A DNA stretch of 46,565 bases from Candidatus Hermodarchaeota archaeon. Its GTDB lineage: Archaea; Asgardarchaeota; Lokiarchaeia; Sigyniarchaeales; SOKP01. The stretch's first letter is position 1. Each line of letters opens with the position of its first letter. Made by a program: the position numbers and the translations under genes. This document shows, piece after piece, positions 1 through 46,565 of this stretch. The stretch spans positions 1 to 46,565 of the forward strand of contig JBHLLP010000028.1 of assembly GCA_048885525.1 (NCBI GenBank), in the 5' to 3' direction. Below the pieces are notes generated by a model that was not told the origin of the DNA, made no database searches, and saw only the letters and a list, made by a program, of their open reading frames with translations.

Positions 1-435
<435 letters not shown>

Positions 436-540
436 TGTTTTTACATGAAGGTTTAAGCTTTCTTTAATAAATTTTCGTAGTTTAAAAATCTCTATTGAAA
501 TTAAAAGATATCATTTCAAAAAGAGAAATTATGGTTTAAA

Positions 541-1542
541 ATGCATTTAAAAGATAAAATTGGAATCCATTTAGATCAAATAAAGCAACTCAAAGGAGTA
601 GAAAACGCGGTTTTAACTCAGCGAGATGGTAATCCAATACAATCAACAGGAGTTTGGTTTTCTAAAGATGAGATTTTTAATGTGAGTTCAGCTACTAGCG
701 CCATCTTTAATGTCGGAATCCATTTACACCCGGAGGATTTGAAATATATCTTAATAGAAGGAAAAAAAGCAAAAATTTTAATTGCTCCATTGAATAGTCC
801 ATTACACGCTTCATTAAATAAAATCTTAGAAACTCAGGGTATTTTAGATAGCAATCATGAGTTCTTTATTGCAATAACTGCTCAGCCAAATATAAATTTA
901 GGCGGTATTTTCTTACAAACTAATGAATGTTTAAAAAAAATCAAAACTACACTAATTACATCTGGAGAATCCTTTAAACCACCTTTAATTCAATTTAATA
1001 ATCAGAAAATACAAAGCATAATTGAAGGTTTCAATATTAAAGATACTGAAGATTTTGATTTGAGGTTATCATCTTTCTCTTTAAGCTTTTCAGAGACAAT
1101 ATCGTTAGAATTGAGAAAAGTTCTGAAAAATATTTCAATTACTATTCCAGATTTAAATTATGCTTTTATAACAATTGAAGGGGGTTTTATTGCTTCAAAA
1201 TTTTTAAAAAAAATTGATATAGATACTGAAAAGTTAGATAAAATCTCAGCAATGAGCTATTCACTCTTCCAAACCGCAAATAGATGTGCTTGGCTTTTAA
1301 AAAAAATGCAAGCAGAGAGAATTTTGCTGGATTGTCAAAATACATTTCAATTTATTGATGGATTAGGAAAAGCAATTTTTAGCACAGAAATTGGTAAGCA
1401 GAGACAAAAATTAGGTTTGATAAGATTGATCCTCCCACAATTTTCTAAAAAAATTGATACGCTTGTTAAAAAAGCCTCAATAATTCAAGATCATAGGACT
1501 TTTGATATCAAAAGAATGTTAGGGGAATTAGTAATAAAGTAA
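541..1542 (+). CDS. Tandem roadblock/LC7 (MglB-like) domain protein
   Basis: Two roadblock-like units: 'GVENAVLTQRDGNPIQS...VSSATSAIF' and 'PDLNYAFITIEGGFIAS...ISAMSYSLFQTA'. Confidence 0.8.
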   Translation: MHLKDKIGIHLDQIKQLKGVENAVLTQRDGNPIQSTGVWFSKDEIFNVSSATSAIFNVGIHLHPEDLKYILIEGKKAKILIAPLNSPLHASLNKILETQGILDSNHEFFIAITAQPNINLGGIFLQTNECLKKIKTTLITSGESFKPPLIQFNNQKIQSIIEGFNIKDTEDFDLRLSSFSLSFSETISLELRKVLKNISITIPDLNYAFITIEGGFIASKFLKKIDIDTEKLDKISAMSYSLFQTANRCAWLLKKMQAERILLDCQNTFQFIDGLGKAIFSTEIGKQRQKLGLIRLILPQFSKKIDTLVKKASIIQDHRTFDIKRMLGELVIK

Positions 1543-1554
1543 AATGGTGAGTTA

Positions 1555-2451
1555 ATGAATTTTTTTTCATTTTTAGACAAATTAAAACGTAATTATAATT
1601 CATTAATTTTATATAGCTTATTAAATCGGATTCCGATAATAGTATTAGGTGAAGATTCCGATAAAATTGATAATTTTTTGATTGAACTTTCTGAACTGGT
1701 GCATTTTAGAAAAGACTATGTATTTTATACTGATTTTATTTCTACAAATGATTATGAAAATCTTATATCAAATGAAAATATTGATTACAATTATCAACGT
1801 GCTCACATTAGATGCCCTTGTAATGTTTCTTTTAAAGCTTTAAACCAATTCGATAATATTGATTCATGGCTTATTGGATTAACAATTCCCAAACAAAAAG
1901 AAGAATTAATATATACTAAAAATTTAATAAAAAAAAAAGCAAAAGATTTAGTTTTTATTACTATCTCATCTGATACTATTTTAATTGAGGTTGAAGGAAT
2001 TAATTTAAAATTAATCGATTTATCCCTTGAACAAAATATTTTTAAAAAGATATCTCAAGATACTGAAAAATCCATAACAAAGATGAAGAGAGTATTATCA
2101 GATAAAATAACAACGAACCAGCTTGATAAAGATTTATTAAAAACATTACTAGATTTTGAAGAAGAAAAAAATGAGCTAAAGAAAAATATATTTAAAACAG
2201 AAATTCAGAATTTTTATTCGGGTTCAAAACGAGCTTTTTTTATCATATCTAGGTTGAATTTATTAAACGATATTGGAATTCAAACGCGAATTGGCAGTAA
2301 AACTCTTTTAGAAACAATAGATTATGAAGAAGCTCCAATTGAAAGGATGGTTTCCTTTATTAAGAAAGAATGGGGAGAAGATTATTCACTTTTAATCGAG
2401 GATGGGAAAAAATCTTTTATGGGTGATAAAATAGTCTCACTCTGGGGTTAG
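1555..2451 (+). CDS. Hypothetical protein with DENN-like core domain
   Basis: 'LYSLLNRIPIIVLG...IDNFLIELSEL', 'WLIGL' and 'VFITI' follow the cDENN pattern. GGTGA SD upstream; co-oriented with the roadblock and GTPase genes. Confidence 0.5.
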   Translation: MNFFSFLDKLKRNYNSLILYSLLNRIPIIVLGEDSDKIDNFLIELSELVHFRKDYVFYTDFISTNDYENLISNENIDYNYQRAHIRCPCNVSFKALNQFDNIDSWLIGLTIPKQKEELIYTKNLIKKKAKDLVFITISSDTILIEVEGINLKLIDLSLEQNIFKKISQDTEKSITKMKRVLSDKITTNQLDKDLLKTLLDFEEEKNELKKNIFKTEIQNFYSGSKRAFFIISRLNLLNDIGIQTRIGSKTLLETIDYEEAPIERMVSFIKKEWGEDYSLLIEDGKKSFMGDKIVSLWG

Positions 2452-2459
2452 ATAATATT

Positions 2460-3053
2460 ATGATTTTTGATTACGAAAGTAAAATTTTACAGGTTAAAAT
2501 TGTATATTATGGACCTGCTATGTCTGGAAAAACTACATCAATAAAATCTCTTTTCTCATATTTTCATAAAGAACATACAGTTAAGTCAATTGATAGCTCA
2601 GTAGGTCGTACATTATTTTTTGATTTTGGGGTATTACATTTTGAAGGAGCTACATGGGGTTTAAAATTTTTAATTTACTCAGCAACAGGTCAAGATTTCT
2701 ATGCAAGTACAAGGCCCGCTACGTTAAATGGCGTAGATGGATTAATTTTTGTAGTTGATTCTCAAATTGAATGTTTAGAACACAATCGAAGATCTTGGAA
2801 TGAACTAAAAACACTATTTGGATCAAATTTTTATAATATTCCTATTGTAATTTCATTAAATAAATCTGATATGTTTGAAATTGAAGAATTAGATAAAGGG
2901 AAATTTTTATCATACATAGATTATCATAGGTTTAGACATATTTCATTGAAAAAGACAATAGCAATAAAGGGAAAAGGTGTAATAGATTCTTTTAATGAAT
3001 TAATTAAATTTATCTTTCCAGAATTGAAGCTTAATATTAATATTAATAACTAA
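2460..3053 (+). CDS. MglA-like small GTPase
   Basis: KIVYYGPAMSGKTT (G1), RTLFFDF (G2), ATGQ (G3), NKSD (G4). Confidence 0.9.
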   Translation: MIFDYESKILQVKIVYYGPAMSGKTTSIKSLFSYFHKEHTVKSIDSSVGRTLFFDFGVLHFEGATWGLKFLIYSATGQDFYASTRPATLNGVDGLIFVVDSQIECLEHNRRSWNELKTLFGSNFYNIPIVISLNKSDMFEIEELDKGKFLSYIDYHRFRHISLKKTIAIKGKGVIDSFNELIKFIFPELKLNININN

Positions 3054-3250
3054 TTCTTCTTACTATTCTCTTTTTCAATCTTTTGGTACATATTTTTAGA
3101 TAATCGTTTTATATAGCCTTGTAAATAGAATTGCTTCAATAAATTTCTCACTTTACGCACTTCTGAAGCATCAATTCCTAATATACTCATTAGTTGAAAT
3201 ATTGAAAATTGTTTTGGTAAATTTTCTTTAATATTATTATATAATCCCGT
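3050..3250 (-). CDS. Small winged-helix-like protein (66 aa, ACG start, or 46 aa from internal ATG); not in ORF track
   Basis: Open frame (T/M)GLYNNIKENLPKQFSIFQLMSILGIDASEVRKVRNLLKQFYLQGYIKRLSKNMYQKIEKENSKKN*; wHTH-like pattern; AAGTGA SD-like motif upstream of the ACG. Confidence 0.6.
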   Translation of the reverse strand, partial: TGLYNNIKENLPKQFSIFQLMSILGIDASEVRKVRNLLKQFYLQGYIKRLSKNMYQKIEKENSKKN

Positions 3251-3552
3251 TTTTTATTCACTTCAAATTTTTAAATCTATTCAAATTAAATGAAAAAAAT
3301 TTTTTATACTTTATTTAATTTATGGAAGATTGATTGATTGGAGGTTAGGTTTTTATAATCCTCAAAGTAACTATAACTTATCATTCCTACTTGTTGTAGA
3401 TCATCCTTGTCTAGTTTTTTTCATCGAATATTTACAACCTTGGTTAACTCCAAATATTCAAGTAATTAGTCCTTATATTTCCTTAATTAATTAAAAGAAA
3501 TGGTATATTATATATGATTTTAAAGTATTAGGTCAATATAAGTTTATAAAAT

Positions 3553-4239
3553 CTAAAAATCACGAAATTCTTTAAAATTTTCTCCAATTGGAGCCTCTCC
3601 ATCGCCATATATTTGGTACAAACCTGTTCTTCTAGCACATTCAGAAAAGCTACGATATATATTTCTTCTTTGTTCATACAAAGCGCAAGTACTATAAATT
3701 ATAGGATTCCAAATATATAATTTATGATCAGGCTCATACCATAGTTTTTCGTCTTTTAAAACTTGTTTAAAATCTTCTTCTCCAATAACTTCTTTGAGAT
3801 CTTGTTTATTGAGCATTATGATGAGAGGAATTTCTTTAATCAATTTTCCTCTTGTAACATTTTTTAATTCTTTTAAAGATTCTATGTTATCTTCAAAAAA
3901 GTGAGTCTGTGAGTCGACAGTAAAAATAACTCCATCGGTTCCTTTAAAAATTTTTTTTCTTAAAGGTGAAAATCTCCTCTGACCAGCAACTGTGTACACA
4001 TGGTAAAAAACCTTTCCTCGGCTCTTTTGCTTTGTTGATTGAAAAATACCCCTATCGAAATATAGTGTTGATCCACTCGCCATTGAAATTTTTGTTAAAT
4101 TTCCAGTAGGTTCAATATCTATTTCATTTTCTTTTGTATATCTATAAAGCGTATCTACAATTGTTGTTTTTCCTGATCCTGCCATTCCCCAATATAAGAG
4201 TTTTATATATACTTTATGATCTGCTGTAAATCTAACCAT
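3553..4239 (-). CDS. Second MglA-like small GTPase
   Basis: KLLYWGMAGSGKTT, STLYFD, YTVAGQ, NKQD, TCA motifs. Confidence 0.9.
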   Translation of the reverse strand: MVRFTADHKVYIKLLYWGMAGSGKTTIVDTLYRYTKENEIDIEPTGNLTKISMASGSTLYFDRGIFQSTKQKSRGKVFYHVYTVAGQRRFSPLRKKIFKGTDGVIFTVDSQTHFFEDNIESLKELKNVTRGKLIKEIPLIIMLNKQDLKEVIGEEDFKQVLKDEKLWYEPDHKLYIWNPIIYSTCALYEQRRNIYRSFSECARRTGLYQIYGDGEAPIGENFKEFRDF

Positions 4240-4464
4240 TGAAAATCACACTTTATTTATTAAATTTTGAAGTAAAAAAATCGCTTTTTTGAATATATTT
4301 TGTATAGAACCTGTAATTAATGAAACAATCTTTCGATTTTTATTTAAATATATTAATACGTATTATTATAATTTAGTATTTATAATTCCATTTTGATATT
4401 TTAACTTTTTGTTTAATCCAAATATTTAAGCTTAAAGCTCAACTTTATTAAAAAATTTGAGAAT

Positions 4465-4704
4465 TTATTCAAAATTTACGAAAGTTTTTCCTAATCTAAT
4501 TTTATAATTACACCACAAAATTAATTGGTTATAGTTCTCTCCTATATATCCTTCTCTTATTATTAGATTTATAATATCTGAGTACATAATTTCTCTTTTC
4601 CCATTTATGATTTGTTTAAGTTTGTCTATAATATTATCTAATATTTCAAAATTATATGTTGAAATTTTCTTAATTTTTTCAATATTATTAGTTGTCTGAC
4701 CCAT
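4465..4704 (-). CDS. Hypothetical protein (79 aa)
   Basis: ATG-start ORF filling the intergenic space; no recognised motif. Confidence 0.55.
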   Translation of the reverse strand: MGQTTNNIEKIKKISTYNFEILDNIIDKLKQIINGKREIMYSDIINLIIREGYIGENYNQLILWCNYKIRLGKTFVNFE

Positions 4705-4941
4705 TTTAATTCAAATCTTATTGTCAACTAATTTTGTCATTACTAATTAATAATCTAGGTTAATAATCTTCTAAATTGAATTTTTTAAATTCCTACTTTT
4801 TTTTACTTTTAATCTCCTCTCTCTTTCCCTTTAGAACATCATTTCTTCTCATAGGAATATCAATTCCATTAAAAATAACGGTATTTTACAAAATGAAATT
4901 AAAATCGATCTAAAATCTTAAATTTAAAACATATAATAAAT

Positions 4942-5967
4942 GTGTCAAAAATTAACCATATTGAAAAGAGTAGGGAAAATACTGAAAGATGTCCTGAATG
5001 CAAAGGTAATATAATCACAAATAGTTTTGAGAAAATATGTAAAGAATGTGGACTAGTAATTAATAAATTTTTTAGAGAATCTGCTTTCATTTTTAACGAT
5101 TTTAAAAGTAATAATAATCTAAGTAAACAATATGTAGCATTAGGGGAACGAACAGATTTTATAGGTGGATTAGGCTCTTTTATTGATTACGAAAAATCTA
5201 AATACTTAAAAGACAAAAATGGAAAACTTCTACCTCCAAACGAGCAAAAACTATTCAGAAGACTAAAAAAAAGTTATGCTCAATTCCTACGAATCAAAAA
5301 TCATGAAACAGAATATAGAGTTTTTAATATTTTAAACAAAATTTCACTGTATCTCAATTTGAGTAAAAATATAAGAAATAATGCTGCTTACTATTTCAAA
5401 AGAATTATTAAAGGAGAAGAGAAAGTAATTAATAACATCTCATTAATCGCTTTTTGTATTTTCTTTGCAGCGAGGAAAGAATATCAGAATGCTCCTATAA
5501 CCATTAATGAGATTTCTAAGGCTTTTCAAAATTTTGGTCATCGCGTAAACCCTAGATTGATTTTAAGAGATGGAATAAGATATAAACATTATTTGAATAA
5601 TGCATCATCTCCTCATAAAAGCGAAGATTATCTGATTAGACTTGTAGATGAAGTTATAAAACATAAATGTTTAATGCTGAGATTGGAAAAAAAAGGAGTT
5701 TTGTGGTCTATAACTGAATTTCAAAATAAATTAGTTATGAAATGTCGTGAAATTTTAAAAGAATTGCCGTTGTGGAATAGAGGTGGGAGAAATCCCTTTA
5801 TTTTAACAGGGGCGATAATATATCTAGCAGATAAATTATTAAGTAAAGAATACAATCAAAAAACTGTCTTAACTCAAAAAATCATATCTGAGGCCACTAA
5901 AATTGCAGAATACTCTATAAGAGATCATTATGTGAATCTTTTAAAGCCAATTTTTATGTCTAAATAG
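4942..5967 (+). CDS. tfb: Divergent transcription factor B (TFB/TFIIB) paralog
   Basis: Zn ribbon CPECKG...CKECG; cyclin repeats 'ISLYLNLS...AAYYF' and 'GGRNPFILTGAIIYLA...TQKIISEATKIAEYSIRDHY'. Confidence 0.85.
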   Translation: MSKINHIEKSRENTERCPECKGNIITNSFEKICKECGLVINKFFRESAFIFNDFKSNNNLSKQYVALGERTDFIGGLGSFIDYEKSKYLKDKNGKLLPPNEQKLFRRLKKSYAQFLRIKNHETEYRVFNILNKISLYLNLSKNIRNNAAYYFKRIIKGEEKVINNISLIAFCIFFAARKEYQNAPITINEISKAFQNFGHRVNPRLILRDGIRYKHYLNNASSPHKSEDYLIRLVDEVIKHKCLMLRLEKKGVLWSITEFQNKLVMKCREILKELPLWNRGGRNPFILTGAIIYLADKLLSKEYNQKTVLTQKIISEATKIAEYSIRDHYVNLLKPIFMSK

Positions 5968-6141
5968 CCAATTTAAATTTTTTAATAAGAAATAAATAAT
6001 AATCTAAAGAATCCTTGATTATCACATGATAAATTATTCATTATTATTGATGAGTATAAATTTAGGTTATATTAAATTTTTTAAAATATATAAATTTATT
6101 AATAATAGCATTTTTGAATACTAAAAAAACACTAACTTTCT

Positions 6142-6253
6142 GCTTCTGTAGTGTAGTTCGGTCAATCTAATCCAGTTTTTAATGTTCTGTGATTAGGATT
6201 AAGCATACGAGGCTCTCACCCTCGGGACCCGGGTTCGAATCCCGGCAGAAGCA
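6142..6253 (+). tRNA. tRNA-Glu(CTC) with 37-nt intron (6166-6202) in the D-loop region (about position 21/22)
   Basis: Acceptor stem GCTTCTG/CAGAAGC; anticodon arm CGAGG-CTCTCAC-CCTCG; T-loop TTCGAAT. BHB motif: GGTC/GATT helix with AAT and AAG bulges and CTAATC/GATTAG stem. Spliced length 75 nt. Confidence 0.92.
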
Positions 6254-6324
6254 TTATTATGTTTATAATTTCTTTAGTTTATAAATTAATGATTGAGTTA
6301 TTAAAATTTAGAATTATTTTTATT

Positions 6325-6723
6325 TCAAGTTTTTTCTTTCTGAATAGGGATTTTCATAAGAATATCAAAACAATTTATTAAGATCTTCGTATATGTTTCG
6401 ATTAACTGTAAATGATTTTCCTTTTTTAATTTATTAGTTATTATTTCGATTTTTTCAAATAAAACATCTTTTAGCAAATTTAATATCTCAATTTGTTTAT
6501 CTTGGTTATCAATTTCTTGTTTTTTATTATAAGATATCTTATTTCTATTATTTTGGTGATTTTTATCGTTTACAATTAAAACTTTTCTGTTACATGTTGG
6601 ACAAAAAGTGTTTCCGTCTCTATTTCGAAATATTGGGTTATTACACACAGGACAAGCCATATTTAGCATGGTACTTCCAGATCTAAGAAGATCTGCCATC
6701 TTTTTAATATTTTCATTAATCAT
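6325..6723 (-). CDS. UPF0148 / Sjogren's syndrome-scleroderma autoantigen 1 family Zn-ribbon protein
   Basis: 'KKMADLLRSGSTMLNMACPVCNNPIF...FCPTC'. Confidence 0.85.
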   Translation of the reverse strand: MINENIKKMADLLRSGSTMLNMACPVCNNPIFRNRDGNTFCPTCNRKVLIVNDKNHQNNRNKISYNKKQEIDNQDKQIEILNLLKDVLFEKIEIITNKLKKENHLQLIETYTKILINCFDILMKIPIQKEKT

Positions 6724-6789
6724 TATACCTATAATCTCTAAAATTAGTTAATTTTTAGTAATATGAATTGTAATTTTATCTCGGATAAT

Positions 6790-6984
6790 TTACTCGTTTT
6801 CCCTAATTTTTAATAAATTCACAATATATCCCGAGATTCTATTTCTTAAATGTTTTGAATCTACTTCAAGATATTTATCCAATAATTTTTTATTTTTATC
6901 AAAATCTGTTGTAAACACATTTGGATATTTGTTTATTAATTCCTTTGATATGTTTTTAATTAAAATCGTTCGTACTTTTCCCAT
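6790..6984 (-). CDS. rps17e: 30S ribosomal protein S17e
   Basis: MGKVRT...FTTDFDKNKK...SKHLRNRISGY. Confidence 0.97.
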   Translation of the reverse strand: MGKVRTILIKNISKELINKYPNVFTTDFDKNKKLLDKYLEVDSKHLRNRISGYIVNLLKIRENE

Positions 6985-7091
6985 TTCAATTATATTTACT
7001 ATACTTTTCTTATTTTGAAATTAAATATTGGATAAAATAAATTTTTTTGGAATTATTTTAGTTTTTATACATAAAATTAGAAAAATGAAAT

Positions 7092-8315
7092 GTGAAAAAA
7101 AAATATGGAATTGTAATTCCAATTTTGATAATTGTTCATCTTCTCACTTTAATTAATTCTGTAAATGGGTTTAATTGTAATTTAATCGCTATAAGTACAG
7201 ATAAAACAGAATATTACATAGATGAGGATATCAAAATAAATGCGTCGTGGGAATTGAGCTATAATGTAAACAATGAGATTGCTTACATTCAAATACATAT
7301 ACTAAATTATGTTGAGGATATTATATGGAATTCTTCAAATTATAATGAAATTGGAGTTTATGAAAAAAACTGGACAGTTAATATAGAAAAACTAAATATG
7401 GATTTTAACAATTACTCTAGTATACTCTACGTGAAATTTTTTATCTTTTATTTTCAGATCGATACTACTAATACTATGTGTACATATTTAGAGACAATAA
7501 AAATTAGAGCGGTTAAAAGAAATTTATCATGTGAGTTAAGTGAATATACAGAGTTTATTAAATTGGGCGAAAACGTACATATTATCGCAAAATTTTATAG
7601 TAATTCCTCAGAAGGATGTTTAAATTTAATTAATCAAACAATACAATTTATTATCTCTTCTAATAATATAGTAATATACTATTGCAATTACACAACAAAT
7701 TCACTAGGTAATATCGAGCTAAAAATATCTTCACTAAAACATTTAAACTCTGGAAAGAATTTTTTAATTTTTTTAAACACAAATAATAGAGTATTTAATG
7801 ATTCCAAATTTATTTTTGAAATTTTTGTAGAAAAAAATCCTGTATTTGTTGATATTATTGTATTTAATGAAAATCTTAAGAAAAATGAAAATTTGGAAAT
7901 TAAATTATACTATTATTATTATATCAACCAAGAGTTAATAGAGCTTGCTAATCATAACATTCTTTTAAGTATTTGTTGTAATAAGACACTATTATATATT
8001 AATGACTATAAAACTGATAGTTTTGGATTTTTAAATGTCAGTATCCCTCAAGTTTTATTTAACTCTCACCAGATACATCAAGATTTTATTATTGATATAG
8101 ATTTTAATGGAAATTATCTATTAGATAATAAGTCATTATCTTTCAGCTTTAAATTAGAGCAGGACGTAGATTCTGTAGTAAATAATTTCTTTCAAATAAA
8201 TATATTTTCATTAATTTCAATTCTAACTATATTATTAATTCTCTTTTCATATGTTATATCTAATAGAAGAAGAAAAAATGGAAAATTACTAACAGAATTA
8301 ATAGTTAGATTTTAA
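7092..8315 (+). CDS. Secreted, C-terminally membrane-anchored beta-rich (Ig-like) surface protein
   Basis: N-terminal signal peptide (KKK plus hydrophobic stretch); repeated 'YTTNSLG/YKTDSFG' motifs; many N-x-S/T sequons; C-terminal TM helix and RRRK tail. Confidence 0.65.
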   Translation: MKKKYGIVIPILIIVHLLTLINSVNGFNCNLIAISTDKTEYYIDEDIKINASWELSYNVNNEIAYIQIHILNYVEDIIWNSSNYNEIGVYEKNWTVNIEKLNMDFNNYSSILYVKFFIFYFQIDTTNTMCTYLETIKIRAVKRNLSCELSEYTEFIKLGENVHIIAKFYSNSSEGCLNLINQTIQFIISSNNIVIYYCNYTTNSLGNIELKISSLKHLNSGKNFLIFLNTNNRVFNDSKFIFEIFVEKNPVFVDIIVFNENLKKNENLEIKLYYYYYINQELIELANHNILLSICCNKTLLYINDYKTDSFGFLNVSIPQVLFNSHQIHQDFIIDIDFNGNYLLDNKSLSFSFKLEQDVDSVVNNFFQINIFSLISILTILLILFSYVISNRRRKNGKLLTELIVRF

Positions 8316-8594
8316 ACTTGAAATAGTTTCTCTTTTAAAAATTACAAGAATTATAAAATATACAAAACCTAAGCTTGAACTCTTTAAAACCGACAAAATT
8401 CTAAGAATCTTCAAATATTAAATTAATTTTAAATTTGGTTTCTAAGGATTCTATACCTATTTTTATGAAAAAATACGCATCAAACCAAGATAAATAGTGA
8501 AAAATCTTTGTTAAAAAATTAGGAGTCTGTATTTTATTATAAATGATTGTTTTCTTAAATCACAATAAAATCCCATTGAATAAATCGTTTAAAT

Positions 8595-9794
8595 ATGGAA
8601 TATTTTGAAGAATTATTAAAGAAACCATCAATATTCAAGGATGAAAGTAAACTTGAGATAAATTTTATACCGGATAAATTACCGCATAGAGATAAAGAAA
8701 TTTGGTTATTATCTCAATTGTTTCTTGGATTAATTACTAACCCTAATTCAATATCAAGAAAGGTTTTGATAACGGGTAAAACAGGTATTGGAAAAACTGT
8801 TACTGTAAAGTTATTTGGAGAATTATTAGAGAAAACCTCTAAAAAGCGAAATATTAATATAAAATATATTCATGTTAATTGTAGGAAAGAAAGAACCAGT
8901 TATAATGTATTAGTTAAATTAATACAGTTAATAGATCATCGATTTCCGAAAAGAGGTTATTCTTCACAAGATCTATTAGATATTTTAATTGAATTTCTTC
9001 ATATCCATAATTTACATATATTGATTGTTTTGGATGAACTAAGTTATCTTATAAACAAAGATGAAGATCTAATTTATTCATTAACCAGAATTAATGATGA
9101 CACTTTGAATGGAGAACAAAGATTATCTATTATTGGAATTGTAAGAGATATTTCATGTTTGAATAATTTAGATAACAGTACAATGAGTACACTACAAAGA
9201 AATATAGTTAGTTTTAAAAATTATTCGAAAGACCAAATTTTTGATATTTTAAAATATAGAGCAGATATAAGTTTAAAAAAAAATGTGTTATCTAATAAAA
9301 TAATACGGATGATCTCAGAGATCACATTCAGTTCAGGTGATGTTAGAACTGGTTTAAACATTTTGTGGAGAGCATGTAAAATAGCCGAGAGTAAAAACTT
9401 GAAATACGTTAATGCTGAATGTATTAGATTGGGGAGCCAAGATTTAGTTCCTTATTCAACACTAGATATTCTAGAATATATGAATTCTCAAAAACGAATC
9501 TTTTTACTAGCAATCATTAAAGCTTTAAAGAATTCTATAGAACCTGAAATTTCATTTGATGATGCATTGCAAAACTATTATATGATATGCGAAAACTTAG
9601 GATTAAAACCCAGATCTCATTCTCAAACTTGGAATTATCTTCAAGAATTTAAAAAGGAAAATATTATAGAAACTAATGTTATAAGCGAAAAGATAAGAGG
9701 TAGACGTGCTATAATTAAAATTCCTAATTTAAGTCTACCAAATTTAGAAAAAAATACAATAGAAATGTTAAACTCAAAAGGTTTTAAAATTTGA
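8595..9794 (+). CDS. cdc6: Orc1/Cdc6 replication initiator
   Basis: IFKDESKL...PDKLPHRD, Walker A GKTGIGKT, HVNC, Walker B LDEL, GDVR sensor, C-terminal wHTH with RGR wing. Confidence 0.95.
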   Translation: MEYFEELLKKPSIFKDESKLEINFIPDKLPHRDKEIWLLSQLFLGLITNPNSISRKVLITGKTGIGKTVTVKLFGELLEKTSKKRNINIKYIHVNCRKERTSYNVLVKLIQLIDHRFPKRGYSSQDLLDILIEFLHIHNLHILIVLDELSYLINKDEDLIYSLTRINDDTLNGEQRLSIIGIVRDISCLNNLDNSTMSTLQRNIVSFKNYSKDQIFDILKYRADISLKKNVLSNKIIRMISEITFSSGDVRTGLNILWRACKIAESKNLKYVNAECIRLGSQDLVPYSTLDILEYMNSQKRIFLLAIIKALKNSIEPEISFDDALQNYYMICENLGLKPRSHSQTWNYLQEFKKENIIETNVISEKIRGRRAIIKIPNLSLPNLEKNTIEMLNSKGFKI

Positions 9795-10084
9795 TTATCA
9801 GCAAATGGGAAAAAAAGAATTTAGTTGAAGATTTATTCGGTTCACGAGCTAGAGTTAAAATCCTCAAAACTTTAGCGAAAAATGAAGAATTGACAATTTC
9901 CCTAATAATTAGTAAAACAAGATTAAATTATTCTTGTGTCTTAAAGCATTTGAATTATCTTAAAATGATCAATTTAATACAAGAAAAGAAATTTGGTAGA
10001 ATAAAAATCTTCAGATACAAATTAGAAAATGTTAAAGCAAGGAGTTTTAGAAAATTTTTAGAAATTTGGGAAGAGGATTTATAA
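9791..10084 (+). CDS. ArsR-like winged-helix DNA-binding protein
   Basis: 'LFGSRARVKILKTL...ELTISLI...LNYSCVLKHL...KKFGRIKIF'; 4-nt overlap with the cdc6 stop. Confidence 0.85.
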   Translation: MIISKWEKKNLVEDLFGSRARVKILKTLAKNEELTISLIISKTRLNYSCVLKHLNYLKMINLIQEKKFGRIKIFRYKLENVKARSFRKFLEIWEEDL

Positions 10085-10088
10085 AAAT

Positions 10089-10756
10089 ATGATTTCATTG
10101 AACCTTTTATTAAACATGGTTTATTTCTTTATTATATTTTCATTAATAACTTATTTAGATTTAAAATTTCGAAGAATTCCAAATAAAGTTTTTAAGTTGG
10201 TTTTTAGTATAAGTTTGATTTTTAATATGACTGAGAGTTTTTTGTACCTCAATAACTATTTTATATTTATTTTAAGTAAATTTTTTTTTTTATTTTAACA
10301 TTTCTTCCTTCAATACTATTATTTAATTTAAAAATAATAGGAGGGACTGATGGGAAATTAATAATTTTGATATTTATTACTCATCCTATAAAATATTTAA
10401 ATCTAAACTTAATAATATCTTTCTTTCTGTTATTTTCATTTTGTTTTATTTTAATGTTTATGTTAAACTTTTTCATGAATAATTCAATTAAAAAAAGTTG
10501 TTCATTTATTATCTTTTTTAATTTAAATTTAAGATATTCCTTCCTTAAGAGGTTTTTCATTAAAAGCTTCTATAAATTCTCAAATTATTCAAGGTTATTT
10601 GAGTATAATGAAGAAAAAAAAAAAATTAAGTCTAGTTTATTAATTTTTAATTATGAAAAAGGGTTGGTTGAAGTATTAGTTCAACTTCGTCCACCAATTT
10701 GTATATTAATTATTCTTTCTTATTCATTAGTTTATTTTTTATATCTAGTATTTTAG
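10089..10756 (+). pseudogene. A24 prepilin/preflagellin peptidase, frameshifted at a T11 run (10281-10291)
   Basis: First frame has 'YLDLKFRRIPN' (catalytic Asp1). After a one-base shift at the poly-T the frame continues 'ILTFLPSILLFNLKIIGGTDGKLII' (GxxD Asp2) into track ORF 10367-10756. May be a sequencing error. Confidence 0.75.
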
Positions 10757-10842
10757 TTTAATTAAACTTGAATTAATTTTAAATTAAATAATTTTTATTA
10801 AATTAATGAAAAGTAATAATAATTTAATGGGAAGTATAAAAA

Positions 10843-11239
10843 ATGGAGATTGAAAAAACAAGAGAAACTTCATGGAAAATTCAATTAAAAAAAAACAAGT
10901 GAGAATATTGAAATTACTTCTGTTGAGTTTAGTGGTGAAGTTCGAATAATAAAATTAGCACTTATTAATAATGATAATATTGTGAAAGTTGAGATGAATA
11001 AAGAGGAATTTTTTAATCTTCTAACTTTAATTTCAGCTTTTAAAGACGTTGTTATTGGAGAAGAAACTCTTATATTTGATGAAGAACTGAATTTGATTGA
11101 AAATGAGCAACAGGAGATTCAAGAAGAGGTTCCAAATGTGAATGACAATTTATTTCAAATACACACTGATTCTACTAAAAAAAGTTTTGATAATAATGAT
11201 AAAGAGGAATTAAACCCAGAAGAATGGGATCCTTGGTGA
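10843..11239 (+). pseudogene. PC4-like putative ssDNA-binding protein with acidic tail, frameshifted at an A9 run (10887-10895)
   Basis: ATG at 10843 gives MEIEKTRETSWKIQLKK. Removing one A joins TSENIEITSVEFSGEVRIIKLALINNDNIVKVEMNKEEFFNLL...EEWDPW (track ORF 10982-11239). Fold call is inference. Confidence 0.5.
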
Positions 11240-11251
11240 AATTTTTTAATA

Positions 11252-11737
11252 CTATATTTTTTCTATCCTGAATTCACAGAATTCTAAATTTAAATCCTCA
11301 AGACAACATTGCGTTTCAGAAACATTTACTCTATAGAGTGCAAATTCTCCAACACCTGTTAATAATCCCGTTATAAAATAACAGAAATATTTAGACTTAT
11401 TTTCTAATTCGGAGGAAATGTTATGAAAAAGATCAATGATTATTGAATCCTCTTTAATTTGTTTTGGTACATAACGGCCCCATCCATGATTACTTAATAT
11501 ATTACAGCATTGATTTATTAAATCTTCTAATGATTTTGGTTTTAAATTTTCATCCCAATTTTGTATTAGTGTCCAGCCTGCTTTTTTACCAAGCCAGACT
11601 AATAATGACTTTACCCCCTCTCCATAAATAGAGGATAATATATCGAGTACTTGAGGAGGAAAAAAAACAAATCGATCATTATAGAGGTGATACTTGCCTT
11701 TATTATATTTAAGCCCTTTTAATTTTAAATTTTTCAT
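11252..11737 (-). CDS. V4R domain protein
   Basis: 'GKKAG', 'GWGRY', 'CYFITGLLTG', 'ETQCC...CEF'. Confidence 0.85.
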   Translation of the reverse strand: MKNLKLKGLKYNKGKYHLYNDRFVFFPPQVLDILSSIYGEGVKSLLVWLGKKAGWTLIQNWDENLKPKSLEDLINQCCNILSNHGWGRYVPKQIKEDSIIIDLFHNISSELENKSKYFCYFITGLLTGVGEFALYRVNVSETQCCLEDLNLEFCEFRIEKI

Positions 11738-11892
11738 AATTATTATCAGCGTTTTTTCTTATATAATATTTTCTAACAATTTTAATACCAATGAAAAGAT
11801 AGCTTTGACTAAATCTAATGAGCATAATTTAATTTTATTTTAACTTATAATAAGAGTTGTTTAAATAATTTAATAATCATATAGGATAAGAT

Positions 11893-12192
11893 ATGTTAGA
11901 ATTTAACTTTCTATTCTTTAATTATTTATTGTTTTTTAGCATATCAGTATTTATCTTTATATATTCTGCAATTTCTGTTGATATGTTAACAACGGTAATT
12001 TCTCTAATTATTTTTCTCATTATTTTAATCCCCTTCTATTTAATATTAGAAAAATTAGAAATTTTTGTATATCTCAATAATTTAGATAACATAAGCTTTT
12101 TCAAATTACTATTTGTTTGTTCAAGACTAATAATTATATTTATTGGGGTTTATTTAATTATAGAATCGATTTACCTTTTTATAGCTTCATAA
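11893..12192 (+). CDS. Small membrane protein (about 3 TM)
   Basis: Three hydrophobic segments; GGA SD-like motif upstream. Confidence 0.55.
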   Translation: MLEFNFLFFNYLLFFSISVFIFIYSAISVDMLTTVISLIIFLIILIPFYLILEKLEIFVYLNNLDNISFFKLLFVCSRLIIIFIGVYLIIESIYLFIAS

Positions 12193-12209
12193 TCAAACAG
12201 ATATTTGTT

Positions 12210-13736
12210 TCAAATGATATATAATGTATTTATAAATGATGAAATAAATGTTAAAATAAATATTGTGTTAGAAATAAAGATAATTAACGACTTCTTCTGA
12301 TACTTAATAATATTCAAGAAATTATTAGCAGTTATTGAAATACTTGCGATGAATACAAAAGAGATCAAAATTAAATAATACATATTAATAAGATTTGTGA
12401 AACCAATTTCGCCTATAGGAGTACTTGAATTAGTATTTTTAGTTATTAATATAAAGAAAGGAAACATGCCCGAAATTGCCCCAATTATTATTGGTAAGAG
12501 AAAAATAAAGAAGAATATTTTAAATTTTTCTCCTTTGATAATTATATCTAATCTGTTTTCAAGTTTTTGGTGCTGGTGCAAAATTTCCAAAATATCAATT
12601 ATTTTTTCAGAAGTATAAGTCGCATTTTCAGTTACAAATTTCTCGATAATGTCCAATATTATGTTATAACGCATGGATTTCAATTCTAACTTAAAAAATT
12701 GTATTATGTCGTGAAATGAACAACTAAAGTTCAAAAGTCGAGTTATTTGATTTTTTAATGGAAATACAAGAATCTCATATAAATTCTTATTCAACATGTA
12801 TGATTTTAAAAAAGCTTTTTCTGGTGAAACCTTGCTTTTTAAATTTATAGCTAGACTTTTTAGAAATAATAAAAATTCATTAAATTTTTTCCTTTCCATA
12901 TTTGAGTTTTTATTCAGAAAACCAATCAAATATGTGTTTTTATTAACAAATTTAGAGCATAAATAATTTAAAAAGTATAAAAAGAAAGGAATTATGAAAA
13001 TTAAAATTATTAAATTTATTAATTGAAATAAAATCAAAAAGCACAATCCTATTGGAAAAAACATCCCTATAAAAAATATAATACTAATTTTGGATTGGAC
13101 TTCTCTTAAATAAATTTTAAAGTTTTTTTCTAATGTATTTTCTTTAACCTCATTGAATTCGTGCTTATAATCAAAATTATTGATAAATAACTCGTGTAAA
13201 TATTCATTAAAATCCTCAGATGGGGTTATAACCTTTAATAATTCGTTTTCTGGGGTATTACCTTCATGAATACTTTTTAGTATATTTTCAAAATGACCTA
13301 ATAATGGAATCTTATAATCTTTAATTAACTTTATAAAATATATACAATGGTCAGAGTTTTTATTTAAAGTTTCTCGAATTAAAGAAAAATCTATCTTGAT
13401 TAAGTAAAGTATAGCATTTATATCTGATTCTATTTTGTTAATTTCATTATAGAGAATTAAATTGAATTTATATGAAAGAATTGTAGATAAAATTAGTGAA
13501 TACAAAATTGTTATTATAATATTGAACTCTAATAGAATTAATGAGAGTAATACAATTATGCCAAATGAGAAAATAAAAATTATAAAACTAGCCCTGTTAA
13601 TACTATCTTCATCAATTTTATATACCTTTCTGTAATAATGATTATATCTTTCATTTAATACCTTAAATCTTAATTTTGGTAAAAAATGATGGTTAAATTT
13701 ACGACAAAATATAATGTATTTTTCCAGATTTTTCAT
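12210..13736 (-). CDS. TadB/TadC-like (T2SS F family) pilus platform membrane protein
   Basis: Duplicated TM-cytoplasmic-TM architecture ('HEGNTPENEL', 'SKVSPEKAF'); in operon downstream of the secretion ATPase. Confidence 0.7.
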   Translation of the reverse strand: MKNLEKYIIFCRKFNHHFLPKLRFKVLNERYNHYYRKVYKIDEDSINRASFIIFIFSFGIIVLLSLILLEFNIIITILYSLILSTILSYKFNLILYNEINKIESDINAILYLIKIDFSLIRETLNKNSDHCIYFIKLIKDYKIPLLGHFENILKSIHEGNTPENELLKVITPSEDFNEYLHELFINNFDYKHEFNEVKENTLEKNFKIYLREVQSKISIIFFIGMFFPIGLCFLILFQLINLIILIFIIPFFLYFLNYLCSKFVNKNTYLIGFLNKNSNMERKKFNEFLLFLKSLAINLKSKVSPEKAFLKSYMLNKNLYEILVFPLKNQITRLLNFSCSFHDIIQFFKLELKSMRYNIILDIIEKFVTENATYTSEKIIDILEILHQHQKLENRLDIIIKGEKFKIFFFIFLLPIIIGAISGMFPFFILITKNTNSSTPIGEIGFTNLINMYYLILISFVFIASISITANNFLNIIKYQKKSLIIFISNTIFILTFISSFINTLYII

Positions 13737-13749
13737 GTAATTGGAATTT

Positions 13750-14172
13750 TTAGTTTAAATTAATAATATTAACCTTTATTAAAATCGAACTGCGAGTAAT
13801 ATTTAAAAGATATATATTGGGGGGAATTTGGTGAAAATTTTTCATCACAAACTGCTCATTATACTCCAAAATTTTACAACATATTTTCCCTTCGATAATA
13901 AATTCGTATTTAGCAATATTATCATAAAAAGAAATGTTTAAATTATCTGGATATTCAATTCTTTTAAGATAAATTTCATCTATGTTTTGAACTACATACT
14001 CAATACCATTACTGATTTCATCAATAATAATCATATATGATTCTAATTTATTCTTTTCAATATAATTAAACTCTGTTAAACTTCCCAAAAAAGGAATTAA
14101 AATCGAAGAAAAAATCGTTAGCGAAAAAATCCCAAACCCAATTAATAAAGTTTTTTCTATTAGGTTTGACAT
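13750..14172 (-). CDS. Pilin-like protein (minor pilin)
   Basis: N-terminal 'SNLIEKTLLIGFGIFSLTIF' hydrophobic helix with early Glu; lies between the ATPase and platform genes. Confidence 0.55.
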   Translation of the reverse strand: MSNLIEKTLLIGFGIFSLTIFSSILIPFLGSLTEFNYIEKNKLESYMIIIDEISNGIEYVVQNIDEIYLKRIEYPDNLNISFYDNIAKYEFIIEGKICCKILEYNEQFVMKNFHQIPPNIYLLNITRSSILIKVNIINLN

Positions 14173-14188
14173 AACGTTGAATATAAAT

Positions 14189-16372
14189 TTAAGAATTTAA
14201 ACCTCGATTCTTTTTCCATTTATTCCAAAATCGTTTTAAGTGGTTAATAGATCGTAAAGAGTAATATGAAATTCTGTGAAAGAATTCAACCAATTCATTA
14301 TTACCTAATTTATCAGTTGTAATTAAAAATTCAAATATTTCACTATATGTTTTAATGATAGTATGGAATTCTTCTTTAGTTAAAGCTTCATATCTTAAAA
14401 GATCAAAAATCACATTTGTTTCATATAGAGATTTAGTTAATAACCATTCTTTTGTTTCAGGATTATATCTGAAAATCGAATTATATAATGATTTTTTTGT
14501 ATCAGGTGATCTACATACTTCAAACAACCCCACAACTCTTCTTATATGAAACTCTTTTTTCATTAAAATAATTAAATCTAAATCATTTAGACATGATTTA
14601 TTTATTTTAAAGTGATATATAAAACGATTCATGAGAGAATCAATGTCTCTCGAGTGAATTGTTTGAAATCCTCTCAAACCGGCAGCGAGACAATGAAACA
14701 TGGCTAATGCTTCATTTTTTGTTAAAATTTCACCTAGATAGATAATATCAGGTGTTCTATGTAAGAGTGTTTTAATTTGATTACTTTTTGAATAATTTTC
14801 TGAGATTGATTCTTCTAATGAATCTACTTGATATTTTAATTGATGTTTACCATATTCAAACTGGCTCAATGATTCCGTAATATTTTCGATATATATCTTC
14901 CTAAATTCTTTTGGTGTTAATAAATCTAAAGCATTGATTAAGGTTGTTTTTCCTGTATCCGTTTCACCAGTAACTGTAATGTTTTTCCTTCGAAGAATAT
15001 TAAAATATAAAAATGTTGCTATTAATGGATCTAAGGTTCTATTTTTAAGCAAATCTTGTATAGTTAAAATATTTTTATTTAACTTTCTGATATCTAAAGC
15101 AAAATTATTTATTTGAATTGGTTCAACATCGATTGAGAATCTACAATGAAAATATTTATTCTTAATAACAAATTTAATTGTTGGATTCATAAAATCAAGC
15201 CTCTTGCCACTATATAATCTTATTAAAGTTTTAATACGTTCGATCTCTTTAAAATTAAATCTTATATACGTTCGGCATCTTCCATAGGTTTGGTGATTTA
15301 TATAAATTTCATCTTCTGGTGAATCTAGGAATATTTCTTCAATAAAATCATCGATTAATAAAGGAAATAATTTTTCTAAGTTCAACTTTTTCAATACTGT
15401 GATAAATGCAATTTTTTTTTTCATAAGTTTCGAAAAATGATATTTTAAATTCAATATTTTTAATGCCTCTTTTTCATATAGGTTTATTAGACTTTCTATA
15501 GAGATTAATTGATCAAATTCAGCCATATCTATATTATGATAAATATCTTGAACGATCTTTTCGAAATAATCTTCTTGTTGTTCATTATTATAAAAGAAAT
15601 CAACTTTGTAATTCTTTTCAATTTCATGTGAACTTTCAAATATATAAACCTTAAAAATATCATACTTTCCCGTATTATAAGTATTTAATAATTTTTTCTC
15701 CTTGTTTAACTCTTCAAATTGAATTTTTTGAATATTTTTTGATATAAATTGATTTCCTAAAAAGAGATATTCATAGAAATTAGATTTATTTTTGGAATCT
15801 TTGCTTCTTGACTGGAAATCTTTAAATTTTTTAATAATATTCAAATTACTAAGAATTTTCATGCAGGATTTTTCTGATGTTTCGAGAGTATTAATACAAT
15901 TTTGACAAATTGAATCGTTAATAGTTTTCTTGTCTTGTAAATTTGATAATCTCTTTTCCAAATTAATATAAACCAAAATCGGATTATAATATTCCATATT
16001 TTTAATTTTATAAAAAGAAAAGTAATGTGGAATGACTTTACATTTGAAATTTTTATATTTACATTTTTGGTTTCTAATATTGTCGATTTTACGATTTATC
16101 CTTTTTATTTTTTTTAAAATTCGGAAATAATCTAAAATTAAATTGAATTGATTAGTTTTTATTAAAATCTCATTACATAATATAGAGATAAAGTCAAATT
16201 TTCTATTTCGATATTCAAATAACGCGTTTAAAAAACACTTTAAGCACTTTTCTGATTTAAAGATATTAATTTCTTTGAGAGAACAGTTATAACAATCCAA
16301 AATCAAAAATATCTCTTTTTTGCCTTCTAAATTATCTTTTTCTTTGAAATATACCAGATCTTTCAGAGCCAT
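14189..16372 (-). CDS. Type IV pilus/Tad (CpaF/TadA/VirB11-like) secretion ATPase with Cys-rich N-terminus
   Basis: 'LLIDDFIEEI', Walker A GETDTGKTT, 'IYIEN', 'LHRTPDIIYLGEI', 'GFQTIHS'. Confidence 0.9.
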   Translation of the reverse strand: MALKDLVYFKEKDNLEGKKEIFLILDCYNCSLKEINIFKSEKCLKCFLNALFEYRNRKFDFISILCNEILIKTNQFNLILDYFRILKKIKRINRKIDNIRNQKCKYKNFKCKVIPHYFSFYKIKNMEYYNPILVYINLEKRLSNLQDKKTINDSICQNCINTLETSEKSCMKILSNLNIIKKFKDFQSRSKDSKNKSNFYEYLFLGNQFISKNIQKIQFEELNKEKKLLNTYNTGKYDIFKVYIFESSHEIEKNYKVDFFYNNEQQEDYFEKIVQDIYHNIDMAEFDQLISIESLINLYEKEALKILNLKYHFSKLMKKKIAFITVLKKLNLEKLFPLLIDDFIEEIFLDSPEDEIYINHQTYGRCRTYIRFNFKEIERIKTLIRLYSGKRLDFMNPTIKFVIKNKYFHCRFSIDVEPIQINNFALDIRKLNKNILTIQDLLKNRTLDPLIATFLYFNILRRKNITVTGETDTGKTTLINALDLLTPKEFRKIYIENITESLSQFEYGKHQLKYQVDSLEESISENYSKSNQIKTLLHRTPDIIYLGEILTKNEALAMFHCLAAGLRGFQTIHSRDIDSLMNRFIYHFKINKSCLNDLDLIILMKKEFHIRRVVGLFEVCRSPDTKKSLYNSIFRYNPETKEWLLTKSLYETNVIFDLLRYEALTKEEFHTIIKTYSEIFEFLITTDKLGNNELVEFFHRISYYSLRSINHLKRFWNKWKKNRGLNS

Positions 16373-16504
16373 TTAAACATTTTTTATAAAGAAGAATTTA
16401 AATTACTCACTTTTATCCCTAAGCGAAGATTAGCAAAATAAAATATAAATGAAAAAATTTATTTATTTTAAAAAATTCATTCCCAAAAGTTAATGTGATA
16501 AATA

Positions 16505-17524
16505 ATGGCTCATCGCAAGAAACACGCACCCAGACATGGATCACTAGCATTTCTACCTAGAAAGAGAGCAACGCAAGTAAAAGGTCGAATACGAAACTGG
16601 TTGGATAGCTCAGATGAGATTAATTTTCTTGGTTTTGCTGGATTCAAAGCAGGAATGACTCATATAACTTATATTGAGGATCAAAGAAATAGTCCATATT
16701 ATGGAAAAGAATTAATGAAGCCGGTAACTATTATTGAAGTCCCGCCATTAATCCTTATAGGAATTAGAGTTTATAATAAAGATGATTATGGTAAGTATAT
16801 TGTTGGAGAACTGTTTACTAATGAATTCAACAATTTTTTATCTAGAAAAATAAATCTTCCTAATCTTGATAATTATGATCTTAAGGCTTCTAAAAAAGAA
16901 ATACTGAAAATAATGAATGACACGAGTGAAATTAGGGGCATTTTTCAAACACAGCCATACCAAACATCATTACCTAGAAAAAAACCAGATATTATTGAAA
17001 TAAAAATTAATTCAATAAAAAATTCTAAAGATGAATTCAATTTTGCTTATCAAAATTTGGGTAAAGAGATCAGAGTTCGAGATGTTTTAACTGAAGGTGA
17101 ATTAGTTGATGTTGTTGGTGTTACTAAAGGAAAAGGCTTTCAAGGTCCAGTAAAGAGATTTGGGGTTAAAATTTTAACTCGTAAAAATAGTAAAATAAGA
17201 AGAGCCGTTGCCTGTATTGGTCCATGGCATCCCGCTAGAGTTCTTTATACAGTTCCACGTGCTGGTCAATTAGGTTTTCACCAACGAATTGAATACCATA
17301 AAAGAATTATGTTAATCGGTGAAAATGAAGAAGAAATTAATCCAAAAGGTGGATTTTTAAGATATGGTAAGATTCAGGGTGATTATATTTTAATATTAGG
17401 GTCTATTCCTGGACCTAAAAAAAGATTAATTAGATTAAGAAAAACAATCAGACCACTAAAATCTTTTGTTGTTGATACTCCTGAGATTACTTTTATAAGC
17501 CGAGAAAGTCAACAAAGAAAATAA
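16505..17524 (+). CDS. rpl3: 50S ribosomal protein L3
   Basis: HAPRHGSLAFLPRKRA, GFKAGMTH, TKGKGFQGPVKRFG. Confidence 0.98.
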   Translation: MAHRKKHAPRHGSLAFLPRKRATQVKGRIRNWLDSSDEINFLGFAGFKAGMTHITYIEDQRNSPYYGKELMKPVTIIEVPPLILIGIRVYNKDDYGKYIVGELFTNEFNNFLSRKINLPNLDNYDLKASKKEILKIMNDTSEIRGIFQTQPYQTSLPRKKPDIIEIKINSIKNSKDEFNFAYQNLGKEIRVRDVLTEGELVDVVGVTKGKGFQGPVKRFGVKILTRKNSKIRRAVACIGPWHPARVLYTVPRAGQLGFHQRIEYHKRIMLIGENEEEINPKGGFLRYGKIQGDYILILGSIPGPKKRLIRLRKTIRPLKSFVVDTPEITFISRESQQRK

Positions 17525-17545
17525 ACCTTAAACTATGGTGAAATT

Positions 17546-18334
17546 ATGGAAAAAATTAATATTTATAATTTAGACGGAGAGAAAAAAGGATTAATTGATA
17601 AGCCAAAAATATTTTATATAAAACCCAGAATTGATCTTATCAAAACAGTAAGTGCTGGTTCTCAAAGTAAAAATAAACAAGAACAAGGAAGAGATAAAAG
17701 AGCCGGATTAAGAAATACTGCCGAGAGTTGGGGAACTGGACATGGAATATCAAGAGCACCTAGAATCAAAGGGAGTGGGTTTCCTACTGCTAGAAATGTA
17801 GGGAGAGTCCCTTTTGCTAAGGGAGGTCGACGGACACATCCAATAAAAGTAGAAAAGAAAATTAAAAAAAAGATTAACAAACGAGTAAACAAACAATCTA
17901 TAATTGCTGCCATTTCTGCTTCTGGTGATAAAACTTGGGTTAAAAGAGGAGGATTTTTGATTGAAAATGTTCCTGAAATCCCATTAGTTGTTGATGATAA
18001 GATTCAAACAATAAAAAACACTTCTAAAATTTATTCCGTTTTATGCAATTTGGGAGTAAAAGAGGATTTAATTAAAATTAAAAAAAGTAAAAAAATTAGA
18101 GCTGGAAAAGGGAAGTCAAGAGGTCGAAAATATAAAAAAAAGAAAGGGCTCTTAATCATTATAAAAGATGATTTTGGAATTATAAAAGCTACAAGAAATA
18201 TTCCTGGAACAGATGTTATTAAAGTTGAGAATCTATCAGTCGAAACTTTAGCACCAGGTGGGACATCGGGTAGATTGATACTTTGGACTCAATCTGCTTT
18301 TGATGAATTAAACAATTATGAGGTGTTTATTTAA
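17546..18334 (+). CDS. rpl4: 50S ribosomal protein L4
   Basis: AESWGTGHGISRAPR, RAGKGKSRGRKY, LAPGG. Confidence 0.98.
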   Translation: MEKINIYNLDGEKKGLIDKPKIFYIKPRIDLIKTVSAGSQSKNKQEQGRDKRAGLRNTAESWGTGHGISRAPRIKGSGFPTARNVGRVPFAKGGRRTHPIKVEKKIKKKINKRVNKQSIIAAISASGDKTWVKRGGFLIENVPEIPLVVDDKIQTIKNTSKIYSVLCNLGVKEDLIKIKKSKKIRAGKGKSRGRKYKKKKGLLIIIKDDFGIIKATRNIPGTDVIKVENLSVETLAPGGTSGRLILWTQSAFDELNNYEVFI

Positions 18335-18598
18335 ATGGAAGTAATATATAAAATTGTTAAAAAACCATTAATAACTGAAAAAACTTTTGATTTAATCGAA
18401 AAAGAGAATAAATTGGTATTTATTGTAAATATTAATGCCAATAAGAATCAAATTAAAAGAGCTATTGAAAAATTACATAATGTTAAAGTATTAAAAGTTA
18501 ATACTATGATTACACCTAAAGGTGAAAAAAAAGCTTTTGTAAAACTACATCCAGAATATTCAGCGCAAGATATCGCCATTGATTTGGGCATTTTTTAA
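18335..18598 (+). CDS. rpl23: 50S ribosomal protein L23
   Basis: PLITEK...ENKLVFIV...[18 protein letters not shown]. Confidence 0.98.
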
Positions 18599-19716
18599 CT
18601 GTTTATTTTTTTAAATTCTGGATAATTAAAGTTTTGTATGTCCTTTGGATGGACTATTTTAATATTTTCTATTAATTTTAATGATTTAGCTTCTTTTAGT
18701 TTTTTATATTCTAATTCATTATTGATTAAGATATAGATTATGTATTTTGGATAATATTTTTTAAGGATTCTTATTATATATTTAGAATCTAGCTTTTCTA
18801 ATATTATGAATAAATAATTTTGCTCAATAAAGATTAAGGTTTTATCTAATCTAATGTATTCGATTTGATTGTTTAGTAAGTTTTGTTCTATTTTCTTATT
18901 AATTTCTGACATAGCTAGTTGATTATGTTCAATTTTAGGTAAAAACAGATCTAAACATTCATTCAGTAAATAAAAGCTATCATTCAGTTCTAGTCTCCAA
19001 ATGTAGTTAAAAATTGTCCTTATTCTAACATTTTGTTTTTTAACTAAATCAGTTTGAAAAAAGTTATTAACTATTTCCTCGAGATTAGCAGATTTGTCAG
19101 AAAGTTCATATTCTTCAACGAAAAAAGAGGATAATTTAATGTTGTCGTTATTATCTATCTTAAAATTGCATATTAATATCCCTTTTCTCCCAAGATTATT
19201 AATTAGTTTTAAGAAGTTTAATATAAATGAATCTCTTTTTTTAATAAGATCTAAATTAAGAAGAAAAAAATTAAAAAGTTTTGAATTATTGTTGCTTGAA
19301 ATTTGTAGAGAATCAGATAATCTAGTAATGGACGTATTAGAATTTATATCTTGAGAAATAATAGATAAAAATTTAGACTCTAAATTCTTTTCTTTCAAAA
19401 ATTTAAGAGGTTCATTAGTTTCAATTAATTTTTGTTGGATAAAATTAAATGATTTAATTATTATTTCTTTTTTAGAATCTTCAAAGTTTAGAATTAATAA
19501 TTTTTCGCTTTTTTCTTGAGTATCCATTTGGATAGCATAATATTGAATTACTTTATTTCTTAAAAAGTCATTTAGAATCGAATGAATTGATTTAAATTCA
19601 TGATAATCTATTATAGTAAAGGCAATTATCTTCTCATTTCTTCCTAGATTTTTATAAAAAAGAAGTTGATTTTCAATTATATAGCCGAATAGTTTATACT
19701 TGCCCTTTTTAACCAT
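18595..19716 (-). CDS. Hypothetical protein (373 aa)
   Basis: Long ORF convergent on rpl23 with a 4-nt overlap; no recognised motif. Confidence 0.75.
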
Positions 19717-19895
19717 ATCACTAATACTTTTGATAAAACTTATAAAAACTGAAATGTTTTATTTTTCATTCCAAGTTCCAGAAATATGTTTTATTTTTCT
19801 ATAAATTTCTAATTTTCTGACTAAAAATTTATCAGAAAATTCTGTTATTTCTCAGCAAAAATATCCAAAACGATATTCTTAACTTTAATCTATAT

Positions 19896-21245
19896 TTGAA
19901 TATTCTTGAAGTTAAAGTTAAAACAAAACTTAAAAATCACGCCAATGTTATACTAAATCAAATTCTAATTTTAGTGATAGAAATGTTAAATTCTATTAAG
20001 GATTTTTTATTTAGCTTAGAACCAGATATTATTATTCAAGCACCAGCGAGAATAAATTTAATAAATCCATTAGACGCAGTTGAAGCTGATTTTTGGATGC
20101 CATCTTTGGCGGTCAATGGGAAAATTAATCCTCTATCCGCATTTTTTTATATTAAAAGTGTTAACTATGAGAGTAGATTAAAAATTTATAAATTAAAAAT
20201 GCAATTGAAAGAATGCTATTTCGAAATAATTAGAAACGAAAAACTTGTAAAAACTAGAGATAAAATCAAAAAAAAGTTCAAGGGACCGGACAAATTAATT
20301 TATGCAAGTATATATAGATTCTTTAAAATGAGTTCTTATTTTGAAGAGATGTTTCTAAAGACTAATATTGAAATAGGAGTAATTTCAACAATTCCTTTAC
20401 AAAGTGGTTTGGGAGGAAGTGCTGCTGTCATAATTGCTGTCCTTTATGGGTTTGCGAATTATTTCAATATATTTAATAACTTAAAATATGTAAAGATAAA
20501 TGAATTTCCCATAAATAAAGATATAATAGCAGAAATGGCTACTAAGGTTGAGGATGAAGATTTAAGAATAACATCGGGTTATGGAGACCGATATGTAATA
20601 AGCAGAGGAGGATTAAGTTTTTGTTCTTATTATGGGAAACTTTTGCATAAAAAAATATCGGAAGAACCCTTAGCAATTTATGATAGAATCGATGAAGTAT
20701 ATAAAATAAATGATATTCCTATGATTGTTTGTTATTCAGGAATACTTCATGAAAGTGGGGATATTCATGGAAAATTAAGAAGAATCTATTTAAAAAACAA
20801 TCCAAATATTATGGAGAGTTATAAGGAATTAGCAAAAATATCATGGAAATCTAGATTTGCTATAATGTGCCAAAATTGGAAGTTGCTAGGTGAATATTTT
20901 AAAGAAAATACAAAAATTATGAATCATGTAATGAAAGAAGCCGGTTTTAAATATGGGATTGGGTTGGCAAATAACATTTTAATTGAAATCATTGAAGAAC
21001 ATCCTGATGTTTATGCTGCGAAATTGACTGGTGCCGGCGGTGGGGGTTCAGTATTTGCTTTAGTTAATCCAAATAAAATAGATACAACTTTAAATTACTG
21101 GAAGGAAAAATTAAATGAAATTATTATAAATAAAAGTAAATTTTCTTTAAAGTTTCCATCATATCCAAAGGAAATAACAAATCAATTAAAAAAAGCTCTA
21201 TTTTTCAGAATTAAGATTGATAAAAATGGAGTGAAAAAGTTATAA
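19896..21245 (+). CDS. GHMP kinase (sugar kinase-like); true start probably ATG at 19983
   Basis: APARINL, IPLQSGLGGSAA, AAKLTGAGGGGS. Confidence 0.88.
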   Translation: MNILEVKVKTKLKNHANVILNQILILVIEMLNSIKDFLFSLEPDIIIQAPARINLINPLDAVEADFWMPSLAVNGKINPLSAFFYIKSVNYESRLKIYKLKMQLKECYFEIIRNEKLVKTRDKIKKKFKGPDKLIYASIYRFFKMSSYFEEMFLKTNIEIGVISTIPLQSGLGGSAAVIIAVLYGFANYFNIFNNLKYVKINEFPINKDIIAEMATKVEDEDLRITSGYGDRYVISRGGLSFCSYYGKLLHKKISEEPLAIYDRIDEVYKINDIPMIVCYSGILHESGDIHGKLRRIYLKNNPNIMESYKELAKISWKSRFAIMCQNWKLLGEYFKENTKIMNHVMKEAGFKYGIGLANNILIEIIEEHPDVYAAKLTGAGGGGSVFALVNPNKIDTTLNYWKEKLNEIIINKSKFSLKFPSYPKEITNQLKKALFFRIKIDKNGVKKL

Positions 21246-21287
21246 TTCATTGATAACTATATTGGTAAAAACAAATGGGAATTTAAC

Positions 21288-21464
21288 TTGAGTAAATTCG
21301 AAAGATATATAAAAAAAACTGACATCTACATTTATCCTCATAAACATTGTAAAAAGTGTGGAGAAATGATATCTGAGGCTTTTTCCTATTGTTCTGAATG
21401 TTATACAACCTTAAAAGAAAAGAAAAAAAGAAAATTCTTCAAGAGGAAAAAGAAGGAGTTATAA
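21288..21464 (+). CDS. DUF2116-like Zn-ribbon small protein (58 aa, TTG start); not in ORF track
   Basis: MSKFERYIKKTDIYIYPHKHCKKCGEMISEAFSYCSECYTTLKEKKKRKFFKRKKKEL*. Confidence 0.75.
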   Translation: MSKFERYIKKTDIYIYPHKHCKKCGEMISEAFSYCSECYTTLKEKKKRKFFKRKKKEL

Positions 21465-21503
21465 TCAAAAAATCTATTTCTCCATCATACAAAATTCAAA
21501 AAG

Positions 21504-23210
21504 TTATATATTAAATCTCTCTAATAACCAAGTTTTATCTAATAATGATAAAAATGATCCTAATCGGGGACCACTTTTTTTACCTAAAACAATTTGATAG
21601 ATAGCTTCAAATAATTTTCTTGGAGGGATACCTAAATCAGTTTTTGCGATTGTAAAAATCTTATTTTGGATAGAATCAGGATCTAAAACTTCGGTTTGTT
21701 TTAAATATTCTCTTAATATATGAATAGCTTCAATTTGTCTTTTTTCCAGTTTCATGGTTATTTTTTCATCCATCTTGTCAGGAATTGTAAAAATCTCTAA
21801 TTTCCTTACAATTTCTTTTTTAATTTTTGGATCCTTTTCGAGTTCTAATATTTTTTTAACTTCTTTAATCCAATTGTTCGTTTGGAAAAGAAGCCTATCG
21901 AATTCTTTAATTGTTATTATCTCTCTGAAATTATGATTTTTCATATAAGTTTTTGCTTTTTCATAAAGTTTGTCTAGACTTAAAATATTTTGTATTTGGG
22001 TTAAAAATGTCATAAGTTTCAAAGGTAGGGCATTTGGCTTTATCTTAGAGACTTCATTTACTTGGGTTAGGGGAAAAATGTATCTGAAAAATCTATTTTC
22101 TTTGGGATCCTCTGTATTTTCTATAGAATAATATATCTCTTCCATTCTTTCATAATAATCATAATACTGGGATAATTCTTCAATCCTGAATGTGATATGT
22201 TTTATTGGATTAGTTCTTAAAATTATTGTTCTATAAATCCTTGGATCTGCAATATCTAGATATTTTTTTGGGGTAAAAACAAGTCCTTTAGAAGTTCCCA
22301 TATCTTGATCTCTTAAACGCAACCATTCATAAGGAACTTTAACAGGTCCTTCATAACCATACAATTTTTGGCATAGTTCAATTCCAGTATCATAAGCACC
22401 ACCTTTAACACTATGATCTTTACCTGCTGGTTCGCATGTAGTAGTATATAATGCCCATTTAGCAGGCCAATCCACACGCCAGTTTAGTTTTAACCTACCA
22501 CTCCAAATAGAAATTTTTTCAGTATACCCACAAGCCTCACACCTATACAAGACCATTTCTTCGTTTATATAATACTCTTTTACTCTATTTGGTTTTATAG
22601 ATCCTTTCTTATCTCGAAATTGGATTCTTTTACATTTTTCACATATAGCCATAACTGGCATCCAATCTTCTTGCATTTTTATAAAATCGTTTTTTTCCTC
22701 ATCTTTCAATGTTGGAAGTATATATTTTTTTAAGATTTCTTTAATTGTTTCTGAATTTTCTAAAGCAATTTTTATTTTTTCTTGCATTTTTTTTGTTCTA
22801 TACAACTCATGTGCCCATATAATTTTTATTTTGATTCCAAAATCAGGAAACACATCTATTAATTCATTACCAAAATGATGAGCATAACTCTCACAATTGC
22901 AACCTTCATAAGGGCACGGAATCATAGAAAAAGGTTTCCCAATATGTTGTTTTTGAAAACTTTTTTCTATATATGGAGGAAATTGTTTAGCAGCATCTAA
23001 ACTATCGAAAAACAATAGGTTATTAACGATTAGTCCATTATTTTCAAAAATTCTTCTTAAAGCATCACAAATTATTATTTCTCTTAATATTCCTAAATGG
23101 ATATGTCCTGATGGAGTCTTCCCTGTAGAGAGTGTCATTTCAGTGGGTTCCCGTGTGTAGATTTCTTCAACGATTTCTTCTAACCAATGGACTGGAAATT
23201 CTTCATTCAA
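21504..23210 (-). CDS. lysS: Class I lysyl-tRNA synthetase
   Basis: HW, TPSGHIHLG, KLNWRVDWP, EPAGKDH, MGTSKG, GPRLG. Confidence 0.97.
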   Translation of the reverse strand: MNEEFPVHWLEEIVEEIYTREPTEMTLSTGKTPSGHIHLGILREIIICDALRRIFENNGLIVNNLLFFDSLDAAKQFPPYIEKSFQKQHIGKPFSMIPCPYEGCNCESYAHHFGNELIDVFPDFGIKIKIIWAHELYRTKKMQEKIKIALENSETIKEILKKYILPTLKDEEKNDFIKMQEDWMPVMAICEKCKRIQFRDKKGSIKPNRVKEYYINEEMVLYRCEACGYTEKISIWSGRLKLNWRVDWPAKWALYTTTCEPAGKDHSVKGGAYDTGIELCQKLYGYEGPVKVPYEWLRLRDQDMGTSKGLVFTPKKYLDIADPRIYRTIILRTNPIKHITFRIEELSQYYDYYERMEEIYYSIENTEDPKENRFFRYIFPLTQVNEVSKIKPNALPLKLMTFLTQIQNILSLDKLYEKAKTYMKNHNFREIITIKEFDRLLFQTNNWIKEVKKILELEKDPKIKKEIVRKLEIFTIPDKMDEKITMKLEKRQIEAIHILREYLKQTEVLDPDSIQNKIFTIAKTDLGIPPRKLFEAIYQIVLGKKSGPRLGSFLSLLDKTWLLERFNI

Positions 23211-23349
23211 ATTTTGTTCACTAAAGAGGTTTTGCTTTAATGAGATAATATTTTGTATTACTAAAATTTTTCTTTTATGGATAATAGTATATTTAACGTT
23301 AGCAAATTATATTTTTCATTTTTACTTATAAATGAATGTGAGTTAAATT

Positions 23350-25182
23350 ATGAGGATTGCTGTTTTAAATAAGGATTTTTGTAAACCTGATAAATGTAGT
23401 CCTTTTGGGGAGAAACCTTGTATAAAATATTGTCCTAGAGTGAGGACTGGAGATAAAACGATAGTTTTAAGCCCTGATGAGAAGTTTGTTATAATTACTG
23501 AAAGTCTGTGCTCTGGAGAAGGTATTTGTATTAAAAAGTGTCCTTTTAATGCAATAAGCATCGTAAATTTGCCAGATCCATTAGAAAACCAAATTTCATA
23601 TCGATATGGACAAGATCAATTTTCATTATTTCGTTTGGCAATTCCTAAAAAAGGAAAAGTACTTGGACTTATTGGTCAAAACGGAATCGGTAAAAGTACA
23701 TTATTAAAATTATTATCGAATGATTTAAAAATAAATTTTGGTAGGTTTGGAGAAAAAGCCCCAGATTGGAAAGAAATAATTGAACATTATAAAGGCTCAG
23801 AATTACATCAATATTTTATTGATCTTAAAGAGAATAAAATGAAAATTGTCCACAAACCTCAAAATATAACTGTAATACCCAAATTTATATCAGGAAAAGT
23901 AGATGAGCTTCTAAAGAAAAATGACATGTTAGGGCAACTAGATCAAATTTCTGAAGAATTAAATCTAACAGAAATCTTAGAGAGAGAAATTTCAGTATTA
24001 TCAGGGGGTGAATTGCAAAGAGTAGCTATTGCTGCTGCTTATCTAAAAAATGCGGATATTTATTTATTTGATGAACCAAGTTCATATTTAGATGTTAGTG
24101 AAAGAATTAATATGGCTAAATTGATACGTTCTTTATCAGAAAAAAACAAAACCATAATTGTTGTTGAACATGACTTAGCTATCTTAGATTATTTAAGTGA
24201 TTATGTCTCTATTTTATATGGCCAGCCCGGTGTTTATGGAATAGTTTCCCATCCTCAGGGTGTAAGAGTTGGTATTAACATTTATTTAAATGGATACATA
24301 AAAGATGAAAACGTAAGATTTAGGGAAGAACCCATTATTTTTCATGAACGTCCACCACAAGAGTCATTATTTGATTTTGGAGATGTTGTTTTTTCTTATG
24401 AGGATATTAATACATCCTTGGGGAACTTTAATTTGACCGCTTTTGGGAGTGAGATTCGTGCAGGTGAGATTATTGGAATATTGGGACCAAATGGAATTGG
24501 CAAAACCACGTTTATAAATTTAATCGCAAAGAGAATAGAATCTAATTCTAAAAGCTTAAGTACTGATATTGAGGAGGATTCTGAAGAAACTGTTAAAAGA
24601 TTAAAAGTGGTAGTAAAACCACAATATATTAAATTTGAGGAAGAAGGTAGAGTCTCCGAACTAATTTCAGAAATTAAATTAAGTTCACATTTGAGCCAAT
24701 CTTATAAAAAGAGATTGATAAATAATTTAAATTTGGAAAATATAAGAGAAAGAAGTTTTTCCGAATTAAGTGGTGGTGAATTGCAGCGTGTAGCAATTGC
24801 AAAATGCTTATCAACTGAAGCTGATATCTATTTATTAGATGAACCTTCAGCATTTTTAGACGTCGAGATGAGGTTACAAGTAGCCCAATTACTTAGAAAG
24901 TCTATTGAAGAGCTAAAAAAGTCTGGTTTTGTTGTAGAACATGATATAATAACACAAGATTTTATTGCGGACTCAATACTAGTATTTGAAGGGATTCCTG
25001 GTTTAAATGGAAAGGCATTGCCTCCGCAAAATTTAAGAGATGGGTTTAATACTTTTTTAAAAATCATGGGAATAACTTTTAGGAGAGATAGCACTACGAA
25101 GAGACCACGAGTAAATAAAATAGGTAGTAATAAAGATATATATCAAAAACGTATTAACGAATTTTATTATATTCCAAAATAA
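23350..25182 (+). CDS. rli: Ribosome recycling ATPase ABCE1/RLI
   Basis: N-terminal Fe-S domain; two NBDs (GQNGIGKST, GPNGIGKTT, LSGGELQRVAIA); TFRRD...RPRVNK tail. Confidence 0.97.
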   Translation: MRIAVLNKDFCKPDKCSPFGEKPCIKYCPRVRTGDKTIVLSPDEKFVIITESLCSGEGICIKKCPFNAISIVNLPDPLENQISYRYGQDQFSLFRLAIPKKGKVLGLIGQNGIGKSTLLKLLSNDLKINFGRFGEKAPDWKEIIEHYKGSELHQYFIDLKENKMKIVHKPQNITVIPKFISGKVDELLKKNDMLGQLDQISEELNLTEILEREISVLSGGELQRVAIAAAYLKNADIYLFDEPSSYLDVSERINMAKLIRSLSEKNKTIIVVEHDLAILDYLSDYVSILYGQPGVYGIVSHPQGVRVGINIYLNGYIKDENVRFREEPIIFHERPPQESLFDFGDVVFSYEDINTSLGNFNLTAFGSEIRAGEIIGILGPNGIGKTTFINLIAKRIESNSKSLSTDIEEDSEETVKRLKVVVKPQYIKFEEEGRVSELISEIKLSSHLSQSYKKRLINNLNLENIRERSFSELSGGELQRVAIAKCLSTEADIYLLDEPSAFLDVEMRLQVAQLLRKSIEELKKSGFVVEHDIITQDFIADSILVFEGIPGLNGKALPPQNLRDGFNTFLKIMGITFRRDSTTKRPRVNKIGSNKDIYQKRINEFYYIPK

Positions 25183-25495
25183 GATATTTATTGTATTTAT
25201 TCTAAATTTATAATTTTAAAATACAATTTTATTTATACTCCTTAATTTCGATTGGAGATCCTATGTTATAACAGTTATAGAATAATATGTTAGTTTATTT
25301 ATTTTTTAATAATATTATTTAAATATTTTTTATTAATAATAAGCTGGGCCCTATTCTAAATTATTATAATATATCTTTATTTCCTATTCTAAAATAAATT
25401 TTGCAGTGGAAATTGAAGAGTGTATATTAAGAATTCTTAAATCAATTCTTTTCTTTGATACACTAAAGAATAAAATAGAAAGAAAAAGGAAATTT

Positions 25496-25750
25496 TTAAT
25501 CCTTAAATTTCCAAAAAACACGAGGACGCCCTCGTTTTCCATCATTGCGAGAAAATTTTTCAATAAGTTTTCTTTTTTGAAGCTTTACTAAATTATCATA
25601 TATCGTTGTTCTAGGTGTTTCAAGTTCTTTAACTAAATCTCTTCTTGTCAAAGGACCAATATCTTTTAAAGTTTTGATTAGGTTAAACTGGATAGGCGAT
25701 AAATAATCTTTTTGTTCAGGATAATTTTCTGTTAAGATTTTATTTGCCAT
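25496..25750 (-). CDS. TrmB-like winged-helix regulator
   Basis: 'GPLTRRDLVKELETPRTTIYDNLVKL...GRPRVFW'; GGAGG SD upstream. Confidence 0.85.
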   Translation of the reverse strand: MANKILTENYPEQKDYLSPIQFNLIKTLKDIGPLTRRDLVKELETPRTTIYDNLVKLQKRKLIEKFSRNDGKRGRPRVFWKFKD

Positions 25751-25963
25751 TATTTATTCCTCCACATTTTTAAATGCATAAAAAACGACAATTTTACGAC
25801 TTTTTAATTTTTAAAGTGTAAAAATTTATTCTTATGATATATTAAGTTCCAAATGATATATAAATGATGCTTATTTATGCATTATTATCATCAATAAGCA
25901 TAAAATATAAAAACGAAGATTTTCTTTTTTAGTCTTGAAAAAATATTTATTTCTTACAAAAAA

Positions 25964-26335
25964 ATGACTGAAACTACAAGAACAACAGTAACTTTGAATA
26001 AGAGTTATATGAAATTAATTGAAGAATTAGTAGATGTTTTTGGAGCAACAAAAGCGCAAGTAATCAATAATATTGTAGAATATTTTTTTAATGATAGCAA
26101 TAATGATCCTTTATTAAACAAACTAAGAGCCAGAAAAAGAAAGGATACTCCTCCCGATGAATATGATCTTGATAGCAGAATTAAAAAATATTTAAACAGG
26201 GCAGATAAAATACCATTCGAGGTATTTATTGATCATCTAAAACTAGATGCTGAATTTGTAATAAATCATTTAGATGAATGGGGTGAAAAATATAATTTTA
26301 TGGTTATTAACAATAAGATAATTAAAAATAATTAA
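25964..26335 (+). CDS. Ribbon-helix-helix (CopG-like) domain protein
   Basis: 'RTTVTLNKSYMKLIEELVDVFGATKAQVINNIV'. Confidence 0.7.
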   Translation: MTETTRTTVTLNKSYMKLIEELVDVFGATKAQVINNIVEYFFNDSNNDPLLNKLRARKRKDTPPDEYDLDSRIKKYLNRADKIPFEVFIDHLKLDAEFVINHLDEWGEKYNFMVINNKIIKNN

Positions 26336-26367
26336 CTCTAATTGTTATTTAATCGATCTTCTCCTGA

Positions 26368-26568
26368 TTAACCAAATAATTTGAAAAAATCATTCGATAA
26401 TCCCACAGTCCAGTCTAACATTGAAGTAACTACACCTATAATTATAAAGAAAATAAATAATGCGAAACCGATTAAGAGGGCATACTCTACAAGATTTCCT
26501 CCATATTCATCAGAGAAGAATTCTTTAGTTTTTGACCAAAATCTTTTAATAAAGCATTTTAAATTCAT
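26368..26568 (-). CDS. Flp/Fap-type major pilin
   Basis: Class III leader 'FFSDEYG|GNLVEYALLI' with Flp E+5/Y+6 motif and hydrophobic helix; 66 aa. Confidence 0.85.
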   Translation of the reverse strand: MNLKCFIKRFWSKTKEFFSDEYGGNLVEYALLIGFALFIFFIIIGVVTSMLDWTVGLSNDFFKLFG

Positions 26569-26640
26569 AATGAGTTTAACTCTAAACTTAATTTTATAAA
26601 CTAAACCAATTCTAGATAAAAGTAGATACAGAGAATATTT

Positions 26641-27069
26641 TCAAGATTTCAAAAGATCGTATACAAAATTAAGTTCCTTTTCACTAGCTTGAGTTCTGGG
26701 TATTTTAATTCGAAATTTTTCATCATTATAGCTTCTTGGAATTATATGAATATGAAAATGATTAATAACTTGACCCGCCGCAGGAAAATTATTTTGAAGT
26801 ATATTATATCCATCTATTTTTAAATTTTTATGAATCAGGATTGCTAAATTCTTCACTTCTTTATACAATTCGGTAAGCTCAAAATTTGATATATCCTCTA
26901 AATTGGAATAATGATTCTTTGGTATTACTACTGTATGTCCCTTAGAGATAGGAGATATATCCAAAAAAGCAAGAACTAAATCATTTTCAAATATAATTTT
27001 TGAAGGAATTTCTCTATTAGTTATTTTACAAAAGATACAATTTTTTTCTTTCATATCTTTCTGACTCAT
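26641..27069 (-). CDS. HIT family hydrolase
   Basis: CIFCKI, GHTVVIPK, AGQVINHFHIHIIPR. Confidence 0.95.
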   Translation of the reverse strand: MSQKDMKEKNCIFCKITNREIPSKIIFENDLVLAFLDISPISKGHTVVIPKNHYSNLEDISNFELTELYKEVKNLAILIHKNLKIDGYNILQNNFPAAGQVINHFHIHIIPRSYNDEKFRIKIPRTQASEKELNFVYDLLKS

Positions 27070-27194
27070 CTTGGTTTTAATTAATTTACGTTTTAATATA
27101 TTATTTTAATTTTAAAATTAAAAAACCTTTACTCAGTTTTATCATATTAAAAAATACAAATTTTTTTTATTAAGGCTATTGTAGAGTATTAAAA

Positions 27195-28010
27195 ATGCAA
27201 TTAAGAGAAATAACAGTGTTAATAACAAATAAATTATCACCAAAAATGTTTAGAATGGACTCAGAAATATATGGATTGCATTATGACAAAAGTAATTGTA
27301 ATAAATTAATAAAAAGAGTGATGTTAACAGTAGATTTAAGTTTAGAAGCGATACATTTTGCTTTAAAGCAAAAAGTTAATTTAATAATATCCAACCATAG
27401 TTTATTTAACAATCCAATTAGGAAATTTAAACAAAATTTAATAAATAAATTATCATTATTATCAAAATACCCAATTTCAATTTTTGTATTAAATTCCTCA
27501 TTTATCGCAGCAGAGGGAGGAGTTTCTGATACTCTTGTGAATGCGCTTTACTTAAAAATTGAAAATGTATTTGAGATAAAAAGCGTAAATGGAATAAAAA
27601 TCCCTATTGGAAGAATATGTTCACCAATACAATACTTAAATAAAAAACATTCTTTTACCCTAGAAAATTTAATACAACGGATAAAGATTAATTTAAATTT
27701 AAATAGTGTTCCGTTTGTGGGAGATCTAAAAAAGCAGATATATAAAATATGCATTGTTGGTGGTCACATTTCAGATGTAAATTCTATTAAGAAAGCTATG
27801 AATTTAGGATGTGATTGTTATATATCAGGAAAAATTGAATATTTTGATGCGGTTTTTGCGAGAGATATGGGACTCAGTTTAATAGAAACATCGCAGTATA
27901 AGACAGAAATAATAGCAGCAAAAAAATTATGTAATATTTTAAGTTTGGAATTCCCAGAAGTTGAATTTTTGTTATTTGAGTCCAAGAATCCAATTAATTA
28001 TTACTTGTAA
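27195..28010 (+). CDS. Nif3/YbgI family protein (metal ligands degenerate)
   Basis: 'IKRVMLTVDLS', 'IISNHSL', 'PIGRI', 'GCDCYISG', 'QYKTE'. Confidence 0.8.
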   Translation: MQLREITVLITNKLSPKMFRMDSEIYGLHYDKSNCNKLIKRVMLTVDLSLEAIHFALKQKVNLIISNHSLFNNPIRKFKQNLINKLSLLSKYPISIFVLNSSFIAAEGGVSDTLVNALYLKIENVFEIKSVNGIKIPIGRICSPIQYLNKKHSFTLENLIQRIKINLNLNSVPFVGDLKKQIYKICIVGGHISDVNSIKKAMNLGCDCYISGKIEYFDAVFARDMGLSLIETSQYKTEIIAAKKLCNILSLEFPEVEFLLFESKNPINYYL

Positions 28011-28106
28011 ATTGGTTAATAAAAGTTTATATTCTTTAAGATATAATTTGAATTTAGAAAGTAATATTTATATCAATATACTGTAAAAAAGTTAGGTGAG
28101 AAATAT

Positions 28107-28688
28107 ATGCCCATAATGGAATACAATGGTAAGAAACCTTATTTAAGTCCCAACAGTTATGTCTCACCAATGGCGACTCTAATTGGAGATATTCGTGTGA
28201 ACGATAATGCAATAGTTTGGCCGGGTTCGATTATTCGCGCAGAAAATTCTCCAATTAATATAGGTGAATATTCTACTATATTTGATGGTGTTATCTTGTT
28301 TACGCGCTCACAAAAGAGCTCAATCAATATTGGAAGATATTGTATTATTGAATCAGCAGTTACACTCTTAGGAGGTTTTCTGGAAGATTACGTTCAAATA
28401 AAAGAGGGGTCATTAATTTATGAAGAGGCATCGATTGGTGAAGGTGTAATCATTCTAAATCAAAGTCAAGTTCCACCAGGATTAATTATTCCTGCGCGAG
28501 CTGTAATGAGAGGAATTCCTGTCGAACCAGTAAGAGAACAAACACGTAATGACGTACTCAAACAGAAAGAAAAAGCCGAAAATTATTCTCAATTATTTAT
28601 TAAAATCAAAGATCAATTACCAAATGCTCAAGGTTATTTATTAACTTTGCCGGATTTTATAAAAATAATGTTAAAAAAAGAAGATTAA
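28107..28688 (+). CDS. Gamma-carbonic-anhydrase-like left-handed beta-helix protein (Zn His ligands absent)
   Basis: 'YNGKKP...YVSPMATLIGDI...VWPGSIIRAE...INIGEYSTI'. Confidence 0.85.
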   Translation: MPIMEYNGKKPYLSPNSYVSPMATLIGDIRVNDNAIVWPGSIIRAENSPINIGEYSTIFDGVILFTRSQKSSINIGRYCIIESAVTLLGGFLEDYVQIKEGSLIYEEASIGEGVIILNQSQVPPGLIIPARAVMRGIPVEPVREQTRNDVLKQKEKAENYSQLFIKIKDQLPNAQGYLLTLPDFIKIMLKKED

Positions 28689-28709
28689 AAAAAAATTTAA
28701 AATTTTTAA

Positions 28710-29597
28710 TTAAACCATAATATTAAGCATTTTTACAAGTTCTTTATAACGTGAACGAAGTGTTACTTCTGTTACTCCCACAAGATTTGCTATATCTTTC
28801 TGTGATATTTTTTTATCTTTCTTTTTACAAACAAGGTATAACGCACCTGCACATAAACCTTTAGGATCCTTACCACTTGTGGAAAATTTTGTGGTAAAAT
28901 TTTGCAAAATCTTAATAGTTGCATTTTCCGCATCTACATCTAAGTCCAATTCTGCAATAAATCTTGGAATAAGAGATATGGGATCTGTTGAGGGTGCTTT
29001 TAAATTTAATTCCCTAATCAATGTTCTATAACATCTTCTCACATTTTTTGCACTAATGGACGTTTCATCTAAAATCTCTTGTAATGTTCGCGGAATTTTT
29101 CTCTCTCTACAAGCAAAATATAAACATGCTGCTACCATCCCATTAATAGATCGCCCTCGAAGTAATTTCTTTTTAAATGCCTCAATATATAATCGTATTG
29201 CTGCTTTTTTAACATGATTTGGCAAGTTTAGATTGCTACCTATCCTTTTTAATTCGGTAGTAGCAATTAGCATATTCCTCTTATCCCAAGTCATACGAGA
29301 ATTCCATTTAGCTGCTCTTTTTAGATCAGGGCTTTTAATATTAGCCTTATCTATGATAGTACTGAGTCCCATATCTGGTAATAAAATTGAAATTGGAGAT
29401 CCTGTTCTTTCTCGACTCTCTTTTTCTTGTTTAGTAAATGCTCTTTTACCACTATGGGATATGTCAACTATTCGCTCATTTATAACTAAACCGCACTGTC
29501 CACATACGGTTTCTCCCTTTTCATGAAGTAAAATAATCTTGCCCCCACACTCGGGACATAAATTTAATAAATTACTTAAATCTGATTCAACTTCCAT
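28710..29597 (-). CDS. tfb: Transcription initiation factor B (canonical type)
   Basis: CPECGG...CGQCG, RERTGSP, GLSTII, LLRGRSI, SGKDPKGLCAGALY, GVTEVTLRSRYKEL. Confidence 0.96.
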   Translation of the reverse strand: MEVESDLSNLLNLCPECGGKIILLHEKGETVCGQCGLVINERIVDISHSGKRAFTKQEKESRERTGSPISILLPDMGLSTIIDKANIKSPDLKRAAKWNSRMTWDKRNMLIATTELKRIGSNLNLPNHVKKAAIRLYIEAFKKKLLRGRSINGMVAACLYFACRERKIPRTLQEILDETSISAKNVRRCYRTLIRELNLKAPSTDPISLIPRFIAELDLDVDAENATIKILQNFTTKFSTSGKDPKGLCAGALYLVCKKKDKKISQKDIANLVGVTEVTLRSRYKELVKMLNIMV

Positions 29598-29846
29598 AAT
29601 AACAACCCTATATAATTTTTATAATTACAAATATTCCTATTATATTCCTAATGATTTTTTCCAAGCAAATTTTAACCCGTGTAGCGAATAAAATATCCTT
29701 ATGAAACTAAATTAAATAAACGTGACTGAAAATCCAATATATTCTTTGATGCAAATAATATAAATATAAATATATTATATAAATGTTTCGCTCAAAACGT
29801 GATAATATATACATAATAAAACTTAGACTTTCAATAATTTCAGTTA

Positions 29847-30476
29847 TCAAAGAAAAAATGGAAGATGTGTATTGAACCCAAATAATATTCCTCCTATTAC
29901 ACCAGATATTAAAAATACTATAGTTCTTCTAGGGTTATTAATGATACGGTTATTATTAATCAAATACCAAAGACTTAATAATATGTCTAAAAAAGAGATT
30001 AATGAACCAAATGAAAAACAATAATATATCGTTTGTTCGTGTGGGAATTGAGAAGCACTAATATCAGATAATCCATTTAGATAAAAAGGATCTATCCCAC
30101 TAAACGTAATAAAATTGTATATCAGTTTATCTGGTAATGGATCGAGAAGAATAATTAAAAAATGAGTGATATAATTAAATAAAATTCCAAATCCTAATAC
30201 TATATACGAACATCCTAGAATTAATCTAGGTTTCATTAGATAATCTTCTTCTTCTGTGTTAATTGATCTAGTCTCCCTATAAATCCCCCTTAATCTTAAT
30301 AAAGTCAATATTCCAATAAATAAAATGATAAAAACAAAAATATATTTCATGTATTTATAAAAAATTAGAAAAAAGCTATTAAACGCAATACACCAGTTTT
30401 CCAAGCCTTCAACTATGCCTCTAAACACGTCCTCTAGAGATAAAATTATCTTGTTGATTTGCCCAAAAAGAACCAT
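29847..30476 (-). CDS. Hypothetical membrane protein (about 4 TM)
   Basis: Multiple hydrophobic helices. Confidence 0.75.
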   Translation of the reverse strand: MVLFGQINKIILSLEDVFRGIVEGLENWCIAFNSFFLIFYKYMKYIFVFIILFIGILTLLRLRGIYRETRSINTEEEDYLMKPRLILGCSYIVLGFGILFNYITHFLIILLDPLPDKLIYNFITFSGIDPFYLNGLSDISASQFPHEQTIYYCFSFGSLISFLDILLSLWYLINNNRIINNPRRTIVFLISGVIGGILFGFNTHLPFFL

Positions 30477-30530
30477 CGCATAATATTATCTAATATAGCG
30501 TATATAAAGTCTACAAAATATTAAATTAGA

Positions 30531-30962
30531 TTAAGAAATTTTTTCACATTCTTCATTGATTACTTTCATCGTTGCATTAAAATCTTGCCACCAATCTTGC
30601 CCTTGCTGAGCAACCAACATTGGGTCTATCTTATGAGTGTCTAAACATCGGATTTCTTCTTTATGAGACTTTATTTTTCCTTTCCATATTTGAGAAATTA
30701 TATTTTGTAAATTAATTTTTACTTTTTTAACGAGCTCTTCATATGGAACCGATACATCTTCCGTTTTCTGTAATCTTTGAAGCTGGTCAAATTTCACTTT
30801 CTCTTTTGCCCGATTTAAATCACTACAACTGATTTTTATCGAAAAAGCTTCGTCTTTGCCCCATTTACAAAACTTTTGAATTTCACATAACGAACAATAA
30901 CTTTCAAAACTAATAGTGTAATCTTCAAGACCAACTATAGAATAATTTAAAATTTTTGGCAT
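30531..30962 (-). CDS. Hypothetical protein with Cys cluster (CxxC-x4-C...C)
   Basis: 'YCSLCEIQKFCKWG...ISCSD'. Confidence 0.75.
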   Translation of the reverse strand: MPKILNYSIVGLEDYTISFESYCSLCEIQKFCKWGKDEAFSIKISCSDLNRAKEKVKFDQLQRLQKTEDVSVPYEELVKKVKINLQNIISQIWKGKIKSHKEEIRCLDTHKIDPMLVAQQGQDWWQDFNATMKVINEECEKIS

Positions 30963-31119
30963 TTTTCTTCGTTTGTTAATTAATAATAAAATTCTCCTTT
31001 AACCTATATATTTTAAACTGTTTAAGATATTATTATTTTTATTTGTGTGATGACAATTAGTAACAACATCTAATTTTCCGACAACTTGAAGTTTAATACA
31101 AGGTTATAAGGATTTGTCA

Positions 31120-31156
31120 TAAAAAAATAGAGAAAATAGATTCCGCATAGCGGAAT
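31120..31156 (-). terminator. Hairpin ATTCCGC-TAT-GCGGAAT followed by T-rich tract
   Basis: 7-bp stem right after the micro-ORF stop, then CTATTTTCTCTATTTTTTT. Confidence 0.6.
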
Positions 31157-31191
31157 TATTTTGCTGGGGGTTCTCCAATACCATAAGGCAT
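31156..31191 (-). CDS. Putative 11-aa micropeptide MPYGIGEPPAK, copy 1
   Basis: GGAGGAG SD (31198-31204) 6 nt before ATG; TTTAAATA box at 31287-31294; ORF identical in the second copy. Confidence 0.65.
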   Translation of the reverse strand: MPYGIGEPPAK

Positions 31192-31531
31192 TTTATTCTC
31201 CTCCAAAATGAATTAGTTATGTAATTGTAATCAGATTATTTATTTTCAGTACGTTTCAAGCTATCATTAATTATTATTGAATTTGTTATTTAAAGCCCTT
31301 TGAAATTTAATAAAAATTGGTGGTTTTTTTATAATTAGGATTAGGCTAATATGAAAATTATATATGAAAATATCAAAATAATAAGCGTAAAATCTATGAC
31401 TTAAATTAAATAACCCCAATAATTTGAAATATAACTATCAAAAAATATAAAAATTAAATAATTCAATATTTTTAATGATTAGATCTTTAAAAACCCTAAT
31501 CAAAACTGGCACAAAATTATTGTAAATTCTA

Positions 31532-34500
31532 ATGATAAGGTTAAATCTAGACTTTATTATAAACACTTCAATAGAGAGTATATTTTCAAATTTACAAGCT
31601 ATTTTTGAGAAAATTCTTCAAGAATTCAAATCATATCTTAAGTTCGATTTAATATATTCAAATATAAAAATCATTATTAGTGAAAATGACCACAATAATT
31701 ATGCTCTAGAAAAGGACTTTTTTAAAATTGGAGTAATTAAGGCTCAAAAGAATAATTCTCTAACAATTTATATATCAAGTAGTTATAAAAAATTTATAAG
31801 AGTAATTTTATTACGTGAAGCGTATAAGTGCTTTATTCCATTGCAGTTACAGGAGAATGAAATAGTTAATATATTTATCAATCAAAAAGTCGAAAATGAC
31901 CTTCAAAAATCTGAATATATCGAAGACTGGAAGGAATTTAAAAGAAAAAGTGTTGTAAGCTATGAATTCATGGAAGCTGAATTCGATCGCCTAGAAAAGT
32001 TCTTAAAACAAACAAGTACAGAAAATCGACCCAGTCCATTCCAGTTTTTCTTCTCATATATAAGAAGGAATGTTGAATTGCTTAAAGATACTAGAGAAGA
32101 GTTCTTTTACTTAGATAAAAAAAGTTTTTATGACAAACTATTTGAAGATTATACGCGCAGATACACAAATTATCCTAATGAAACCTTAGAAACTATAAGA
32201 ATAATCGCTGAATTATTTTATAAAATTAAAAATTATCGCTCTTTATTAGATTACCAAAACCATTTTAAAGAATTTAAAGAATTTGGACTTATTAAAACGA
32301 ATTTAAGTCTTAGAAAATTTACAGAAAATATGCAATGGATAAAAAGTAATACTAATATAGCCCCAAATTACAGCATGAACTGGTTTGAATTAGATCTTAT
32401 ATCAATATTATGTATTATGAAATTTCATCCATTGATTAAAACTAAAGAAATCCTTAAAATCATCAAACAAATACCCTTTTTCATTTGGCCAAATTTTTCA
32501 AAAAATAATTTTGGAGTAGAGGTTATGGGATACTTTCTCTTACCAAAAACCTATTTAAATGATTTAACAAATTTTCTTAAAAAATTGGAGTTGGATGGTC
32601 TTGTTATTAAACTTGGAATATACATCATTAATAAGGCGGCGAATTTATTAAATTTAAACTGTGCTAGGGGAAGTACCATAATCCTTAATCCTAATAAAAC
32701 ATATTATAAAAAAGAATATGAACTCGAAGTTAATACAGATTTTAGTTATGGAAAATCTAAATTAAAACTCTCACTTCTTGATTGGCTTTTAATTGATAGG
32801 ATTCGTCAAGTTTCAATAACAGGGTTGGGATTTGAGAGAAAATTAGAAACACTGAGAGCATTAAAGTCTGATCTTCTCAATGAGATTCAAAGTCAAAGTA
32901 AATTAATTAATAATCTTAAAGAAAATCTTAATAAGATTCAAAATTCGCCCGTTCTTAGAAATAGAGTTTTAACATTAATAGATAATAATAAATCCTATGG
33001 ATTTTTTTACATTAAGCAAATGTTATTTGAACATTTAACTTTAGCTGAAATGATAAATAATGTGCTCGTTGAAAATTATTCTATAAACAATTATTTTGAA
33101 TTTCAAGAATTTAATAGCAGATATGGTCTTTTTAAAACAATTCAAGATAATATACTACTTAATAAATTCGGGAAAAAGTTGATAAAAACTTTATATTTTA
33201 AATCTAAAAAAAAATTTAAAAAAAATCTCGAAGAATATCATTACTTTTATAACTTATTTAAATCTTTTTATGATCTCAAGTTATTTAATTTAGAATCAAT
33301 TAAATCAGTAATTTTAGATAAAACGTTAATACAGAAAATTTATCAATCAAAAGAAAAGAAACTAAAAGAAATATATGAAAATTACAAAATCTCCAAAATT
33401 TCTTATCAATTAATAGAAAGGAGGTTAGAAGATTTTTTATATAATGATCCTCCCATCATTCAGCCAAATTTATTAAACACAATAATGATTATTGCGCGTC
33501 TTACAAACTATTATCCTATGTTTATCTTGAAAGACACTTCACAAACAAGAGAAATAATTGAAAAGATAAAATATTTATTTCCAAGAGTTTATATTATAGA
33601 AATATTGGAATATACAACCCAGGATAAATTCATTTATTTACGTTTGTTAATGCCAAATTTAAGATTGAAAGAGAAACAAATATTATATTCAATTTTCTAT
33701 AATCAATTTAAAGAAAATTTAATTATGAGTAAATCATTTCTTTACAGTGGTTTTTCAGAAGCTTTTTCAAGAAAAGATTTTTATGATTTAGAACGAGAGG
33801 ATTTTTTTTACACAAAAGATTTATTCGACAGATTTTATCCCTATGTTCGAAAAATTTTAAGAACAGAAGTAAAGCCCCTTTCAGAATCAAAAAGTAATCC
33901 TCAAGAAAATTTATGGGGAAGTGAAAGAAATTTTTCATATCTAATTAATGAGGTTGAAACTAGAATTTCAAAGGAGCATATTGACTTAAAATTTAGTAAT
34001 CTAGACAAGCTGTTAGATTTTCATAAAAATTTACATAAAATTTTATTTCACATAGAGAACTTTAAGTACTCTAAAACTGAGTATTTCTTTAAGAATTGTA
34101 TAAAATCTGTAAAAATAATTCCGTCATTTCAATCATTTGGATTTGGGCAATATTTTTTATACTTTTATTCAACAGATTTAAATCAAATAGACTTTAAACA
34201 TTTTTTACATAATTCATTTCAAAAAGTAAAATTTCAAGCAAGTATTGATAATTCTAATTCATTTTTGATAAATTTGGCCATACAGAAATCCAAATAATTC
34301 TTTATTAAATTGGCTAACTAAATCTAAAAAAGCCATTCGAGAATATTGTTTATTCTACATCAAGAAGCTTTATCAAATTTTTCATTTTAATTATAACCTT
34401 AGTGTTAATGAATGGGATTTAAACCCAAATCGTTTTAAAATTTACTTTCAAAATATTCTATTTAATCCAGAGTATAAATTGACGATTCCCGACCTTAAAG

Positions 34501-35132
34501 AATTTAATATTGGTGATCTAAACATTTCAGAGTATTTTACTCCAGACTCATCAGAATTTAAAGCGTTAACCGACTTATATAATTGTAAATCTATTGATAT
34601 TAAATCATATTTAGGAACTCGAAATTATACTATTATTAATCAAATTATTGAATTACTAGAGAAAATGCTGGTTTTTCCTTTTATTTCAGTAAAGAATCTT
34701 GATTTAAAGGAAAAAATTTATTTAATTTTACCTAATGTGAAAAAAGAGCATATTGAAACAATTCTGAAAATCTTTAGTTTTTTTAATATTGGATATATCT
34801 ATGAAATTGAAGGAGAATATTATATTTACGGATTTACAGAAGAAAAGAGTTTTGAAAATGGATTACTGATTAAACTCTATCTTCCCGATTGCCAACTTGA
34901 TGAATTTTTTTTGTTGTTCGATTCAATATTTGAATATTTTGAGATCAAACATTATATAATCTTAAATGATCTTGTTGATGGAAAATATTTACTTACATCT
35001 ATTTATAAGAACTTAGAGTTCTTGAAGTCATATAACCCATTAAAAAATTTAATTTGGAATAAGAAAGATAAAAAATGGATGAATCATAAACTATTTACAG
35101 ATAAATTTGAAAAGAGATATCCTCCCCTTTAA
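31532..35132 (+). pseudogene. Large (~1,200-codon) protein with repeated Lrp/AsnC-like wHTH-RAM modules and degenerate zincin-like N-terminus; frameshift near 34270
   Basis: Track ORF 31532-34297 ends just after 'SFLI'. The alternative frame 'WPYRNPNNSLLNWLTKSKKAIREYCLF...' is open from about 34275 into ORF 34479-35132. Lrp-linker-like segments 'APNYSMNWFELDL', 'IIPSFQSFGF', 'FPFISVKNLDL'; 'ILLREAYK'. Confidence 0.7.
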
Positions 35133-35459
35133 TTGGATAATTTTTAGGTTGGCTTTAAGATGTCTTACGGTTGTATAATCTGAATTGAAATTAGATCTTT
35201 TTTAGTTAATTATATAAATTAAAGATTTCCATAGCTGTTCATAGAGTCTTAATAAAAAATATGGGATTAATGGATAATAGGGCTTAACTTCCAGCTATTA
35301 AGATTAAAAATTCTGTTAGGATGAAAGTGGATTAACATTTTTTGAGAGGGATTTAAATAACTGAATTAATAATCATTAACGATAGCTTGAATCCTACTAT
35401 AAAGATACTGTCTGATAATGTTTATATTATTAATTAAAAAATTTTTGGAGTGCTGTAAA

Positions 35460-35495
35460 ATGCCTTATGGTATTGGAGAACCCCCAGCAAAATAA
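35460..35495 (+). CDS. Putative 11-aa micropeptide MPYGIGEPPAK, copy 2
   Basis: ATG CCT TAT GGT ATT GGA GAA CCC CCA GCA AAA TAA, preceded by GGAGTG. Confidence 0.65.
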   Translation: MPYGIGEPPAK

Positions 35496-35530
35496 TTCCA
35501 CTATGTGGAATATATTTATCTTTTTTTTTA
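35495..35530 (+). terminator. Hairpin ATTCCAC-TAT-GTGGAAT followed by poly-T
   Basis: 7-bp stem with a compensatory change relative to the left copy, then ATATTTATCTTTTTTTTT. Confidence 0.6.
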
Positions 35531-35568
35531 ATATTTTTAAAAAATGGTAAAAACTCTCCTAGGGGTAA

Positions 35569-36840
35569 TTAAGATTTAATAAAAATTAGTGGTATAAGAG
35601 AGAAGAGCGATAAAGAACAAGCTATTAAAATTATAAAATCTGTTGAAATGAAAGAAGATAAAAAAGTCCCCAATGGGATAAAAATTATGCTAGCTAAGGC
35701 TATAGCGACCCTTAGGACTTGATAAGAGGTTGTTTGATATTTTACATTTCTACAGAAATTAATGTGTAATGATATATAATTTAGCATTAAAATTCCTGAT
35801 ACAAACCAAGATAAAGAATATATTATTAATAAAAATACTATATTTATTGAGAAAACCATAAGAAGAGTTATACAAATATACATAGAGTTCGTTATAAGTA
35901 TAATTTTTTTTCTCTCTAACTTTTTTGCTGTCCACTTCCCTATGAAATATCCGAGAGTATTTAGCAAAAGAAAAAATAGATAACTTCCAGATAATAAACT
36001 AATCCCTAATTGTCCATATTTAGATAATATCCAATCTCCAAATGGATATGCATATAGTTTATCACTAAATATCATTATAAAAGAAAGAGTTAAGAGGACG
36101 ATTTGATAATAGTTAAATCTACTATTATTTCTATCAGTGTTTTGTACTTTTTTCTTTCCATTAATAAGATTTGTATAATTTTCGCAAAATAGTGAAAATA
36201 TTATAGGACTTAATAAAATTCCTCCAATTAAAAAGAAATTAGACCATAAAGCTAAATTAAAAATATCAGAGACAATATATAAAAATATTAAGGGGGGAAT
36301 ATATGCACCAATATTAGAAGAAATATTGATTATTATTAAGATCTTGTCTTTCATCTCTTCTGTTGTTGATGATTCTATAATTAACCTCCCCATACCAACT
36401 TTAATTGCTTCATGAGTGAATAAATTTAACCCTAATAAAATTCCAAAAAGAAATAAAGTAGAAAATAGACACAATGCACCAATAAAGCTTAAAATGAAGG
36501 AAATTATCATAAAACTTAAAATCTTTCTTTTATGAGATGGGAATCTGTCATAAATAAGTGCAAACAAGGGCGCTAAAAAAAGGAAGGAATATGTGAGAAT
36601 TTGAATAAACGCGAGGTTACTTCTATTGACATCTAAAATAGATAATAAATATATAGGTAAGTAAACTGTGAGATAAGAAACAGAAAGACTTAGAGTAAAA
36701 TAAACAATAAAAAATCTAATATAATTAAGTGAAGGCTTTTTGGGAAATGGTGTAATTAATAATTCTTTTGCAGGGCTTACATCTGAAGATTTAACCAAAC
36801 TCTCTTGTTTCATTTCAAGTTTATATCTTAAGCGCTTCAT
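35569..36840 (-). CDS. MFS transporter
   Basis: About 12 TM helices; 'IYDRFPSHKRK' and 'GKWTAKKLERKK' MFS loop motifs. Confidence 0.85.
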   Translation of the reverse strand: MKRLRYKLEMKQESLVKSSDVSPAKELLITPFPKKPSLNYIRFFIVYFTLSLSVSYLTVYLPIYLLSILDVNRSNLAFIQILTYSFLFLAPLFALIYDRFPSHKRKILSFMIISFILSFIGALCLFSTLFLFGILLGLNLFTHEAIKVGMGRLIIESSTTEEMKDKILIIINISSNIGAYIPPLIFLYIVSDIFNLALWSNFFLIGGILLSPIIFSLFCENYTNLINGKKKVQNTDRNNSRFNYYQIVLLTLSFIMIFSDKLYAYPFGDWILSKYGQLGISLLSGSYLFFLLLNTLGYFIGKWTAKKLERKKIILITNSMYICITLLMVFSINIVFLLIIYSLSWFVSGILMLNYISLHINFCRNVKYQTTSYQVLRVAIALASIIFIPLGTFLSSFISTDFIILIACSLSLFSLIPLIFIKS

Positions 36841-37013
36841 TTATAAAACTCTTAAAATTTATTCTCAACTCTTATAATCTTTATAATTATGAATTTAAAA
36901 ACTGCAACAATTTGTTAAACAGTTTACTAAAAAGTAATTGCTTTAATACAGAAGTAAAGATTAAACAAATTTTATCAATTTCGCAAAGTAAGAAAAAAAA
37001 GAAACTAAATTAT

Positions 37014-37178
37014 CTAATAACAGATTCTTTCTCTGGTCCGTAATCTTTTTTTTTGATCATATTTTTCAAGAGAGTCCAAAGTTCCACCACATACATGACA
37101 AAAATTACATTTTAACTTTACTTCTATCCAAAATCTACAATTAGGGCATTGAATATAAACAATATTATGAAAATACAT
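37014..37178 (-). CDS. Small Zn-ribbon protein (54 aa); not in ORF track
   Basis: MYFHNIVYIQCPNCRFWIEVKLKCNFCHVCGGTLDSLEKYDQKKRLRTRERICY*. Confidence 0.55.
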   Translation of the reverse strand: MYFHNIVYIQCPNCRFWIEVKLKCNFCHVCGGTLDSLEKYDQKKRLRTRERICY

Positions 37179-37292
37179 AGCATATTGTCTATAATTCTCT
37201 ATTTAAATTACGACTTATTTTTTGAAGGTCATAAAATTTAAACATCATATAAGATATTTTTATAAGTATAAGACATTTATTATATGAAAATT

Positions 37293-37367
37293 GGACCTAT
37301 AGCCTAGCCTGGATAGGGCGTCGGACTTCTAATCCGAAAGTCGCAGGTTCGAATCCTGCTAGGTCCG
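37293..37367 (+). tRNA. tRNA-Arg(TCT)
   Basis: GGACCTA/TAGGTCC acceptor stem; TCGGA-CTTCTAA-TCCGA anticodon arm; GGTTCGAATCC. Confidence 0.96.
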
Positions 37368-37369
37368 CT

Positions 37370-38527
37370 CTATTTTGAAGCTTTTATTTTTAAATCAACT
37401 ACAACCAATTCAGATTTTGGTGAATAGTGTTTTACGATTTTAGAATCAATAATGGACTCAATTTCCCAATTAAAATGAGTTAATTCTACCTCAAGATTCT
37501 TAAAAGTTTTTTCTATAGGATTTGGTTTTTCTGAGAATTGATAAAAATGCAAAATACCACCAGATTTTTTCATTAAGAAGCAAGCTACGTCAATGAATTT
37601 GATTGAGTCTTCGGGTAAATTCATGATTATTCTACTTGCTTTATTGTATAAAGATTGACCTAACTGGTTTTTAGGAGCAAGTAGATCTTTAACATCAATG
37701 ATGGTGGGGAAAATTTCTCCCTTTAGATTATTTAATTCAATATTTTGCTTGAGATATTCATAAGCGTTAGGGTTAACATCAAAAGGATAAATTTTGACAT
37801 TCTTATTCTTGGCAATTTGAATAGAGAAAGTTCCGACTCCAGCAAACATATCAATTATTAACTCGTTCTCCATTATCTCGCTTGATACAATCCTTCGTCG
37901 TTCAAAAACTAATCTTGGAGAGAAGTATGTATTCTTAACGTCAAGCTTGAAAATACAATCATTTTCTTTATGAGTTGTCTCAGATTTATCTTCTCCATAT
38001 AAAACCTTTAATTCTCGTAAACGATATCTTCCCTTTATTTGACTTTTTTTCTCATAAACGGTTTTAACATTTTTATTTACGCTTGGTATCGCTTTAGCGA
38101 TTATCTGTTTGTAAGCATTGAATTTTTTATTACTTATGTGATTATACTTACCGAATTCGATAATAGCAATATGTCCAACAATATCATATGATTTTGGAAT
38201 TAATTCTGAATATTTATCTGGTATTTTGCCTTCTAATGCTTCCTGAAGACTTTTATATTTATAATTTTCATTCGGCACTCCTTCTTTGGAAATTATTTCA
38301 AAATTAATTTTTTTATCTACTAATGAAGTTACTTTTTTGATTAGAATTTGGTCAATAACTATTGGAAATAGTAGATTATCATTCTCATGTAAAATTTTAA
38401 ATTTTTGATTGATAAATTGAGTATTTTTAAACTTATTTTTTAAAAATTTAATAAAAGTTTGTCCATCTTCTTCTTTAAATTTAATATATAAGATCTTAGC
38501 CTGGTTATTGTTTCCCATTTCTCTCAT
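37370..38527 (-). CDS. trm5: Trm5/Met-10+ family tRNA (guanine-37-N1) methyltransferase
   Basis: SYDIVGHIAI, HKENDCIFKLDV, YFSPRL, DMFAGVGTF, RIIMNLP. Confidence 0.88.
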   Translation of the reverse strand: MREMGNNNQAKILYIKFKEEDGQTFIKFLKNKFKNTQFINQKFKILHENDNLLFPIVIDQILIKKVTSLVDKKINFEIISKEGVPNENYKYKSLQEALEGKIPDKYSELIPKSYDIVGHIAIIEFGKYNHISNKKFNAYKQIIAKAIPSVNKNVKTVYEKKSQIKGRYRLRELKVLYGEDKSETTHKENDCIFKLDVKNTYFSPRLVFERRRIVSSEIMENELIIDMFAGVGTFSIQIAKNKNVKIYPFDVNPNAYEYLKQNIELNNLKGEIFPTIIDVKDLLAPKNQLGQSLYNKASRIIMNLPEDSIKFIDVACFLMKKSGGILHFYQFSEKPNPIEKTFKNLEVELTHFNWEIESIIDSKIVKHYSPKSELVVVDLKIKASK

Positions 38528-38942
38528 TTATTTCAAATATAATTGATAATTCTTTTCCTGGAATTTTTAGTTTTTCAATTAGTTCACGACTTATTTCATT
38601 TGATGATTTAGTACAATTTATCAGAACTGTTCTATCACAGATAAAATTGCTTTTACGAAAAACCATGTCATTTTTATCCAATAATCTTAATTCTTTACTT
38701 CCAAAACCATAGAAGGAATCTTGGAGTTTTCCTAATTTTAAAGTGATTTTTATTTTACTTCCATCTTTTATTTTTTTTTTCAAAGTTTGATTTAAATCAT
38801 AACAACCTTTTGAAGCATTAATTCCTATAATACAATTTCCTTTCGTTGTTAAAGTCTTTTCTTTAGTAATTTCTATAGTCGTACTGTGCGTACAAAGAAT
38901 ATTTTCATGTCCATAAGCAGAAATGTTTTCTAATATCACCAT
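38505..38942 (-). CDS. DUF371 family protein
   Basis: 'AYGHENILCTHSTTIEITKE..LT.KGNCIIGI', 'MVFRKSNFICDRT'. Confidence 0.88.
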   Translation of the reverse strand: MVILENISAYGHENILCTHSTTIEITKEKTLTTKGNCIIGINASKGCYDLNQTLKKKIKDGSKIKITLKLGKLQDSFYGFGSKELRLLDKNDMVFRKSNFICDRTVLINCTKSSNEISRELIEKLKIPGKELSIIFEINERNGKQ

Positions 38943-38947
38943 GTACT

Positions 38948-40594
38948 TTATTCATCTCTAAAAAATTGGAGTAAATCGTTTAAACTAGTAAAACTAGAAT
39001 AATTTGATTGAAATTTAGATTTTAAAATAGGATCTAATCCTCGAATTGGATTAACAGAGTTAAATTCTACAACTTCATTATATTGATTTATGTATTTCTC
39101 GGGAATTAGCACTCCACATTTATGATAATTTTTATAATTTTGAATAATGAATACGTTTGATTTCTTTACTGAATTTTCATAAAGTTCGTCGTTTTTCCCT
39201 ACAGGAGAGATGGATTCAAATTGACCCATCGGATATGTACTTATTAATTCAAGTGGAATTATTCCAAAATATGAAGAATTAAAAACAATATGGATTTCCT
39301 CTCGAGAGATCATAGTGTTATCATTAATCTGTTTAAGCCAATTTTGAATTGTTGAAGAATTTTCTCCTCTAGCATCTAATTCCGGCAAAATTAATAAAAA
39401 CTTTACATCTTCTGGAACCCGATAATTACTACTAATCCTTTTCAAATATCTACTAATCAGAGGTCTATAAACATTTTCAAAGGAAACAAATAATCGACCC
39501 CTTTTCTTATAGACTTTTTCATATAATTCAAACATCGGAGTTTCTTTCTTTAAGAATTGTGCTGCTTTAACTAAATTTGGGTGAGCTCTTATACGTTGAT
39601 CTACTAATTCCCAAAGATTCCCCTCTCTTATTGCTTGTCTGATTGTTTTTAACTCAGAAAAAGAAATATATAGATTATGTTTAGCTAAAAGTTTAATTCT
39701 TAAATTATCTTCATATTTCTTTAGCTCATGTGGGCTCAATTCTGTGCAAATGGGACAATGACATGGAAATTCTTCTAAATCTTCAAGATTTTTAGTACCT
39801 GTAGATAATGTAAAATACCTATTTTCTTTTGCATATAAAATATATGCAGCTGAATCCATTAAATCACATCCACATGCGACGGCCAAGGAAAAAAACTGAG
39901 GTAACCCTAAACCAAACATGTGCAGTGGTTTACTTTGGTTTATACTTTTTTTCACATTCAATAAGATTTGAATAGTTACATCAAATCTGTAATCAAGAAA
40001 AGATTTTACTAATCCCCCTATCGCATAGACACCAAAATCTAATTTATTCATTTCATTAATACATGATGTTAAAAGATCATCATATAGACCTCCATGAATT
40101 GGCCCAATCCATGCGCAATTTTCATTGGATCGTCTTTTGATATTCTCTTTTGCCCTATCAATTGTAGCCTCAACCTTTGTTTTTGCGATTTCGTATGTAT
40201 CATCTGGTTGTACGGGGATATCAAGGATTACCGGAAAATCTGATTCAATCCTTTCTTGGAAGGCTTCGATCTCTTCAGCTTCAATCTTCATATTAGACTT
40301 GTTATACATATATTGCTGAAAAGCTCCACTATCAGTAGCAATAAGGCCATCAAAATCAATAAATTGATGAATTTTTTTCTTTATGAGGCTTTCTTTTATA
40401 GTTTCATTTTGAAAAAGGATATACGCGTTCGTAAAAATAGCTTGAGCACCAAAACTTTTTAAATCCGAAGGTGGAATTACATTTTTAAAAGGATGTACTA
40501 CAGGAAAAAGATTAGGGGTAATCATCTGCTTTTCATTAACTTCTAGTTTTCCAATTCTCCCTAAAGCGTCTACATCTAAAATTTCATACTTCAT
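38948..40594 (-). CDS. tgtA: Archaeosine tRNA-guanine(15) transglycosylase
   Basis: GRIGKL, TPNLFPV, TDSGAFQ, LDIP, LHMFGLG, DSAAY, CHCPIC, HNL; no obvious PUA domain. Confidence 0.93.
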   Translation of the reverse strand: MKYEILDVDALGRIGKLEVNEKQMITPNLFPVVHPFKNVIPPSDLKSFGAQAIFTNAYILFQNETIKESLIKKKIHQFIDFDGLIATDSGAFQQYMYNKSNMKIEAEEIEAFQERIESDFPVILDIPVQPDDTYEIAKTKVEATIDRAKENIKRRSNENCAWIGPIHGGLYDDLLTSCINEMNKLDFGVYAIGGLVKSFLDYRFDVTIQILLNVKKSINQSKPLHMFGLGLPQFFSLAVACGCDLMDSAAYILYAKENRYFTLSTGTKNLEDLEEFPCHCPICTELSPHELKKYEDNLRIKLLAKHNLYISFSELKTIRQAIREGNLWELVDQRIRAHPNLVKAAQFLKKETPMFELYEKVYKKRGRLFVSFENVYRPLISRYLKRISSNYRVPEDVKFLLILPELDARGENSSTIQNWLKQINDNTMISREEIHIVFNSSYFGIIPLELISTYPMGQFESISPVGKNDELYENSVKKSNVFIIQNYKNYHKCGVLIPEKYINQYNEVVEFNSVNPIRGLDPILKSKFQSNYSSFTSLNDLLQFFRDE

Positions 40595-40621
40595 TTTGCA
40601 TTCTTCAGGAATTTATAATTA

Positions 40622-41215
40622 TTAGTCAAAGAAGTCTTTTAATCGATCTTCTTCAAATAACTTTTGAAGCCAATCTACTTTTCCAATCTTATAATTTTTT
40701 CCATTTTTACTTTCAACTACAATTTCGACAATTATCCTCGCTACAGTTTCTATATTAATACTTGTTGTATCGATTTCAAAAATGGGTGCTTTTATCTTCT
40801 TTTGAATAAAATAATTGACACAATTACCTAGAATTTCTGCTTGAACATTTTCAGTAATTTTTTTTATATCATATTTTTTTTTTTCTAGTCTTCTAAATAA
40901 TTCATCTGGATCACATCTTAAAATGAATACATAATCAATAAATTTTTTTGGAATAATATCTGAGAAATGACTTTCTATTATCAGGTAAGGTGGATTCTCT
41001 CGCTTAATATCAGCAATTTTATTTATAATATAGGGTAGAAATAATTCAAAATCTACAATATATGTTTTTCTTTCTTGATCATACTCAAATGAAAAATCAC
41101 CCGAAATTGCTAATTCATTCAAGGAAATTATTTTGGCATTAATTAAATTAGAGATCTCTTTTGCTACTGACGTCTTTCCGGAACCAGGTGTGCCGGAGAT
41201 GATGATAATTTTCAT
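40622..41215 (-). CDS. AK6/Fap7-type adenylate kinase
   Basis: ISGTPGSGKT, IIESH, LRCDP, ENVQAEIL, VDW. Confidence 0.9.
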   Translation of the reverse strand: MKIIIISGTPGSGKTSVAKEISNLINAKIISLNELAISGDFSFEYDQERKTYIVDFELFLPYIINKIADIKRENPPYLIIESHFSDIIPKKFIDYVFILRCDPDELFRRLEKKKYDIKKITENVQAEILGNCVNYFIQKKIKAPIFEIDTTSINIETVARIIVEIVVESKNGKNYKIGKVDWLQKLFEEDRLKDFFD

Positions 41216-41361
41216 TTATAAATATATAATAGAGAATGATAATTAAAAAAATGAATGAACATAATTGAAATTATTCTAAATTGAAAGTAATTAAGTGAAA
41301 AAATCATAAACCTTAATATTTATCTATACAATTTAAAAAAGAAATTATATTTTCACGCAAA

Positions 41362-41430
41362 GTAGAGATAATTATCTCTACATATTACGGTTAAAACCAT
41401 ATATTTAAATATTTGTAGAGATAATATCTA
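41362..41430. promoter_or_regulatory. Palindromic operator GTAGAGATAATTATCTCTAC plus a second near-copy flanking the TATA box of the Fic gene
   Basis: Perfect 20-bp palindrome at 41362-41381; TTTAAATA at 41404-41411; GTAGAGATAATATCTA at 41415-41430. Confidence 0.65.
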
Positions 41431-41433
41431 ATT

Positions 41434-42324
41434 ATGGTTAGTGTTATAAAAAAAAATGTTAGAGGAAAAGAATATTATTATCTTTCTTATTCTTATCGAG
41501 AGAAAACTAAAGTAAATAATCTCTCAAAGACAATCGGGAAGGAAATTCCAGAATACGAAGAGTTAAGTCAAATTAAAGAAGAGTTTTGTTATGAAATTTT
41601 TCAAAAATTATGGATGCCTATAATAGAAAAAATGACAAAAAAATACCAAGAAAGATTTAATTCACTGCCAAAACCAATACAAGTAAAAGATTTAAGGACT
41701 TTTGGTGTAAGATTTACTCATAATACAAACAAAATCGAAGGATCAACCCTTACATTAAAAGATGTTGCTTTAGTTATTGATGAACCAGATGTTCCAATTA
41801 AGAAATCAACACACGATATAATAGAAGCAAAATCGCATATGAGTGTCTATGAAGAGATGATTACAAGTAAGAAAGAGATCGATTGGGAATTAGTTTTAGA
41901 TTGGCATGAAAAAATTTTTGAACTAACTAAACCAGAAATTGCAGGAATTATAAGACAATATCCTGTTCAAATAACTAGAAGTAAATTTGTTCCTCCAATA
42001 GCAGGAGTAGAATATCTTTTAGATGATCTTCTTAATTGGTATAATGATAACAAAAATAAACTGCATCCTGTTTTTCTTGCTTGTATGATGCATTATAGAT
42101 TTGTTTCTATACATCCTTTTGGAGATGGAAATGGGAGAATGTGCAGAATTCTTATGAATTACATCTTATTTAAGAATAAATATCCTATGTTTGATATTGA
42201 ATATAAAATCAGACAGAGCTATTATAATGCTTTAGAAAAAGCAAATCTAAAAGAAGATGATATGATCTTTATTGGCTGGTTTTGTAAAAGATATATTCAA
42301 TCGAATGAAGTATACCTGAAATAG
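41434..42324 (+). CDS. Fic family protein (class II-like) with N-terminal beta-hairpin extension
   Basis: HPFGDGNGRMCR Fic motif; inhibitory-type TNKIEG motif; N-terminal 'KNVRGKEYYYLSYSYR'. Confidence 0.93.
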   Translation: MVSVIKKNVRGKEYYYLSYSYREKTKVNNLSKTIGKEIPEYEELSQIKEEFCYEIFQKLWMPIIEKMTKKYQERFNSLPKPIQVKDLRTFGVRFTHNTNKIEGSTLTLKDVALVIDEPDVPIKKSTHDIIEAKSHMSVYEEMITSKKEIDWELVLDWHEKIFELTKPEIAGIIRQYPVQITRSKFVPPIAGVEYLLDDLLNWYNDNKNKLHPVFLACMMHYRFVSIHPFGDGNGRMCRILMNYILFKNKYPMFDIEYKIRQSYYNALEKANLKEDDMIFIGWFCKRYIQSNEVYLK

Positions 42325-42386
42325 AAATTTTATATCTCCTGAAGGTGTAATGAAAAAAAATGATCCGACTATAGTTATCAAATAAA

Positions 42387-42460
42387 TGGGAAAGGGGGGC
42401 TTTGAACCCCCGACCTCACGGTTATCAGCCGTGCGCTATACCAGGCTAAGCCACTCTCCC
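42387..42460 (-). tRNA. tRNA-Ile(GAT)
   Basis: Reverse complement GGGAGAGTGGCTTAGCCTGGTATAGCGCACGGCTGATAACCGTGAGGTCGGGGGTTCAAAGCCCCCCTTTCCCA. Confidence 0.95.
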
Positions 42461-42616
42461 TTTACGGGAATTCCAAAAATGCAAAAAACTCTATTTGAAA
42501 AAACGTAAATTAACGAATAAATTAAATATATCGTATTTAAAAAATTTTTTGACCAAAAAAATAATAAAATATGCTTATTTTTAATAAATATTAACATACA
42601 GATGTGTTGAGATAAA

Positions 42617-43201
42617 ATGAAGTCTGGATATAATCATATCAAAGAAACGTTTGAAAAACACGAAAAAGGATATCAAACACCACACTGGTATCGCGGAATT
42701 GAATATCGAAAAGGTAGATCAATTCAAAGAGTTGAAAAACCGACTAATCTTCATCGAGCACGAACATTAGGTTATAAAGCAAAACAAGGATACATAATCG
42801 TTCGAGCAAGAATAAGGAAAGGAGGAATGCATAAAACTCGCCCAAAACGTGGAAGAAAACCAAGAGCTATGGGTGTCTCTAAATATACCACTGGGAAGAA
42901 CCTCCAATGGATTGCTGAGGAACGAGTTCAGAGAAAGTATCCAAACATGCAGGTCCTAAATAGTTATAAAATCTATGCTGACGGGAAACACTGGTATTAT
43001 GAGACAATTTTGGTTGATCCAAATCATCCGGTTATTAATTCGGATCCCAAAATTAATTGGATTGCTGACCCACAACATTCAAAGAGAGTAACTCGAGGTC
43101 TTACCTCTGCTGGAAAGAGAGCACGAGGTTTACATAAAAAAGGATGGGGTTCTGAAAAAACTCGACCAAGTATTAGGGCAAATAAAGGTCGAGGTAAATA
43201 A
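42617..43201 (+). CDS. rpl15e: 50S ribosomal protein L15e
   Basis: RARTLGYKAKQG, IAEERVQRKYPN, RGLTSAGK. Confidence 0.98.
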   Translation: MKSGYNHIKETFEKHEKGYQTPHWYRGIEYRKGRSIQRVEKPTNLHRARTLGYKAKQGYIIVRARIRKGGMHKTRPKRGRKPRAMGVSKYTTGKNLQWIAEERVQRKYPNMQVLNSYKIYADGKHWYYETILVDPNHPVINSDPKINWIADPQHSKRVTRGLTSAGKRARGLHKKGWGSEKTRPSIRANKGRGK

Positions 43202-43245
43202 AGTATTGTCTTTTTATTATCACTTTTTAAAAAATTGAAATGAAA

Positions 43246-44052
43246 TTATAATTTATTCACACTAATTGTCATTCCGCCATCAATGATTATATTTTGACCT
43301 GTGATATAATCTGCTCCAGGTGAAGCTAAAAACAATGCAGCATCTGCTACCATTTTACTTTCACCAATTCTATCAATAGGAAGTTTTACACCTCTGGTTT
43401 TCAAAAAATCTCTGATAAGGTCAGGATCATTATTATAGAGGGGTGTTAAAAAAACACCGGGAGAAATGGCATTAACTGTAATATTGTTTTTACCTAATTC
43501 AAGAGCCCACAATCTTGTAAATGCTAATAAACCTGCTTTACTTACACTATAAATCCCAAGCATAGGATTAGCACCATTTGCGGTCCCAGCACATGAAACA
43601 ATATTGATTATTTTTCCCGCAACTGGTGTAAAATGCTTCTGTCTCCTCATCTGTTTAAAAAGGCTTTTTGTAACATTCCAAGCACCTTTTAGATTAATTG
43701 CCATAATCTTATCATACATCTCTTCTTTTTGTTTTAAGGTGGGATATAATCCGCCGTCAATTCCTGCATTATTAACTAATAAAAAAAGGTTGTCGAATTT
43801 CTCGAGCACATGATCTGCCATTTCTTTTACCTGCTCAGAATCCGAAATATCCGCTTTAGCTATAAAAACCTCAACATCATAATCTTTCAGAACAATCTCA
43901 CGTGTTTGATCTAAACCTTCAACATTAATATCATTAATAACTAGATCTGCCCCTTTACTGGCAAAAGCTTTTGCCATTTCTCTTCCAAATCCACCTCCTC
44001 CAGCCCCCGTTATTAGAGCGACTTTTCCTTTTAAAAATTTTTCTTCTGACAT
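43246..44052 (-). CDS. Short-chain dehydrogenase/reductase (FabG-like)
   Basis: TGAGGGGFG, LVNNAG, YSVSK, NAISPG. Confidence 0.93.
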   Translation of the reverse strand: MSEEKFLKGKVALITGAGGGGFGREMAKAFASKGADLVINDINVEGLDQTREIVLKDYDVEVFIAKADISDSEQVKEMADHVLEKFDNLFLLVNNAGIDGGLYPTLKQKEEMYDKIMAINLKGAWNVTKSLFKQMRRQKHFTPVAGKIINIVSCAGTANGANPMLGIYSVSKAGLLAFTRLWALELGKNNITVNAISPGVFLTPLYNNDPDLIRDFLKTRGVKLPIDRIGESKMVADAALFLASPGADYITGQNIIIDGGMTISVNKL

Positions 44053-44074
44053 AATATATCAATTTTAATTAGAT

Positions 44075-45808
44075 TTATTTTCCAAATAGGCCTTTACTTT
44101 TTTTATAAAGACCAAGTAATTTCATTGCAGGGGGTGATTCAAAAGCAATATCAACATCAATTACTGCTGGTTTTTTTGAATCAATTGCACGTTGCAAAGC
44201 TTGTTTTATATCTTCGGGCTTACTTATCTTCTCTCCATAACATCCAAAACCTCGAGCGATTTCTGCATAATCTATTGGTGGAAAATCTACATCACAGTAT
44301 CTTCTACCCAAATTAAGCTTTTGATTTGATTTTATCATACCCCACGCGCAATTATTTCCGATTATAGTAATTATAGGGAGATTTAACCTTACTGCCGTCT
44401 CCAATTCTTGTACATTAAACATAAAGCTACCATCTCCAGTAATACATATAACTAACTTATCTGGTTTAGCCATTTGTGCTCCAATAGCATACGGAATCCC
44501 AATACCTAAATGACCCATTGAAACAGAGCGATAAAAACTTCTTGGGGGACGTGGTTTAAGACTTATTAAATCCAATGAAAAAACAAAAATATCTCCTCCA
44601 TCTATGACTAGCTGTGTATCATCTGGTATGGAATCCAAAACTTCATATACAAGTCTATGAGGTTTCATAGGTAATTTATTAAATTTTAACATTTTTTCTA
44701 TCTGTTGTTTATCACCTTTCCTTACATCTTGTAAATATTCGTTCCATTGAGACCATTCAGTGACTTTTTCTTTAGGGAGATTCTTTTCCATTTCTTCTAA
44801 TAGTTGACTGATGACAGCTCCAGCATCTCCAACAACAGCAACATTTACAGGTCTATTTTTACCAATTTCAGTTGGGTCTATATCAACTTGGATAATTTTC
44901 TGATCTTGATTCCAAAGAGGGGAAGCTCCATAAATAATAGTATGGTCCCATTTACACCCAAGAGAGAGGATTACATCTGCTTCAATAGCAGCTCTTCTAT
45001 ATGCCATTGCTGTCAATTTTCCCCCTACAAACGTATTATTGGTTTTAACTGCACCTATCCCGCTTAAGGTTGTTCCAACAGGAACGTTATATGTTTCTGA
45101 TAACTTATTTACTCCATCATAAGCTTCTGAAGCAATTACACCGCCACCAGCTACAATTAAAGGTTTTTTAGCAGTCTTTAAAAGTTCTATTGCTTGAATT
45201 ATGCCTTCTTTGTTTCCGGCGGGTCTATGTAATGGACGGTAATACTTTGGATCTAAAATTTTTTTAAAATCCTCCTGTGTAGCTTCTCTAACTAATGCAG
45301 TTTCTCTTAATTCGAGAAAAACAGGACCTCTTCTTCCACTCATCGCAGTTTTGATACATCTTTGAACTGCATTTGGTATTTCATATGGATCTTCTACAGA
45401 AACTTGTAATTTTGTAATAGGTTTCATTAGACTCATCTGGTCTAAATCGCCTTGCAATATTCCAATATTATCAAACATTCTAGCGATTTGGGAACCAATT
45501 ACCAACATTGGTATCGAATCGGCATTTGCTGCTGCAACAGCAGGAATCAGATGGGTGACTCCAGGCCCTGCTGTCCCTAAACAAACACCAATTTCTCCAG
45601 TTGCTCTTGCCCATGCATCAGCCATATGTGCTCCAGCTTGTTCATGCCGGACCATAACTGTGTCGATTCCTTCTTCACGACCCCATCGTTCAATAGCATC
45701 ATAAATCTTTAGTAATTCTCCACCAACAATGCCGAAAATTTTGGAAATGCCTTCTTTTATTAGGCATTTAACAAGCAAATCGCCGCCATTTAAAACTTGA
45801 TTTGACAT
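44075..45808 (-). CDS. Thiamine-pyrophosphate enzyme (acetolactate synthase large subunit / 2-hydroxyacyl-CoA lyase-like)
   Basis: VRHEQAG, AGPG, GDGSF...NN TPP motif. Confidence 0.92.
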   Translation of the reverse strand: MSNQVLNGGDLLVKCLIKEGISKIFGIVGGELLKIYDAIERWGREEGIDTVMVRHEQAGAHMADAWARATGEIGVCLGTAGPGVTHLIPAVAAANADSIPMLVIGSQIARMFDNIGILQGDLDQMSLMKPITKLQVSVEDPYEIPNAVQRCIKTAMSGRRGPVFLELRETALVREATQEDFKKILDPKYYRPLHRPAGNKEGIIQAIELLKTAKKPLIVAGGGVIASEAYDGVNKLSETYNVPVGTTLSGIGAVKTNNTFVGGKLTAMAYRRAAIEADVILSLGCKWDHTIIYGASPLWNQDQKIIQVDIDPTEIGKNRPVNVAVVGDAGAVISQLLEEMEKNLPKEKVTEWSQWNEYLQDVRKGDKQQIEKMLKFNKLPMKPHRLVYEVLDSIPDDTQLVIDGGDIFVFSLDLISLKPRPPRSFYRSVSMGHLGIGIPYAIGAQMAKPDKLVICITGDGSFMFNVQELETAVRLNLPIITIIGNNCAWGMIKSNQKLNLGRRYCDVDFPPIDYAEIARGFGCYGEKISKPEDIKQALQRAIDSKKPAVIDVDIAFESPPAMKLLGLYKKSKGLFGK

Positions 45809-45874
45809 ATTTAGACCTATTCCAAATAAAAAATAAAGTTTATTATAAATAGAAATTCAACAAATAAGTACAAA

Positions 45875-46351
45875 TTAGAGAGCAATTAATTCGAGATAAT
45901 AACCGAAGACTTCTTTAGTATCTAAATAGTAAAATTTAACTCTTCCAACTTTTCCCGATTGAATTATATCGATATTAGATGTATTTTTAAAATGCTTAAT
46001 GAGAGTCTCAGCATCTTTAGTATATACACCTAAGTGATGCAGCCCAATTTTACCTTCTTCAAGAAATTCTGAATATAAGTGATCTCCAGTAGATTCTAAT
46101 AATTCAATAATTTCAAACTGTTTCCCACCAAAGGTATGCATTATTTTTTTCATTTTAAATTCTACTCCTTTTCCTTTATAAATTACATTACTGGTTTGTT
46201 CAACAATATTGATATTGCCTTTAAAATCAAGTAATGCTGCGTAGAATTCTGCTGCTTTCTCAATATCTTTGACAAGGATACCAATTTGATCAAAATCTGA
46301 TATTCTTAATTCTACCATTTTTAATATAGCTTTATTTGACAAATTTCGCAA
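45875..46351 (-). CDS. VOC/glyoxalase family protein (methylmalonyl-CoA epimerase-like); likely start near 46318
   Basis: 'DQIGILVKDIEKA', 'FEII', 'GLHHLG', 'YLDT..FGYYLEL'. Confidence 0.85.
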   Translation of the reverse strand: MRNLSNKAILKMVELRISDFDQIGILVKDIEKAAEFYAALLDFKGNINIVEQTSNVIYKGKGVEFKMKKIMHTFGGKQFEIIELLESTGDHLYSEFLEEGKIGLHHLGVYTKDAETLIKHFKNTSNIDIIQSGKVGRVKFYYLDTKEVFGYYLELIAL

Positions 46352-46565
46352 ATTTTAATTTACTAATTGGCTTTTTTAGAGGAAAATCCCCTTTTAATAT
46401 CATTGTTTTTAACTGTTCTGCTAATTTTATTGCTCCATGTCTATCCGATTGTCTTAAAACAATTGGGACTTCATTACCTTCGAAATTAACTTTTTTTAGA
46501 TCTAATTCAAATGCTTCTGGACATAAGTGAGTGCAATTACCGCAATTGAAACAACGGGATCGATC
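46332..46565 (-). CDS. C-terminus of a methanogenesis-marker-16 / DUF39-related Fe-S protein (partial); not in ORF track
   Basis: DRSRCFNCGNCTHLCPEAF...VPIVLRQSDRHGAIKLAEQLKTMILKGDFPLKKP*. Confidence 0.7.
   Translation of the reverse strand, partial: DRSRCFNCGNCTHLCPEAFELDLKKVNFEGNEVPIVLRQSDRHGAIKLAEQLKTMILKGDFPLKKPISKLKFAKFVK

Follow-up and report, generated by a model that had tools for sequence, protein, structure and literature searches.

Few precedents exist for functional stand-alone genes of about 10 codons or fewer. Among them is the microcin C cluster, which comprises mccA, a gene of 7 codons for a heptapeptide precursor that ends in Asn, together with the genes for MccB, a ThiF-like adenylyltransferase, and MccC, an MFS exporter. 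Very short ORFs are also translated in leader-peptide attenuators and as arrest peptides, such as tnaC, pyrL and trpL. Among the described systems closest to the locus analyzed here are also the RRNPP-type cassettes of Firmicutes and their phages, i.e. Rgg-SHP, PlcR-PapR, NprR-NprX, Rap-Phr, AimR-AimP and the Paenibacillus 'Aloha' systems (PMC7425212).

The present locus shares with the RRNPP cassettes a peptide gene of very small size that has a promoter of its own and adjoins, and often diverges from, the gene for a large cytoplasmic protein with DNA-binding-type modules; the existence of many paralogous pairs per lineage, whereby the peptide differs from pair to pair and cognate pairs diversify together; and the involvement of a transporter. 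It differs in that the putative receptor lacks the TPR fold and is instead predicted to combine a zincin-like domain with three Lrp/AsnC-like modules, in that most of the peptides are 8-11 residues long, with neither a pro-region nor a signal sequence (precursors of ~37 aa are confined to one clade), and in that the host is a Lokiarchaeial Asgard archaeon and the system is known here from genes and predictions. As in microcin C, an MFS gene (35569-36840) is encoded beside the peptide gene and is a conserved neighbor. Unlike microcin C, the window (the whole stretch of 46,565 nucleotides analyzed here) encodes no MccB-like enzyme, the peptide has no terminal Asn, and the big neighbor appears non-catalytic and regulator-like; a ThiF-family gene adjoins only one distant clade of the giant protein (L110). 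The attenuators share with the locus a short ORF in which a Pro is conserved close to the stop, with a hairpin and U-tract immediately after the ORF, whereas here there is no conserved co-directional downstream gene, no alternative structure was found, orientation varies, and the units look autonomous.

Results

Anatomy of the two units

The features of the two units are as follows.

31120..31305, minus strand: unit A, a complete micro-gene transcription unit (BRE/TATA, leader, SD, 11-codon ORF, hairpin, T-tract)
35341..35530, plus strand: unit B, second copy of the micro-gene transcription unit
31287..31294, minus strand: TATA box TTTAAATA of unit A, with the purine-rich AAAGGGC just upstream
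35352..35359, plus strand: TATA box TTTAAATA of unit B
31198..31204, minus strand: SD GGAGGAG of unit A, 6 nt upstream of the ATG
35447..35452, plus strand: SD-like GGAGTG of unit B, 7 nt upstream of the ATG
31156..31191, minus strand: micro-ORF A, ATG to TAA, 11 codons, MPYGIGEPPAK
35460..35495, plus strand: micro-ORF B, the same 11 codons, MPYGIGEPPAK
31140..31156, minus strand: hairpin A, 7-bp stem AATTCCGC/GCGGAATT with loop TAT, beginning within the stop codon
35495..35511, plus strand: hairpin B, AATTCCAC/GTGGAATT
31121..31139, minus strand: T-tract CTATTTTCTCTATTTTTTT of unit A, a tail kept across genomes
35512..35530, plus strand: T-tract of unit B, directly after hairpin B

Units A and B lie in inverted orientation on either side of the gene at 31532-35132, each reading away from it, and share 78% identity over 186-190 nt (E = 1.2e-37 in a whole-genome search), a resemblance far beyond chance. 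The initial annotation had described two inverted units of ~190 bp with a common layout of promoter, leader, SD, 11-codon ORF, 7-bp hairpin and T-tract, and this description held in every detail checked, as did the identity figures given with it: 42 of the 51 positions in the promoter segment are identical, the leaders (74 and 79 nt) are more diverged (37/64), and a run of 44 nt that contains the 11-codon ORF is 100% identical (35456-35499 = 31195-31152). In both units, TTTAAATA is followed, after 21 nt, by a conserved GATAGCTTGAA, and this TATA-GATAGCTTGAA block is present also in the related genomes G001 and G062. Transcription is predicted to start at a G in each unit, near 31265 (minus strand) in unit A and near 35381 (plus strand) in unit B.

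Hairpin A (TTCCGC-TAT-GCGGAA) and hairpin B (TTCCAC-TAT-GTGGAA) differ by one compensatory change, from G-C to A-T; across 7 units, 89.6% of the cells are paired, with compensatory changes at 2 pairs. The T-tract of unit A is likely to be an archaeal terminator. Downstream of unit B comes the 3' end of a convergent gene, and the hairpin and T-tract of this unit may also terminate the convergent MFS transcript, bidirectionally; in G001 and G061, each of the two units likewise faces a convergent gene. Apart from the terminator hairpin, which is all that single folds yield, no global RNA structure was detected (z = -0.3 to -1.5), and Rfam 15 gave no match to the units, either at the gathering threshold or at E <= 5; these two results argue against a structured non-coding RNA. 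RNAalifold found no consensus pairs in the leaders, which align poorly.

Recurrence in related genomes

In the 3.58-Mb genome that contains the window (G000), no units besides A and B were found by whole-genome sequence search or by a feature-based genome scan; the 408 kb of non-ORF DNA hold these two units and one chance ORF of the same type. In the genus, the unit recurs next to every close ortholog of the giant gene (9 genomes), and a covariance-model search of 54 genomes placed every match with E < 1e-3 no more than a few hundred nt from a giant-gene ortholog. The units are strictly linked to the giant-protein family and are not a dispersed repeat, in keeping with the co-occurrence that the initial annotation had proposed to test. 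The outward orientation that it reported is correct for G000 but is not a conserved rule, the units reading inward in G069, G032 and G009. Most paralog groups of the giant gene have a single unit only.

When the two micro-ORF copies within one genome are compared, they differ in other genomes, except for G001, in which the whole units are identical to each other. Gene conversion between inverted repeats would account for the 44-nt identity in G000, and for that of the whole units in G001, no less than selection would, and the perfect identity of the ORFs in G000 may come in part from gene conversion.

Coding signature and diversity of the micropeptides

Among 12 related units beside orthologs, the start column contains ATG or GTG and the stop column TAA or TAG. 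The micro-ORF has 11 codons, or 10 in both G061 copies owing to a 3-nt gap, and an SD (GGAGG/GGGG) lies at matching spacing in 11 of 13 related units; one unit, that of G034, has lost both the stop codon and the SD. Conservation of start, stop, frame and SD supports the proposal that each unit is a gene dedicated to a tiny peptide, with translation indicated by these comparative signals. Variation restricted to synonymous changes, the pattern that the initial annotation had suggested looking for, is seen at the Pro codons but not at the mid-peptide codons, which vary. In the 12 unique ORFs of group A, Pro2 alternates between CCT and CCA and the last Pro between CCC and CCT, so that the first two bases of these codons are invariant and all changes in them are synonymous; the two G061 copies differ from each other at 6 codons, 4 of them synonymously (P, T, P, P). 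Codon differences that are synonymous only amount to 16% in the ORF frame vs 5.5-8.7% in shifted frames. Family-wide, variation in the middle codons is spread about evenly over the three codon positions, and constraint at the amino acid level, as read from these substitutions, appears clear only at the peptide ends. In G009, G032 and G069, the hairpin extends over conserved bases in the 3' part of the ORF, so that part of this conservation could be RNA-structural.

Distant paralogs have peptides of their own, such as MPGTADATP, MPGWEGMP, MPSTGEGGG and MRGGNDGSLP. One distant clade has precursors of ~37 aa that end in GxP and have an N-terminal part with K/R and hydrophobic residues, and in one clade ORFs of ~37 aa that look like precursors, with a leader-like N-terminal part and a Gly-rich core, are arrayed in tandem. 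Where the DNA is unalignable, a common theme is still apparent: the peptides are short, rich in Gly and small residues, usually with one acidic residue and a Pro at or near the end; the C-terminal residue is K, A, P, G or M. No signal sequence was found in the short forms, the 8-11-residue hydrophilic peptide having no export signal. The units of groups 0 and A have a leader and an SD; those of groups B and C have TTTAAAA ~25 nt upstream of the ATG, which implies a leaderless mRNA. The peptide type tracks the tree of the giant protein.

The giant protein and the adjacent transporter

Two larger genes complete the locus.

31532..35132, plus strand: giant protein gene, about 1,202 aa once 5 bases from public contigs are added behind 34271
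35569..36840, minus strand: MFS transporter gene, convergent with the giant gene (MFS_1, 1.5e-14)

The single large gene reported between the units is, as read in the window, split into parts of 921 aa and 217 aa; public metagenome contigs from the same population, in which this frameshift is not present, have 5 extra bases (ATTTC) behind 34271 that restore one frame of ~1,202 aa. Searches of Pfam and NCBIfam (cut-off E <= 0.1) and of PDB sequences with the giant protein gave no match. Likewise, no sequence match to the HTH_AsnC or AsnC_trans_reg profiles was found, the sole lead being a weak ESM-feature score of 0.80. Structure prediction agrees with the initial view of a pseudo-peptidase joined to an Lrp-like protein: the models suggest an N-terminal zincin-like domain without the His ligands (about residues 14-214), two Lrp/AsnC-like HTH+RAM modules in a NirDL-like arrangement (about residues 220-777) and a third Lrp-like module (about residues 1013-1152), with a winged HTH followed by a beta-alpha-beta-beta-alpha-beta RAM domain.

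The model of residues 220-777 matched NirDL, a protein of two fused Lrp-like modules (4czc_A), with Z 13.6 and 298 of 305 residues aligned; the model of the C-terminal module matched Lrp proteins (8q90_B, Z 7.3; 1ri7, Z 7.0). The predicted modules superpose on those of the Lrp/AsnC (feast/famine) family and of the siroheme decarboxylases NirDL/AhbAB (PDB 4czc, 4czd, 8q90 and 1ri7). In contrast to these families, the giant protein shows no sequence-level match, combines three modules and long helical inserts with a zincin-like domain at the N terminus of the same chain, and is about 8 times the size of a normal Lrp. Because the best match, NirDL, is an enzyme and not a DNA binder, the label of regulator is not secured.

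For the N-terminal domain (model pLDDT 84), zincins made up almost all of the ~45 best structural matches, with a best Z of 7.7, a middling value below 8; the atlas TM was about 0.5, and Foldseek returned nothing significant for this domain. The zincin motif HExxH is replaced by an invariant R95-E96 in LLRE[AI]Y (here, LLREAY), and the position of the second His is variable. Given the replacement of the metal ligands by an invariant R-E, at most a binding role would be expected for this domain, and, with the zincin motif devoid of metal ligands, the giant protein shows no catalytic domain. The combination of a predicted thermolysin-like zincin fold with transcription-factor modules resembles zincin-plus-HTH pairs (ImmA/IrrE-type, CapP/CapH and BlaR1), and CapP (7t5t) and BlaR1 (8exp) were among the structural matches of the N-terminal domain; those proteins, however, are active HExxH proteases that cleave a repressor, whereas here the metal ligands are replaced.

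The MFS transporter noted beside the units proved to be a constant partner. It adjoins the giant gene in all 9 ortholog loci, is adjacent to it in four clades (groups 0, A, B and C) and is homologous across these groups, its counterparts next to the paralog groups sharing 30-49% identity with it; in G000, this MFS subfamily is single-copy. The neighbors in the window are TFB, two unknown small proteins, a tRNA and tRNA-modification-like genes; a Pfam scan of these neighbors revealed no modifying enzyme next to the units, MccB-like (ThiF-like) enzymes included. In other clades, a ThiF-family gene (L110, a distant paralog) or an ADP-forming acyl-CoA-synthetase-like gene (group A) adjoins the giant gene. 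The same-strand gene downstream of the unit is the MFS gene in L068, L070, L072-L075 and L080, and the giant gene in G069 and G032.

Discussion

The reading that we favor, with roughly even odds, is that the micropeptide is translated and is the cognate partner of the adjacent regulator-like giant protein and of the transporter. Each unit would produce an independent short mRNA of ~150 nt that starts ~24 nt after TTTAAATA and ends at the U-tract terminator, and consists of an AT-rich leader of 74-79 nt, the SD, the 11-codon ORF, a hairpin starting at the stop codon and the U-tract. Translation of the micro-ORF would yield an 11-residue peptide or, if the initiator Met is removed, a 10-mer with an N-terminal Pro. 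The peptide itself would be the functional product and would bind, as a small cognate partner, the cytoplasmic giant protein of ~1,200 aa, in which the putative zinc-less zincin-like domain represents a fold whose cleft binds extended peptides and the three putative Lrp/AsnC-like HTH+RAM modules represent the fold of DNA-binding regulators controlled by small ligands; a regulatory output may follow. The adjacent dedicated MFS transporter would move the peptide or a derivative across the membrane, a guess as regards both the transport and its direction. The logic of such a cassette would be that of Rgg-SHP and other RRNPP cassettes, built from unrelated parts.

Several features of the units can also be read as signs of a translated sensor ORF, in which the act of translation matters and not the peptide; we consider this rather unlikely. 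A ribosome slowed at Pro-Pro, or at a Pro beside the stop codon, would sit on the hairpin and alter termination or RNA stability, with downstream read-through, and the ORF could report proline, aIF5A or translation status by a logic like that of the tnaC and pyrBI leaders. Indeed, Pro is the most conserved residue and lies at the stop codon or at most 3 residues from it in nearly all versions, many of which end in Pro-stop (MPGTADATP*, MPGWEGMP*, MRGGNDGSLP*), the hairpin begins in the stop codon or takes in the last codons, and some loci have a same-strand downstream gene (MFS or giant gene). However, this downstream context is not conserved, the orientation of the unit relative to the giant and MFS genes flipping among genomes, and neither an alternative anti-terminator pairing nor a conserved leader structure was found in single folds or in the poorly aligning leaders. 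Moreover, archaeal termination is thought to need the U-tract only, so that melting of the hairpin need not give read-through. There is likewise a small chance that the ORF encodes a minimal RiPP-like or microcin-C-like precursor, which would be modified into a peptide natural product or a cofactor and exported by the MFS protein, with the giant protein as scaffold, regulator or immunity factor. The pairing of a tiny gene with an MFS pump is reminiscent of mccA and mccC, the tandem ORFs of ~37 aa have the look of leader and core, and the ThiF-family and acyl-CoA-synthetase-like genes of L110 and group A adjoin the giant gene; but these neighbors are clade-specific and may reflect mere synteny, no modifying enzyme is encoded among the window genes next to the units, the giant protein shows no catalytic domain, and the peptides, unlike microcin C precursors, do not end in Asn.

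If the frame were incidental, the unit could specify a non-coding sRNA of ~150 nt with a terminator hairpin, with the GC-richer 'ORF' serving as a seed or as a site for protein binding. That the mid-ORF codons vary in each of their three positions, that the ORF segment is the sole GC-rich, C-rich stretch of an AT-rich predicted transcript and the RNA-type covariation of the hairpin fit this account, which is nevertheless improbable: start, stop, frame length and SD are kept through a 3-nt indel and through ATG-to-GTG and TAA-to-TAG swaps, leaderless versions start exactly at the ATG, conservation between groups extends to the peptide-level theme but not to the nucleotides of the supposed seed, and there is no Rfam match and no significant fold. 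Least probable, indeed very improbable, is a DNA-level element, i.e. terminal repeats of a mobile element carrying the giant gene or recombination sites that invert it. Inverted copies do flank one gene, the orientation of the giant gene relative to the MFS gene and the flanking blocks differs among genomes (the G062 locus resembles that of G000 with the giant gene inverted), and assembly graphs break within the 44-nt repeat. Unlike transposon terminal inverted repeats, however, the units occupy a single locus in G000, with no dispersal; the locus is flanked by the same conserved housekeeping blocks in most genomes, structure searches with the giant protein found no transposase or integrase fold, and paralog groups mostly have a single unit, so that repeats are not required. 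Inversion between repeats cannot yield inward-reading units in some genomes and outward-reading units in others, and a DNA element leaves the coding signatures unexplained.

The overall interpretation of the initial annotation, a peptide gene beside a regulator-like protein and a transporter, is thus partly supported, and its statement that no such system had been described agrees with the lack of a matching family in Rfam for the units and in Pfam and NCBIfam for the giant protein. With related peptide genes next to relatives of the giant protein in many genomes, the locus is a strong candidate for a new Asgard system of peptide and receptor.

Two inverted copies of a predicted transcription unit with an 11-codon ORF

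The layout described in the initial annotation, with two units of about 190 bp in inverted orientation on either side of the large gene that starts at 31532, was borne out in the sequence:

31305-31120, minus strand: unit A, inverted copy of unit B
35341-35530, plus strand: unit B, inverted copy of unit A

Both units open with a purine-rich stretch and TTTAAATA, followed after 21 nt by a conserved GATAGCTTGAA which, given the spacing between the TATA box and the transcription start in archaea, is the expected transcript start. The first 51 nt of the units are identical at 42 positions and the leaders (74 and 79 nt, AT-rich, 23-25% G+C) at 37 of 64; over 44 nt (35456-35499 in unit B), the two copies are 100% identical. 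This run comprises the last four bases of the leader, the 11-codon ORF from ATG to TAA (MPYGIGEPPAK) and the first four bases of the hairpin. The ATG lies 6-7 nt downstream of the Shine-Dalgarno (SD) site (GGAGGAG or GGAGTG), and the hairpins, which are followed by T-tracts, differ by one compensatory change from G-C to A-T. Gene conversion between the inverted copies probably contributes to the identity of the ORF region in this genome and of the whole unit in a second genome, G001; diverged copies (G061 and G069) still keep the frame and the Pro codons. Contigs from public sequencing runs break inside the 44-nt repeat, and joints in their layout, whose sides were shorter than 31 nt, were left out. 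None of the public runs listed as containing the sequence was of RNA, a result that has no bearing on expression.

Units A and B are the sole copies in the 3.58-Mb genome, as judged by BLAST and by a back-translated pattern, and a genome-wide scan for promoter, SD, short ORF, hairpin and T-run yielded nothing else convincing. Within the 408 kb outside long frames, there are three 'MP..P' micro-ORFs with a T-run, namely, those of units A and B and one attributed to chance (C2:92718), which has neither a promoter nor a hairpin. When the hairpin of unit B is read on the minus strand (35495-35530), it is followed by UUAUUUUG, so that the element could also serve as a bidirectional terminator for the convergent transcript of the adjacent major facilitator superfamily (MFS) gene.

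Units next to close orthologs of the large gene

Searching the 54 genomes of the genus with DNA queries, a pattern for the hairpin and a covariance model, we identified further units in G001, G062, G061, G036, G069, G032, G009 and G034. All matches with E < 1e-3 lie no more than a few hundred bases from a close ortholog of the large gene (48-63% identity), so the linkage raised in the initial annotation holds for every such match. Covariance-model matches with E > 1e-3 (G061_C37, G074, G019, G028 and G011) look like chance, and two hairpin-pattern matches inside coding sequence, in G012 and G068, are unrelated.

The related peptides are MPAGYTDPPAK, MPGSFGEPPTK, MPGTITPPLA, MPCTITPPSA, MPGTDKIIPLA, MPGQGPVQPSA, MPGQGPVQPCA, MPSSGTVQPSA (GTG start), MTASGVVDPRA and MPGSAVVQPSA. 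The start column holds ATG or GTG, the stop column TAA or TAG, a GGAGG/GGGG site upstream of the start is common to the related units, and the ORFs have 11 codons, except in G061, where a 3-nt gap leaves 10 in each copy. Start codon, SD and frame, the features by which the initial annotation proposed to tell a coding unit from a non-coding one, are thus kept in the related units, with the exception of that of G034 (locus L088, G034:C303, about 207-308). There, codon two is CAT, the SD has disappeared, the stop has become TCA and the frame runs on, so that this unit looks decayed; in the same genome, the large gene lies directly next to the MFS gene on a different contig, with no unit between them.

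Of the six codons at which the G061 copies differ, four are synonymous, and synonymous-only codon differences amount to 16% in the ORF frame vs. 5.5-8.7% in shifted frames. Synonymous-only variation, as anticipated for a translated ORF, is therefore about twice as common in the ORF frame. In the middle of the peptide, every codon position is variable. What is constrained is the initial M-P, a Pro at position 8-9 and the length of the frame. Pairing within the hairpin persists despite sequence change (89.6% of cells paired vs. 21-56% in slid controls), two pairs having changed on both sides; in G009, G032 and G069, the stem takes in the last codons and the stop codon.

The large gene and its product

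In the window, the large gene is split into frames of 921 and 217 aa by a frameshift near 34273. Contigs from four public sediment metagenome runs of one study, two of which may be the source of the assembly, carry five extra bases (ATTTC) behind 34271, restoring ...SFLIN-FI-WPYRNPN... as in the orthologs; the bases missing from the window are half of an ATTTC-ATTTG near-repeat (34271-34276). Extra-base counts were 22.4/22.4 in run X1, 16.3/16.3 in X3 and 6.1/13.1 in X4, with the intact gene (~1,202 aa) present in X1, X3 and about half of X4. Most of the population thus carries an intact gene, the frameshift in the window being either an assembly error or a minority variant.

The protein has no sequence match in Pfam, NCBIfam or PDB. 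In an exhaustive structural search with an AlphaFold model of the G062 ortholog (pLDDT 71), residues 220-777 matched the siroheme decarboxylase NirDL (Z 13.6, 298 of 305 residues aligned), which consists of two fused Lrp/AsnC-like modules, residues 1013-1152 matched Lrp proteins (Z 7.0-7.3), and residues 14-213 matched the catalytic domain of M1 aminopeptidase. When the N-domain of the window protein was folded alone (pLDDT 84), its matches were almost all zincins (best Z 7.7), including F3, thermolysin, elastase, SprT-like proteins and minigluzincins; atlas matches had a TM of ~0.5, and searching PDB with Foldseek returned nothing at E <= 0.001, whether with the whole model or with the N-domain. 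The position of the zincin HExxH is occupied throughout the family by an invariant R-E ('LLRE[AI]Y'), so the N-domain lacks metal ligands. The earlier description of a multi-Lrp protein with a possible pseudo-peptidase domain thus holds at the level of predicted fold, with three Lrp-like modules counted; the score of the zincin match is middling. The zincin-like N-domain of a paralog from G065, modelled with the adjacent 36-aa precursor, gave a complex score of 0.23, below the mark of 0.32.

Short ORFs next to distant paralogs

Phylogenetic analysis splits the large protein into several clades. In group A (genus g20; large protein ~43% identical to that of the window), an SD-led ORF of 8-9 codons lies ~280 nt upstream of the large genes, in divergent orientation, and encodes peptides such as MPGTADATP, MPATCDTTP, MPGNSGICP, MPNLAITP and MAPGCGNIIP. 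Downstream of these ORFs are nested hairpins with covariation and a T-tract; in 12 of the 12 unique ORFs, Pro2 is encoded by CCT or CCA and the last Pro by CCC or CCT. Group B peptides (MPGWEGMP, MPASEGRP, MPGYEDWPVM and MPGAHEGHPIM) are encoded just downstream of the large gene and group C peptides (MPYSGEIGG, in two tandem copies, and MPSTGEGGG) upstream of it; in both groups, a TATA-like box is only ~25 nt upstream of the ATG, which implies leaderless mRNAs. In G003, the MPGAHEGHPIM unit is present as direct tandem copies (L136, G003:C20, 5237-5272 and 5911-5946) with a 3'-end fragment of the large gene between them (G003:C20:110909-111205), a local segmental duplication; tandem pairs of units likewise occur in L131 (G020) and L138 (G029).

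A further clade, which carries 'LLREIY', has two forms of peptide gene: leaderless ORFs encoding MRGGNDGSLP and MFRNGDGGIP, and ORFs of ~37 aa (MKIRTK-SILLALLTAIS...G..GG.G(T/G)P) in G077 (three in tandem), G065 and G072. The latter have a basic and hydrophobic, signal- or TM-like N-terminal part and a Gly-rich end, and occur as one to three ORFs in tandem:

L117 (G077:C1), 5301-6001: ~37-aa ORFs
L126, 5294-5404: ~37-aa ORF
L127, 754-873: ~37-aa ORF

They have no match in Pfam or NCBIfam, a 40-aa representative has no homologue in the protein collection searched, and in the clade that carries them the large gene has no MFS neighbour. These ORFs resemble secreted forms or precursors within the common peptide theme of the family: short peptides rich in Gly and small residues, often with one acidic residue, and with Pro at or near the C-terminus. 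This theme persists despite unalignable DNA and differing modes of translation initiation, and the peptide type tracks the clade of the large protein, which is the strongest argument that the peptide, beyond RNA alone, is the selected product.

Distribution and gene neighbourhood

The profile of the large protein was detected in 90 of the 102 genomes sampled from the family of the window genome (12 genera) and in none of 10 sister-family genomes or of the other families searched; its relatives are on MAG contigs named Promethearchaeota or Promethearchaeia, that is, Lokiarchaeia. The MFS gene (35569-36840, minus strand), noted early on as a neighbour, proved to be a constant one, adjoining the large gene convergently in 9 of 9 ortholog loci. 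It is the sole copy in the genome, its product has no match among PDB sequences, and homologous genes (30-49% identity) adjoin the large gene in groups A, B and C. The MFS proteins fall into two subtypes (~408 aa and ~423-451 aa; identity to that of the window 31% vs. 49%), which go with the inward and outward unit layouts.

Two outward-reading units, as first described, are found in the genome of the window, G001 and G061, but not in all genomes: G069 and G032 have two inward units, the single visible unit of G009 is also inward, and G062 and G036 have one unit each. In some group A genomes, the MFS gene follows the unit co-directionally, and in others the unit and the MFS gene face each other.

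The module of large gene and MFS gene (L100-L109 compared with 29847-41215 of the window) sits between two conserved blocks, one consisting of TFB with ORFs of 209 and 143 aa and the other of an operon of 385/145/548/197 aa, and varies across genomes in orientation and side. In one clade, a ThiF-family E1-like gene is divergent from the large gene (L110, 5523-6647, G076). In group A and its sister clade, an ADP-forming acyl-CoA-synthetase-like gene (Succ_CoA_lig and CoA_binding) is located just 3' of the large gene:

L075, 6733-8184: ADP-forming acyl-CoA-synthetase-like gene
L124, 5145-6608: ADP-forming acyl-CoA-synthetase-like gene

These neighbours could hint at peptide modification or reflect mere local gene order. 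Elsewhere, the window edge truncates an archaeal 16S rRNA gene, leaving its 5' part at positions 1-193 (minus strand), and an Rfam tRNA match of 112 nt (6142-6253) compares with a 71-nt tRNA-Glu predicted by ARAGORN (6183-6253); the extra length may come from an extended 5' end, an intron or a second match that overlaps the first.

Discussion

The comparative evidence makes it quite probable that a translated, conserved micro-gene linked to the large protein is real. Several rival explanations were considered. It is unlikely that the unit is a translated sensor ORF: the units are always intergenic and beside the large gene, but no fixed gene lies downstream of them, which speaks against leader or attenuator activity as their general function. 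A RiPP-like precursor, for which microcin C would be the closest known counterpart in gene size and MFS partner, we likewise consider improbable; the window locus has no ThiF-type enzyme and the peptides no terminal Asn, both defining features of microcin C.

That the product is a non-coding sRNA appears very improbable, given that no Rfam family matches and that, beyond the terminator hairpin, single-sequence folds of the window units are no more stable than those of shuffled sequences (z = -0.3 to -1.5). RNAalifold on 12 units found no consensus pairs, because the hairpins are in differing registers. A C/D-box sRNA was rejected, the C/D box being absent and CTGA not conserved in G001. A repeat acting at the DNA level is scarcely credible: terminal repeats of a mobile element are at odds with the varying orientation and number of units and the lack of a fixed downstream gene, and this idea is further weakened by the location of the locus, which in most genomes has the same housekeeping blocks on either side. 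A protein-binding DNA palindrome was rejected, since the bases of the stem change freely but still pair.

The mechanism we propose, to which we assign an even chance as a whole, combines a translated 11-mer, a cognate regulator and MFS transport. Each unit would yield a short mRNA translated into the 11-mer, and this peptide would serve the zincin-like/Lrp-like protein encoded next to it as its cognate partner; the protein would act as a peptide-responsive regulator, and the dedicated MFS protein would transport the peptide. Pro at both ends would shield the free peptide from exopeptidases, as expected from general peptide biochemistry. That the micropeptide acts as a ligand or signal is a tentative suggestion. 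A more speculative reading is that, within one family of Lokiarchaeia (Promethearchaeia), a separate ribosomal-peptide system for communication or regulation has evolved, with unprocessed peptides of 8-11 residues (secreted precursors of ~37 aa in one clade), giant cognate receptor-regulators that recognise them and in which a zinc-less peptidase fold is fused to three Lrp-like modules, dedicated MFS proteins that transport them, and several orthogonal peptide/receptor pairs per genome.

In its logic, such a system would be closest to Rgg-SHP and other RRNPP cassettes, but it has no TPR receptor, the defining feature of RRNPP. The parts of the system match no described families by sequence, a literature search found no paper describing a peptide/large-protein/MFS system, and, to our knowledge, no such archaeal system has been described. 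At 8-11 codons, genes escape annotation pipelines, and known functional examples are very rare; a strong case for an entire family can be made here from sequence comparison alone. This family, with its longer precursor-like relatives, constitutes a genuine, conserved element that had not been described before, coupled to a lineage-specific giant regulator-like protein and usually to an MFS transporter. The natural orthogonal peptide/receptor pairs that such a system would offer could be tested with synthetic peptides and recombinant protein, without growing the organisms. Even as an arrest peptide or a RiPP precursor, the micro-gene would be a conserved, previously unannotated genetic element; if the proposed reading is true, it would be part of the first peptide-pheromone-type system described in Archaea, with a new receptor architecture (a dead zincin and three Lrp-like modules) and genes among the shortest functional protein-coding genes known.
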